Assembly: GCA_965644315.1 (NCBI GenBank)
Contig: CBFFRQ010000018.1
Location: 806,001 to 870,000, forward strand
Direction of reading: 5' to 3'
Source: Caecitellus pseudoparvulus
Taxonomy: Eukaryota; Protista; Bigyra: Bicosoecida
Length of the DNA stretch: 64,000 bases
Shown: positions 1-64,000 of the stretch, in pieces
Layout: the number at the start of each line of letters is the position of its first letter
Numbering within the stretch: position 1 is the first letter of the stretch
The notes under the pieces: generated by a model
Databases searched by the model: none
What the model saw: the letters and a program-made list of their open reading frames with translations, nothing else
What the model was told of the DNA's origin: nothing
Translations under genes and position numbers: made by a program

Positions 1-2
1 TG

Positions 3-3000
3 GACCTGACCTTGAGGTTTCCCGGCGAGGACCAGGCTACTGAGCTGCACCGTTTGGCAGCTGCTGCCGCGAAGTCGGCCATTGAAGGCCCCTGCCTTGA
101 CGAAGCTGCAGAGCTTGACCCGCAGCAAGCCCACGCTGCGGCACACCCGAAGCGTGTAGACCAAGCGCTGAGCTGGGAAGAGACGTTGGCGGCTTTGGCA
201 GCAACTGAAAAGGCATGCGACGAGGTTCGTCAGAAAGGGGGCGCATCGTCCTCTGCCTCACAGAGCCCGCTACACACCGTGATGTCCATCGTTGAGCACA
301 CCATGCTGGAGGTCCTGCCTGCTCCCGTGGCGTGGAGTGAGCGTCGGGCCGCCACGGGCGTGGTGGACGCTTGGACGCCTGCATCTGTCACTATCAGCGA
401 GCAGCGAAGCGCTCTAGCCATCATCTTCTCCCTCTTTTGCCACTACACTTCTGCGTGGCGCTCGCTGCCTTACGATCGCAACGCTGCGGGGGCACATCAA
501 GTCACTGCAGCAGCCCTGGCAGCAGCCTTTGACTCAACGCTCCGCCTCGTTGCAAGTGATGAGCCTTCCCCTCTGTCCCTGCTTTTGCAAGGTGTGAATG
601 ATGCATGGGCTTCAAAGTTTGCCATCCCCCTCGTACCGTTGATCGAGGCGGCAGGCATTGAAATTGCCACAGACCGAGCGGAGGCGGCCGCGGCCAGGGC
701 TGCCAGCCGTCGTGCGCAAGGCGAATCCGACACAAAAGACGACCGGCCTGTGCAGGAAATCCTACTTGATCGACCAGCATACCGTTATGCTGCAGCGTGG
801 GCTTGCGCGCCTGGCACCTCCCTGCCCAAGTTTGCCCCTGCCTTCACCTTGGACTACCACGAATGGGGCCAGCCCCACACCACCCTGCTGGCATTGACAG
901 ACACTGCTCTTTTTGCTGGGTACCCCCATGCTGCCTCAAGGAGGAGCCAAGTTGCTGCGTACTTTTCTGAGCTTGCTACCGCTTCACAGAGCAAGGGCAG
1001 AGACATGGCTGCGCCGCCCGCTCCTGGGCAGGAAGTACGAGCGCCCTCCGCCAAAGCAAGTGCCCTGGCACTGCCCCAGAAAGGGGGCAGGTTCGGATCT
1101 TCCATCAAGTTCAAGGAAGAAGATGCCTGGAGCGAGTTTACTACGTTTTTGCTGGCGGACATGAAGCGCGACAGTTGCCTGCCCCCGTCTGCCCCTGCGC
1201 TGCCCTTCACCGACACTCAAGTTGCGTCAGCAGCAGCCCGCGGTCAAGGCAGCTTCATGTACGTCGGCTACTGGATGAGTGAAGAGTGGGAAGAATTCCC
1301 GGAGTATGGACTGCTTCGTGATTTCCTGGTTGCCGTCACAAGCTCTGCCTTTATTTCAGTTCGGGGCAGCTCCGTGCTCCCCGGGGCACAAGGAGAGTAC
1401 TACCCTGATGACATGCACTCTTCCTGGGCGGTGACAAGGAACTATGCGGCAGAGGGACATGGGCAAGGGGACGACATTGACATGCAGATCAAGCACATGG
1501 GAGGTGACCTGCGCCCACGGGCGCCTGGCTCAGTTGAGACGGCAACGCTGAGCGACGGCCTGGCCCTTGTCGGCCTGAAAAGCTCTGTCCGCCCATCCAC
1601 AGCAGCTGGCTCACGCCCAGGTGGCTCTGGTGGGCTCATGTCAACAATCATGCAGGCGATGATGTCTGGCGACCCAGCCAGTGCTCAGGATGCCATGCTG
1701 GAGGCAGCAGAAGCAGCTGGAATTGAACTTCCAGACGACCCAAACGACCCACAACAAGGCATGGCCTTTATTTCTCGCCTCATGCAGAGCGGAGTGGGCG
1801 GCAGCGGGATGCCGGGGGGGATGCCCATGGGAGGCGTGCCGCCCGGGGCAACCCCAGGAGCGCCTGGGCAATGCCCCATGCAGACGCCAGTGCTTACCGC
1901 TCAGACACTGGATGACGCTGCGCATGTGAACCATGCCTTGGTCGCACCATTCGATGTGCTCCTGCAGCGCCCTGGTCCAGTCCAAGCTGCCGCTGGAGAG
2001 CTGCTGCGGGCACTTCTACTGCATGACCGACTTGCCTCAGAGCAGAAAGACCTCTGGGCAGCGTTCTGGAAGGCGTGGCCTCTTCTTGTCGGCCGGGGTG
2101 GGCAAGGTGGGCAAGCAGGAGAAGCAGACCATGTAGCGAGTGCGGGCGTGGATGACGAGGAGCGCATCTTGCGCGTTCGGGACTTGCCCACATTCAATGC
2201 GTCCCTGTCTCCACAGGACAGTGAAGCCTTGATCTCGCTGCTCACAGTGCGGTACACGCGCATCCCACTCTTGCTCCGCTTCTTCTCTGAGAACAGGCTG
2301 GGTGCACTGTTCCACCCCCACCTGCAGCTGCTCACGGAACGAGTCTTGTTCGAGCCGGGCCCATATGCCGCGGCTTCCTCCTTGTCACCTTTGACCATAC
2401 AAGCTGTTCCCCTCGGCTCTGCCGAAGAACACAGCGTCATGGCGACACCGTCCGGCTTGCTCGCAAACGAGCTGTGGCACTGTGCAGAGGGAGTTGCGGA
2501 CCCCCTTCTCGCGATTGCAAACAACGTCGCAAACATGTGCCATGGTCACTATTCCTCATCCTTTGTGGGGTTGCTGTTCTATGTCCTTCGCCTGGTTTAC
2601 GGTGTTGAGGCATCCCTCGTGCAGGCTGTGGAAGCACACATCACCTCTGGGTCGCAAGCTACGCCGCAAGGCAAGTCTGCCAGCGTCGCACTGCTCAGAC
2701 TGCGCAAGTTCACCCTGGGAACAGCAAGGGCTGTCTTGCTCAAGTACATCGACCAAGCTGCCGCTGACTTCGATCGCCTGGGCCGAGCGGCGGATGCGCA
2801 GACACAGCCAGGGGAATCTCAAGCCTCGAGCGAAGAGGTGGCATCGCAGCGCAGCGTCATCACGTCAACGCAAGTGACGCTTCATGCCCACCATGCCCTG
2901 CTCTTTGCCTTCCTAGCTCAGCTGGCTGACGATGGAGCCGGGGAGAGCAAGGCTTCCGACTCCGCATCACTGCAGCCTCCGATTGGCGAGCAGGACCTGT

Positions 3001-6000
3001 TTTATCTGAGCCCGGAGCATGCCAGCGCAATGCTTTCTTCGGTGAGCTTTGTGACCGCGTGGGCATCTCAGCGGTCCACTTTCCCGCTGGGAGACACCCC
3101 GCAGGAGGTTCTCAAGGCGGGCGGGCCGTCCTTGTCCGTGCCCCTTGGAGAAGTGTACCGCGCCATGTCACGGCAGCGCCGCAGCATCACCACCATTGCA
3201 GCTGCCATGCCAGCGAGGGACCTTGACCACCTGCTTGACGGGGTGCTCAGCACTGCACTTCGGCGGGTGGAGCACAGGCCAGGGTGGGAGCCAGCGTCCA
3301 AGCCAGCGTTCAAGTGCGAGCGCACGCTTGGATCACCACACCCATATCTTCCAGCAACCGACACCTACGAAACCATTTCGTTCCCTGGGGCAGAGTCTAT
3401 GACACTCTCCTTTGATCAGAAGTCTGCAACTGCCTCGGAGCGTGACTACGTCATTGTCTACACCTCTTCGGCTTGTGCCTCATACTGGGGCACCGGCAAG
3501 TTTTCCCTGGCTGATGGCTGGCCCGGGGCAGGAGGTCGCCCGCCTCTCGTTATCCCTGCAGACAACGCAGTGGTTCACTTTCACTCTGAAGGGGATTCCA
3601 TTGGCGATTGGGGGTGGGGCTTGCACGTGGAGGCCACCGTCAACGCCCCCGCTGCAATGAAGCTGAGCACACAGCCACTACCTGGCGCTGCAGCGGCGAG
3701 CCTGTGCTCAAGTGCCGGCTACGATGTGGGCAGTATTCCCTCCACCATCCCTCTCAGCTGGGCGCAGGCCGCGATGGCGGCAACTTGGAATGACCAAGCA
3801 GCTGCCCTGCAGCATGTGGAGCAGCACGCTTTGCAGCTGGCGGCACGCCTTGGTCTTGACGGCAAGGCCACAGCCGACGGACACGAGTCTGACTCTTTTA
3901 CTGCACTCTTCCGAGATGGCACCGGGAATGTGCAAATCGATCTGCAAACTGGGGAAATCTTCATCGGCAATCGCTCCCGCGCGCCAGTCCCCAGCCACAT
4001 TGCCTCACATGCAGACTTCGCCTCGGTGTTCGGATCGGAGCGCCCACTCGCTTCTCTGCTGTCATCGAACTTGCATGCGAAGACGTTTGAGCTGGACCAT
4101 GGCCTATTCACTTACCGCTTGGTCGCCTGGACGCCGGTTGGCGCACCCCCCTCAGAGCGCGACATGGTCAACATCCACGCGCCAAGCAGTCGCCAAGAAG
4201 GCGATGCAGGGGCGGCTGCAGCAGAGCCACTACCTGCACCTGCCTCCCAGCCTCTACTTAAGGCAGAGCCATCAACTGTGCACGAAGATGATGATATGCT
4301 GTTGAGTGAGCAGGCGACACACCGAAACATGCCCCTGCGGATCAGGGGTTCTGTCGAGTGGCGTGGCCAGAAGTACTCCACTCGCTGGTCTCCAACATCG
4401 TTCGAAGCCATGCTTGAAGAAGTCCTCGTCTCCGCCCTGACTTCAGCTCAGCTTCCCCCTGGCACGCCCAGACAGAGCTTCCTGCTTCCTGAGGGTGTCG
4501 GGCAGAGTCGCAGCAGCCACGACGTCGTTGCGGCAGCCATGGACGCCTTTAGTTCAAGCCGCCTGACCGCCCGAGTGCTTCACTTGTTCGAGTGGATGGC
4601 GCCGGCAATCACTGCCACGGCTGGCCTAGTGGAAGACCACATCATCCGCACGGGAGGGGCGCAGCAGGCTGGCGGAGGGGATGTGGACAAGGCCGGCACA
4701 GGCCGCAGCGGCTCTCGCATGTGGGCCAGTGCAAACGCTGTGCACCGAGTCGCTGCAGACATTCTTCGGAAATTGAAGCTGCATGAAGCAGCGGCTGAGC
4801 AGGAGGCTCAAGCTGATGCAATGTGTGGAGCTGGGAGTGGTGCAGCGGATCCCTCCACACAGCCTGCCACCGGGGATGTACTTCTCCGAGCTTTATGGTT
4901 TGTGCCCCCCCAGGGTGATTTCATCAAGCGCCTTGGAAAGCCTGGGACTTGGTTCTCTCTGGAGGTGTCCGCCACGCGGCAAGTTGTGCAGGTGTACCAA
5001 CTCGTTGAGTCTGGGCGCCGGACTCTGCGCAGCCTTGTAGCCTGCTCTGACGGCAGAGCAGCCCTACGGTCCATCGACGTTGTGCCTTCCACGATGCAGC
5101 CGGACCAGTTGCTGCATGCAAGGCATGCTGTCGCGTCCCCGTGTACCGAGTCTGACCCTGCTGCTTTGATTGCAGCGCGCACGAAGTCCAAGACCCGCGC
5201 GCCGTCACGGCGGTGGGCTTCTTCCAAGCCAAAGCAGGGCCCAGCCCCCAGCTCCATCGGCAGCATCATTGTGTCTCGAAAGTTTGCCGCTGCAGGGGAT
5301 GCGGGTGCCTTCTCCCGGACGTGGGAAGAGCATGTTCCTGAGCACTTGCTGTACGGTTCTCTCCCACACGCCTTGCTGGAAGCGTATGATTTCTGGAAAG
5401 GCACGCGCCCAGCGCTGCCGCAGCCAGTAGGGAGCACAAAGTTTGTGTCTGCCGGACCATCCCTGGCAACAGTCTTGCGAGGATACCCTCGCGATGACTC
5501 CGCTGACAGTATCCTTGAAGTAGACATCGCCTCCGACGGGTCTGGACATGCCATTGTTCGACGTTTCTCGATGCAAGCGTTCCGAGCACACTGCAGAGCC
5601 CTGGCTGACATTTCCACGTTGCGACGACAAGCTTCCAAAGCAGCAAGTGGCGCCGCCCCTGCCCTGGCAGTCTCAGAGTCGGCAGCTTGGAGCAAGTACG
5701 TCGCTGCCATGTCTCAGATGGATGAAGGGGCTGTGTGCACCCTGCTGAACGTCTCGTCGGGATCGCTGTTGAGCCCAGCGCGGCGGATTGCTGACACTCT
5801 GTCGCGCATTGAGTCCATTTCGCATGTGCTGGTGTGGAGTCACAGCTTTGCCTTCCAGGGGGCCAACGTATCGGTGTCAAAGGTGGAGCTGCCCAGGCTA
5901 AAAACCAGCTTCTCACCTCGCCTGGACGAAGAGGGCCGCATGAGGGTGTACTGCGACGAGTTCTCAGGGCACTACCTTTCTGATGACCGGGACACATCCA

Positions 6001-9000
6001 TCTTGAGGCACATGAAGGGCATCCCGCATTCTGTGCTGCTGTCCAACAGGGCAGGCGAGCACAGCATTTTGGTCCCCAACCTTCCTCTCCATCGACCAGC
6101 AGTGAAAGCAGAGCCATTCACGACGGACATCATCACTTGCCACGGAGAAGGGTGGGAGTCTGCCGTTTCCACGAGGCTCTACCGATATCCTGTCCACGCC
6201 TCGGGCGCCTTTCTTGCTGTACCCTCCGTTGCTGCAGCATGGTACCTTGTGCTGCTGCGACTGATGCACAGGGACTATGAGGGTGCCGCAGAGCTGCTTC
6301 CTGCTTGTGCCACTGATGTCGCCTTTTCCTCAGAGGAAGCGTGGGTGGCAGCCATGGTGAACCGCACAGCAGGCTTTGACGAGGACAGTTCTGAAGCACC
6401 TAGCGAAGGCGGCCCTGAAGGACAGGGCGAGGTCAAAATCGACGCGCCTGACATGCACCCAAACGCGCACGCTTTGCGACTCCGGCTGGCCCTCATTCAG
6501 TTTGAAGCAGGAATGCTGACCGGTCCACTGGTGCCAAAAGTGCTTGCGCGAGACTTCACCAAGTACGTCAGCAAGCAACCCCATGTGGCAGCGTTCGCCC
6601 GCCTCTCTCCCAGTGAGGAGGTGGATGTCGTCGCTGGCATCAAAGCAGCTGCTGGTCCTGATGCTGGTGACTTTGCCTCTGGGAGGCAGGAGTACGCCAG
6701 TGCGCTTGTCGCTGTTGCTGAGGAGAGTGCCCTGCAAGCAGAACGATTCGAATCCGTCCGTGCGGAGCTTCGAGCCCAAATCGCTGAGGTGGACTTGCAC
6801 CTTTCGGCCGACCTTGGAGCAAGTGCAGACGGAGTAGAAGGTGCAGCTGGGGCTCCTCCACCCCCGCCCCCAGCCAGCAGGCCATCGCTGACGACAGAAG
6901 TCTCGACTCTGGCGGCGTCTGGCATCTTGCGCTCTTGCACAGTCCAGACACCCCACCCATTCGCTGGGTCTCTTCTGGTGGAGGGTGCAAGCCGTCAGGT
7001 AGCGCGCACTCAACGCAACGCAGACTCGTCCGGGGGGGCAGCTGCTGATCAGCAGCGTAGCAGGGTGCTGTGGCAACTGCAGTGGTTCAAGGGTGGAGAA
7101 TCTGTGGAAGTGGCATTTTCGGAAGAGTGCACTTTGGGAATGGGCCCGGCTGAGCTGCGCGTGTACGCCGTGGAGCAGTATCCCCCGCAGTCAAGCGGCG
7201 ACGGTGCAGACCCTGCTTCATCGGAGATTCTTGAGCTCAGCGGGACATTTGACTCCGAAACTGACATCCCAGCATCATGGGAACTGCTGGACACCTTGCG
7301 AGATTCTGCAAAGGGCAACAATTCCGGACAGATGCTGTGGCCTGGAGTTGGCGGCATGCCTGCCTTGATCGCAGATGCACCAGGCGTTGCGCTAGTGTAC
7401 GTGCAAGGCGCAGAGGTCCCACCAACACACATCCCTCGACGCGGCGGTTTGGTCGCGGTGGAGCCTCCTTGGGGCTGGAAAGCTGTGGTGACTGCCTCGG
7501 TGCCCATAACGTCAGGAGCTGAGGCGGTTGCCGAGCTTTGGCAAGGTGTCAAGTTGTCCCGCCAGGCGTCTTCCAAGGCCGCAGAAGAACACGACACAGC
7601 AAAGCTGCAGGAGCAGCGGGCACAGCTCGTGGCTCTCTTGGAGGGGGCATTTCCGGCAGAGGTGACCCGTGAGTTAGCGTTGGGAGGGCCCTCGATGGGC
7701 TCTGGCTCGTCGGCTGTTCGGGACGTGCTGGAGGCGGTGGAGCACCAGCTGCAAGGCACTGGCCAGCTCAAGGAAGGCTCTGCAGCGCCAGTGTATGACC
7801 CTCTGAGTGAGGTTGTCATGTCGTATGATCCGGCACCCACCTCGTTGTTTCAGTATGTTGGTACTCTCGCGGACTCTTCAAGCTCCATGGGGGTTCCGCG
7901 AGAAGTGCAGCAGGCCCGATACGTGCGCCCGAAGCCAGCTAGTGACACAGGCGGGCACATTGAGTGGTGGGAGCTCCTTGAAAAGGTCTGGAATGACGAC
8001 ACGCCGGGGCTCATGGACACGCCCAGCCGACCGGGCTGGGCGTTCCTGTATGAGGTTCTGACGTCTGCAGTGCCAGTTGACATCACAGCCCTGCCACCAA
8101 AGGAAGATCCCTCCATGAGGCAGGAAGAGGAAGAAGAAGGCGAGAGCAGTGGCGGCGCAGCAGCAAGTGGGTCTGGAAGGGCAGCATCGACAGACGCCGT
8201 GTCACACTGGTACGAAAGCAGCCGTGAAGGCTCGGGTGGCACCGCTGACGCCCCGTGCTTGACGTCGTCTGCGACGGCAACATACGTCCGACTGATTCTG
8301 TTGAGCATGCTTGCACACCACTCTGCTGGCCCCGCTTCAGCGACTGTCCCTCAGCAGCTTTACCTAGTTTTGCTCGGTGCAACAGTTGCTGCAGCTGCAG
8401 CTTCCCGGCCGGACGTGGCGGTGGACGTGTTCGCGAAATCCTCCCTCAGTGCTGGCGAGCAGGTTGAGCCGTTCGTCTCCCCAGATGCTGGCCCTGAAGA
8501 GCGGTTCACTTTGGAGCAGTTCCCACTGCTGCCGCTCCACGATGAAGCCATGGCCATTATGGCGCAAGAGCGGGGTGTGTGTTCCATGGAGTACTTCCTA
8601 ACTCGCAAGTATCAGGACTTCCCGTACCAGGTGGGGGCCCCATCAGATGTCGCGCAGGCCTTCACAGCCTTGACTGGGCAGCAAGGCCACGGGGGGGGGC
8701 AGGCCGCCTCCAGGATGGGGTTTTCCATGTGGCACAGGGGTACAAACATCGGCCCCATCCTTTGGGCTCGCATTGTTGCATGTGTCGTGAGGGGCGTGAA
8801 CAGTGGTGCCTGGTTGCACGAGAAGAAAGTGCGCGAAGCAGCGCACGCAGTGTTGGACAGCAGTGGGACTCTGGCAGTGGGAGCACTGCCAGAGGTCAAG
8901 CAGCAAATGTTGGCCGCGCATGCTCGTGACGTTGTTAAGCTGACTATTTCCCTGAAGTGCCTGCCCCCACCGAGGGCAGTTGTGGACGACACCTCATGCG

Positions 9001-12000
9001 CTGCGCGATTCCTGCAGAGGAAAACGGCGGGCGTGGCACCCGAGGACCTGGAACAATTTGCCAGCAGCCCGCTTGGCTCATTAGCCCAAGGCGATGGACC
9101 TGGTGCGCCGTTTGTGCAGCTGCTACCTGGACCGGGTAATGATGAGCACCCTGATGGGCCACTCCTGGACGCGTTGCCCTTTAAGCTGGGCGAGACGACC
9201 AAAGGGATGGCAGCTGTCGAGTCGTACGTTGGAGCACAGATGCTTGAGCGCATGGCCAGTGATTTAGATGCTTCAGCACAGAAGGCTCGCAGCAAGAAGG
9301 TTCCCCAGCTCACAGTTTTGTGTGACACAAAGCTGTCCTGCATTCAAGCAGCGGTATCAGCGGCAGACAAGTCCGTGCAAGCCGCCCTTGCAGGTGCAGA
9401 TGGGCACACCTTGAGCCTTGAGGCTGCAGCTGGTTTCTCAGATGAGGCTGCCCAAGTAGTCACCGACGCGATGGCAGAGCTTGAGCGCTTGCAGAATCAC
9501 TTGCAAGGCCTGCGTGCTCGAGACTCGGCCCAAGCAGCTGCAGCACAGCGGGCGCTGGTACGCGCAGCAAATTGGACCTCGCCATCAACCGAGTCAAGTC
9601 CGAGCGAAGTGGCGGAGCGTCTGACTTTTTCGATGCTTCGTGCTCACGGAGATAGTGCGTGGATTTCGTTTCCGCTCTTGGCGGCAGTGGTAATGTCCCC
9701 CTCCCCGCAAGCGGTGCTTTCCAAGCTGAACCCCTTCCTCAGCGAGGAAGGCATCAATCAGCTCTTGTGCGAGACACAGGTCCTGTTGCTTCGTTGCAAC
9801 AGGATTTCGCAGTTGGCTCGCTGTGTCGCGGATGTGAGCAGCGTCATGGACCGTCTTTCTCAGCTACTGACAAGCAGACTGTCCGCCGCCGCGCAGCTCT
9901 CTACCCCTGCCGGCCACTGTGCACCGTCCCATGCCATAGTCTGCCAAGCCCTGGAAGAGTCTGCGTTTGACCCGTGTGGCGCTGCAGAGCTGCTTTCAGT
10001 GCACCTCCGGTCCGTGGCCTCTGCATCTGAGGCAGTCCGGGACGCGCTCAGCAGACTGCCAGCCCATGCAGGTGAGAGCGATGAAACGCCCCAGGTGGAC
10101 GTCGGAGAGCCGTCGAAAGCTGCTGACGCTGCTCACCCTCCGAGCAGCACTGCCTCCCCAGCCGCCCGCCTTGAAAGGCTGGCTCCTCGCCTAGCAGCGC
10201 TCGCCTTGCAAGTTGCATACAAAGAAGCAGGGGCGTTGCCCCTGCAGCGCCTGTCAGGTCAAAGCCTGCAGGGTGCGCTTGACAAGGCCCTCTCGCGGTT
10301 GTGCCCTGACACACAGGCAGCCACCCTTCGAGCTCTCCTAGGGGACCACCACACCGCTTCTTCGAGCAGCCCTCGGTCGCCCGACTCGATTTCGCTTCGC
10401 TCGCTTGCATTCATCTCATGGCTGCTGGAGTGTGTTGTGGACGTTCGGTGTGCGTGGAAGGGGACTGTGCTGAGTGTGCCCGCTGCACCAGCGCGCCTGA
10501 GCACCCGAAAACAGTGCCTGGAGGTGTTTGCGGATCGGGTCAAGTCCTCATCCGCAATGCTTCATGTGCTGCGCCATGCGGCCATGCGCTTGGCTGGACA
10601 ACTCACAGCTCGCCGACACTTCATGCATGCCGAGACAGGAGGGTGGCGGTACGACCCCCGCTTCCTTGTATTCGAATTTGTGTCCACCTTCATCCTGCGT
10701 CGGCGACAGGTGGAGCTGGTTATTGACTTCTTGAAGGCCGCCTACGCTGGCGAGTCCAACGTCTCTCAGATGATCATGGGCCAGGGTAAGACGACGGTCA
10801 TTGGCCCGCTCCTTGCTCTTGTTCTTGCTGATGGGCGCTCGCTCGTCACGCAAGTGTGCCCAGCCCCCCTCTTGGACCAAACGAAGAGTGTGCTTCGAGG
10901 CGTTTTTTGCTCTGTCATTGCGAAGCGCATTTTGACACTGAAGTTCGAAAGGTCCTCGCCGCTGTACTTTCCCGATGAGGCAGCAGGGGGGCCGGCTGCC
11001 GGCATTGAAAAGCTCAAGGGGCTGGTGCGCAAGTTGCAGCGCGCGAAGCGTGAGCGAGCCATCGTCGCCACAACGCCTGAAACCCTGAAAAGCATGATGC
11101 TGAAATACGTGGACTTGCTTGCCACGGTTGCAAGTGCGCCAGTGGAGAGCCGCATGGACATTGAGAGCATCCCTGCACGGGCCGTCAGAGACGCAGCAGG
11201 GAGAAGCGCCGCTTCTCTCTGGGCTGCAGGGGCTGCAGCCGACCAACTTCGGAACCTCATTGCCCTGTGGGGCGGGACAGCAGTGTGGGATGGCGTGCTG
11301 GCGGAAAGTACTGGTGGCTGCGACCACCGATTCCCTGGGTTGAACAAGAAAGTGCCCAGCAAAGGGCTGCTTCTGCTTGATGAAGTGGACTTGCTGCTTC
11401 ATTCCCTGAGGTCTGAGTTGAATTTTCCGGTCGGCATTAAACACCGCCTGAACATGTGGCCGCGACGGTGGGAGTTCCCCATTCACCTCCTTGATGCCCT
11501 CTTCGCCTCCTGCGACCCAACATCCGGCGTGGCACAGCTGCTATCTGAAGGCATCGCTCCCGCAGCATCCCAGGCTAGTCCAGACGAGGGCGACTCTGAG
11601 GTGGCTGAGGAGTCCAGCGACCAGCTTGACCTTTCCGCAGATTCTGTGACGTCCGGCATGGGGCGGGTTTCAGTGCCTGGCTTCCGATCGGGGTCCGAAA
11701 GTGACTCTATCCTCCGCGAGTTGCGTCACGCGCTCGCTGATGGCGTCGCCTCCTTTGCCATGCAGCCACTGCCTCACCCTACTCTCCTGTCGCCGGCTTT
11801 TTACGAGGCCCGCCTTCGACCTGTGCTTGCTCGGTGGGCAATGCTGTGGCTGCGATCGCAAAGTGCAGTGCAGCGCACGTTTGGCAGCTTGCCCCTCGCC
11901 GCCGCTGCACCAGTCATTGCTGAGCTGCTTCAAGTAGACTGTACAGAGCCTGCAGGCGTTGCTGCTGCAAGGGCAGCTGCTGCCCGCGTGCCTGACACAC

Positions 12001-15000
12001 GCAGCCTCGCGGGGGACTTCTTGGTTGGAGATGCTCCTGTGCTCGGCGGCGCTGCAGAGGAGCATATTCTTGCCTACGTACAAGGATGTCCCATCCCCTC
12101 TTCCCCACCTGCGCAGTGGCTGCAGGAGCAACAGCGCTTGGCAGAAGAAGAGGCGGTGTCGCTCCTCTCAGCCGCAGCGGCGGTTGACGAAGGCATTGCT
12201 GATGCCGAGCGGGCAGAACTTGCATCGCAACCAGCGCTCGCGATGCAGTGTGTGAACCTAGTCCGCGAGTGGATCACAACGTTCATGCCCCACTGCATGA
12301 GCAAGATCAACCGTGTATCGTACGGGCTCCTGACCCCCCGAGACCTCGCGCGGTACACGCAAGAGATGCTGGGTCGCATGCCACGCTCCCGCCGCCTGCT
12401 TGCTGTGCCTTTTGTAGGCAAGGACGTGCCATCTGATGCATCCGAGTTTGCCCACCCGGAAGTGCTGATCGGGTTGTCCATCTGCGCCATGCGGTACGAA
12501 GGCTTGCGCCGTTCGGACTTGAAAGTGGTGCTGGACTCGATGAAGTCCGACTTGCAGAACGAGTCTGGTCGCATGGAGAACCGCCCCACTCGTGTTCTCT
12601 TTTCTGATTGGCTCGCACGCGCTGATGCCGACTTCAAGCAAGTCCTCGAGGCAGTGGCACTGCCTGCTGAGTCCAAGCAAGCGCTGTCTCAAATCTCGCC
12701 AGCCCAATCAGTGCTCCCCCTGGAACTGGCACAGCCGAGAGAAGCCACCCAGTTTGACAGCATGTACAGTGCGTTGCGGAGAAGCCCCGAAATCATCACG
12801 CATTACTTGAGGCAACACGTGTTCATGGAGGTCATGCGCCATCAAGACATCAAGCTCACTGCCACAGGGGTGGACTTGGGCTCAGACATGCTGTTCGGAA
12901 CCCGCTTGGGTTTCTCTGGAACCCCCTCTGATCTCCTACCGCTCTCTCTGCGGCCTTGCCACTACGAGCCAGGATCTGAAGCGGACATTGTCCGAGTGCT
13001 GACTGATGAAAGCCTTGTCAGTGCTCAACCGCTGGATGCATGGAGCGTGACTTCTTTGTTGAAGCACATTGCCAAAGCCTCTCCACCGTTCCATGCGCTG
13101 ATTGACACCGGAGCCCTGGTGACAGGCATGAACAACGAACAGGTTGCACGCTTCCTGCTGTCTGTTGGGCTGCCAGGCATGCGTGGTTGTGTATTCTTGG
13201 ATGACAAAGACCGCAAGAGCATCGTCCTGCGTGAAGGCGGCGCGCCCATGCCCCTCGCCGAGTGTGGCATTCCTCCCCACGAGCGCTTTTGCTTCTACGA
13301 TCAAACGCACTGCACCGGCATGCACATCGACCAGGCTCTGAATGCTCGTGCTGCGGTCACACTGGGCAAAGACATGACCCTACGTGACTACGCACAGGGT
13401 GCATGGCGCATGCGCGGGCTGGGGAAGGGGCAAACTCTGACCGCAGTCGTCGTGCCTGAGGTTCGGGAGCTTATCGAAGGAGTTGTCTCACGGCAGGCGC
13501 CCCATGCTGCGCAGGGTGGTTCGGCAGCAGGTACGGGGCTTTCTCGGCAAACTGGAGCGTTGGGCCCTCAAACTAGCGATGGCGAAGGCGGCAGCCCGCT
13601 GCCTCCTGCACCAGCACTTTCGCTGACCCGTAGTCTCAGTTCCAGCGTTCCCGCTGACGTGCAGTTGTCATCGCGGCCTTCTGGCCTCACGCTGTCTCTG
13701 CCAGCCGCTGTCGTCGCATGGCTAACGTTCAACAGCATTAAATCTGAGCAGCTTCAGTTCCTTGCGCTATGCCAGCAAAACGTCGCGTATGCCTGGCGGC
13801 GCACTGCCTTCACGGACCTGATCCGCACTTCTCAGCCTTCCCAGGCCCAGTTCAAAGTTTCGCGACTGGGGTTGAAGACTCGCTTCCACGCGCCAGTGAC
13901 AAGGGCCGAGGTGGAGGCCTTCTTGCACACCATCCCTGCTGAGCAGGTACCGGTAGAATTCCCGGATTCTGCCTCAAACGAACCGTCGGGTCACGGGCAA
14001 GATGGCCGGTTAGCTGCGCTGCTTGAGCGGGACCCGGAGTCTTTGACAACCGACGAGCAGCTGGAGCTTGCCCTCCTCATGAGTGCATTGGATGCACCAC
14101 AGCCCGCACCCGCTGAGGCTGAGGACAGTGGTGACGCCACAACAGCAGGAGCGGGCGAGGGTGAAGCTGGAACTCCCACCCAAAGCACAGAAGGGGGTGC
14201 TGCCGGGGCTGTCACTGATGCTGAGCCTTCACAGCCTGGTGGTGGGGAGCCCCCTGTAGAGCTTGTTCGAGGAAACGTTGCTTGGCTGCGCATGTGTGTA
14301 GAAGTGTTCCGTGAGCCTCTGGACATGAGCATCCCGTCAGACGTGCCAGAACCTCAACCTTTCGAAGCCAAGCTTGCCGCGGAGGCGGCTCGCTGGAAGG
14401 AACTCATTAGTGCTGAGGAAGACAAGGCTGTGCTGCCTGGAATGACGACCAAGGCGTACGTTGCTGCTATTCTGGAGGAAGCTGCCCAAGCCACTGCTGC
14501 GCAAGGCGAGGACGCGTACAAGTCAAACAGCCATGATGCCGAAGTTGTGCAAGAGCAAGAAAAGGAATCCGAACAAGAGGCACAAGTGGAGATTCAACAG
14601 GAAGTTGAGGTGCAGTTTGCAGACGGAAGCGACACCTTGATGCCATGGCCGCTGACCGCACTGAGGTCGCAAAGCTTGTCGTCCGAGGAGGCAGCGGCAG
14701 TTGCCTCGCTGTCTGGCTCGCAACCGCCCGCAGCGCCCCTAGGCCTGCAAAGCCTGCTGGCGGATGGCATGTTTTATTCCATGCAAGACTTTGAGTTGCT
14801 GCGTGGGCGAGAAAAGCTGGCTTTCCCTGCTGGGCTCCTTGTCTCTCAAAACCACACTCCCCAGTTGGCGTCGCCGACGTTGCCGCGGCGCCTGCGCAAC
14901 GTGGTTGTTATCCTGCAACTTGCAGACAGGGGCGGTTCTGGTGATGACAGCAGCGTCATGCTGTCACTTCTGGAGGCGCAGACCGTCCGCCGCGCCGTGC

Positions 15001-18000
15001 ACCTCCGACATCCCGCGCTTCGCCACGGCTTAGAGCAAGCTCCGAGCTTGGCTTTGAGACTCGCGGAGGGAGGTGCAGTGCTCGACGTTGCGTACCCACG
15101 GAACGGTGATGAAGGCAGTGCTGGCCGCGTCCCGCCGTCCACCTTCACCAAGCAACGCCTTGCAGCTCAATTCTTCAACAACACAGCTTGGTTCTCGGAG
15201 CCCGAGCTCCTTGGACTGCTGTCTGCCCTGAAGGACGCAACGCCCAGGGCTCGCGAGGCATTCTATGCAGAGTGCATTGTAGGCCGCAGGAGGGACAAGC
15301 AGACGTGGGCTGAGACGGCTCTTGGAACACTGTTCAAGGAGCAGGACGAAACGAGGTTGTCGAATCTGCGCCGAGCTTTGGATGCAGCTGGGCGTGTCTG
15401 GGCCGAGAAGCATGGTGGCAGCTTGAAGGCCGCTTTCGTAGCACTTGCTGGTGGGGAGTCGGTCCGAGTGAGTACTGCGGCATTAAAGGGCTGCCTCATG
15501 CAGCTGTCAGTCCCTGAACTCGATGAAGAGACCGCTGAGCAGCTGGCTGCATCGGCTGATGGCGACGATGACAGGCTGGTGGATTGGGTTGACGTGAAGG
15601 AGCGATTTACACCCCCTGCATCTCCGGATTCCAGGGCCCGGCATCTGGGGGCACATTCTGCTGCAAGCGGCTTGAAAGACGCCTTGCAGCTGATTGTCAG
15701 ACACGAACGATCCCGTCAGGACAAGGTGTCGGCACTGTTAGAATCTCAAGCCGCAACAAGCGAAGGTGCTGCAGAGGAGGTGCCACCCAGCCCACAAGGC
15801 GAGGATAGTCGACTCAACCCTGTGGAAGACAGAGAAGAAGTGTTTGTCGCGAAAACCGTTGCCAATCGCACGGGAACGATTGCAGATCACCTCAATGCCA
15901 GCGAGGTGCTGAGTGTCGGCGAGCTGCTGCTCACTTCTGGCGGAGGCGTTGCAATTGACTCTGACGTCGTGGTGTCCACGAAGGGCAGCTACGTGGCGTC
16001 TGTCTCGCCACGGAGAGTGCTGCTGCGCCGGTCTGCACACTACTTTGAGACGACACTGGTGCAGCTGAGTGAGTCGTCTGCGGCGAGCCATGCTCGTGTG
16101 GCAGCGGTGGGATGGGGCGATGCGAGTTTCACAGGCAGCTCTTCCCGAGCAGAAGGGGTAGGGGACACTCACTGCTCGTGGTCTTTCTCTGTGCTTGCTG
16201 TCCCGCCGTCGGCTGTGTCCGCCTCTTCGTCTCTGCTGCCGGGAATGGCTGCTGCTGAGACCGTGCATGTTGGCTTGTTCAGGCTTGGAGGCCAAGCATA
16301 CGCTGGTTCAGTTTTGCGAGACGCAGCGCCTCAGCTGGACATGCTGGCGCCCCATGCAGCTGCCGCAAATCGGCAAGCAACTGTTCTCCTTCCAGGGCAC
16401 GAAGATGCCTTGCACGCCATCCTTCTCATGGAGGGTGACAACATCAGCACTGTTGTGGACGTGGACTCGTGTGCCGTTTCGTGGCGTGTCAACGATCGGG
16501 CTGTCGAAACAGTCTCAGGCCAGACTGCTGTGCATGTGGAGGGTGTGCGAGGTGGCTTCGTTGCGTCCCTAACGGTAACAGCCAAGGCCGCAGTGCAGAT
16601 GAACACAGGCAACATGCCGTTCCGGTTCCTTCCCCCGCCAGGTGTGACTTCGCTTCGACGTGCAGGGCGACGTACGCAGGAAGTCAAGGTCGTTCGAGAG
16701 GCAGGGGATGCAGCAGGCCGCTTCGTTGCGACCGCTGAAGTTGAAGGCCTAAGTATCAAGAACAACACCATCATGAACGTTGGCTTCTTTCCCACAGCCG
16801 TGTGTGCGGGGGTGCTGCTCACTACAGGCAAGTGGTACTATGAAGCCACAGTCCTGCGCAAGGGGAACGGGTCGCAGATCGGGTGGGGGGACATCGAGTT
16901 TTGTGGCCTTGGTGGAGGGCGCGGTGTAGGAGACGATGAGCACTCCTTTGCGTTCGATGGAGAGCGGGTGTGCTTGTGGCACCGTCAGAACTCGCCAGGG
17001 TTTGGGCGAGCATGGCACACGGGCGATACGGTGGGCTTTGCGGTTGACTTGGACCGCCGCACGTTGAGTTTCGGCATCAACGGCCAGTGGAAGAGTCCCT
17101 TGGGAGTCGCTTTCCGTGACATCAAGTTTGTGTGTGGGCTGACACCCGCTGTCACGCCCCAGGGGAAAGACACCGCCTTCGCGGTGAACTTGGGGGAGCG
17201 CCCAATGCGCTATCCTCCGCCCGAGACGTCATACGGCACAGTCTGGCAGTGGTTGGTCGCGCACAAGCCAGACTTGAAGAGCAGAACACGGGGTGGTGCT
17301 GCTCCTGGGCAGCCGCTGGAGCTAGTCAACAACCCTACGGGAGAAGTGTACGGCGTCGCAGGTCCAGCCGCTGCACAAGGCACCGGCATTTCTGCGGATG
17401 CTGCATCGGAGCTGCCTGCCTCGGTTCCCTTGACTCGGGGTGTCTCCACGTTGCAGACTGTTGCAAGCATGCAGGACGAGCTTAGCATCCCCTTGCGGGT
17501 TTCCAGTGGCTTTCGCCTCGTGAGTCGTCGAGGCAAGTCCTACGAACTCACCGTCAAGGGCTCCCTGCCGCCAAGTGTCGTTGGTGATGGGGTTGCTGTG
17601 CATTCAGGCAAGTGGTACTATGAAGTCCTTGTGTCGTCCAAGACAGCTGCTTCCTCTGTCATCGTTGGGTGGGCTGATGCGCGGTTTTCTGGACGATGGG
17701 CGCGCAGGGCGACGGTCGGCGACGACAGTGCATCGTGGGGCTGGGCAGCCACGGCAGGGGAATTCCGCCACTCTGGTAAGTCCCACCCGCTAAAGCCGAA
17801 GCAGCTAGGCAGTGCTGAGCAGGCCATGGCGGCACCGCCAGTTCCTGTCCGCGCTGGCTCCATCCTTGGCGTCGCGGTGGATGTTGACGCTGGCAGGTTC
17901 ACTTTCACTCTCAATGGTGAGTGGGACACACGGGCAGAGTCTGGGAGCGCCAGCTCAAGTTTGCAGCACAGGAGCGCAGACAGTGCCCGCAAGGCTGATC

Positions 18001-18368
18001 TGCAGGCTAGGCTTGCCGCTGCCGCAGCGGAAGAAGACTGGGACAAGCTGGAAGATCTGCAGATGGAGCTGAGCCTGATGGAAGCCATTGCCGAGAGCCA
18101 AGCCGATGCCAGCACTGAAGTTGACCAGACTGATACTGGCGCCGCAGCTCCTGCGGTCTTGGCGGACTTGGCGAGCGCTGGGGTTGTAGATGGCACCATT
18201 GAGCAAGGCATCGTTGGTGGTTTGACCCCTGCTGTGTCCGCCGCCCATGACACGTCCATTGTGCTGAACTTTGGTGGCCCTGAGGGTGAGGGCTTCCGGC
18301 ATTCTCCTCCCTCTGGGTACCAACCGCTGCACTTGCGCCTCGTGGAGTTGCAACAGGGGTCTGCCTGA
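3..18368 (+). CDS. Giant DUF3638/DUF3645 P-loop (SF2/SecA-like) protein with CUB-like, UBA/UIM-like, EF-hand and 3 SPRY domains; 5'-partial
   Basis: The frame is open from base 3, so the TTG at 12 is not a real start. Walker A-like QMIMGQGKTT (~10767), Walker B LLLDEVD (~11370), DUF3645-type RRLLAVPFVGKDVPSDASEFAHPEV (~12390), ALIDTGAL, FYDQTHCTG, and QGAWRMRG (~13395). EF-hand DGDDDRLVDWVD (~15558). SPRY motifs GKWYYE..IGWG..GVGDD (16030-18340). Confidence 0.85.
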   Translation, partial: DLTLRFPGEDQATELHRLAAAAAKSAIEGPCLDEAAELDPQQAHAAAHPKRVDQALSWEETLAALAATEKACDEVRQKGGASSSASQSPLHTVMSIVEHTMLEVLPAPVAWSERRAATGVVDAWTPASVTISEQRSALAIIFSLFCHYTSAWRSLPYDRNAAGAHQVTAAALAAAFDSTLRLVASDEPSPLSLLLQGVNDAWASKFAIPLVPLIEAAGIEIATDRAEAAAARAASRRAQGESDTKDDRPVQEILLDRPAYRYAAAWACAPGTSLPKFAPAFTLDYHEWGQPHTTLLALTDTALFAGYPHAASRRSQVAAYFSELATASQSKGRDMAAPPAPGQEVRAPSAKASALALPQKGGRFGSSIKFKEEDAWSEFTTFLLADMKRDSCLPPSAPALPFTDTQVASAAARGQGSFMYVGYWMSEEWEEFPEYGLLRDFLVAVTSSAFISVRGSSVLPGAQGEYYPDDMHSSWAVTRNYAAEGHGQGDDIDMQIKHMGGDLRPRAPGSVETATLSDGLALVGLKSSVRPSTAAGSRPGGSGGLMSTIMQAMMSGDPASAQDAMLEAAEAAGIELPDDPNDPQQGMAFISRLMQSGVGGSGMPGGMPMGGVPPGATPGAPGQCPMQTPVLTAQTLDDAAHVNHALVAPFDVLLQRPGPVQAAAGELLRALLLHDRLASEQKDLWAAFWKAWPLLVGRGGQGGQAGEADHVASAGVDDEERILRVRDLPTFNASLSPQDSEALISLLTVRYTRIPLLLRFFSENRLGALFHPHLQLLTERVLFEPGPYAAASSLSPLTIQAVPLGSAEEHSVMATPSGLLANELWHCAEGVADPLLAIANNVANMCHGHYSSSFVGLLFYVLRLVYGVEASLVQAVEAHITSGSQATPQGKSASVALLRLRKFTLGTARAVLLKYIDQAAADFDRLGRAADAQTQPGESQASSEEVASQRSVITSTQVTLHAHHALLFAFLAQLADDGAGESKASDSASLQPPIGEQDLFYLSPEHASAMLSSVSFVTAWASQRSTFPLGDTPQEVLKAGGPSLSVPLGEVYRAMSRQRRSITTIAAAMPARDLDHLLDGVLSTALRRVEHRPGWEPASKPAFKCERTLGSPHPYLPATDTYETISFPGAESMTLSFDQKSATASERDYVIVYTSSACASYWGTGKFSLADGWPGAGGRPPLVIPADNAVVHFHSEGDSIGDWGWGLHVEATVNAPAAMKLSTQPLPGAAAASLCSSAGYDVGSIPSTIPLSWAQAAMAATWNDQAAALQHVEQHALQLAARLGLDGKATADGHESDSFTALFRDGTGNVQIDLQTGEIFIGNRSRAPVPSHIASHADFASVFGSERPLASLLSSNLHAKTFELDHGLFTYRLVAWTPVGAPPSERDMVNIHAPSSRQEGDAGAAAAEPLPAPASQPLLKAEPSTVHEDDDMLLSEQATHRNMPLRIRGSVEWRGQKYSTRWSPTSFEAMLEEVLVSALTSAQLPPGTPRQSFLLPEGVGQSRSSHDVVAAAMDAFSSSRLTARVLHLFEWMAPAITATAGLVEDHIIRTGGAQQAGGGDVDKAGTGRSGSRMWASANAVHRVAADILRKLKLHEAAAEQEAQADAMCGAGSGAADPSTQPATGDVLLRALWFVPPQGDFIKRLGKPGTWFSLEVSATRQVVQVYQLVESGRRTLRSLVACSDGRAALRSIDVVPSTMQPDQLLHARHAVASPCTESDPAALIAARTKSKTRAPSRRWASSKPKQGPAPSSIGSIIVSRKFAAAGDAGAFSRTWEEHVPEHLLYGSLPHALLEAYDFWKGTRPALPQPVGSTKFVSAGPSLATVLRGYPRDDSADSILEVDIASDGSGHAIVRRFSMQAFRAHCRALADISTLRRQASKAASGAAPALAVSESAAWSKYVAAMSQMDEGAVCTLLNVSSGSLLSPARRIADTLSRIESISHVLVWSHSFAFQGANVSVSKVELPRLKTSFSPRLDEEGRMRVYCDEFSGHYLSDDRDTSILRHMKGIPHSVLLSNRAGEHSILVPNLPLHRPAVKAEPFTTDIITCHGEGWESAVSTRLYRYPVHASGAFLAVPSVAAAWYLVLLRLMHRDYEGAAELLPACATDVAFSSEEAWVAAMVNRTAGFDEDSSEAPSEGGPEGQGEVKIDAPDMHPNAHALRLRLALIQFEAGMLTGPLVPKVLARDFTKYVSKQPHVAAFARLSPSEEVDVVAGIKAAAGPDAGDFASGRQEYASALVAVAEESALQAERFESVRAELRAQIAEVDLHLSADLGASADGVEGAAGAPPPPPPASRPSLTTEVSTLAASGILRSCTVQTPHPFAGSLLVEGASRQVARTQRNADSSGGAAADQQRSRVLWQLQWFKGGESVEVAFSEECTLGMGPAELRVYAVEQYPPQSSGDGADPASSEILELSGTFDSETDIPASWELLDTLRDSAKGNNSGQMLWPGVGGMPALIADAPGVALVYVQGAEVPPTHIPRRGGLVAVEPPWGWKAVVTASVPITSGAEAVAELWQGVKLSRQASSKAAEEHDTAKLQEQRAQLVALLEGAFPAEVTRELALGGPSMGSGSSAVRDVLEAVEHQLQGTGQLKEGSAAPVYDPLSEVVMSYDPAPTSLFQYVGTLADSSSSMGVPREVQQARYVRPKPASDTGGHIEWWELLEKVWNDDTPGLMDTPSRPGWAFLYEVLTSAVPVDITALPPKEDPSMRQEEEEEGESSGGAAASGSGRAASTDAVSHWYESSREGSGGTADAPCLTSSATATYVRLILLSMLAHHSAGPASATVPQQLYLVLLGATVAAAAASRPDVAVDVFAKSSLSAGEQVEPFVSPDAGPEERFTLEQFPLLPLHDEAMAIMAQERGVCSMEYFLTRKYQDFPYQVGAPSDVAQAFTALTGQQGHGGGQAASRMGFSMWHRGTNIGPILWARIVACVVRGVNSGAWLHEKKVREAAHAVLDSSGTLAVGALPEVKQQMLAAHARDVVKLTISLKCLPPPRAVVDDTSCAARFLQRKTAGVAPEDLEQFASSPLGSLAQGDGPGAPFVQLLPGPGNDEHPDGPLLDALPFKLGETTKGMAAVESYVGAQMLERMASDLDASAQKARSKKVPQLTVLCDTKLSCIQAAVSAADKSVQAALAGADGHTLSLEAAAGFSDEAAQVVTDAMAELERLQNHLQGLRARDSAQAAAAQRALVRAANWTSPSTESSPSEVAERLTFSMLRAHGDSAWISFPLLAAVVMSPSPQAVLSKLNPFLSEEGINQLLCETQVLLLRCNRISQLARCVADVSSVMDRLSQLLTSRLSAAAQLSTPAGHCAPSHAIVCQALEESAFDPCGAAELLSVHLRSVASASEAVRDALSRLPAHAGESDETPQVDVGEPSKAADAAHPPSSTASPAARLERLAPRLAALALQVAYKEAGALPLQRLSGQSLQGALDKALSRLCPDTQAATLRALLGDHHTASSSSPRSPDSISLRSLAFISWLLECVVDVRCAWKGTVLSVPAAPARLSTRKQCLEVFADRVKSSSAMLHVLRHAAMRLAGQLTARRHFMHAETGGWRYDPRFLVFEFVSTFILRRRQVELVIDFLKAAYAGESNVSQMIMGQGKTTVIGPLLALVLADGRSLVTQVCPAPLLDQTKSVLRGVFCSVIAKRILTLKFERSSPLYFPDEAAGGPAAGIEKLKGLVRKLQRAKRERAIVATTPETLKSMMLKYVDLLATVASAPVESRMDIESIPARAVRDAAGRSAASLWAAGAAADQLRNLIALWGGTAVWDGVLAESTGGCDHRFPGLNKKVPSKGLLLLDEVDLLLHSLRSELNFPVGIKHRLNMWPRRWEFPIHLLDALFASCDPTSGVAQLLSEGIAPAASQASPDEGDSEVAEESSDQLDLSADSVTSGMGRVSVPGFRSGSESDSILRELRHALADGVASFAMQPLPHPTLLSPAFYEARLRPVLARWAMLWLRSQSAVQRTFGSLPLAAAAPVIAELLQVDCTEPAGVAAARAAAARVPDTRSLAGDFLVGDAPVLGGAAEEHILAYVQGCPIPSSPPAQWLQEQQRLAEEEAVSLLSAAAAVDEGIADAERAELASQPALAMQCVNLVREWITTFMPHCMSKINRVSYGLLTPRDLARYTQEMLGRMPRSRRLLAVPFVGKDVPSDASEFAHPEVLIGLSICAMRYEGLRRSDLKVVLDSMKSDLQNESGRMENRPTRVLFSDWLARADADFKQVLEAVALPAESKQALSQISPAQSVLPLELAQPREATQFDSMYSALRRSPEIITHYLRQHVFMEVMRHQDIKLTATGVDLGSDMLFGTRLGFSGTPSDLLPLSLRPCHYEPGSEADIVRVLTDESLVSAQPLDAWSVTSLLKHIAKASPPFHALIDTGALVTGMNNEQVARFLLSVGLPGMRGCVFLDDKDRKSIVLREGGAPMPLAECGIPPHERFCFYDQTHCTGMHIDQALNARAAVTLGKDMTLRDYAQGAWRMRGLGKGQTLTAVVVPEVRELIEGVVSRQAPHAAQGGSAAGTGLSRQTGALGPQTSDGEGGSPLPPAPALSLTRSLSSSVPADVQLSSRPSGLTLSLPAAVVAWLTFNSIKSEQLQFLALCQQNVAYAWRRTAFTDLIRTSQPSQAQFKVSRLGLKTRFHAPVTRAEVEAFLHTIPAEQVPVEFPDSASNEPSGHGQDGRLAALLERDPESLTTDEQLELALLMSALDAPQPAPAEAEDSGDATTAGAGEGEAGTPTQSTEGGAAGAVTDAEPSQPGGGEPPVELVRGNVAWLRMCVEVFREPLDMSIPSDVPEPQPFEAKLAAEAARWKELISAEEDKAVLPGMTTKAYVAAILEEAAQATAAQGEDAYKSNSHDAEVVQEQEKESEQEAQVEIQQEVEVQFADGSDTLMPWPLTALRSQSLSSEEAAAVASLSGSQPPAAPLGLQSLLADGMFYSMQDFELLRGREKLAFPAGLLVSQNHTPQLASPTLPRRLRNVVVILQLADRGGSGDDSSVMLSLLEAQTVRRAVHLRHPALRHGLEQAPSLALRLAEGGAVLDVAYPRNGDEGSAGRVPPSTFTKQRLAAQFFNNTAWFSEPELLGLLSALKDATPRAREAFYAECIVGRRRDKQTWAETALGTLFKEQDETRLSNLRRALDAAGRVWAEKHGGSLKAAFVALAGGESVRVSTAALKGCLMQLSVPELDEETAEQLAASADGDDDRLVDWVDVKERFTPPASPDSRARHLGAHSAASGLKDALQLIVRHERSRQDKVSALLESQAATSEGAAEEVPPSPQGEDSRLNPVEDREEVFVAKTVANRTGTIADHLNASEVLSVGELLLTSGGGVAIDSDVVVSTKGSYVASVSPRRVLLRRSAHYFETTLVQLSESSAASHARVAAVGWGDASFTGSSSRAEGVGDTHCSWSFSVLAVPPSAVSASSSLLPGMAAAETVHVGLFRLGGQAYAGSVLRDAAPQLDMLAPHAAAANRQATVLLPGHEDALHAILLMEGDNISTVVDVDSCAVSWRVNDRAVETVSGQTAVHVEGVRGGFVASLTVTAKAAVQMNTGNMPFRFLPPPGVTSLRRAGRRTQEVKVVREAGDAAGRFVATAEVEGLSIKNNTIMNVGFFPTAVCAGVLLTTGKWYYEATVLRKGNGSQIGWGDIEFCGLGGGRGVGDDEHSFAFDGERVCLWHRQNSPGFGRAWHTGDTVGFAVDLDRRTLSFGINGQWKSPLGVAFRDIKFVCGLTPAVTPQGKDTAFAVNLGERPMRYPPPETSYGTVWQWLVAHKPDLKSRTRGGAAPGQPLELVNNPTGEVYGVAGPAAAQGTGISADAASELPASVPLTRGVSTLQTVASMQDELSIPLRVSSGFRLVSRRGKSYELTVKGSLPPSVVGDGVAVHSGKWYYEVLVSSKTAASSVIVGWADARFSGRWARRATVGDDSASWGWAATAGEFRHSGKSHPLKPKQLGSAEQAMAAPPVPVRAGSILGVAVDVDAGRFTFTLNGEWDTRAESGSASSSLQHRSADSARKADLQARLAAAAAEEDWDKLEDLQMELSLMEAIAESQADASTEVDQTDTGAAAPAVLADLASAGVVDGTIEQGIVGGLTPAVSAAHDTSIVLNFGGPEGEGFRHSPPSGYQPLHLRLVELQQGSA

Positions 18369-18400
18369 CACCAGCCGCCTTAGCGGTCATGAAATGCACT

Positions 18401-19525
18401 TCATAACTGCCCAGCGGCGCTGCTCCATACATGGAAAGATGCATCGTAGAAGCTGGCACTGCCAACGGCCCAGGCACTGCCTCCAGCTGGCAGCACCCAG
18501 TCCACGCCGTATGCCAGGTGGTCAATTTGCTTCTCTTCACACTTCGGTGTGTGGCCCCAGTAAACACGCTCTGACTTGACTTCCGCGGACGCGGCAGAGG
18601 ACTCCTTGGCTAGCTCCCAGTCAATGACGTGGAATCCGCCTCGCATGGAGGCTGTGGCCATCAAATTTGGGTGAGCAGGGTGCCACTTGATGCGCCACAC
18701 GCCCCCTCCCTGTGCTTGCTGGGCCAATGGCGCCTTTCGGTTTCGAGCGTCCCACAACGCCACCGTACCATCGTACGACCCAGTTGCGAAAGTGTGCTCC
18801 AGCTCCGCGTGCCACTGAGCAGAGCATACGCCCTCAGAGTGCGCAGAGGAGACCCATGTCGGTGTTGCACCCGTGCGAAGGTCAAACGCTTTCAGCTTGC
18901 AGTCGTCTCCCCCAGTCAGCAAGCTGTTCGAGTCCCACGCGTTGAAGGCGACGATCCACACTTGGATGTCCATGCCACCGAAGAACTCGTGAGCCCGCCA
19001 AGAAGAAACCTCCTCCATGCCCCCTTCTCCCATTTCCAGCACGTGCACAGAGCTGTGAGTCGTGGACACCGCCACTTTCGCAGAGGTGTCCCGGCTGCGG
19101 CGGTTGCTCCAGTCCAATGAAAGGGCCATGCTGCCGTCTTCGTCCACCAACCGCTCACTGGTGTGCTGCAAGGAAAGTGACATTTCCTTCAACTGGTAAA
19201 GCTCAACACAGCCGCCAGCCGTTGCAGAAGCCAGCGTCGGCAGAACACCGCCGTCCTCGGCGGCGCAGCTCCACTTCGCGTCCAGCACGCCGTCGCTGGC
19301 CACAAAGTCCCCAATTGAGACCTGGGGTGCGGCTGCGTCGGAGTCTTGCTCCCGAACATGCGCCACCTGGAACCCACCTTGACGCTCGCGGGTCTCTTCG
19401 TCCAACTGGTAGGTGCCAACGACGAGCACACCTTCCCGCTGAGGGCAGCGTTCCACACAATCTGCACAGAAAGGCGTGGAGTGCTCCAACAGCACTTGCC
19501 ACGAAAGTTCAGCCTCTGATGCCAT
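18401..19525 (-). CDS. DPH7: Diphthine methylesterase DPH7 (WDR85/RRT2), WD40 protein
   Basis: Likely ATG at 19525 (MASEAEL). Family motifs ADCVE..LVVGTYQL, GVLDAKW, ALSLDWS, TGGDDCKLKAFDLR, ATGSYDG, GGGVWRIKWHP, LAYGVDW, SFYD..FHVW. Confidence 0.92.
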   Translation of the reverse strand: MASEAELSWQVLLEHSTPFCADCVERCPQREGVLVVGTYQLDEETRERQGGFQVAHVREQDSDAAAPQVSIGDFVASDGVLDAKWSCAAEDGGVLPTLASATAGGCVELYQLKEMSLSLQHTSERLVDEDGSMALSLDWSNRRSRDTSAKVAVSTTHSSVHVLEMGEGGMEEVSSWRAHEFFGGMDIQVWIVAFNAWDSNSLLTGGDDCKLKAFDLRTGATPTWVSSAHSEGVCSAQWHAELEHTFATGSYDGTVALWDARNRKAPLAQQAQGGGVWRIKWHPAHPNLMATASMRGGFHVIDWELAKESSAASAEVKSERVYWGHTPKCEEKQIDHLAYGVDWVLPAGGSAWAVGSASFYDASFHVWSSAAGQL

Positions 19526-19722
19526 GGCAAGGAGTGTCAAATCTCGAGGAGGGGAAACTCGGGGACCAAAGATCAGTGTGACGTCGACAAGACAGCCCCT
19601 CCAAACAGGCGCTCCTGCGGAAATCGCTTCTGAGCAGGCCTTCACGGCAGCACGCACTACAGTGAGGACGCAAAGCGGGGAGTCCTCTTGTGCTGGACAG
19701 TGGGTTGAAGGACTTGTGTAAA

Positions 19723-22700
19723 TTATCGAGGGGGTGCTGGGGCTCCAGGGCGAAAAATCAACCCAGCTGCCTCCGCTTCACTGCGCAGGATCGAGGTGCG
19801 CATGCCTGCGCCGCCTGCACTCTTGCGTTGCAGCTCCAGGCGGCGCTGCTCCCTTTTGATTTTTCGCTTCAGAGAACGAAGTGGTTGATGTTTGGCCGCT
19901 TTGCCCTTCTTCCTCGTCCGCACCTTGCTCCTTGCCTTTGAAGCAGGTGTCGCACTTACCGACCTTCCTTGCCCTGGCTCTGAACTCGGCACCACGGTCT
20001 TCTCTTGAGCCAAGTCGGCAGTGAGTGCTTTGTAGGTGTGGATGAAGAGCGCGGTTGTCTCCTCTGCCCAAGACTCAGCCGCGATAGAGCACCGTGCGAC
20101 AGCTGAAAGAGTTGCACTGGCCGCGACCAAGGGCGCAAAGTGCTCCCTCACGAGAGCCACGTCATCCTCAGCCAGGGCAATGGGGCGAGCCGGAGTCTTC
20201 ACCTCGCAGTGTGACTGACATTCAGACTCCCATGTGACCTTCGGCTCCTGCAAGGCATCTGAGCATTCCTCAGAGGGCATGTGCACGTGTTGGACTTGGC
20301 CGCGAACAGGATCAGCTGAAGCCCGGTCTCCTCGGGCCAGCTTCCCAGCCTGTGCTATCGCACTTGAGGTGAGTGCAGATGCAGGCGCAAGTGACAATAC
20401 ACGGCCATCCCTCGGCATGCTCTCTGGTGCTGCTTCGGAGCCTCGTCTGACCCTGCCTGCTGCCGCACCTGTGACTCCCATCAGCCCACGGCGCAGCCTG
20501 TACAACGCAGTGTTGGCAGCATCCTGCGCAGCAATCTCTTCTGCGTCATGCGGCGGTGTTTGCGCTGCGACAGGCGCTGCTCCACCCTCCCCAGACTGCA
20601 GCTGGCGCTCATACAAGGCGAAAGGGGAGAGCAACGGATACAAAGTCGGCTGCTTATCTGCCACGAAGGCAGTTGCTCCGCGTCGCACCGCTTGAGCGTG
20701 ATGTTCGAGCACTTGCGTTGCAGATGGCTCTGTGCGTCCTTTCGTCTGCGCAGCCCCGCTCGGACGGCGTTGTGGGGACAGGGGTTCAAAGCTCAGCGTG
20801 CTGCGCCGCTGTGCTACAGTCCCGACACGGAATGAGCTTGAACCTGCTGCGAGCGCGACGGTTGGAGACACAAGTTTGCCTTGATGCTGGGAGGGCAACG
20901 GGGACAAGGGAGGCTGGCGTACCGCGCCTGCCTGTTGCGAGGCGGCCGCCACTGAACCAGTCTCCCACTCGTGCACGCTGTCCACGTCACTGAAGCTGTG
21001 GAAGCGCTTTGTTCTGCTTGGAGAGGAAGGCATCGTGTGGCTTCGCAACGACACCACTTCTGACGCCTCACCTTCCACCTCCGCGATGGCAGTTAAGTCT
21101 CTGCGAGACTCGCTTCTCACTCCCTGCTTCAGCATGTGCCCCAAGGACGCAGTAGAAGTTGTTCGGCCGAGGCGAAGAGCTGCTTGCTGGCCAGCGTCAG
21201 CTGCCGGATCACTTGTCGTTCGCCCTGCCGTGCCCAGAGACGAAGGCTGGGCGAGCCAGGAGCTCAAGCGTCGCAGAGCCTGTCGAGCCCCCGGCGACAG
21301 TTTGTCCTGCGGCTGCCAGCCCGGCATGCGCGCCGCAACATCTGCGCCCAGAAATCGCTCCACTGCAGCCGCTGCACGAGCAGCCCCCACCACGTGGAGC
21401 TGCTGCACGGTGGCAGCATGACTAGACACAACTCGTGACGCGGCAATGAGGTCCATGGGGTCGCCACCTGGCACGTGATGTGCACCCCGGGTTTCTGCTT
21501 GGCGCAGGGACTCCCGCAAGCTGTTGGTCAGCTGGAGCACTGCCGTGCGAACATCGCGCCCTAAAACAGATGCTGCAACTCCTCGTGGGGAGGCGCGTCG
21601 TCTGGTTGCGGAGGTGGTTTGACCTGCCGGTCCCGACCTCGCCTGCAGTGTCCCAACCGTCCGTGAAGCCGTAAAGTCGCTGGGCGGGCGAGATCCAGAC
21701 TCGCTTTCAGCACCCTCTGTTGAAGCCAAGCCTTGCAGGAGCGAGGAGTGCCGGCTGAGGGTTCGCCCCTGTTGCTCTGCAATGATGAACGGCACAAGAG
21801 ATGGGGTCAGCAGCGTCCAGAACTCGACAGGAGCCGCCCTCCGCAACTCAGCAAGCGGTGTGGCGCCTGACGTGGCCGGCTGACTCTTTTCGGGGGCAAG
21901 CGCAGCAAGGGATTTGTTCACCATCGCCGCAAGGGCTTCAGCACGCTGGCTGGCAAGGTGTGCCTCGGACGCCGCCGAGAGAGTGGGAGTTGCAGGAGCC
22001 CGATCTCCCCCTGAGCTCGATTCACCGACAGACCCTGGTGAAGAAGGGGGCATTTTGGCTGAGCTTGACAGCCCGGTTGTGTCTCTCGCTGGTTCTAAGC
22101 TCCCGCGTGAGCGGCTCTTGGCCTGCTGCTTTCTGCCTGCAGCTTCAGCATGCGACAAGACGGCTTGCAAAGACGGGGACAGCAGGGCAGGTGACAAAGT
22201 CGTCGCTTGCTCAACTGCGCTGACAGGGCCTGAAGGGTGGCTGGCGTGAATGGAATATGCATGCGCTGGGTCCCTGGCACTAGCCTGCGCGCTGTGGTCT
22301 CCGATAGTCATGCCTGCGCGGAGCGAGGCCTCCCGCTGCCGCAGGCGGAACCAGCGCTTGCGCTCCTCTCTGGCTTGAGGAGGTGTGATGAGATCGTGCA
22401 GGCTATCTGGTGTTCGCAGCACCTCCAGTGCTGTGTCTCGGGTCATGGCAGCAACCCTGGAGCGCCCCAAGGTGGACGCCGCATTCAGGGCTGCCATGGG
22501 GTCCCAACTGGCTCTATCTTGCAACTGGGCCGCCAAACGCAAGCTACTCTGTAGAGATGCTGCCTTGCTACCCTGACGCACCGGCCCAAGGGATCTACTT
22601 AGACCCCCTTCAGGCAAGGACTGCTGGGCAAGGTTGGCGCCGGTCGCTTCCAGCGACGCTGACGCGGCCTTCCGAAAGTCGGACGCGGCTCCAGGCATCA

Positions 22701-25700
22701 AACTCACCCACTCCCGGACCCCAAGCGGCAACATGCCCAGGAGTGCTGTCCAGGCACTGTTTGCCGCCTGCTCAGCCAGCACGTGGTCCTCGGTCGCTCG
22801 GTCTTGCAGGTCGCTGCCGTCAACAGCGGCCTGTAGCGGCGAGGCAGGCCCGGACATGGCGACTGCATCAGGAGCCTTGTCAGCACCGCTTTCCGACGGC
22901 TTGGTTTCATCTTGCAAAGACACTTCCTGGCTGCGACCGTGGCCCGGCTGGGGTTCGCGGGGGTGGCGACTTCCCAGAGCATGCAGGAGCATAGGACCGC
23001 GACGCACAGTGCGTTGAAACCGAGCCAACGCCGACGCCTCTGCCCTGGAAGCCTCTGCAAGGGTGGCCACGTGGGAAGATGATAGCTTTTGGATATGCTG
23101 CAGGTGCTTGGAAAAGTACGTCTCCCAGTCCTTGCCCCAACCCCACCCCATCGGTGGCCAGTTTGACACCGGCTCTGACGTCTCCACGTGGTGTGGTTTA
23201 ACAAGGAGTGAATCGACACTATCGCCATCACTGTCTGCACCACCTTCACCTGCGTTTGTGAGGTGTTCAGTGCCTCCCTCGGTACGTACATGCACGGGTC
23301 CACCAGTAGCGGGGGAGCTGAAGTCCAGGCGCTGCTTGACAGAGACGGGGCGGAGCGGCTTCAGGGGGCCGGAGGGAGTCGGCCAAGGTGCCGAGTCGGA
23401 GTCACTGGACAGCGGATCTTCGTCCACGGAAAAGGTAAACCGGACAGATCTGTGCCTCGGGGAAGGACTGGTCTCCTTCAGATAGCCTCGCTCGTCCTGT
23501 TCCGGCACTGGCTCCACAAGTCGATGGAACCGGCCCCAATGCAAGCGAGACACCAAAGCTGTGCAAGCTACAGACACTGCAGGGTTGAAAGCTGACACTC
23601 TCGTGGCCCGCACAAGCACGGGGAGCGACTTCGCACGTGCTCTGACCCATTCGGTTTGCTGAGAACCTTGGGAAGAGGCTGCAGATAGAGAAAACGGGAC
23701 GCCGGCGGATTCGAACGAAGACCCTGCCGTAGCTGTAAAGTCGGACACACCAGTGACCCTGGATCCGATGCTGTAGGCACGGGGCGGTGCGTCGTGGAGG
23801 GCTGGAGAGTGCTGGGCCGGTGCCGGCCTCGGTCCCGCGGCGACTCGCGCTCCCTCGCCTTCCCGGCCAGACCCTACACGCGAGAGTTGCTCTGCTTGGT
23901 GGTAAGGTCCCGAGACAGCGCTGGAATTTAGATAATCCAGCTGCTTCAGGGCTGGGCTTGTGAGGCCAGCCCACTCTGGCCCGACACCCTCAAATGACGG
24001 AATGTGGCGCGGAGCGCGAAGCACGCTCACACTATCACTCAGGCCAGATGCTGAAGAAAACCCCGAGCATGACCGCAAGATCATGTTCCCGTGATGAGAA
24101 GGGGTGTGAGGTGGCGCGTCCCTCCCAATGCTCAAGCGGGGAATGCTGAGGCCGGGCGAGCCGCTGGGCAATTGGGAAACAGCCGGGCTGGCTTCACTCG
24201 GCTCATCTTCTAAGCCCACCACAGTTACCGCTCGCCGAGATCTGGCGACAGCTGACGAGATGAGGGAGGTGTGTTGGGCGACGTCAGCCCATTTTGCGAC
24301 GGCGGCCTGCCCCGAGCGCGTGCGGCCATCCTCAGGCATGTCCACAGGCAGGATGCCAACCGACGCAGCCCGTCGCCGTGCTGTTACAAACTGCTTCGCT
24401 GCCCGGCCGAGGGTAACAGATACTTGCTTTTGAAGTGGAGGCCCATCCCCTGACTCTGACGAGGTATTTGACGGCAACGTGTCAACACGATCTCCACTTT
24501 GCGCATCGTGTTGAAGCGTCGGGGCTCCCGGGGCTTCCTGCCCGGAGATGCGACGTGCGATGGGTGAGACGCCAGAACTCAACGAGTATTGTTGCTGGTT
24601 TTGGCGAGTGGCGGCGTCTGCTGCGCCGCGGGACGCAACAGAGCTCGGAACTGAGCTTCGCGAACTCAAGCGCTGGTCCAGAGTGGACGAAGGTGTTCGG
24701 TGAAAAAGGCGGTGCTCTGAACTGCTCTCCTCCAGAGTCTCAGTACGAGGCACTCCTACGTGTCTCATGGGCAGTTTGGGCACCTTGGACTCTGTGTGGG
24801 TGTCCAGCACCACAACGCCAGCGTCATCCACAACGCCTTGAACTCCAGATGCAGCCATGCGAGCCAAGCGAGGTGCCAGTCGCAGCGAAGCCAGCTTTGC
24901 TGTGTATCGCGCAACAGCCGAGGGGGAGTTGTACTGTCTGCCAAAGGTGCTCGCCGAAGTGGCGGGCAGCGCACGCTGTCGTTGGGCCACATGCAATGTC
25001 GGAGGCTTCGGGGCATGCCGGAGCCTGAGGCCTTCAGAGTTCATCGACCGCGTCAAGGCTGTCGGCGGGGCAGGCGCACCTGACAGCAGCCTTTTCTCGC
25101 GAATTTCCAGGCTTGGCGTTCCTGCTTGGCCTCCGGCTGGCAATCTCCTGGGTGGCAAGGACGGCAGGTGCTCGGCGCTGTCTCCCCTTGCCAGGGAGCG
25201 GCCTCGGCCACGTGGAATGCCGCTGTCGCCATCTTCATCGCTGTCTTGTGCAAGGGACACTACTGAAGCCGCCTCAGAGGCCGCAGACATATGCGGCAAA
25301 GCCGCATCGTCACTTGCCAAGGCAGACAACGCTTCGCGGGCTCCGCCGGACGACTCAGTGGTGCCAACACTGCTCCGGGAAAGACTGGGCGAATCACTGC
25401 CATCATGCCAAGCAGGCAACGAAAATGTTAGCTCGTGGCCGTCGGCGTCACTCGGTGAGAGTGGAGAGGCTGAGGCGTGTTCGCTCTGCTTGCGCGCCAC
25501 AATGACCATGAGCTCGTCAGCATTACCAACTGTACCGGCAGAAAGGCTGCGGTCATGTGGACTGCTCGTGTCCGAGCCGCTCCAGCTGTCGTCTTGTACA
25601 GTCCCTGAAGAAATGCTGTCGGACAAGACGCTGATGCCAAGGGAGTGCTTGCTGCTGTGGCGCAAGAAAAGTGGCTCCTGCTGCTCCTCATCCGCGTCAG

Positions 25701-26736
25701 GTGATTGAAACTTTCCAGCATCTGCCTCGCGCTCTTTAGGCCCCACCTGATTTCGTGCTAGCTGATCCCCCAGGTGAACAACCGGTACATGTGCCCCGAG
25801 CAGCACCGGCGACACGAAGGGGGCCCCAAACGAAGAAGCAGACGTGAAGCTCGTGGAAGAGCGCAGAGATTTCGCGGCGGTGGCAAGTTTTTCTGGTTGT
25901 GGTCGCTGGTGTGTAGGTTTTCGCCGGAGGGAGGCTGAGGAGGCTAGCTTTGGCCGGGTGGAGAGGTGCTTTGGGGCACGAGAGTGTGGGGTCGCGGACA
26001 GCGCGATGCTCGATGGCCTTCGAGCTTGGTCGTAGTCATAGGCGTGGTTTCGATTCGTAGATATAAAGTGCCGGAGAATGGCATCTAGCTGGGCAGCTGA
26101 ATGCCCGTTGGCTGCCCGGACTGGCATGTCCCCACTCCACCAACTCGAGGCGGTTGCTTTCGCCTCAGGAACGGGGGAAGAGGCAGCCAGCCGCCTCACC
26201 GGCTTCAACCGAGCAAACGTCGACGAACTGACGGGTCGCTCAACCGCACTGTGCATGCGGCCAATGCAGCGGCTCGCGGAGGTGTCTGGACGTGACTTGT
26301 GCGCCAAGCTGGGCAAAGAGCTTGGCCCACTACGCGTTGCTGCTGCTCGCTGCACAGCCAGCGCCATGATGCGGGACATTGCCAAGCTCTGCGCAGAGCT
26401 GGACTCAGTGGAGCTGTGTTGCATGGGCACGCCTCCATGCCAAGCTGCACAAAAGGCTCGCGCTCTCTGGGCGCAGTTGCCAGCAGCGGTCGCAGCGATG
26501 GGAAGGCCAGTGCAAAGCGACGGAGCCAAGGAGGGAAGCGTCAAGCCCCAAGCGACCCTTGAGCTTTCAACATGAAGCAGCACCATGTCCTCCTCCCTTG
26601 CTCTGCGAATGTCTAACGAGCATTGCGTCAGCGTTCGCAGGAATGCGGCATGGCTTTGAGCACGCAAAAACCGCCTTCGACTGGCTGGCGCTGGCACCTC
26701 CGACACGCTCGCGCCTGCAGCTCCCTCGGTATCCAT
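19723..26736 (-). CDS. Hypothetical 2337-aa Ser/Ala/Pro/Arg-rich, largely disordered protein
   Basis: 7-kb stop-free ORF starting with ATG. No recognisable domain. Basic C-terminal cluster (KVRTRKKGK..LKRKIKREQRR). Start uncertain. Confidence 0.7.
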   Translation of the reverse strand: MDTEGAAGASVSEVPAPASRRRFLRAQSHAAFLRTLTQCSLDIRRAREEDMVLLHVESSRVAWGLTLPSLAPSLCTGLPIAATAAGNCAQRARAFCAAWHGGVPMQHSSTESSSAQSLAMSRIMALAVQRAAATRSGPSSLPSLAHKSRPDTSASRCIGRMHSAVERPVSSSTFARLKPVRRLAASSPVPEAKATASSWWSGDMPVRAANGHSAAQLDAILRHFISTNRNHAYDYDQARRPSSIALSATPHSRAPKHLSTRPKLASSASLRRKPTHQRPQPEKLATAAKSLRSSTSFTSASSFGAPFVSPVLLGAHVPVVHLGDQLARNQVGPKEREADAGKFQSPDADEEQQEPLFLRHSSKHSLGISVLSDSISSGTVQDDSWSGSDTSSPHDRSLSAGTVGNADELMVIVARKQSEHASASPLSPSDADGHELTFSLPAWHDGSDSPSLSRSSVGTTESSGGAREALSALASDDAALPHMSAASEAASVVSLAQDSDEDGDSGIPRGRGRSLARGDSAEHLPSLPPRRLPAGGQAGTPSLEIREKRLLSGAPAPPTALTRSMNSEGLRLRHAPKPPTLHVAQRQRALPATSASTFGRQYNSPSAVARYTAKLASLRLAPRLARMAASGVQGVVDDAGVVVLDTHTESKVPKLPMRHVGVPRTETLEESSSEHRLFHRTPSSTLDQRLSSRSSVPSSVASRGAADAATRQNQQQYSLSSGVSPIARRISGQEAPGAPTLQHDAQSGDRVDTLPSNTSSESGDGPPLQKQVSVTLGRAAKQFVTARRRAASVGILPVDMPEDGRTRSGQAAVAKWADVAQHTSLISSAVARSRRAVTVVGLEDEPSEASPAVSQLPSGSPGLSIPRLSIGRDAPPHTPSHHGNMILRSCSGFSSASGLSDSVSVLRAPRHIPSFEGVGPEWAGLTSPALKQLDYLNSSAVSGPYHQAEQLSRVGSGREGEGARVAAGPRPAPAQHSPALHDAPPRAYSIGSRVTGVSDFTATAGSSFESAGVPFSLSAASSQGSQQTEWVRARAKSLPVLVRATRVSAFNPAVSVACTALVSRLHWGRFHRLVEPVPEQDERGYLKETSPSPRHRSVRFTFSVDEDPLSSDSDSAPWPTPSGPLKPLRPVSVKQRLDFSSPATGGPVHVRTEGGTEHLTNAGEGGADSDGDSVDSLLVKPHHVETSEPVSNWPPMGWGWGKDWETYFSKHLQHIQKLSSSHVATLAEASRAEASALARFQRTVRRGPMLLHALGSRHPREPQPGHGRSQEVSLQDETKPSESGADKAPDAVAMSGPASPLQAAVDGSDLQDRATEDHVLAEQAANSAWTALLGMLPLGVREWVSLMPGAASDFRKAASASLEATGANLAQQSLPEGGLSRSLGPVRQGSKAASLQSSLRLAAQLQDRASWDPMAALNAASTLGRSRVAAMTRDTALEVLRTPDSLHDLITPPQAREERKRWFRLRQREASLRAGMTIGDHSAQASARDPAHAYSIHASHPSGPVSAVEQATTLSPALLSPSLQAVLSHAEAAGRKQQAKSRSRGSLEPARDTTGLSSSAKMPPSSPGSVGESSSGGDRAPATPTLSAASEAHLASQRAEALAAMVNKSLAALAPEKSQPATSGATPLAELRRAAPVEFWTLLTPSLVPFIIAEQQGRTLSRHSSLLQGLASTEGAESESGSRPPSDFTASRTVGTLQARSGPAGQTTSATRRRASPRGVAASVLGRDVRTAVLQLTNSLRESLRQAETRGAHHVPGGDPMDLIAASRVVSSHAATVQQLHVVGAARAAAAVERFLGADVAARMPGWQPQDKLSPGARQALRRLSSWLAQPSSLGTAGRTTSDPAADAGQQAALRLGRTTSTASLGHMLKQGVRSESRRDLTAIAEVEGEASEVVSLRSHTMPSSPSRTKRFHSFSDVDSVHEWETGSVAAASQQAGAVRQPPLSPLPSQHQGKLVSPTVALAAGSSSFRVGTVAQRRSTLSFEPLSPQRRPSGAAQTKGRTEPSATQVLEHHAQAVRRGATAFVADKQPTLYPLLSPFALYERQLQSGEGGAAPVAAQTPPHDAEEIAAQDAANTALYRLRRGLMGVTGAAAGRVRRGSEAAPESMPRDGRVLSLAPASALTSSAIAQAGKLARGDRASADPVRGQVQHVHMPSEECSDALQEPKVTWESECQSHCEVKTPARPIALAEDDVALVREHFAPLVAASATLSAVARCSIAAESWAEETTALFIHTYKALTADLAQEKTVVPSSEPGQGRSVSATPASKARSKVRTRKKGKAAKHQPLRSLKRKIKREQRRLELQRKSAGGAGMRTSILRSEAEAAGLIFRPGAPAPPR

Positions 26737-27002
26737 CCCACAACAGTGGGGGCTGCAGGATGCTTCACAATCTCAGGCTCTAACAGCCAACAAGACATGA
26801 ATTAGAGGTGGGACAGCGGACAGCCAAGGGAAGCGCGCACTCAACCGCGTCAGGATCACTCGACAAAAAAGTGTGCCGAGGCGAATGGGTGGTGTGAGGC
26901 CGTCTTTAGGCAATCTGAAAGCGGACCAATGGTCAAAGGGTGCTCTTCGATTTGATCCGGGATGTTTGAAGAACAGAGTGGAATGCTCAGCGTGGCCTGG
27001 CA

Positions 27003-30000
27003 TTAGTCAAGTAGCCGCACGGAACGCTTTGGCTGCTCTCGTTGTAGCACAACCGACTGGGCCCTGGGTGCGCGAGGGTTGACGTTTCTGCAGTCAGCCC
27101 TATGCGACGGCTTCCCTCTCCTTGGCGTTCTTGCGCCCCGTTGGCCCTTGGGGTGCAGCTGCTGGACAGAGGCGGCATACCATTGCGCTTGCGTGTGGAG
27201 CAAGTGCTTCTTGGATGCGACGAGCCTCCGCGGAGAAGACTGATTTGGACAGCGAGAAGTGGAAGCTTGAGCTTCATCTCCTTGATTTCGTTTGACAAGC
27301 TCACCCCTGTACACCACCCTGGGCACCTGCTGAGTGCTGGAGTCACTTCCAGCAGAGGTTGCCAGTCCTGACCTGTCTTCTAGCCCATTCGCAACAGCAA
27401 GAGGGTTTGACAAGAGACTAGACTCAACCCTCAGGCGGGTGGATGGAGATCCAAACAAAGCTGCACTGCTCAGCACATCGTTTAATGGTTCGCTCGCAGC
27501 GCTCCCGCGCGTTGTACGGCCACTGCAGCACGATGACAGCCTCTGGATGCTGCAGCATCCAGAGGCAGCTCCTGCGGACACAAGCCCCGCCCCTTGCCCG
27601 CGGATGAAAGACAAAGGAGACTGCATGGTGCTCATCCCTCCTTCTGGCCAAACGTGAAGCAGAGTGAGGAGGTCCATCTCAGGCCGGCGGGTCGCAGATA
27701 CCTGCCTTGGCCGCACAACACCGACTCTCACCAAGATGGCTTTACCAATATCCCACATACTAGGCAACGCAGATCCCATAATGCTCCCCATTTCGTTGTC
27801 TTCCCCTAGCTCTGAATGAGGGCCGAGCTCGGGCAGGGCGCGGACCACCGCTCTCCTTGCAGACAGCAACCCTCGCCGGATTGCTCCACTGTACCCGCGC
27901 AGAACCACTGCCAGCATGCTAAGCGAGATAAGTGTGTGAAGGAAGAGCATGCATGTCGATAACACTTCCACAAGGCTTGGACTGGCGTGAATCACACCCA
28001 TCACCAAGACTTGGAGCAGCGAAGCGGCATGTGCAGTGGAGTCCAGGTCATTCAACTCAGCGAGGCACCAAGGCTTTCGAAGCAGCAAGAGCACCAAACC
28101 AATGCAGACAACAAGTGCGGCAAAAGCAAGTCTCAACCTGATGTCAGTGATGAGCCAAACGCTTGCAAGCATCCCGAGCATCTCTGCGACCTGCACAGCA
28201 GTGAAGGCGTGCGTCGGGAACACTCTCCCACACCCACAGCAGGCTGCCTGGTCGGCTCTAGCAGCACTCTCCGCTAAGTGTGCTGCGCGGCGCTTGATGG
28301 CTTCTTCTTCTGGCAGAAGGGCAAGGTTTTCCTTGAGTTGCTTCCCCCCAATGCCAACAACGACTGCCTGCACCGCTTGAGCTGGGCTGAGCTGCACGCG
28401 ATACCCTTTGCTCAGAAAGGCCTCTGGTGACGCTCTGCGGCTAGCATGCCTCGCCGTCAAGAGCTGTGACATGGCAAAGACCCCAAACGTTCCTGCGGCA
28501 AAGTGCGCCAAGCCAGGAACCCACCCAAGGAGTACCCGCTCAGCTTGACTTTGGCCCGAAATCGGTTTGGGTCCAGCCACCTGAACCGACTGTGTCAAGC
28601 TGAGTTGAAGCACTTGTGCGTAGACGGCAATCAGCAGCACCAGCAGCGTCGGAAACTTAAAATCTGGGCGATAAGCCGACGTAAGCCCCGCTACACAAGC
28701 GAGGAGAAGCAGAACAGTGTACGCCACGACTTGGGCGAGATTCATCGCGGGTTCGGACTGGGATGGATCAAACCACAAGGTGCATGTTTGATCTGATGCG
28801 AGCTTAGGATGAGATGCAAAGCCGAAAATGCTCTCCAAAAGGGTTGGTGTCCCTGAAGCCCGCTCTGCCTGGGCGATGGCTTGCATGTCCCGTGTGCCTG
28901 GAGCAGACACACCACAGGCAGCATACCAGTGCTGCAGCGTGTGAGCAGACCGCGTCAGCGAAGTCGGGGTGCGCATCGCAAGGGAACTGCTCTGCCCAAT
29001 CATTGCAATGTACCAGCTTATGATTCGAAGTGCCCCTGAAAAGAGGCTTGTTGTCAGACGGGCGGGCTGGCGAGCGTACCGCACAGCAGCAACCACCCCC
29101 ACCCCCACAGAAAGCAAAGCCCTGCCTGCAGCAAAGAGGGCTGACACACCTTCATGTGAGATGATGTCAGATCTGTTGCAAGGTTGACATGCGCCGCAAG
29201 CGTCCCTTGCAGCGAAGCCTGGTGCGCACAGCTCGCAGAGCTGCCCCTGGTGTCCGGGAGCACACAGCGTCAAGTCTTCAAGCCTGCTGGCATGGAGGCA
29301 AGAACCCTCCCTTGGACACACCCGCACATTCGGAGATTCCTCAGCACAGTCTGCCGTGCACGTGATCCGCCCGGGAAACTTGGGGGTTGTGCCGTTCCCC
29401 ACCTCGCAAGCTGCCCACCATGGACAGGGCGAACCTGTTGGGTTTGGGGACACTGAAATGGGAAGGGGACTCGGAAGCAGCTCACTACTTGGTGAGGGTG
29501 GTGCCGTAGAGGATGTTGATGTCGTGGGTGTTGGGACAGCTGATGTCGTGGGTGTCGGGACAGCTGACACGGTTGGGTGCGAAGAGATCGAAGCGGTGCT
29601 GCTGCTCGTCGAGGTTGGCTGAGGAGTGGCAGACGCTTGCGAGCTTAAAGAAGAGGAGGATGTTGGTGTGCTTGCGGTTGTCGCAGAACTTGAAGGTTGG
29701 CAGCTCGCAGTTGGAGAAGTGCTGAGCGAAGGTGTTGGGGAGGCAGCGGGAGGCGTCGCTTCGCACATGAAGGGAAACAAGTTGGTGCACCAAAAGTCGT
29801 TGTGCTTCAAAGACCTCACCCTAAAGGTCATGCAGTCCTCGTAGACAATAATTGGATCCATGTCACCGTTAGGGACCTCTTGGGGCCAATTGTTTGGCTC
29901 TCCTGGCGCCCAGGCCCGCCACGGATACGGCTCACCGCTGTCCGTGACGAACACCACCTCTCCGTCTCTGTCGTTGCCATTGATCCAGACTTCATCGCCA

Positions 30001-30944
30001 ACATCATCCATGTCGCACATTGATGAAAAGAAATCAGCGGTTGCGTTCAATTCTGCTTCATTTTGCTGGATCAACAGCCTTCCGCCAGCTCCAGTGCAGA
30101 AGTCTGCAGCAGCGTCGAAGGAAGCCAGGGAGCATCCTGCGAAGTAGCAGCCGCCACTCCATGGGCTAAAACTTCCTGGACAGGATGCAGTCTGTCTCCT
30201 TAGGACGGCGTTGCCCTGGGGCGGAAGAAAGCCGCGGGTAGGCACGGTACAAAGTAGCACGAGAGCCAGGATACCTTGTACTTTGAGACCAAACCTGCCC
30301 ACCGCCCCGCTGGGGAGGTGTGAGAATACACACTTCTGCCTGTGGACTTGGCGCTCCAACTCTGGCGCCTGCATGGCACTGCATGCATCTGCGGTGCTGC
30401 TCAAGAGCGGAACTATCGCTGATGAGTCACAATCTCCGCACTGACGTCTCCACCCTCCCCGCTTCAAGCGCGACAAGAGAAGTCTAGCTGCAATGGAAGA
30501 ATCCCGCGGCAATTTCAACCTGCCTGAACTTGTGTGCTGTGCTTGGGCAGCCAGGTCGGTTCGTAGTTCAGTACTTTTTGCGCGACGGCGTTGATGCCCT
30601 GGGGCGCCTCTGTACCTGACTTTACGATCCTCAAGTGCACTTGGCGCAGGAGCCGCATTGTCGCCTTGCGCGTCGACGCGAGTTAAGGATACAGCAAGTG
30701 TGGCCCACAGGAGCGGCCGGTAACTTCGAGCAGACCAGGAAGACCAGTCATGCCGCACCCGCAAGGGGGTGCGCAGGGCCGAAAAGTAAGCGGATACAGA
30801 ACCCAAAACGAACAATGGGATGTAAAACGCTTCAAATTTGGGTTGACACAACTCCTGAGAACAGCACGAGGCGGCTGTGGCGTCCACCTTGCTGTACTTG
30901 TGGACCGCTGCTGTTGGAAGCCAGCGTGCTTCCACCCTCGGCAT
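27003..30944 (-). CDS. C-type lectin + mucin-like stalk + Cys-rich + multi-pass TM receptor-like protein
   Basis: CTL domain ~29760-30182 (CY..A..FC..GGRL, WING, WAPGEPNN, EDC, HND.WC, FMCE), S/T/P stalk, CAPGHQGQLCELCAPGF motif, about 8 hydrophobic helices. The true start may be the downstream ATG at 30374, ahead of the hydrophobic ILALVLLCTV segment. Confidence 0.8.
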   Translation of the reverse strand: MPRVEARWLPTAAVHKYSKVDATAASCCSQELCQPKFEAFYIPLFVLGSVSAYFSALRTPLRVRHDWSSWSARSYRPLLWATLAVSLTRVDAQGDNAAPAPSALEDRKVRYRGAPGHQRRRAKSTELRTDLAAQAQHTSSGRLKLPRDSSIAARLLLSRLKRGGWRRQCGDCDSSAIVPLLSSTADACSAMQAPELERQVHRQKCVFSHLPSGAVGRFGLKVQGILALVLLCTVPTRGFLPPQGNAVLRRQTASCPGSFSPWSGGCYFAGCSLASFDAAADFCTGAGGRLLIQQNEAELNATADFFSSMCDMDDVGDEVWINGNDRDGEVVFVTDSGEPYPWRAWAPGEPNNWPQEVPNGDMDPIIVYEDCMTFRVRSLKHNDFWCTNLFPFMCEATPPAASPTPSLSTSPTASCQPSSSATTASTPTSSSSLSSQASATPQPTSTSSSTASISSHPTVSAVPTPTTSAVPTPTTSTSSTAPPSPSSELLPSPLPISVSPNPTGSPCPWWAACEVGNGTTPKFPGRITCTADCAEESPNVRVCPREGSCLHASRLEDLTLCAPGHQGQLCELCAPGFAARDACGACQPCNRSDIISHEGVSALFAAGRALLSVGVGVVAAVRYARQPARLTTSLFSGALRIISWYIAMIGQSSSLAMRTPTSLTRSAHTLQHWYAACGVSAPGTRDMQAIAQAERASGTPTLLESIFGFASHPKLASDQTCTLWFDPSQSEPAMNLAQVVAYTVLLLLACVAGLTSAYRPDFKFPTLLVLLIAVYAQVLQLSLTQSVQVAGPKPISGQSQAERVLLGWVPGLAHFAAGTFGVFAMSQLLTARHASRRASPEAFLSKGYRVQLSPAQAVQAVVVGIGGKQLKENLALLPEEEAIKRRAAHLAESAARADQAACCGCGRVFPTHAFTAVQVAEMLGMLASVWLITDIRLRLAFAALVVCIGLVLLLLRKPWCLAELNDLDSTAHAASLLQVLVMGVIHASPSLVEVLSTCMLFLHTLISLSMLAVVLRGYSGAIRRGLLSARRAVVRALPELGPHSELGEDNEMGSIMGSALPSMWDIGKAILVRVGVVRPRQVSATRRPEMDLLTLLHVWPEGGMSTMQSPLSFIRGQGAGLVSAGAASGCCSIQRLSSCCSGRTTRGSAASEPLNDVLSSAALFGSPSTRLRVESSLLSNPLAVANGLEDRSGLATSAGSDSSTQQVPRVVYRGELVKRNQGDEAQASTSRCPNQSSPRRLVASKKHLLHTQAQWYAASVQQLHPKGQRGARTPRRGKPSHRADCRNVNPRAPRAQSVVLQREQPKRSVRLLD
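29517..29564. repeat. 24-bp tandem repeat (2 copies) encoding SAVPTPTT in the mucin-like stalk
   Basis: tgatgtcgtgggtgtYgggacagc occurs twice in tandem. Confidence 0.75.
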
Positions 30945-33485
30945 GGCGGGCGTGTCAACAACGAAGGCTGCGCTTCTGAAGTCAAGATTGGATCAGTACT
31001 TGAGGCAAAATAATGTGTATGAGCACATCAGGAGCATGATCTCTGGAGAAGGAGAGGCTGACGAAGGCAGTGTGAGAGCAGGCGTCGTTTCGTTTGTGAA
31101 ACGCCAGACTACTTACAGTCGAACCTCCCCCCCTCCACTCACAGACAGAGAAGCTGGACCAAGAGCGTTTGAAGAAGTTAATCACAGAACATGGCCTCGT
31201 GGATAAGGTGGTGGATGCCTTGCAAGAGCGAGGCATCGCAACTAGCTCAGCAACGGCAGCTGGACGCCAGGCTCCTCAAACTGCCCCCCACTCGCCCTTC
31301 ATCACTTTGCCCGCACCTGGACAAGGAAGCATTCCTGGTGCTGCCATTCGAATTGAAACGTCCAAGGGCGGGGCTTCACAGCAGCAGGCTGCTTCCTTTT
31401 CACTCCCACACGCTGCAGCTGCATCCGAGGAGCTGAAGTCAGACACAAGGTACCTACGAGTGCATGTTGTCCAAGGCATGGCATTCATGGAGCACATTTT
31501 GGAGGAACAGGGCAGCACTCGCGGACAGGGAGTCGGGGGCAGCAGCACAGCAGACCATGTGCCCGGCCCCTCGAACGTGTACTACGTGTTGTCTGCTTAC
31601 CACATGGGCCAGCGCTTCGCATCACCCCTTGTTCCTGCGAGCACTGAACCAGCATTCAACTTCACATTTCACGTAGATATGAGCTCGGTTCACCCAGAGC
31701 ATGGGTCTCTGCCCAGCCCTGCCGCCCTTCTTACGGTGAAGGAGCCAATGCGGCTGGTGCTCACAATGGTGACCATCAACCCTGGCCGTGGCACAGGCAG
31801 TCTGGCGGTCCCAGACGCGGCAGTGACCCTGGTTTCCTCATTGGATGTAGAGTGGAGAGGCGTGTTATGCCAGGGGAAGGCAGCATTGACGGTGGAGCTG
31901 CCTCCGCCAGGCGCTGCTGCGGGCTTGACTGAGTTGCCTGTTGGCGTGCTAGATCTGCGCATGGAGCTCGTCCCGCCGACCGGCCCTCCAAAGGCCGATA
32001 CTGAATCGTCTGGCCTTGAAGTTAGTGGCTCTGGGCGGGCAGCGGATGCTGCTGGCCGCCGCTTAGCGCTGGGGGTGCCATCCGCAGCACTCCGCAAGCG
32101 CCTCGCAGACCAAGCAGCGGCAGCGGATGAGGCAGGTCGTCGCTTCTTTGCCTACGCAAGGAAATGGTGGGGAGAGTACTGCGCATGCGGAGTTGATTTC
32201 AAGTGAGCCCGCGCGGCTCTGCGCAGCGCCTCCGCCCTCGCACTGCACTGAATCCGCAATTGCACAGACAACGGCTGGTGAAGGTGTTCGCCGACTCTGA
32301 GCACGGAAGGCAACGGGCAGTGTGCAGCTTCGTGACACCTATCGTTGCAGATCGCGTGCTGGAGTCCCCTCGTCATGCAGCTCGCTTCGTGTCTCTGCTA
32401 CCTGTAACTGTGTGTTCTTGCGCGTGTTCCGCGTTGTCGCTTTTGCTGCCCACCACTGCTTCACTGCCTGCTTCATTCCACAGGATGCCGAAGCCATTGG
32501 CATTCCCTCATCTACCATCAGAGATCGCTGGTTGGAGCCCCGCATCGTGTTGGCCCTAAAGCGCGGTGGCGTGGCAGACCATGCGACGCTGCTTGCAAGT
32601 CTGTTTTTGGGTTTTGGCTTGGATGCATACGTCGCGTACGGCTCAAAGCTAGGGACTGACGGGGTGGAAACGGAGTACGCGTGGGTTGTGGTGCTGCAAG
32701 AGTCGGAGGTGGGCGGGTCCACGGCGCGTGCCCTGGGTGACGTTGCCGTGCAGGTCGCTGGTCTAACGCGAGCGGTGTGCTGGGACCCTCTCACCGCGGA
32801 GCGCATGCAGCCAGGCACGCCTTCGACGAGCGGGGACAGGTTTTGGCGCGTCGGCTGCCTCTTCAACCATGCCTCCTTCTATGGAAACGTACAGGAGGAC
32901 GACACTGTTGCTGCTGCCCACTGGGATGTGGCGGACCCCTCGCAGTGGAAGGCGCTAGAGGGCGGCCACGTCGCAGGCATTCCCCGCCACGCACGCCCGA
33001 CAGTTTTGACGCCGCCTCTCGTCAATACGGCAGAACTCGCTGCGGGAGTGGAGTCACAGGTTCTAGATGCCCTGGCCGTGCATCGGCACGAGCACCACGC
33101 TGCAAGCCTGCCTGTGGACCGGCACATGGGATACGTCCTCTCGCCGGCGTTGGCTGCGTACGAAGCAGAGCGGCTGCATGGCATTGCGCCAGATAATGCC
33201 GATTTTGCAGCTGCTGTGCGGCGGTACACGCCACCAGGGCACACCTTCAAAGGGTGCCCGGTGTCCTTCTGCCACGCAAGTCCATCTCGCATCGTCGCGG
33301 CCCTGCTGCGCAACCCGGTCGCCCAGGACATCTTGGCAACCCTCGGGCATGATATTGCGTTTGCGTTGCGAGTGTGCATCACTCCTTATGCGGAGGATAC
33401 ACTTGCAGTGTGGGTGCTACTTGCGGTCCGGTATCAGCCGCACCATGGAGATGCTGGCGATTCCCTGGAAGGCATGGCACCTTGA
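30943..33485 (+). CDS. CEP76: Centrosomal protein of 76 kDa (C2 + transglutaminase-like), 4 exons
   Basis: Exons 30943-31071, 31145-32202, 32268-32409 (alternative donor 32404) and 32484-33485, with frame-consistent GT-AG introns. Motifs LKSRLDQYLRQNNV, C2 region EPAFNFTF, YARKWWGEY, RLVKVFA, PRHAARFVSL, DHATLLASLFLGFGLDAYV, GCLFNH, FKGCP. Confidence 0.92.
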
Positions 33486-33654
33486 ACTGGAGCAGGCAGG
33501 CGCTGTCCCCGCACAAAATTTCAGTGCTCGCGAGCTCGAACTTTGCCTCAATTCATCTGCAGTTGTTGCAGGCCATGTGATAGAATCTTGTTCAGCTGCA
33601 GCAGGCTGCCCGGGTTTCGCGAACGTTTCTGTGGCGTTTCGTGCTGCGCGGCCC

Positions 33655-36600
33655 ATGTTCGATGGCGCAGTGAAGCAGCGTGGGGCCGCAGCCCGGAGGC
33701 GTGGTGCAGGCCCCAGTAGAGCGGAGGTTCTGGCCAAGGCTAGGGAAGATCGAAAACGGCGAGAGCTTGCGAGGGAGTCTGCCGAGGCGGTGGCGAAACT
33801 CCAGCGTAGCTGGCGTGGCGTGTTGGGCAGGAAGGCAGCTGCTGACGTGGCTGCTGCTGACGCCGCCTTGAAGCAAGCTACCTTCCAATCTGCGACAGAG
33901 AAGCTAGATGCTCTCTTCAAGTCGCAAGGGAAAGAGTTCCCGGGACTCGTTCCTCCTGCACCTGCCCTCACCGTGCTGCTGCGGTGCGGGGCTGCGTGCT
34001 CGCCCGTGGTTGTCGCTCATGGCACCCACCCTGTACAGCGGGCAGCTTGGATCGCCGGGCATCTGAGCTCTTCCCTGGAAAAAGATGGTGCACCTGCAAC
34101 CGGTTTCGCCTGGCTCGCCTGCCGTGGTGGAGCAGAGACCGCGCGGTTTGTCGCATTGGTGGGTGGTTTCTTGTCGCAGGCACTCGCAGCAGTGCGGCAC
34201 TGCCCAGGCAAATATCCTGCGGAGAAAGAAATTGTGCTGGCCGCAGCTCGCAAAGTACTGGCTCCATCCACTTGGAAGGCAGCTGCCCAGTCCTCAGAGC
34301 ATGCGGGCTCGGCGGCCGACGCATCGCAGAGCTGGCAGGCACCCAGTGCCCTCAACGCCGTGGGGCGCATCGCCCAACGAATTTTGGTGCACGGAGGCTT
34401 GTTTGATGGAGCACAGGGCACGGAATCTTTGCTTTCAATTGCCTTGGAGTTTGTGGAGGCGGCATTGCTGAGTGGGTGTCGGCTAGCACCAGAGGTGTGG
34501 ACGTGCATCGCAGGAGGGGTGCTGGCGCAGCCTTTGTCTGACGGGTCTGGCCAGTTTTCCCGCCTTGCTGCTGCGCTTCTGACACCTCTTGGTCCAAAGC
34601 AAGATGCTTGGGGCTCCTTGCTTAAGGCTGTGGACCAATTAATGGCCGCAGCAGAGGGAGCCTGGGGTGGCTCTGGTACGGTGTGGCAGGGCCCACTCCT
34701 GCGCTCCGCCTCTTGGACCCGGCGTGCGAGTGTGACGGCCGAGACCTTGGAGCTCGGCGGATTTCACTTGCTCCAAAACGTTTCTGGGCTGTATTGCTCG
34801 TCTCCTGGGTCCACCCTGGCATCCGCTGCCCGAGGAGCAGCCGTGTGTAGGTGCTTGCACAGGCTGGCCCTCACGGTGCCGCTGCACCTCGCATACCGCA
34901 CGAAGGTAGACCCTTCAGGTCATGAGGTTGATCCCCATGCTACGCTATCAGATGATGAAGATTGGGAACTTGGTGAAGCAGAGCTGGCGGCTGCACGTGG
35001 AGAGTCTCTCAGCCACCCTCCGCATTTTGCCCAGCACAACCCTGCCACTGCGATCGCCTACGCTCTACTGTCGTCTGACTCCAGCATTCTGTCACCCACG
35101 TCGGCTCAAGTAGAGCGAAGCGCCGTGGCAGCACCTGCTGCTGCCTCCCTGCTGCGGCCTGCATTTCTGCAGCGCCTGTGCAGCGACATTTTGTCAGATT
35201 CCGACAGCGGAGGGGACCGATCAGAATCAGCAGCAGCGCTGGACTTGGGCGGGTTTATCTGGACCCTCATTAAGTCCCTCACACTTGCCGCTGCCCATGG
35301 CTCGGGCCTGCTCATGGGTCGCCCTTCCTCGGCCGTGACGCGCCTCAGCGCAGCGTGGGCCCGTCTCCGGTCAGCACGCACCCTTCTAGGCCAGCTACTG
35401 AGCACGCTGGCTTCTTCGCTGGACGGGACATGTGTGGCTCAGCTGTGGAGTGGAATGGCTGTCACGTGGGGTGTGCAGGGTGACAAGGCTGGCCACGCCG
35501 TCAGCAGAGCGCTCTCTGGCTCAGACAGCTCTCGCAACGCTGCAGCCTTCGCAGCGCTCTGCTGCTTGGCAAGGTTTCAACTCACAACCATGCCAGATGC
35601 TGAATTCCTTGCTGATGGTGGGTGCGGCTTCGTCCCTCTCGCTGACGTGTCATCTCTCATTGCCACGTTGAACACTGCCCTGTTCCACGTCGGTTGGCAG
35701 GGCGAGGCTGCGCGGTCGACTCCCTTGCCATCCCGTTCAGTGTCGGACTTGGCCTTTCTAACCGAGGGCTGTGAGCTGTATGAGCACTTGTACGAGCGGC
35801 ATTGCAGACACCCAGGTGAGATTGTGCCAGGGGCGGCTTGGCTTTGGCCTCGAATCTCCGAGTCCGACCTGTCTTCCGAAGCGCTCGTGAAGCACCATAC
35901 AGGCGCATCCACGACCACCCCCTCCCTTGAGGTGCCTGGTCACACAGGGGCGGTTGTGGGAGGCCTTTTTGGGGGCCCCGCGGTGCCTCCAGTTGGTGCA
36001 CAGGCTGCAACAGGGGCTGGAACTGCAGCCTCTCCACCTGTCTTCGGTTCATCACGGGCCATTCCCGCCGCTCTGCGAGCCTCCAGGGCGTTGTTTGTCA
36101 TCACCCACGTCCCAATGGCTATTCCATTCAAGCGAAGAGCTGCTCTCTTCGCAGACTTGCTCGCCGCTGATCGTGCGGAGCACCAGTCTGATTTCGGGCA
36201 CGGGCTGCGCATCCGCATTCGAAGGGCATCCCTCCTGGAGGACACCAAGGCCGCCTTCTCTGATGCGGTTGCATCTCGCGGCAAGTTTGCCCTGAAAGAG
36301 CGCATGCAAGTCACTTTCATCTCCGCCGATGGCCACGAGGAGGCGGGCATCGACGGAGGAGGGGTCTTCAAGGAGTGGATTGATGCCGTCACCACGCTCG
36401 GCTTCGGTGTGGACTACGGCATGTTCATGGCCTCGGCGTCGCAGGAGCTATACCCCAACCCCGCATCAGGGGTGTTCGACGGCGGGCATTTGGACCATTT
36501 CGTGTTCTTGGGGCGGCTCCTGGGGAAGGCGGTGTACGAGGGAATGCTGGTGGAGCCCATCTTCGCGCAGTTCTTCCTGAAGAAAGTCCTGGGCAGGGCA

Positions 36601-37311
36601 AACCTAGTCGATGACTTGCAAAGCCTCGATAGCGAGTTGTACAAGAACCTCATGATGCTTCGCGGCATGGATCAGGGCGATGTGGAGTCCTTGGGCTTGG
36701 CATTCGAAGCCACTGTGCCGGGGCTGGATGGTCCACGAGAGGTAGAGCTGGTTCCAGGCGGCAGTGCCGTCACCGTCACGGGCAAGAACTTGCTGCAGTA
36801 CATCGTCAGCGTCGCCCACCTGCGCCTGAATACCCTCATCGCCCCCCAGACTCGGGCTTTTCTCAGTGGCTTCCGCGACGTGCTGCCGCTGGATTGGATT
36901 CGCATGTTCTCACCACCTGAACTGCAGCTGCTCATTGGCGGCACGCCGGGCAAGATGGACGTACAGGACATGCGGGCGCACACAGTGTATGCCGGAGGGT
37001 ACCATGACCAACACCCAGTCATCAAGGACTTCTGGGACGTGTTGGAGCACGACTTTTCAGCAGAGGACCAGGCTGCTCTGCTGACTTTCCTGACCTCCTG
37101 CTCTCGCCCGCCCTTGCTTGGATTCAAGAGCCTGGACCCAAAAGTGGCCATCCACCGGGTGCCCTTGTACCGAGCAGAGGACGCTGCCAAGCTGCCATCC
37201 TCGGCAACCTGCATGAACTTGCTCAAGCTGCCAGAGTATCCGAACAAGGCTTTGCTGCGCGAGAAGCTCAAGTACGCCATTCACTCGGCGTCAGGCTTTG
37301 AGTTGTCCTGA
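33655..37311 (+). CDS. HECT E3 ubiquitin ligase, UBE3B/UBE3C (UPL6/7) family, with N-terminal IQ motif
   Basis: ATG 33655 (MFDG...). IQ-like AKLQRSWRG. HECT motifs IPFKRRA, IRRASLLED, EEAGIDGGGVFKEW, FLGRLLGKAVYEG, catalytic LPSSATCMNLLKLPEY, and terminal GFELS. Confidence 0.93.
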   Translation: MFDGAVKQRGAAARRRGAGPSRAEVLAKAREDRKRRELARESAEAVAKLQRSWRGVLGRKAAADVAAADAALKQATFQSATEKLDALFKSQGKEFPGLVPPAPALTVLLRCGAACSPVVVAHGTHPVQRAAWIAGHLSSSLEKDGAPATGFAWLACRGGAETARFVALVGGFLSQALAAVRHCPGKYPAEKEIVLAAARKVLAPSTWKAAAQSSEHAGSAADASQSWQAPSALNAVGRIAQRILVHGGLFDGAQGTESLLSIALEFVEAALLSGCRLAPEVWTCIAGGVLAQPLSDGSGQFSRLAAALLTPLGPKQDAWGSLLKAVDQLMAAAEGAWGGSGTVWQGPLLRSASWTRRASVTAETLELGGFHLLQNVSGLYCSSPGSTLASAARGAAVCRCLHRLALTVPLHLAYRTKVDPSGHEVDPHATLSDDEDWELGEAELAAARGESLSHPPHFAQHNPATAIAYALLSSDSSILSPTSAQVERSAVAAPAAASLLRPAFLQRLCSDILSDSDSGGDRSESAAALDLGGFIWTLIKSLTLAAAHGSGLLMGRPSSAVTRLSAAWARLRSARTLLGQLLSTLASSLDGTCVAQLWSGMAVTWGVQGDKAGHAVSRALSGSDSSRNAAAFAALCCLARFQLTTMPDAEFLADGGCGFVPLADVSSLIATLNTALFHVGWQGEAARSTPLPSRSVSDLAFLTEGCELYEHLYERHCRHPGEIVPGAAWLWPRISESDLSSEALVKHHTGASTTTPSLEVPGHTGAVVGGLFGGPAVPPVGAQAATGAGTAASPPVFGSSRAIPAALRASRALFVITHVPMAIPFKRRAALFADLLAADRAEHQSDFGHGLRIRIRRASLLEDTKAAFSDAVASRGKFALKERMQVTFISADGHEEAGIDGGGVFKEWIDAVTTLGFGVDYGMFMASASQELYPNPASGVFDGGHLDHFVFLGRLLGKAVYEGMLVEPIFAQFFLKKVLGRANLVDDLQSLDSELYKNLMMLRGMDQGDVESLGLAFEATVPGLDGPREVELVPGGSAVTVTGKNLLQYIVSVAHLRLNTLIAPQTRAFLSGFRDVLPLDWIRMFSPPELQLLIGGTPGKMDVQDMRAHTVYAGGYHDQHPVIKDFWDVLEHDFSAEDQAALLTFLTSCSRPPLLGFKSLDPKVAIHRVPLYRAEDAAKLPSSATCMNLLKLPEYPNKALLREKLKYAIHSASGFELS

Positions 37312-37564
37312 GCACTCCAGGAAGGGCAACTCCGTCATGCACGTGAATGCAAATTCCACTCACTTACCTCGGAAGATTCGTGCAATCTCATTCAATGAAG
37401 GCTTACCCCCTTCACTTCTGTGTGGCTTGCGGTGGTGGGGCTGCCGTGCAGTGGCCTTCTGAAACGCTGCCAACGGCAGCCTGCGGAAGCCGACCTTCTC
37501 CTCCAGCAAGGAAGAAGCCCTAGGCGTCACATACGGCAGCTGTGCGAGGTTGAAGCCCGTAAGG

Positions 37565-40228
37565 ATGGCGGTGGATCACGGCATCGCGGGAAGCCATGCG
37601 TTTCATGTGAACTTTCACGGGTAGGCAAACCTCAGCTGGCGTTTCATTGTCGTTGGGCCTGCAGTCGTTTGACCCGCCGCTTTTGGCTCGCTTGCGCAGG
37701 GCTGACTATGTTCTGACTCTCGTAGTTGGTGATAGCCAAGAGAGTGGTGCATCCACGTTGATCATTGACCTTGAACAAGATGGGACAGAGAACCGCTGGA
37801 CGGCTGAGTTTGGCGCTGCCTGTGAGGTTGGCCAAGCGGACCGCGAAGCAGCACGCTTCACCCTGCAGCCTTGCACTCGGCGCAGACATCGAGGACATCA
37901 CGCAAAAGACGGGAAACTACAAAAGGTTCCCCGTCTTCGTGAAGATGCTGCGGAGTGCGATCAACCGCGAGTCTGACTCTGTGTTTGTCGACCTGCTCAC
38001 CTACTCAGACCTTGTGCGTTCGACCGCCTTGCCTGCTTCGAGTAGCAACAAACAGGTGTGCGGCACACCGCCCTACAACTGCACAGGAAATGCTGAAGAG
38101 TCGGAAGCAATCAGCGGGTGGCGTGGACGCAAGCGTGGCCAGCGGAGCGTCTGCAGCAGCCATGCGAAACGCATCTAAGCGCTACCTCATCATGACCTAC
38201 GCCGTGGAGTTCGACCGAGTGCACTACCCGCTCCCCTTGACCTTCCAGAGTGAACCCAGTGCTGCCTCCCTGCAGCGCACCATTTCCCGCCTTCAAGGGG
38301 AGGTGGCTCGCTTCAAGAGCATGGCGGCTGGCTTGCAGCAAGGAAGTACAGGTGGCATGTCCGCAGCGTTCTCTCGCCTGCAGCAAGAGAACGATGCGCT
38401 CAGAGCACAAAACGCGCATTTGCGCTCGTCCCTCAGCAGTTGCCAAGCCTCTCAGCGTGAGCTGCAGTCCGCAGCAACCGCTGCAGAAACTGGGAGGGGT
38501 AAGGCTGAGGAGGCCCTTGACCGCTTGAAGGGCGCTTCCAGAGGAGAGGTGAAGCGCCTGCGGGCCGAAGTGACAGCCTTGAAGGAACAGTTAGTCCACG
38601 TCCATCATGCAGCTGAAGCCAACGCAGCTGCGGCGGGTTCTGCAGAAGCAGAGGCTGCCGAGGAGTTGAAGCAGACCAACACAAAGCTGCGAGCCAGAAT
38701 TAGGGACTTGACTCGCCAGATGGCACTGCATGGCATCAAGCCTAGGACCTCTGGGAGCGGTGTGGGCCGCAGGGGCACCCCTACTCGAGGCGTCTCAGGC
38801 TCCAGGGCTCGAGGAGCGGGCAGACAAGCAGGGCGAGCTGGCAGTAGAGGCTCCGCCGCCGGAGCTGCGTACAAGGCCCGGACACCATCCCCCGCTGGCA
38901 GCAGGGGGCGAAGCCGCTCCACGAAGTACTCCAGACCTTGGGCAGCCGGCCCCAGCCCAGGGCGCAGGTCAGAAGCAGGGTCGGTGGCCAGTTCTGTGGG
39001 TTCTCGAGCAAGCTCCACGGGCAGTCGCCGAAGTGTGCGATCCTCTGGCAGTGCGGCATCAGGGGGCCTAAAGCGCAGACACTCCAGTGGAAAGTATGGG
39101 TACGATCCCGTTGCGTATGCCAAAGCACGAAGAGAAAAGATTGAAGCGGCAAAAGCCAAGCGCCGTGGCACCCCAACAAGGCGCACTAGGCCAGGATCTG
39201 TCGGCCAACGCACGCCCGGCGGAAGGTCTGTCGCTTCAGGCACATCGAAAGGGCGGTCTTCTCAGGCAGTGCCACGCCGCGACAGCTCTCGAAGGCAAAC
39301 CACCCCCAAACGGGGGGCTCTGCCAGCCTACATGCGCAGCCCAGGTGGACGCTCTGTGGGCTCGGCAGGCAGTTACGGGAGTGTTGGCAGTGCATTTTCG
39401 ACAGGCTCACGACGTTCTGGTGCAGGGCGGCAGCGCACCTGGGACAGGCCTTGGCGCACAAGCCCCAAGTCTTCGTCCAAGGCACCGACGAAGTCTGCCC
39501 GGGGGCGCGCCCAAGAGCCAAAGAAGCAGTCGCCACGAAGGCCAAAGACGGGGCCAGGGCGTCAATCACAACCTCACCCTGCGCATGGCACCTCTTCGTC
39601 TCCGCACGAACAGCAGGTGCCAAGTCAGGGCCAAGCTGAGCCGCAGCCACATGCGGCAGCCATGGCCGCACCGCACGCCCACGCCCACAGCAGCTCATTC
39701 ATGGCACCTGAGCATAGTCAGGCGCACACTTTCGTCGCCGGCGTCAGTGCACCACGACAAGCGTGGGCTGCGCCTCAGGCTGCGCCTCGAAGCCCAGGCC
39801 TGGGGCGTTCCTTGCAGCACCCGCCCAGCGTGCCGGTGAGTGGGAGGGCTGATGAAGTAGACGAGGAAGGCATGTCTGCTTCGGGGGCAGCGCTGGGCAT
39901 GAGCACCGGGAGGAGTCGCGGCCTCGCTCACAAGCAAGGGCAAAGCAGGCCCAGCAGCAGCGGCGGATTCATATCCCCTCCGGCGCAAGCAACAGGCACC
40001 ATGCATGTGCTGTCCACGGGGTACGCCCCTGGAACAGCTGCAGTCCAAGGGCATCCAGGGGGGGCAGCAAGCGTAAGTGCTAGTCAGGGACTGTCCCACC
40101 AGCATGGCAGTGTGGACTCACAAGCAGAGATTTCCGCGATCGACCAGCGCCTGCAAGCGTTGCAGGACTTCCTGAAGGCCACAAAGGAAGGTCGCAGCGT
40201 GCCTGCACCCGTGGCGGGGGCACAATGA
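37565..40228 (+). CDS. CCDC61: Centrosomal/basal-body protein CCDC61 (VFL3), 4 exons
   Basis: Exons 37565-37620, 37700-37821, 37886-38013 and 38087-40228. The spliced head domain reads RWTAEFGAAYIEDITQKTGNYKRFPVFVKML..VDLLTYSDLEML..KRYLIMTYAVEFDRVHYPLPL, followed by a coiled coil, a basic tail with YDPVAY, and C-terminal IDQRLQALQDFL. Confidence 0.93.
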
Positions 40229-40343
40229 TGCTGGTGACAATTAATCGAGTATTGTACTAATCGCATAGAGTCTCTTGCTATCTTGGGTGAGAGCAGTCGT
40301 CGCGGCACCATGCCGTGGCTTGAAGGCAGCGCCAGGCTGGCAA

Positions 40344-42751
40344 ATGGCGGCCTGCACCACTGAGCGGCAACGTCAACTGAAGAGTTTCATCCAGCAGCAG
40401 CCACCAGTGTGGTTCCAAGCGGGAGATGCACAGCGTGTGCTCAGTGGGGAAATAGCTGCAGCTGAACTGCCGGTCTACGTATGCAAGGTGCCATTCTAGA
40501 GCTTGGTGACCCAGCGGATTTTGCGTTGCAGCCAAGGCCCTGCCTCCCCGCCCACGCAGAACCCGGATGCTTGTCAATTCGATAAAGAGTCGATGGAGAC
40601 ACGTTGCTTCGAAGGGTGAGCTTTGCACTGCTCCGGTTGAATGCGCAGGCAAGCAGCCATCGCTGTGTGCCGTTGTCCAGGTACACTGGCCCGCTTTGCG
40701 GAGCGTGTGCGGAGGGGTTCGGGAAGTCCGGGGATTGGGCCTGCGAGGAGTGCATGCAGGAGTATGCCAACATACTCCTCTTGGTAACACTTGCGGTGGC
40801 ATTGGCCCTGGGCTTGCACAGGGTCTTTCGCCAGGTCGTGTTTCAAGTCCGTTCGAAGGCAGAGGAGGTCAGGAGCAGCGGCGGGAGCAAGGCTCTCATC
40901 ACCCTCAAGACGCTGCTGAGCTTCTTACAACTGTCAAACTTGATGCTTGACTTCAACTTGCAGTGGCCAGGTATGATAACAGGGGTGTTTGGGGCTTTCG
41001 GCGCTGCCTCGGGCTCTCTCGTCAACGCAGCTTTCCTGTCTTGCTTGCTGAAGTGGAACGAACGCCACCGGCACCTTGTCCTCATACTTGTGCCTCTGCT
41101 GAGCATCTGCATCCCGGGTATTGTTGTGTGTGTTGTGAAGCTTCTACACCGACGCAAGCTCGCGCAGTGGCAGCGACGAGAGAGCGGATCGACCGAGCCA
41201 CGAGGGGACGCACCCCGGCTGCGACTTTACGGTGTGCCGCCTGACACGCTCCTCTCCACCGTCGTTCTCCTGTTGCTGTACTTGTCGTACCCAAGCGTGT
41301 CAAGGCAGGCCTTGCGGAGCATTGTCTGCACCGACATTGGGGGTCAGCCACTACTTTCCTTCGACCTGACTGTCCCGTGTGACAACTCTCACACGCCATA
41401 CCGAGTGTTTGCCTGGGTCCAACTCGCCCTTATCTCCCTTGGCCTTCCCATTCTCTCCAGCGCAACCTTGTACTACAAACGTAGGGTGCTGCACACTGAG
41501 GAGGTGCGGCGTGTGTACCACTTCTTGTACGCAGGCTACAGACCGTCTGTGTACTGGTTCGAGTCTGCACGCATGCTGACGAAGCTCGCACTGTCAGCAG
41601 CTTCGACGCTGCTCGTCGACAGCTCCTATGGGGCACGAGCATTCTTTGGCTTGCTTACCCTTTTGACGGGGGCTGGGCTGCAGCTCCAGCTCCAACCGTA
41701 CTCCTCACAAACTCAAGGAAAGTTGGAGCTCGCATCAATCTTGCTGTGCTTCTTCTACTTGCTCTCTGGGCTGTTCTTTGCCGCAGATTCGGAACATGAA
41801 TGGGTTGCTTTTCTGCTTGTGTGTGCTGTCGTCGGTGCAGCTGTGGCTTTCGTGGGGCTTTGCCTCTACCTCATTGCTCTGGACCTGTGGCGGTCGGAGC
41901 AGGCCACGCGCCTTGCACGCGCCATGTCTGCCAGCCTTGGTCGCCACCGTCGACACACTGTTCAGGCATTTTCCAAGTTGGTCACCGAAGCGATGCAAGA
42001 GAGGACCTTATTTGGTCGTTTCATGGCCTGGAGCCAGCATCAATCGGGGCCGTGGTCCTGCAACGGCTCCGCGTGCAGGGGCGGTACCACAGCCAGAGGG
42101 GCGAACGAAGACGAGGATCCTCCTCTCAGCACATCTAGCGTGACGACGAATTGGGAGATTTACACGACTGACGAAGGGGATGTGTACTTCTACAATCGCA
42201 AGACATTGGAGACATCATGGGACAAACCAGACGAGCTCACTCGCATCCAAGCCGCATCGGAAGCTGCTGCAGAAGCGTGGATCATGCAAGCTTCTCGCTC
42301 AACGGGCCTGAGGACCTACTACAACACTGTTACCATGCTGCGGCAGGACATGAGGCCGACTTGCATGCCGCTGCAGCGCAACGAGTGCTGGAGCATCTCG
42401 AAGGACCCGGCCACTGGACTTCCCCACTTCTACAACAGCTTTGATCAGGAGGCGACACTGGTGCTGCCTCCTGATTTCGTCCCAACCCCAGAAGAAGCAG
42501 CTCAGTACGGGTGGTTTCTGGACAGTATGCGCATGGCACAAGGCGGAGGCGAACCGTCACCCGCATCCGACAATCCCATGCTTGCAGGTGACGCCGAGAG
42601 TCTGGTGAGCAGTGCTGCGCCAGAGGGCTGGCAGCGCGAGGTCACGGAAGAAGGATGGCCCTATTGGCATTCGGAGGAGACAGGCGAGAGCTTCTGGGAG
42701 GAAGACTTCTTCTCGGTGGGTCCAGGGGGCGCTTCAGCCGGCGGCCCGTGA
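40344..42751 (+). CDS. Cys-rich + multi-pass TM protein with four C-terminal WW(-like) domains
   Basis: Exons 40344-40487, 40560-40615 and 40681-42751 rebuild VYVCKNPDAC..RCFEGYTGPLCGACAEGF. About 8-9 TM helices with FLYAGYRPSVYWFE. WW motifs such as WEIYTTDEGDVYFYNRKTLETSWDKP (42151-42700). 5' end uncertain. Confidence 0.8.
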
Positions 42752-42762
42752 CGCAGGAAGAC

Positions 42763-44310
42763 TTACGGCAAGGCTCCCAGTGTCCGTAGCAGCACTTCGT
42801 CCGCATCTTGGCCACTCCGACGTGCAGCAGACCAGTCCACATAGGACATTGGTGCTTCTTTCAGCTCTGGACAAACAGAGCTGACGATTGAGGAGTGCAG
42901 CTGCACAACAGGGCGAAGCCCACGCATATGCTCTCCCTCGCTGGTGCTTTCGTGCGAGGCAGGCGTTCGAGCAGCAGGCGGGGCAAACAGAAAGTGCTGT
43001 GGGCCGTAGCATTGTAAAAACATCGCCATGTCTGGGAAATACAGGTGCTGGCAGAATGGCACCCTTCGTGAAGCATCAAAATGCATGAATCTGGCCCCCC
43101 GCTGTGCAAAGTGTGTCAGCGACAGGAACCGAGTGTGCACCTCTCCAAGCCAACTCGGGGGCTGGGAAGTCCAACCCTCTGGAGAGCCGCCAGTGTGCCA
43201 CTGCTGTGCTCTGGAGCGCTCAAGAAGGTGGACAGCTTTCTGCAGCGCGCTGAAAGCGGCTGCATGTTGCGCTGGCACGCCAGAACACGCAGAGCGGTCC
43301 TTTTGCGCACAGTGGTTGCGTGCCAAGAAGCCCGTCACGAGCGCCAAGACAGTTTGACGAGAGAGAGACTTGGCGGCGCGATTCAGCCCTTCGGGGTGGG
43401 CTTCCAGCATTCTTGCTGCATGCCAAAGGCACTCCTCTGCGGCGTGGCCGTGAGTATCCCACAGGTTCCCCACAGCCACAGCCTGAGCAAACAGCGCAGC
43501 ATCTTGAATAGACAGGGCACAGACCTTACCATCAACGTGGTGATTGATTATTGCCGCCACGAGTGGTGTGTCAGCCAGCCCAACTGCCACCTGTGCGTTC
43601 AGCGCACGCAGCGCCAAGCGAGGATGCATGGTCGCCACTGACTCCTCCAAACAGGGCTGCAACACCGCGAAACCACGTGTGAGGCGGCATCCGGCAATGC
43701 TAGCTGATTCGATGACGTCCACCATGTGGTTGAACAGCTGCGGCTCGTCCTGGGACAAGGACAGCTGCACAGAAGCTCGCTCAGCGGCCCAGAGCAGAGC
43801 GCGCAACGCTTGCCGAGTGCGAGGTGAAGCTACGTGAGGCATGAGCCCAGCAGCAACACGACATGTTGCAGCCACTGCATGCCACTCCTCGATTGGTGAG
43901 CTCTCAATTCGGCCCAGCACTGCCCGCAAATCACGCTCTTCAAGACCAGACAGCGGAAAGGCCAAGGCGGGCGGCATGGCAGGCAGCTTGGAGGGATAAG
44001 CAGCAGCTTCGAGCAAAGGCGCATCGAGCGCTTCCTTGCCACCTTGGAAGATGCAGCGATGGTGCCCAGGGCTTGAAGACGAGGCTGCCCAGTGTGTCAG
44101 CGCATCTACAAGTAAGGCCAGGGCGGCCAAAGCAGCCCCGGAGCCAGCCCGCACTTCAGCGTCCGCTGCCGCATCGATGAGGTTCCTGCCTACACAACTG
44201 TGCCACCTGCAGAAGACACCAGGAAATCGCTGTATTTGGCTCGGTACGCTTTTGGAGCGGGAGACTCGGCAACCAGCAACCAGCGTCCGAAGCACTGCCG
44301 GAAATTTCAT
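42763..44310 (-). CDS. Probable organellar RAP-domain (FASTK-like) RNA-binding protein
   Basis: Arg/Ser-rich, acid-free N-terminus resembling a mitochondrial presequence, a helical middle region, and a C-terminal RAP-like LYFPDMAMFLQCYGPQHF..PMSYVDW. Confidence 0.55.
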   Translation of the reverse strand: MKFPAVLRTLVAGCRVSRSKSVPSQIQRFPGVFCRWHSCVGRNLIDAAADAEVRAGSGAALAALALLVDALTHWAASSSSPGHHRCIFQGGKEALDAPLLEAAAYPSKLPAMPPALAFPLSGLEERDLRAVLGRIESSPIEEWHAVAATCRVAAGLMPHVASPRTRQALRALLWAAERASVQLSLSQDEPQLFNHMVDVIESASIAGCRLTRGFAVLQPCLEESVATMHPRLALRALNAQVAVGLADTPLVAAIINHHVDGKVCALSIQDAALFAQAVAVGNLWDTHGHAAEECLWHAARMLEAHPEGLNRAAKSLSRQTVLALVTGFLARNHCAQKDRSACSGVPAQHAAAFSALQKAVHLLERSRAQQWHTGGSPEGWTSQPPSWLGEVHTRFLSLTHFAQRGARFMHFDASRRVPFCQHLYFPDMAMFLQCYGPQHFLFAPPAARTPASHESTSEGEHMRGLRPVVQLHSSIVSSVCPELKEAPMSYVDWSAARRSGQDADEVLLRTLGALP

Positions 44311-44654
44311 GCTGTCGACGATTTCCGCATGTGCCTCGGCTCAAGGGGGAAAAGCACACCACAGACCATGCTGGGGTCGCACAGTGGTGTGTGGAGATTC
44401 CGGGGTGCAGCATTTGCTGGCCTGGTGTTTAATGAATACTGTCATTTTCACCTTTGCCGAGCGTTTCACGAAGAAAGATGTAAAAAGAGGAGCAGTGCCC
44501 CGTCCGAAGATACTTCATCCGGGACTAAGGCCTCCACCCCGACAGGTTCCACATGTAGCAGATCAACGCACTAAAAGGCGATTCTAGCGCTCCAATGTGC
44601 GCGATTTGCATTGTACAGGTGGGGCCAGACTCATTCGCTGCTGTACAGCGAGGC

Positions 44655-47600
44655 CTACTTGGAGTCACCAGCCGCCTGCTTTTCTCGACCGCCCCCACCG
44701 CCACCACGGCCACCGCGACGGCGGCCGCGACCGCGTCCGCGCCCTCGATGACCCCCGCGACCTCCTCGACCTCCTCTGTCGCCACGCCCAGCGTGGTCAC
44801 GTCCGCGACGAGATCGCCTGCCTCGAGTCTTCTTCCCACTCCCAGCCCCACCATGCGAATCGCTGTCAGCATCGGCAGCCTCGGCAGTCCCCACGGCCCG
44901 CCCTGCACGATCCCCAGGTGCCGGAGGTCGGGCGGATGCAGGCATACCTGGGGCGGCAGCGGCAGCGGCAGCTTGCGTAGTGCCCCCTGCTCGCATGGCG
45001 CCCTTGAAGCAGGCTTTGGCTTCGGCCAGGTGGCCCTTCCGGAGCAAGCGGCAAACTTCCCAAAATGCAGTGTCAGCCGCCCACCCACCAGCTGGGCGCG
45101 CCGTGAGCGCTGCGGGGAGCGCGGCAGCCAGCACCTTTTGCGACTCGCCATCTGGGCAGGCAAGCATGGTCGCGTCTGCCTCTGACGTCAGCGCCAGCAC
45201 TCGGACGAAGTCAGCCATGATGCGGGTGTGTCCGTCATCTTGCAAGACGCTGTTCAAGTCCCGCCCTTGCTCGAGGGGGTCCTCCAAGCTGAGCCTGTAC
45301 CGGCCGCGAACTGTGCCTTCCCAGCCACACGCTGCCCGGGTGAGCGAGTCCCGCAGCATGTCCCGCGGAGACATGCCCCCGCCACCGTCCATGTCCGGGA
45401 GCACGCTCAGGAAGTCAGACGTCATGCAGCTCTCTGGGCACTCCGTGTCGCGGGGCAGGAGGGCGCGGTCTCCCTCATCCCCGAAGCTGTGCGCCACCAG
45501 GGTCCGTGCACATGCCATGGACAGCGGGCTCCAGCGCGTTGCGTGCAACTGCAGTCCGCCCCCTGCGCCAGGGGCGGCGCCAGGCACCTCCCCGCGAATG
45601 CTGGCTGTGTAGCCGAGCGTCGAGCAGTGCAGCGTCATAACCTCCGCTGTGAAGCGCAACATGGCCAATGGAGTGCTGCAGACGGCGCCTGGCTCTGTGG
45701 CCCAAGAGCTTTGCAGGTGCGGTACCATGTCACTTGCTTTGTCCCAGTCGTCATCGGGGAAGGGTGCGCGAAACACATTGCGGTGCACGATCAAACTGTC
45801 CTTGGCCGCTTCTTTTGCTGTGTATCGCTCAGCTACAGGAATGCCTTTCTTTTGCGACTGCTTCACCGCTTTCAATGCCCTTGCGAACCGAACCTTGTCG
45901 CGAGTCAGGCACTTGGCTTGGTGCCTGGGCATGACCCGGTCTGAGGACAAGCCCACGTTGGAGCTGGCTTCGTACAGCATTGCCGTTCCTGCACGGGACT
46001 GGAAGTTCGGCGAGAGTCCCGCTCGCTGTGCGGCCCAAATGCCTATGACCACCCAGCTGTACGAGCTGAGAGTGCCCCATCGCGCCTGCGCAAGATCGCG
46101 GTGCTTGGCCCACAGCTTCAGCCCTAAGACAGACCGGCGCATGTCTGCTGTGGACATGCCGTACAGCTTCAACAGGCGTGTGTTGTACACGCCCATGCTG
46201 TTGTTGAAGCCGACATCGATCTCCATTCCAGTTCTCGAGTCAAGCCCGGAAACGATTGGGACTCGAGTGAATGAAATGCGTTGCAAGCTAGAGAAGCCAT
46301 CCCCCGTCCATCTGAGCGCGGAGAAAACGTCATCCAGTGGCTGCGAAGAGCGGCGCGTGAGAGGCAGTGATGTAGCACGGGATGGCAGGCGGGAGAGAGG
46401 CTCCAGTACATACCGCTGGATTTCCGCGGATGGAGCCCATGAGGCAAAGGTCTACGTCTGAAGAGGAGGTAGAGAAGCCGTTGCCACTGGAGCCGACAAC
46501 CGCAAGCTTGAAGTGTTTCGCCAGCTCGTGCTTTGGCACTTTGCGAACGACTCTTGAAGACCGCAAGACCTGCTCTACGTGCCGGCGCGTTTCCTCCACC
46601 ACTGCACTGATGTCTTTGACAGACGACAGAAGCCCAGAGGCAACCACATCTTCCGCCATCGCTGCGCCACCATCGGGGTGCTTGCCCAGCGCAGGTGGGA
46701 AGGGCATCTGGGGCACGGGAACTATGGGCGACACGCCGCCTTGCAATGCGCGGATGCGTGCAACAAGGAGGGACAGCATGAAGCCGAGGGCTGAGTGACT
46801 GGCAGCCGTGGACGCAGCGCTGATGGCCTGGAGGTGGTCTTGCGCGTCCCGTTCGAAATCGGGCAACACCGAGTGGAGTAGTTGACGCGTTGCCTTGTGA
46901 TGCACCTGGACGTCTGGAAACCCAGACCCTGGAAAGTGGTCTCTCGCTGCACGAAGAAGCTCCTGGACCTCCTCCGCGTCAGGAGCAGGGCCGGCAAGCA
47001 GCACGATTGGGAAGGCGAAGACGTCAGACCACATCACCCGGCAGCTGGCAGCGGCGGTCAGCGGGCTGGCGCTCGCAAAGTACGTGCAGATCTCCCTGGC
47101 AAGGGTGCGTGCAAGCGCATCCCCATCAATGCAGCCCTGCACAGAGTCAGCAGCGCCAGACCCCGGCAGAGTCGAGGGCATGCACAGAGCTAGCTCGGCC
47201 CATGTGCTGGTGACAATACCCGTGGGCGGCGTCGTTCCCAGCAACTGCGTGCGAAGCTGCCCCAGGAGCGACTTCTTATCACCAGCATCGTCTTCATCAG
47301 GCTCCGGGATGGCGTCCAGCTCAGGCACGAGGAGGTAGCGCGCCGTTGCCGATGCGAACAGGCCGTGGCACATTGACGCGCACGCCTCCTCAACGTCGCC
47401 AAGCATGGCGTAGAAATGCACGCCAGCCTGTGAGCCGCCCTTGCCGCCTGGGGCAGCTTCCGAAGGAGTAGCTTCGTCCGAGTCCCCTGCACTGCCCATG
47501 AATGCTGGGGGTGCTCGCAACAACGTTGGCACAGGTGGTAGCGGGATGACGTCGAAAGACTCAGCTGCGGTGTCTGCTGGAGAGAGAGGCAGCATGTCGG

Positions 47601-48201
47601 GAAACATGACTGTCGTGGCGGCAAGGTCCTGGTCTGTGTGCTCGGCGGGCAGGCGAGGCTGCAGTCCGACGGTGCATGCGGCAGAGATGAGAGCCCGGTG
47701 GACATGCCAACGGAGGACCTCTAGCAGTGCGTGCTTGGACACGCTCTGCAGGAGAAACGTGATGTCAGTATCATTGAACTTCACAGGCGTTGCCTTTGGC
47801 GTCTCACTTGCCGCTCCGCCCGACGCAGTGCTGCCGTCCCCACTCCCAGTGCCAGAGGCAGGTGTCGCTGCTGCTTGGGCAGGAGTCGGGTTGTGTCCAT
47901 GCTCTTGGATAAAAGGCTTGATCGCGTGTGCAAGTCCCTGCCACTCAGCTGGGAGACATGCCATCATGAGGGTGTACTCGTCCAGGGCTTGGGCATGCTC
48001 ATGCCCAACAATTGCAGCGAGTTGCAAGGCGTAGGCTGGAGGCGTGGTGGTTGGCGCAACCGCTTCCGCTACTGTTGGAGGCGAGGCGGGAAGGGCATCG
48101 AGCAGCTCGATAGCACACGTCGCAAAGCTAGAAAAGGAATCCTCTTCCAGCTTTTCCAGCTTCCGAACCAAGCCCTTCAGCTTGGAGGGGTCAACGGCCA
48201 T
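44655..48201 (-). CDS. Cid1/TUTase-family terminal nucleotidyltransferase with C-terminal RGG tail, 2 exons
   Basis: One intron at 46341-46413 (GTATGT..GCAG) joins two ORFs. Motifs VGSSGNGFSTSSSDVDLC, RVPIV, IDVGFNNSMGVYNTRLL, LKLWAK, GTLSSYSW, and PAP-associated LEDPLEQGRDL. Likely ATG 48201. Confidence 0.9.
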
Positions 48202-48308
48202 GGTGTCAAACTCCGCACTGGCACACACTCCTCCACTACGAGAGCGCCAATCGCGCCCAGGCTTACTCAGGGTGGACGGGGGAGCGGAAGCTACGCGTCT
48301 GGATGCAT

Positions 48309-49534
48309 TCAATGACGGGGAGAGCTTGTCAGTGTGTTTTTGATTTTGTCGTGGCGTTGGGGGTTGACACGGCCGCCGTCACCTCCACAGCGTGTCTTGT
48401 CATCTTGCTCGTGCAACAATGGAGAGCGCAACGGAGTCCGGGGGGGCTGCACCCCACACGGGCAAAGTGTGCACGAAGGGAGGGCATCCTTGGCCAGCAT
48501 GAGGCAGAATGCTGCCATCATGGTGATAACACCTGCGATCTGCAGTGTGTCCAGGTGCTCGCCCAGCCACGCCACGTCAATAAGTAGGTTCACGGGGATG
48601 CCTACGACGACGCCCATGGCCACGACAAGCGGATGCGTGACCGCAACCCCAACATTGGTCAAGATGTTGCTGACGAGCCCAAGCGCACCGGAAGCCAGGA
48701 GGGGTGCCCAGGGAATGGCTCGGGCTGCGACGCGAGGCTCAGCCCCCAGCCCAGCAAGGGTGAGAGGGATGACCCACCCCACGGCAATGTTCAAGGCCCC
48801 CAAGCACCCCATGTAGTACGCAGTCTCAGCTGGAAGCGCCTTGCCCAGATGCTTCCGAAGAGAGACGTTGTACAGCGCAACGCTGGCACCGCCGCAGACT
48901 GCCAGGACACTGCCCAGAGCAGAGGCGCCCCCTGCCGCCGTCCATGGCTGAGAGATGAGTGTAATTCCTCCCGCTGACGTCAGGGCAGCCAGAGCCGGCC
49001 AAAGTCCCGGGCGCTCTTTTAACAGACACAGAGAGAGCAGGTACACGAAGGAAGGCGACGCTGCAAACAAGCTGGTCGCCAGGGACACTGGGATGATGGC
49101 CAGGGCTTGGGTGTAGCAGTAGTATGTGGTGAGCCACATGACATACTGTAAGGCAACAATGCGCAGTTGGCGCCGCCAAGGCTGCTCCCACAGTCTGGGC
49201 ACCATCGGACCATTCACGTCAACGGCCAGGCCCTCCGGCTGCACCTGGCACTTCACGAAGGCGTGCCAGGGGAGGAACATGAACATGTTAAATAGCGTGT
49301 ATATCCAGATGATGAGCGAAACCGCATGCAGGTCGCCAGAGTCTGGGGGTGGAGGGTCTTGGCGGGGTGAGGGGGTGCGGTAATTGTTGCATCGTGACAC
49401 TCACCTTGAGCAACTCTGGAGTACTGTGCAGAGCCCGCCCACGTCCCAGCAATCGCAAGAATCATGCAAGCAGGAAGGGCAACGTTCCGGCACTGCCAGG
49501 GGTGTCCATTCCGAGTCTTTGCGGGCTGTTCCAT
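48309..49534 (-). CDS. EamA/DMT solute carrier, SLC35F-like, 2 exons
   Basis: Intron 49343-49404. About 10 TM helices. Motifs TWAGSAQ, YCYTQAL..SLATSLFAASPSFVYLLSLCLLKER, VAVTHPLVVAMG..GIPVN. Confidence 0.82.
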
Positions 49535-49852
49535 GGTGCCAGGGTTTCCCGCAACTCCTCAGCGCAGCGCCCGACTCTCGCCCCCTGCAGACCCAGCAAC
49601 ATGTAGGCACATGCGGCATGTAAACCCCCCTTGGGAAAATGGGTTTGTTTGTTAAACTGCTCCCCGCTAGATCCTGCACGAGGACGTCTCGGCCGCCCCC
49701 CGAAGCGTGGACGAGGCAGTGCAGCCTGCGCAAGTGTCGCTCGTCACGGTGGCAGGTTAGGCCAGACGGCACTTTTCACATGCACTGCACCCCCCCCCTC
49801 CACCGACGAGGACTCTGACGTGATTGCACCCGTCACCTCCCCTGCATTCATC

Positions 49853-52255
49853 ATGGCCGAGGCAGGAGCGCAACCCGCTGCACGACAGGGTGGCCGGGGC
49901 GACCGCCGCCCTCGCCGGGACGGGGACAAGAAGGCCGGGGGAGCCCGCCGCCCGTACAAGCGCCGCGAGCTGCCCCCTGGGTACGAAGTGGAGGTTCTGC
50001 CGGAGCCAGAGGAGGTTGCGCGCCCCGATGTGGAGGCTCAGCGTGCCAGGGTGGGCGCCGTGGAGGCAGAGATCGAGGCGGCCAAGGCAGAGCGAGGCAA
50101 GCTGCAGGCCCTGATCGGGACGCGAGGCAAGAGGTCCCACGGCGTGACCAGCGAGGCTAAGGAAGCACGCGATCGCTTGAACGAGATTCGGTGCGTGCGC
50201 GGCCCGCCTGGCGCGGACGCTGGGCAGGAGGAGCCTGCATGGGCGCCTGCTGCAGTGCCTCACCGCTGACACACCTTTGTGCGGGTTCGCGCACTGGCTT
50301 TGCCGATTCTCCCTCCACAGCGGGGAGCTGCAGCGCCTGAAGGAGGAGCGGTCTGCTCTGACTGCACGCATGAAGACGGCCTCTGAGACTGCCAAGAGCA
50401 AGGTGAGTTGCTGGGTGTGAACAGCTGGCAGTCTGGCGCGACACCTGTCTTCCGCAGGGAGCCTGCTCCCGCTGCGGCAAGCCCCAGCTGCGACGTTTCT
50501 TGCGGCACCTGTACACTCTGTTGCACGAAGTCTCTGCTGGGGGCCCTAGGGCGCCCTGTGTCCCAGGCGCTGATGCATGACCGCGTGCGGGCGGTCTGGG
50601 AAGGTGCACTGCACATGGCACGCTCCCCACCACCACCACCTGCCTCTCTCGCAGTTCGAGGCGAGCAAAGCTCTGCGCGGGGACCTGCGCTTCACATCTG
50701 TGGAGAAGATTGATGACCGCGTGGATGACTTGAGGCACAAGCATTCCACGGAGTCCATGTCCCTGCAAGCTGAGAAGGCGCTGATGAAGGAGATCACTGA
50801 CTTGCGCTCCCAGCGTTCGGTGCGTGCCATGCCTGCTCTCTGCCACTGAGCAGCGAAGCTTCAAACTCAGTCACCACGTTGCCCCTCGCTCTCTGCGTGC
50901 AGAAGGTGGCAGAGTACGACGCGCTCATGCAGGCTGTCAGCGCAGCTCGGGACGAGGCACGCGCAGCTCGCGAGGCTGTGTCCCCCCGCTTGAAGGAGCT
51001 GGATGCGGAGATGGACGCTGTGCGCCAGCGCATGGACGCCCAGTGGCAGATCGTGAAGGCACACGAGGCCAAGCGTGACGAGCAGCGTGCTGACCTGCCC
51101 GCCCTCATCGAGCAGCGTGACGCCGCCAACGCCAAGGTGGAGGAGCTCTTCGCGAAGCGCCGCGAAGTGCGCGAAGCCAACCAGGCACAGTGGGACGCCT
51201 TTAAGGCGTACAGCTCCAAGGTTTGGGAGGTGCGCGAGGCGCAGAAGGCCCTGGACAAGGTCGGGTGGGACAAGTATTACGCGGACATGCGCGCTGCCAA
51301 GGAGGAGGAGGCCAAGGCTGCCGAGCGCGCGGCCGAGGAGGAGGCCAAGAAGCACCACCCGTGGGAGCCCGAGATCGAAGCTGTGCAGGTGCTCATCAAC
51401 TACCTCCGGCCCCTCATCGCCCAGCCCACGCTGGACTTTGAGCCCATCTTGCCCCCAGGCGTGGCACCGTCAGCCGGCGCCCCCATGCCAGCTGGGCAGC
51501 AGGTGTCCCTGACTACGTTCCTGAAGAGCCAGTCTTCCGAGGCTGTCGCTGCAAACAAGCCGGTGGACGGGGGTGCGGCAGCTGCCGCGCCTGCGCAGGA
51601 CTTCGGCAAGGTGCGTGTCTACGGCAAGAAGACCAGCGGTGCTTCCAAGACGGAGGGGGAGGAGTTCGGCTCCTTCATGAGCATGCTTGGCGGGCCCGGC
51701 AAGAAGGGCGGCAAGAAGGGCGGCAAGAAGGGCGGCAAGAAGGGCAAGGCCACTCGCCAGGCTCTGCCCGTGGGCGCAGCAGCCGACGAGCCGACGGAGC
51801 TGGTGGACACCAAGGTGCGCCTGGACATGTCCATGATCTCCCTTCTGGCCAAGCACTCTGTGCCCGTGCCCCACACCACCTCTGACATCCCCCCCGTCCT
51901 CAAGGCTCTGGGAGCCAAGCGTCTGGAGCTTCTGGCCAACCCCCCGAAGCCTGGGAAGGGCGGCAAGAAGAAGGCAGCCGCCAAGGCCCCTGCGCCTGCT
52001 GCTGCGCAGCCCCCCGCCGCAGCCGCCGCTGAAGCTGTCAAGGCTGACGAGGCGGCTGTGACTGCGCCCCCTCCCGGCCTGGGTGGTGATGCCGTCGACG
52101 AGGCGCCAGGCAGCGTGTCCCTGGGTGACTCGGTGAAGACCCCCTACGGTGCCGGTGAGGTGACGGAGGTGCGTGCTGATGGCATGGTGGTCGTGGCCAT
52201 GTCTGACTACGCCGCTGTGGGCTACCTGAACCCCTCTGATGTCGTCTTGGCCTGA
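49853..52255 (+). CDS. BFR1/proton-pump-interactor-like coiled-coil RNA-associated protein, 4 exons
   Basis: Exons 49853-50190, 50321-50403, 50655-50819 and 50903-52255. Motifs RPD..AQR..I, LRFTSVEKIDDRVDDL..SMSLQAEKALMKEITDL, HPWEPEI..LINYL, KKGG repeats, VPVPHT..DIP..L. Confidence 0.75.
51698..51745 (+). repeat. 12-bp tandem repeat x4 (GGCAAGAAGGGC) encoding GKKG
   Basis: Four direct copies are visible in the sequence. Confidence 0.9.
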
Positions 52256-52332
52256 GCAAGGAGCGCACGCCAGGCAGCCCTCTGCCAGGAACGCTGCAGC
52301 AGGCGCAATTCAAGCATGCAGTGCATTTGTCC

Positions 52333-53536
52333 TCACATGCCCTTGTTGTAGATGAGCGTCTTGACTGGGGCGCCGGTGCTGGGCTGGGTCAAGTTCTGGA
52401 ACTCGGGCTCCAGCCACGCGGGATCCACGCTGACCTCCTGGGGGAACAGCGCGATGGCTCCTGGCAGCGCCACCAGGATGCATGCCACGATGACGCTCAG
52501 CTCCAAGGGCAGCCCGACTGCTCGGGGTGCTCGGAGCAGGGCGCTCTGCAGGGCTGGCAGGCGCTTCAGAGCGTCAATGATGTAGGGGGGCATGAGGAGG
52601 ATAGGGATGGGCAGTACCACACGTGTGGCGGCTACCTGCAGGAGGCCCATGCGCCCCGCAGCCACGCTCTTGCCGTACACATGCCCCTCTTCATCGTAGA
52701 CGTCGATGCCGTTCAGGCCTTCCTTGTACCGCATGGCCATGGCGTTGAAAGCGCCGGCGGCGGCCACCGCCGTGAGGGGCACCAGCCGGCCGACTGCGGC
52801 CTTGAAGGCAGGCGAGCGGGCTGGGTTCGCGGCAACACGCTTCGCGACACGACCCATGGCGAAGGCCATGCCGCAAGCCAGCGAGCTGGCAGCAGCAAGG
52901 GATGTCAGGGCCTCAGTGTTGGTCACCTCCACCGTCGCGTTGCGGTTGGCGAAGTTGACGCCAGCGTTGTAAACCTGGTTTGCAAGCTGCCAAAACAACT
53001 GCGCCCCTGTGCTCTGGCCGAACATGACCATGCCCACGGCGATGGGGATGTTGGCTGGCGCGAAGAAGGACATGCGAAATACGTAGGGGATCTCCTCGCC
53101 CGTGTCAGGGTGCACCATGATGCTGTGGGTGAGGCGGGCCCGCCACATCTCGGCATCTGTCACGCCTGACGGGGGGATGTTCCCCCCTGCTTTGTACGCC
53201 TCTAGCTTCTGCACGGCATCTCGCAGCTTGTCTTGGGTGAGGAGCAGGCCCCTGTGTCGCCACAGAAGTAGAAGGTGGGTACAGATTACTGTGGAGGCAG
53301 CCACGGCAAGCGGCGAGCGGAGCTCACCCTGGGTTTGTAATGGAAATGAAGTGCTGAAACCTTCCCCAGTAGGTTGACATGTCAAAGCGGGGCTTATCTG
53401 CAGTGGGTCGGCAGCAGGACGTGTGGCCGACGGCTAGAGCAGCAGGTGCAGTGCACTTGACAGAGCAGCTGTGCCGGGCAACCTGGTACGCACCCATGGA
53501 GAACTTCGGGACATCATCGTCACCCCACAGAGGCAT
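52333..53536 (-). CDS. Sideroflexin (mitochondrial tricarboxylate/serine carrier family), 3 exons
   Basis: Introns 53398-53493 and 53252-53327. Motifs PRFDMSTYWGRFQHF..TNP, HPDTGE, FRMS, FWQLANQVYNAGVNFANRNA, MRYKE..GIDV, ALFPQ, YNKGM. Confidence 0.93.
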
Positions 53537-53746
53537 GGTTGGTTGTGTACGTCGAGGTTCTTGGAGCAGTCCTTGTAGAAACACAACGGACGTCGCGAAG
53601 CCACTCCGGCCAACTCTCAGCTGCCAGGCCCAGAACTGTGGCTTGCTGAAGTGAACACAAGCACAGCGGGCAGCGTGCGGTCGGGCAGCAAGGCGTGAAG
53701 TTCAGTTTTCGTGGATTGAATTATGTACTTTGCGCATAAGTGCCCG

Positions 53747-55801
53747 CTACAGGAAGAATTGCTGCACTACCACGGAGGCCAGCGCAGCCAAGAAAGACAG
53801 AGCAGACACCACAAGTCCAGCTTTGATGCGCACACCAAATATGTACCAGCCTGCCTGGCGGTGATGCATGGTGCTCACAATCAAGCTGCGGAGCTGTACG
53901 AGGCTTTCCGGCGGCGCGGCAAAGCCAGTCGGCACCCACGGCTGCCTCGCAGACAGTGTGGGAGAGTCCATGCCCTGGACTTGCACCCCCACTGCCTCAC
54001 CCAGAGCAGCCTTTGCGTCAGGTTGGCGAATGTGCAAGGCAGGGGTGGCTAACGGCTCGACTGGCTCTCTCACAGGTGAAGCACCTGATTCAATGAGCGG
54101 CTCAGCGGCAGGGGCCACGGCGGCCCTCGCTGAGGTGACCTGTATCGGGGGCTGTGGCGAAGAGGACTCCCTGCCTGAGTCTGCTGGCGTTGTTGCTACC
54201 GGGGTGGCATCTGTCCGTGCAGTGGGTGTGCGGAGCGCAGCTGCTGCCTCAAGCCACACTGTGCGGCGGATGGCCTGTGGCAGGGACATGGGCGCGTTTG
54301 CGAGGGAGACCACGACACGGTTGAACTGCTCTGTCACTTGAGAGGCAAACGTGAGGATGAGCAGCACCAGCAACATGGGGGAGATGACAAAAAACAACAC
54401 CCCGACGAAGTCTAAGATAAGCAGGGTATCTTGGGGCACGCTCTTGTCCCTGCGCCCGCCGAACAGCTCCATGAGCACCAACACCACGCAAACGGCAGAC
54501 GTGAGGATGAGCATGGAGAGGACGTCCGACAGGACGTGTGAGACACGCTTCGCGGCACGCGCTAGATAGCTGTGGTAGTCGCTGACAGCTTGCATCCACT
54601 CTTGCGTCCGGTGCTGCGCGTTAGCCTCAGCCGCTGCCTCGCCGCCAAGCGCCGCCTCTGCTGCGCCTACCTCGTGAGCCACCACCAGATCGCGCATGCC
54701 CGTCGTCACGGCTCGCTCCAGCCCATGAGCCAGTGCTTTGAACAGGCCTGCCTGCAAGATCAACATGAACAGGGCCAGCAAGGGGGACTCTACCGCAACG
54801 AGCATGCACAAACAGAACACGGGCAGCAGGATGCTGTTCACGATGGGCGGCCATTCCTGGCTGCCGACCAGCAGGTGTGCCCTGTCCTCCATAGCAAACA
54901 TCACGCAGGTGGCCACGAGTCCAACCCCAAGAACCAGAAAGATGGCCATGTAGATGCGGGAGTTCACGATGACATTGCGTCGGTACCGAGCTGCTTCCCG
55001 TGGGCTGAGGCGTTGCAGTTGCACCCAGCCCACCTGCAGGTGCCGCTCGAGTTGTGTCATGCAGGCCCACTCATCGCTTCGGACGAGCTTGGCCATTTCG
55101 GCGTCGGCTGTGCCGATGCGGCCTTTCAGGGACGAGGAGGCGCTGATTTGCCGCTTCACGACAGAGGTCACTGTGGAGAATGAGGCTGGCAGGAAGAGGG
55201 GGCGCCGGCGGTACGCCCACAGCACCCACGCAATGGTGATGTGAAAGAGAAACTGGCTTATGGTGAACATCGTTGTCAGTACATCCGTGGGATGTCGGGC
55301 CTCCGCAAGGGCAGGCAGCGGCAGGACAGCTGCGACCAGACTCACGCCCAGCATTGCAAACGCTGAGCACGGCATGCTGCGAAAGCACCAGCCGACGTGG
55401 AAGTCATCAGTGGGTGTAATCATCTCATCGTCATGACTTGCCGCAATCCACTGCGTGATGGAAGCGGTGTGGGCGGCGTGCTCGGCTTCACGCTGGTCTG
55501 CTTTCCGCTGGCGCTGGGCCACCTTCGCGGCTCCGAGCGCGGAAGCGGAGGGCGTGAAGGCCGGCGTGGCTTCGCCAGAGGAGGGGTCCTTCTCCGGCTG
55601 AATGTACATGGGGATGTCCCCCGTAATGAGGCTGCGGCGCGTGCTGCAGCAGCAGCCGTAGCACATGGCAGCCGTGTCCAAGGACGCCGAGTGTGTGTGC
55701 AGGCTGCTGACGAGGAAGGTGCGCAGCAGCACCGTAGGCTGCGCCTCCGAGCCGCAGATGAGCGCAAACTGCGCCGTCAGCTCTTCCTCTGCAGCGGCCA
55801 T
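53747..55801 (-). CDS. 7-TM protein, candidate gustatory-receptor-like (7TMIC/DUF3537-like) channel
   Basis: Seven hydrophobic helices, no signal peptide, long TM4-TM5 linker, and a split terminal helix GWYIFGVRI-KAGLVVSALSFLAALASVVVQQF ending at the C-terminus. Confidence 0.65.
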   Translation of the reverse strand: MAAAEEELTAQFALICGSEAQPTVLLRTFLVSSLHTHSASLDTAAMCYGCCCSTRRSLITGDIPMYIQPEKDPSSGEATPAFTPSASALGAAKVAQRQRKADQREAEHAAHTASITQWIAASHDDEMITPTDDFHVGWCFRSMPCSAFAMLGVSLVAAVLPLPALAEARHPTDVLTTMFTISQFLFHITIAWVLWAYRRRPLFLPASFSTVTSVVKRQISASSSLKGRIGTADAEMAKLVRSDEWACMTQLERHLQVGWVQLQRLSPREAARYRRNVIVNSRIYMAIFLVLGVGLVATCVMFAMEDRAHLLVGSQEWPPIVNSILLPVFCLCMLVAVESPLLALFMLILQAGLFKALAHGLERAVTTGMRDLVVAHEVGAAEAALGGEAAAEANAQHRTQEWMQAVSDYHSYLARAAKRVSHVLSDVLSMLILTSAVCVVLVLMELFGGRRDKSVPQDTLLILDFVGVLFFVISPMLLVLLILTFASQVTEQFNRVVVSLANAPMSLPQAIRRTVWLEAAAALRTPTARTDATPVATTPADSGRESSSPQPPIQVTSARAAVAPAAEPLIESGASPVREPVEPLATPALHIRQPDAKAALGEAVGVQVQGMDSPTLSARQPWVPTGFAAPPESLVQLRSLIVSTMHHRQAGWYIFGVRIKAGLVVSALSFLAALASVVVQQFFL

Positions 55802-56088
55802 GATGACTCCTTCTTGTATGCTCAGTTGCCAGTGTCAGGCAGGCGCGTGTGTGCAGGGCGCCCCAATCGCAGCCGTACAGTGGGAGAGCTCGCCGCGGAG
55901 CCAGCTCGCTTGACGCTGCTCGCCCCCGCGACTGTCACGCACGCGGGAGGTCACACACCGCTGGGAGATTTGAATGTTCAAACCAAAATTCACCCACCTT
56001 GCATTCAGTTCGCGTGGCTGCGGCCGTGTTGAGCATTGAAAGTGTTGCGCTTGCTGCACTGGCGTTTCTGGCCGTCAGACGCTGCGAC

Positions 56089-57734
56089 ATGGCAACTGGA
56101 GGGGTGAAAGATGGCATGCCTCGTGCGGGAAAGGGCGTTCCCTACGGCATAACAGAGACCCTGGCACAGAGAGTCTCCCAGTACAGTGGGCGTGGCCTCC
56201 AGTGCGGCCTCCCAATCCTGGATCTTGTGCGCCAGCTCGCGTTTCGCTACGAAACGCTGCGCCGCTCATGTACCCTTTGAAGCTCTCCCCTCCGCAGCGA
56301 AACGGCGGTCATGGATTGGCGCCATCATCAGTGCTGGAGATAATCAACAGTGACGTAGACGACTCGCTCCCAGTGCGTGGAAGTCGTGAATTTCACGCCT
56401 AGCAAGCAGGCACCTCCCGCAAGGAGGACTTGCGCAGATTTTGCTGCAAGCAGTTGCCCTGGCCGCGATGCCCGTGGAGTGCGGTGGAAAAGCGGCAAGT
56501 GTCCTGTTGATCGATCCAAGTGAGATTGCCCACTTCGCTCTGTGGGCCCTTCCTCGCGCTTCCATCGTCACGGCCGCACGCCTCCCCCGCAGCTGGTGCC
56601 TGTCGAGGCGGTGCCTTGACGCACATGCTGGGAAGCCTCGTCATCGCCAGCGAAGCCTACTCGCACTTGTTGCCAGGAGAGGGCCTGGAGGTGGACCCCG
56701 CGGAGTTCTCCAGTGTGGGGCTCCTGGGCACTCCAGCGGGCCAGGCGTTGCCAGCCCTGGCGCCAGCAGCCGCCTTTCACACCGCCGTGCAGCGGGCTGT
56801 GTCCGCTGCTCTGCACCGCATCTTCATCGCCTGCCCGCCCTCCTCGGTGCACCTCTTGGCCATTCTGCGGGGCGTGACGGCCGCGCTGGAGTCACCGTGG
56901 GAGCCCCAGGCCACGCCGCCTCCGCAGCCCTCAGCCCCCGCCACGCCGGTGCCGACACGAGAGGAGCACGGCAGTGCCACGCGGGCCATGCTGTCTGCCT
57001 CGTCGACGGCCGCGGACCCCCTCTCACACCCCCTGCCCCCTGCCGGAGCTGCACCTGCCGCCTCCCCCACAGGGTCTCCACAGACGGGCACAGCGTGGGC
57101 AGGAGGAGGAGGCGCCCCCCCCCCAGCTCTGCAGGACCTGGCTCTCATAGCCTTGCACAACATCGGCGCCTTCCTCCACGAAGACCGCGCGCTGCAGCCA
57201 CAAGTGGGGGTCCCCCTCCTCACCCAGGTCCTGGGTGCCCTGCAGGCTGCGCAGGCGGCCTCTGGAGCGGTGCTGGTGTACAGCAAGCCTGTCCTCTTCC
57301 AGTCCCGCCGAGCGCCAGGATCCAGCCAGTCGTCGGATCCCAGTGCTCCCACGGTGCCGGCGTCCACCTTCGCGAAACGCACGGAGGAGTGGCTGCCGAA
57401 GGAGTGGGCAGAGCAGCGCGTAACGCACCGCATCAAGTGCCGTCGGGAGACACAGCCTGCGCCACAGCGCCTGTTTCTGCCCAATCCCCGACACAAGGGA
57501 GTTCGCCCGTCGCGCGCGAGTTCGGCGATGGATGGCCTGGTGCGAGAAGCACACCTCGTGCGGCCTTACCCTGGGGAGGAGGGGGGGCGGCCTGACGCGC
57601 AAGTGCCGCGCATGGTGCGGTTTGCCTTCAGCGAGGCGGGGCCACTGGTGCAGCTGACAGAGGAGGATGTCGCAGTGGCGGCGGGGGACGCAGCCGTGTA
57701 CGGCTCCATCTCCGATTTGCTGAGCGCCCTGTAG
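56089..57734 (+). CDS. XRCC2: RAD51 paralog, XRCC2-like, with degenerate Walker A/B, 4 exons
   Basis: Exons 56089-56226, 56298-56372, 56438-56519 and 56593-57734. Motifs CGLPILD, VLEII, AMPVECGGKAASVLLIDP, LIALHNIGAFLHEDR, WLPKEWAEQRVTHRI and FAFSEAG are colinear with XRCC2 family motifs (ILPKSEGG..VLFID, LILDSLSAFYWIDR, YL..AW...V.HR, F.I.E.G). Confidence 0.72.
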
Positions 57735-57930
57735 GGGGGGGGGGTGGCGTTGCCTGCAGTGTGCGGTAACCCTCAATTCCCAGACACCGTCAAGCCAGGT
57801 CTGAGAAGGCCACTCTCCACTCTTGGCCCTGCACGCCACTGCATGTGTGCCGCGGCGGTGACTGCATTTCGTGGCCTGCAAGGTGTCAGGGACGACGAGG
57901 TGTGTGCTTCAGCGGGCCCAGCGTGGAGAC

Positions 57931-59287
57931 ATGGCTGCCGAGGGTCAGGGAGCCGACGACCTCGGCGTGAACTTCGCCTTGGACAGCGATGACGGGGACT
58001 CCAGTGACGGCGGCAGCGCGTCGGAGGTGGAGTTCGTCACGGCAGCCCCTGGGCACGAGGACAGTGGCGGCGACAGTGATGAGGAGCCCGGCATGACGCT
58101 GTTCTCAGGCACTGCGCGCAAGAAGGCCAGGCTGCAGCACGAGGCGAAAGAAGCAGAGCAGGAGAGCCGAGTGGTTGAGGCGCCTGCCACAGCTGCTGCG
58201 GCTGTAGCCGCCACAGACGAGCCAGCTCAGGACCAGCTCAAGAAGACCAAGAAACCAGTGTGTGCGTGAGACGCGAGACTACAGGCTGCCTGTCACAGCG
58301 CGACTCGACAGCGACACGAAGCGCCCACGCACATCCCTCCCATGCCTTGTGTGCAGCCGAGGCCAAGAAGGAGAAGCTGCGCAAGCTGAAGGAGAAGGCC
58401 AAGGCGAAGAAGGCTGCTCGAGCTGCGGAAAAAGAAGCTGCCACTGGTGCGAGGGCTGTGGCGAACAAGTCCACGCACGAACAAGCTGATGAACTATGGG
58501 ACTTCATTTTGAAGCACAAGACGGTGCATCTGTCCGACTTGGAGCTGGACGCGCTCAAGCTGAAAGGTGCGCGCAGCCTTCCAAGCATCCGGTTTGTGTG
58601 GCGCAATTTCCGCAGCTCGCCCACCCTCCTCTGCGCCTCGCAGCCAAGCACATCCAGCCAGTACACGACAACGTGCGAGTGTCCAGCACAGAAGATGATG
58701 CGGGGGGCAAGAAGACTGGGTCTCGGAAACACAAGGTGGACGCGGGGGGTGTCAAGTGGCCCTCGGCCATGAAGGCTGTCGTTCCTGGGTGGAAGGCCTT
58801 GGTGGCAGCTGGCGGCAAGCCGAAGGGCGGGGGCAAGCGCGGCGGGACGAAGCGCGCGCGTGGCAGTGACGAAGCGCCGCCGGCTACGGAAGCCGAGGCG
58901 ACCGCCGTGCCCCACGGCGCCCCCTTCGTCGTGGTGGCCAGCACGTCCGCTCGGCGCGCAGTCGCGGTGCGGCACTGCCTCGTGCCGCTGCACTGGAAGG
59001 TGGCCAAGCTCTTCGCGAAGCACATGAAGGTGACGGAGCAGGGGGAGGGCCTCGCCGCGTCGGTGTGGCACGCGGGCGTGGGCACCCCCTCCCGCATCAG
59101 CACCCTCATCGAGGGGGGGTACCTCCTGCCCGACCGCATGGTCACCCTCATCCTGGACACCGCCCCCAACTCCAAGGGCTACGACATCCTGACGCTGAAG
59201 GAGACCCAGGCAGACGTCGCAGACTTGCTGGCGCGCCACATCCTGCCCCTCACCGCCACGGGACGAGCTAAGATCGCGCTTGTGTAG
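57931..59287 (+). CDS. CMSS1: CMS1/CMSS1 ribosome biogenesis factor (half DEAD-box fold), 3 exons
   Basis: Exons 57931-58261, 58357-58566 and 58644-59287. Motifs ADDL, LSDLEL, STSARRAVAV, VAKLFAKHMKVTEQ, VGTPSRISTLI, LILD. Confidence 0.87.
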
Positions 59288-59313
59288 GCCCACCCCTGGT
59301 CCCGCTTGCCTGC

Positions 59314-59321
59314 AATGCATT
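59314..59321. promoter_or_regulatory. Palindromic AATGCATT in the convergent CMS1/WDR4 gap; candidate bidirectional 3'-processing signal
   Basis: AATGCA reads on both strands inside a 39-nt gap, and the same hexamer follows six other stop codons. Confidence 0.45.
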
Positions 59322-59326
59322 TCGCC

Positions 59327-60840
59327 TCACTGCCCTGCAGCGCCAGAACTGGTCGCCTCCGCCGCAGCTGCCGCCGCTGCCGCCTCGGCAGTGGCCTGGA
59401 TGGCGGCAGCGGCGCCCTTGACGTTCTTCACGCCGCCCACTGCGAAGGCCAGGTCCAGGGGGCTGGGCAGCACCTTCTCCGCCGCCTTCCCAGCGGCGGC
59501 CACATCCACGCCTGTCTCCGTCACGGCGGAGCAGAGAGCCGCGGCGCCTGCGTGGTCTGCGCAAAGGGCTGGCGAGTCGCCGCCTGTCAGGGCGTGCACT
59601 GCCCCCTGGCAGTCCAGTGCGAGGAAGGTGCCTTGCTCGACGGCAGGTGCCAGGGCTGCCACCGGCGCCGGCAGCAGCACCCGTCCTTGGAAGGCGAAGG
59701 TGACGGCGTCCGCGTCCTCCGCCGCGCCGGGGTCGGCCGTGCCGGCGCCGGTGGGGTTGTATTCCAGGCGGAACACCAGGGCCTGAGGCACGCCGTACAC
59801 GGCCACCACCACGTCAGCGCCCTGCGTAGCGCAGGCTGTGATGGGGTGGCTGCAGTACGTGAAGACGGTGAGGGGGCGTTGCTTGGCACCCGATGCACGT
59901 GTCACCGCCTCCACCTCGCTGTCGGCGGGGCCGGAGGCACTGCTGGCGCCTGCCGCCACCGTCACAGCGGGTGCCTGCCCGCCAGGCGTCAAGGCAGGCA
60001 CAACACTGGTGTGCCCCAGCAGCACCGGCGCCTCGCCTTGCACATCCCACAGCGCGGCACGGCCGTCGGCAGCGGTAGAGAGCAGGAGACGGTCAGGCAG
60101 TGCAGCGGGCGGCTTGGAGAAGGCCGCGGCAGTCGCGATCCAGGTGAGGGAGGTGATGTATCGGTCGTGCAGGAAGGCGACGCCACGAATGAGGGGGGCC
60201 ACGGGGAACTCCGAGACGCGGATGCGGCCCTCGCGATCTCCAGTCGCAATGAGGTCGTCCTCTGGAGCCACAGACACCGCCGACAGCACAGACATGGCGT
60301 GTCCCAGCAGGAAGGCCTGCTTGTCCAGGGCAGGCACGGGGAACAGGTGCACTTCGCTGTTTGCGTCGCAGCAAGCCAGCACCGGCTGGCGCTCGGAGCC
60401 GGTTCCCGCCACTGAGCCGAAAGCCAGTCCCGTCCCGCGGCGCGATGTCTCCCTGCACAAGGCGCGATGTAGGCGCAGACCGAGTGGGGTAGCGGCCGAG
60501 TGGCAGTCGTGCACAGAGGCACACGCACCGTGTCCCGGTCACCTTGGGCTCGTCCTCTGTCAGGTCCACGACCAGCATGCTCTTGTCTGCCAGGACGCCC
60601 AGGCGTGTGCCATCTGCGCTGAGCTGCAGCGTATGGACAAGCTTTGCTGCCTCAATACTTTCGTGCTGCACGCGTGTGACCGTGCTGGCACCAGCGGCAT
60701 CCCTGCGAATGACCATGCGCGGAAATTGGAGCATGTCACAGCGGCGCTTGCTCCTCGCAGCCGTACGTTCGCTGGACCAGAACGACGTTCCCGACGCTCA
60801 GAGCAATGATGCCATGTTCAACATTGGCTACGATCGGCAT
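59327..60840 (-). CDS. WDR4: tRNA m7G46 methyltransferase non-catalytic WD40 subunit (WDR4/TRM82), 3 exons
   Basis: Introns 60703-60766 and 60453-60528. Motifs CDANSEV, LLGHAMSVL, IATGDREGRIRVSEFP..I..F.HDRYITSL, LLSTAADGRAALWD. Confidence 0.82.
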
Positions 60841-61083
60841 GGTTGCTGTGTGGGTGCTTCCGGGGCAGCAGCTGCCGTTTTCGGTGTCCTGGGCGGCTTG
60901 GCGCTGTGCACGAAGGAGTGTGCCAGGCGGCTCCAGCGACTGCACACTGGCCAAAGTCTTCACGAAGCAGCCTTCAATGTGACCGAAAGAACGGAACGTG
61001 TGCACGTTGCAAAGTATTGCGAAAGTAGTGAGTGCTTTGTGCGCCGCCTGGCTTCGGGGTGTGCAGTGCATTCTGAGGCGAAC

Positions 61084-64000
61084 CTACGCCCTGAGCAGTT
61101 TCTGCAACGCATCGAACTGGGTTTGCAGGGCTTGTCGGGACGGAGAGCAGGTGGTGATGGAGGCCCGGACAGCCTGCGCGGCAGCGCTGTGGGGTGCACC
61201 GGCCACGCCCAGCAGGGCGCTGTGGTAGGATGGGGAGCTGAGGATGTGGGGAGGCAGGTGCGCGTCAACCAAGGCCTTCACGCGCTGGCCTGCAGTGACC
61301 TGCCCAGACACCACTTTGTCCGCCAGTTGCTGCGTGGCAGGTGACGGCGTGCCCTTGAAGGGGCTTTGGAAGCCGGCAGGGAGCTTGGGCGCCAGTGGTG
61401 GAGTGCTGGGCAACGCGTCGGGGGGCTGGCGAAACGCAGCACGAATCGCAGCCTCCTCAGCCTGCAAGGCTGCGTCGCGCTCGCCTTCCTTGTCCAGCAT
61501 GACCCCCATGTCCACAGCAGCGAACTTGCGCAGGGAAAGCGGGGATGCCAGCTCCCCCGGCCCGGACCTCGCCGACACACGCACTCCCACAGGGGACACC
61601 AGGACAGATGAGGAAGGGTGTGTGGCAGACGCATCCGGCACAGGCCGATCGTAGTGGTGGGGTGTGGGGAGCTGCAGAGCGCCGGTGGCCGTGACGTGGG
61701 ACCGCAGGGCCTCCACGACCTCCCGCGGCACGGCTGGCGAGTGGCGGGGGGAGCTGTCTCCGGTCCCCGGCCCGTCAGTCCACCCCCCCCCTGAGGCTGT
61801 GGACAGGCCGCCCATGAAGTCCAGTCCGAGTTGGGACTCAGAGCGCCCCCGGTGGCCACGTGGCGGGGCTGGGCGGGGGCCAGGGGACAGCACAGCCGGC
61901 TTGGGAACGGGCGGAGAGGCGGGGGGGTGCACACCCTGGACAGCGGGGGGGGCTGGCGTGCCAGCAACAGGCGCCTGTGACACGGACAGCGGCCGGATGA
62001 TGGACAGGGACACGTACAGGGCGGAGGACGAGGCGCTGTGCAGGTGGGACTGCAGGGCTGCCACCGCCATGTCCGGGGCTGCGTTCGCAAGGGACGTCTC
62101 TCCCGCGGTCAGCAGCACATCCCCGGGATACACTGAGTTCAAGTCCTCATGCAGGGGGGGTGCTTCGTGCAGGGTGTGGTTGAAGAGCGCGCTGGGTGGA
62201 AGCGCGTGGCCCTGGCCACCGCCGCCTGGCAACGCAGCTCGCGGGTCACACAGCGGCGGAACGGTGGAGAGATCGAAGCGAGGGGAGAAGTGGAACACAC
62301 TCGCCGCATGGGCGTGTGGGCCAGAGCCGTCCACGAGAGCGGTGCGTGATGCCGGCGACAGCAGCCCCAGCACAAGTGCCCTGCGGGCCGGGGCCAGTCT
62401 ACGAAGCAGGCGGTCTCCCATCTGCCGCGTTGCCGGACCGGACGGCACGGTGGCGGCATCTCCTGGCAAGCCAGGGCGCACGACAGCCGCAATCACGACA
62501 GCTTTGTGCCCATGCTCGCCGCCTTCCATGGCGGACAGTGCTGCCCGGGCACTGGCCTCCGTCGTGGGGACGCCACTTGACTCGACGTCGTCCCCGAAAC
62601 GCAGCAGGTGCACGCCCAGACGCTGCACTGATTGAGCAAGCCACGGCCGCGGCAGGGTGCACACAAACCCCATCTGGTCGTACACACGCACAGGCTCATG
62701 CGCGTGGACCCTGTCCCCATCCGCTGCTTGCGCTGCGTGGGCTGCAGCGAGCGGCACGAGGCGCACCGAGCACGGGAACAACTTCAGCGACAGAGCCATG
62801 CGCTGCGGGTTGCTGTGCGTTTCATCAGAGCTCGAGCTGTGCGCGCCTTCAATGGGGCTGGCTGAGCTGCGCGCAGTGCGGCGCTTCAGAGCACGGCGAG
62901 CGCGGGCTGGTTTCGACGCAGGCTCTGGGCTGCGCGTGGCGGAGCTTGCCCGGGAGGTGCTGCCCGAGGACCGGCCTTCCTGAGCTGCCGCCTTTGCAGA
63001 GCTTGTTGCGCTCATGGCCCGGTCAGACGCTTGGAGGCTGCGCCTGGGGAGGTGTGAGGCGCTGAGGGCCTTGTCCAGCACGCCGGCGCCCGTGTCCGCT
63101 TGGGCCCAGGCAGCCGCCAGTGCGGGGAGGGACAGTTGGCGAAGGGAGGGCGCCCCTGGACCGCGCAGGCCGCCCATGCTGTTCGCCAGGGCGGCCGCCC
63201 ACACGCGGGCCTCCAGCGCGTCTGCCGCCTTGAACTCCTGGAACACCGTTCCTTTCGCGGTCGCGACCGTCAGTGTAAAGCTGCACGCCTCACCTGCGTC
63301 GCAGCCCCCGCCCACAGCAGCCCAGTCGTACGCCAACGCTTGCATCTTCGTGACGGAAGTGACACGGCCGTGTTCCAGGCCACTGTCTCGCTCTGCTTCG
63401 TCTGCGAAACGCAGCAGTGCGCCCTCCAACAGCTGCAGCACAAAGTAGCGCTGGTGCCACACCTGGCTGGACTTGCCCGTCGCTGCGCTGCGGAACGCTC
63501 GAATGCCCAGGCAGCCTTCCAGAGTGTCTGTCATCCGCATGAGAGGAAGAGCTGCGCCAGTCCGCTGCGTTTCGGTTGACTGGCTCGAGGAATCGGGTGC
63601 GCCTGCAGCGCCAGCGCCAGCCTGGCGCAAGGTCCATGTTGGCAACGAGGGTGGCTGGCACGGCACCAACTGGGCGGCAGCTGCTGCTTGTGAGGCTGGC
63701 AAAGCACATGTGAGCACTGCAGAGCCCCGAAGGCGGTGCAGACCGGTGGTCAGCGCTGTCCAATCCTGCACACCATTCACAGCTCTCACAACAGCTCCCT
63801 GCACTGCAGGCCGCACGCTCTCATGCCTGCGGAGCACACCGAAGAAGGGTAAGGAGAGGGGCTTCATAGAGGGCAGGACACTGGGGGACTCACAGCATGC
63901 TGGCATCCTGCACGATGGTCTGGCCCTCGACCTTCTGTGGAGAGGCGCATGCGGAAATGGAGCGACGCCTGACCACGCCCGACATGGCCTCGGCCGACAT
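61084..64000 (-). CDS. PH-domain protein with PDZ-like elements; 5' end at or beyond the window edge
   Basis: PH: LEGCLGIR..WHQRYFVL..LLRF..FTLTV..FKAADALEARVWAAAL (63525-63181). PDZ-like LGVHL..VVIAAV..VYPGDVLLTAG. An intron at 63827-63893 links an upstream exon whose frame is open to base 64000. Confidence 0.72.
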   Translation of the reverse strand, partial: CRPRPCRAWSGVAPFPHAPLHRRSRARPSCRMPACCESPSVLPSMKPLSLPFFGVLRRHESVRPAVQGAVVRAVNGVQDWTALTTGLHRLRGSAVLTCALPASQAAAAAQLVPCQPPSLPTWTLRQAGAGAAGAPDSSSQSTETQRTGAALPLMRMTDTLEGCLGIRAFRSAATGKSSQVWHQRYFVLQLLEGALLRFADEAERDSGLEHGRVTSVTKMQALAYDWAAVGGGCDAGEACSFTLTVATAKGTVFQEFKAADALEARVWAAALANSMGGLRGPGAPSLRQLSLPALAAAWAQADTGAGVLDKALSASHLPRRSLQASDRAMSATSSAKAAAQEGRSSGSTSRASSATRSPEPASKPARARRALKRRTARSSASPIEGAHSSSSDETHSNPQRMALSLKLFPCSVRLVPLAAAHAAQAADGDRVHAHEPVRVYDQMGFVCTLPRPWLAQSVQRLGVHLLRFGDDVESSGVPTTEASARAALSAMEGGEHGHKAVVIAAVVRPGLPGDAATVPSGPATRQMGDRLLRRLAPARRALVLGLLSPASRTALVDGSGPHAHAASVFHFSPRFDLSTVPPLCDPRAALPGGGGQGHALPPSALFNHTLHEAPPLHEDLNSVYPGDVLLTAGETSLANAAPDMAVAALQSHLHSASSSALYVSLSIIRPLSVSQAPVAGTPAPPAVQGVHPPASPPVPKPAVLSPGPRPAPPRGHRGRSESQLGLDFMGGLSTASGGGWTDGPGTGDSSPRHSPAVPREVVEALRSHVTATGALQLPTPHHYDRPVPDASATHPSSSVLVSPVGVRVSARSGPGELASPLSLRKFAAVDMGVMLDKEGERDAALQAEEAAIRAAFRQPPDALPSTPPLAPKLPAGFQSPFKGTPSPATQQLADKVVSGQVTAGQRVKALVDAHLPPHILSSPSYHSALLGVAGAPHSAAAQAVRASITTCSPSRQALQTQFDALQKLLRA

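Follow-up and report, generated by a model that had tools for sequence, protein, structure and literature searches.

An intact open reading frame in a unicellular marine flagellate raises the question of whether its product belongs to the seven-transmembrane ion channels (7TMICs), the superfamily of the insect odorant and gustatory receptors (ORs and GRs), of animal and protist GRLs, of plant DUF3537 proteins and of PHTF, and, if so, what such a protein might do. 7TMICs span insects to archaea, and function has been tested only in insects. The stretch of DNA analysed here, 64,000 nucleotides in length and called the window below, lies on contig C18 of a host genome of 30.6 Mb (215 contigs, about 62% GC). 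The ORF list of the window contains a complete single-exon coding sequence at 53747-55801 (-), which runs from ATG to TAG and encodes 684 aa plus the stop. An initial annotation read this product as an OR/GR-like 7TMIC, and every peptide string that it quoted was found in the 684-aa translation.

We found the gene to be present once in the 30.6-Mb genome, and no paralog was detected there in protein and family-profile searches. Marine metagenomes of several studies contain the same DNA as the window. Five metagenomic contigs (L001-L005) are strain variants, with a divergence of 0.8-0.9% from the window gene, and across them 13-15 codons differ synonymously and only three nonsynonymously (S57N, T60A, H309Y), which gives a pN/pS of about 0.07 (P = 1.6e-6 versus neutrality). 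The 684-aa gene is real, and it is under strong purifying selection between strains. Although a word search had given the metagenomic protein P0001 as 100% identical to the window protein, the two differ at these three residues, so that the window genome belongs to a strain distinct from the metagenomic populations, at a distance of about 0.9%.

A wrong gene model could take two forms, a chance frame in GC-rich DNA or a frame whose Pro/Ala loop is really an intron. Long chance frames are common in a genome of 62% GC, and many overlapping frames stand in the window's list, but the low pN/pS and the full-length orthologs, at 30-33% identity, speak against chance. The Pro/Ala loop was examined as an intron because the host genome has spliceosomal introns. 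This Pro/Ala/Ser/Thr-rich and mostly disordered part of intracellular loop 3 (aa 503-630; 53912-54295 (-); pLDDT about 30, without regular structure) has a GC3 of 0.62, a value that is below the rest of the gene and is in itself ambiguous. Its coding frame holds no stops, compared with three and five in the other frames. Through the equivalent loop the frame stays open in both orthologs, which show in-frame indels, 53% identity and conserved blocks there, and both strain differences that fall within the loop are synonymous. In addition, the genome and a contig from run X15 are collinear across the passage from TM6 into the loop (54135-54367), without any joint seen. An unspliced in-frame intron was rejected on this evidence of frame, orthologs, strains and contig, and the loop is coding; we regard a wrong gene model of either form as extremely improbable. 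The insert of about 110 aa between TM6 and TM7 that the initial annotation had pointed out is thus real, at about aa 505-630, and a long IL3, described there as atypical, is a known trait of DUF3537 proteins.

We then considered transcription. Runs X16 and X18 hold genuine host mRNA, as their contigs skip a 96-nt GT...AG intron of a sideroflexin gene. Run X16 also holds an exact 390-nt contig within the 7TMIC gene (54814-55203), and run X20, a cDNA library, holds a contig at 55435-55595 in the same gene. Because runs with host mRNA or cDNA contain contigs of the gene, its transcription is likely, while the contigs give neither level nor strand.

The sideroflexin gene (PF03820) adjoins the 7TMIC gene at 52333-53535 (-). 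Its first exon is short, with the ATG at 53535 and its end at 53494, and is followed by the intron at 53398-53493 (GTGCGT...AG); the X16 and X18 contigs omit exactly this interval, which proves the splicing. The mechanical 350-aa sideroflexin ORF (52333-53385) misses the true N-terminus, because the first exon precedes the spliced intron. A candidate poly(A) signal, AATGCA, lies a few bases past the sideroflexin stop (52322-52327 (-)) and is absent from the 80 nt examined after the 7TMIC stop (53667-53746 (-)). This absence would suit a wrong gene model; over the whole window, AATGCA was seen 25 times against 32 expected, without overall enrichment. On the metagenomic contig L009, a run of TGCA-containing repeats (CATGCATACAGTGCATGTGCATATACTTTGCATAA) lies 3' of the ortholog stop, at 5107-5186, and is reminiscent of an AATGCA-type end signal.

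To place the protein, we searched for relatives. Among 1.84 billion cluster representatives, an exhaustive phmmer search recovered a fragment of the window protein and a single true homolog, P0003, with 736 aa, 33% identity and E = 6.6e-40. A third member, L009:2881-5103 (741 aa), came from a metagenome scan; its identity is 62% to P0003 and 30% to the window protein. The family, as drawn from the 1.84e9 representatives and the metagenome scan, consists of three members, each of which comes from a marine assembly or metagenome, and no named or accessioned copy was seen among them. In word-index searches, whether the query was the protein or the alignment, the protein itself was the sole match, and a scan of bacterial and archaeal genomes gave no relative. 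Pfam and NCBIfam scans of the window protein, its TM core and both orthologs produced no relevant match, and the HMMs of 7tm_7 (PF08395), 7tm_6, Trehalose_recp and DUF3537 (PF12056) found none in the same sequences at E up to 10. Matches to Pox_A9 (E = 0.11) and RdRP (E = 0.022) were dismissed as chance. PF12056 and PF08395 had no match over the whole genome, where Pfam controls were silent as well, so that this absence means little. Among PDB sequences, neither the single sequence nor a three-sequence profile had a match at E up to 10.

The architecture of the protein was read from hydropathy, charge and alignment of the three members. This alignment starts at a block before TM1, reaches the C-terminus and keeps the seven TMs in register. 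As measured by Kyte-Doolittle hydropathy (window 19), the protein has seven strong hydrophobic segments, at aa 147-165, 175-196, 283-303, 322-358 (a long one), 424-444, 463-493 and 661-680, with peaks from 1.5 to 2.95. These fall at the places given in the initial annotation, their positions are conserved in the three members, and helices match all seven in both AF2 models. The N-terminus is not hydrophobic, in agreement with the proposed lack of a signal peptide.

The protein begins with a cytoplasmic N-terminal extension (aa 1-110; 55472-55801 (-)) that is not conserved in the orthologs (7-12% identity); its GC3 of 0.85 and the X20 contig at 55435-55595 support it as coding. It contains a cysteine cluster, CYGCCCS (aa 47-53; 55643-55663 (-)), which is absent from both orthologs and could be a palmitoylation site that tethers the N-terminal region to the membrane. 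The extension is followed by a conserved block (aa 111-146; 55364-55471 (-); WI..HDD...D...G.C.R..P), in which 28% of the positions are invariant in all three members. This block is a possible counterpart of the re-entrant region TM0, an assignment by inference; the structural alignments described below start at or just before TM1, and TM0 is not among the criteria for 7TMICs (Himmel et al., 2023).

TM1 (aa 147-165; 55307-55363 (-); hydropathy 2.15) is followed by TM2 (aa 175-196; 55214-55279 (-)), after which the sequence YRRRP lies on the inside, as read from hydropathy and charge count. Intracellular loop 1 (aa 197-282; 54956-55213 (-)) carries 16 K+R and, in the three-member alignment, a conserved block, M.QLERH...GW.QL..LSP. 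After TM3 (aa 283-303; 54893-54955 (-); hydropathy 2.55), TM4 with its cytoplasmic extension (aa 322-385; 54647-54838 (-)) is predicted as one helix of 66 residues (DSSP H320-385). TM5 and its cytoplasmic extension (aa 400-444; 54470-54604 (-)) fall in a predicted helix at 390-451 (DSSP) and include the conserved sequence W..V..HS.L.R..KRVS.VLSD; identity in the extension is 42-46%. TM6 and its extension (aa 463-502; 54296-54415 (-)), with the conserved PML.VLL.LT..S.VT..F, show the highest hydropathy (2.95), a predicted helix at 457-502 (DSSP) and 43% invariant positions. The TM7a region (aa 631-659; 53825-53911 (-); VQLRS.IVSTM..R.AGWYIFG) is the family's most conserved segment (62-69% identity), and the short amphipathic GWYIFGVRI directly precedes the last hydrophobic segment. 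TM7b (aa 660-684; 53750-53824 (-); hydropathy 2.38, about 50% identity), the proposed pore-lining helix, forms the C-terminus ...VVVQQFFL, and its hydrophobic segment ends at aa 680, four residues before the stop.

Within 15 aa of the TM ends, the side proposed to be cytoplasmic carries 18, 17 and 19 K+R in the three members, and the outer side 5, 3 and 3. Because positive charge is concentrated in this way, the positive-inside rule gives a predicted N-in/C-out topology for all three, in line with the N-in orientation that the initial annotation had expected. The extracellular loops EL1-3 are short (9, 18 and 13-18 aa) and the intracellular loops IL1-3 long (86-120, 73-149 and 175-191 aa); in the window protein the cytoplasmic parts measure 146 aa (N-terminus), 86 aa (IL1), 73 aa (IL2) and 175 aa (IL3). 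In the low-confidence AF2 models the predicted helices of TM4, TM5, TM6 and TM7 have 66-73, 62-71, 40-46 and about 53 residues, far beyond what a bilayer requires; the ortholog model gives 73, 71 and 40 residues for TM4, TM5 and TM6. TM7 is drawn in both of these models as a single continuous helix, without a break between 7a and 7b; where such a junction would be expected, the sequence is the invariant GWYIFG with its Gly.

Conservation between the two clades is unevenly distributed along this layout. The best-conserved regions are TM7a (62-69%), TM7b (about 50%), TM5's cytoplasmic extension (about 45%) and TM6 (43%); TM1, TM3, EL2, TM4 and EL3 rank lowest, at 21% or less. This is the pattern described for 7TMICs, in which the anchor and the pore are conserved, and the variable half is the ligand pocket in insect ORs (Himmel et al., 2023). 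The TM7 motif of GRs and GRLs, (T/S)Yhhhhh(Q/K/E)(F/L/M), is kept at two of four positions in its best register, LASVVVQQF; of the TYhhhhhQF-like end that the initial annotation had seen, Q681 and F682 stood and the two other motif positions did not. The ortholog C-termini are QQEL and QREL, so that the motif is not conserved among the three members. It is regarded as diagnostic, not definitive, and is absent in DUF3537 proteins and many protist GRLs (Benton, 2020).

We further compared predicted structures with insect ORs and GRs, namely Orco (6C70), MhOR5 (7LIC), AaegOR10 (8V02), AgamOR28 (8V3D), BmGr9 (8VC1/8UVU), DmGr43a (8JM9) and DmGr64a (8JME). The AF2 alignments held only three sequences and templates were not used, and the models are weak because of the small alignment. 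The model of the window protein (pLDDT 40.8, pTM 0.33) was unusable, and with it Foldseek and VIA returned only generic long-helix bundles, and Gr64a came no higher than rank 40 (E = 2). For P0003:55-736 the model is better but also of low confidence (mean pLDDT 44.3, pTM 0.46), with values of 55-69 in the TM3-TM7 core. For this model, OR and GR chains made up nearly all of the top 17 among 350,542 chains in Foldseek, as weak matches (E = 6e-3 to 0.2, low TM-scores). The whole packing of TM1-TM7 in this low-confidence model superposes on Orco, OR and GR structures, and its C-terminus is aligned with the C-termini of Orco, Gr43a and BmGr9. The Orco structure was released in August 2018, a date that we take to postdate the AF2 training cut-off. 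A likeness to the expected Orco/GR fold was thus seen in the low-confidence model of the ortholog P0003 and not in that of the window protein, which gave generic bundles. A two-copy complex prediction for aa 320-684 scored 0.00, which counts neither for nor against.

Another known class of seven-TM protein, either an N-out GPCR or rhodopsin or an N-in receptor or hydrolase of the PAQR/AdipoR type, would share with the window protein the TM count of seven and, in the case of PAQR, the N-in orientation. The positive-inside counts exclude the GPCR topology, and the N-out arrangement that the initial annotation had named as contrary to its reading was not found. GPCR families and HlyIII/PAQR gave no Pfam match at E up to 10, and no GPCR, rhodopsin or AdipoR chain occurred in the top 50 structural matches of the P0003 model. 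Membership in such a class is very improbable.

Language-model features offered a separate view. The clusters nearest to the window protein and P0003 were DUF3537, 7tm_7, DUF267, Trehalose_recp and GUR-5, with scores of 0.86-0.94 and 167-199 of 256 features shared. DUF3537 was the best named cluster for both proteins, with 0.94 (199/256 features) for the window protein and 0.92 for P0003, for which it supplied seven of the ten best named matches. Because the Atlas recognition value was 1958, below the tool's mark of 2300, these neighbours are weak evidence, which supports the 7TMIC reading and does not decide it.

Could the protein instead be an unrelated, lineage-specific seven-TM protein, whose likeness to ORs and GRs is an artefact of a low-confidence model together with generic helix count, loop lengths and composition? 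The low confidence of the P0003 model (pLDDT 44, pTM 0.46) would fit this explanation, as would the window protein's own model, which is unlike ORs and GRs, the lack of a sequence or profile match to any 7TMIC family, the Atlas value below the mark, and an ESM Atlas shape search with the P0003 model that returned nothing. We consider such an unrelated origin unlikely. The 7TMIC reading of the initial annotation was supported by the N-in topology, the loop lengths, the long helices, the conservation, the language-model neighbours and the P0003 model. Taken together, these results make it likely, on model-based grounds, that the protein has the fold of the 7TMIC superfamily and is a divergent member of it, and a divergent, DUF3537/GR-like (Class-A-like) 7TMIC is the explanation that we favour overall, with fair confidence.

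As a divergent 7TMIC, the protein departs from insect ORs and GRs in several respects. Structure-aligned sequence identity is 7-13%, without an HMM match, and the length is 684 aa in contrast to about 380-480 aa, the excess lying in the 146-aa N-terminal region and the long IL1-IL3. It is encoded by a single-copy gene and not by a gene family, keeps two of the four TM7 motif positions and belongs to a unicellular marine flagellate, where channel function is putative. The nearest named family by language-model features, the plant and algal DUF3537 proteins (PF12056; Class-A), resembles it in a largely unrecognisable TM7 motif and a long IL3; Benton (2020) describes a long IL3 for DUF3537 proteins and, for those of green algae, also a long IL2. 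However, DUF3537 proteins have about 400-500 aa, and the window protein has no match to the PF12056 HMM at E up to 10. In overall character the protein comes nearest to the Class-A/DUF3537-like type, with the 146-aa cytoplasmic N-terminus and long, partly disordered IL1-IL3 loops as additions.

Like the window protein, trypanosomatid GRL1 (Kineto7TMIC) belongs to a protist, was recognised as a 7TMIC through structure alone and has a long cytoplasmic region at its N-terminus. In GRL1 this region carries MORN/WD40 repeats, whereas aa 1-146 of the window protein have no match to a Pfam repeat or domain, and sequence similarity between the two was not detected; identity with GRL1 was rejected, as the MORN/WD40 region is absent. 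In PHTF, a Class-B 7TMIC, as in this family (86-120 aa), IL1 exceeds that of insect receptors in length, but the IL1 that defines PHTF is far longer still, and a PHTF-like cluster is absent among the language-model neighbours.

If the protein is built as insect receptors are, TM4, TM5, TM6 and TM7 would, as modelled, be long helices running on into the cytoplasm. By analogy, four subunits would join through a cytoplasmic anchor formed by the TM4-TM6 extensions and by TM7a with its invariant GWYIFG, and TM7b would line a central cation pore; such a tetramer is probable on the insect model. Of the 85 tetramers in Himmel et al. (2023), 83 show C4 symmetry, with TM7b along the axis and TM7a in the middle of the anchor. 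The poorly conserved outer half (TM1, TM3, EL2, TM4 and EL3) would be the pocket that receives the gating signal, and the long, disordered, Ser/Thr/Pro-rich loops IL2 and IL3 may be regulatory. Function as a ligand-gated channel, argued from the insect receptors, is plausible at somewhat less than even chances, and that the protein senses prey or other chemicals is no more than a possibility.

A protein with the 7TMIC fold might also act otherwise than as a ligand-gated surface channel, for instance as a membrane protein of an internal compartment, a scaffold or a regulator in which the long cytoplasmic loops do the work, as may be considered for PHTF and DUF3537 proteins. Function has been demonstrated for no non-insect 7TMIC. 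The large cytoplasmic mass, the little extracellular surface offered by outer loops of 9-18 aa, the poorly kept TM7 gate motif and a single-copy gene, as opposed to the expanded families typical of chemoreceptors, are all consistent with such a role. On the other hand, the best-conserved parts are the helices that build the anchor and the pore in insect channels, and ligand pockets of insect ORs are intramembrane, so that a large ectodomain is unnecessary; in the MhOR5 structure, the pocket reportedly lies within the membrane. We rate a non-channel role as rather unlikely, though a serious candidate. The most specific version of the channel reading is a Class-A-type 7TMIC of the stramenopile lineage that acts as a homotetrameric ligand-gated cation channel in the cell or flagellar membrane of a bacterivorous flagellate, where an external chemical cue (such as prey or a nutrient) would lead directly to ion influx and to a change in swimming or feeding; this full account we hold to be improbable. 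If true, chemosensory function of a 7TMIC would be established outside animals for the first time.

Published 7TMICs of eukaryotes, bacteria and archaea number in the thousands and include GRLs of unicellular eukaryotes (Benton, 2020; Benton and Himmel, 2023; Himmel et al., 2023). For this reason the protein counts as a new member, orphan in sequence, of a superfamily already known and not as a new kind of protein, and specialists will hardly be surprised by it. It differs from the published GRLs and 7TMICs of unicellular eukaryotes in that its family has only three members among the 1.84e9 representatives and the metagenome scan. Because the family has no named or accessioned copy and is known only from metagenomes and new assemblies, a screen of the AlphaFold DB would probably have missed it. 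Whole sequence families with the 7TMIC fold thus still evade Pfam, profile searches and probably AlphaFold DB-based screens. A single-copy, strongly constrained and transcribed 7TMIC in a marine flagellate with a small genome would be a simple system for the ancestral, non-animal function, as the gene stands alone and a co-receptor family would not complicate the analysis.

Finally, the 7TMIC gene has a gene with a CMS1 domain as a near neighbour, no more than a few kb away, in the window organism (on metagenomic contig L001 at 6510-7061) and also on the P0003 contig (L008, 11238-11828). This shared neighbour is a trace of conserved gene order, despite the 33% identity of the orthologs.
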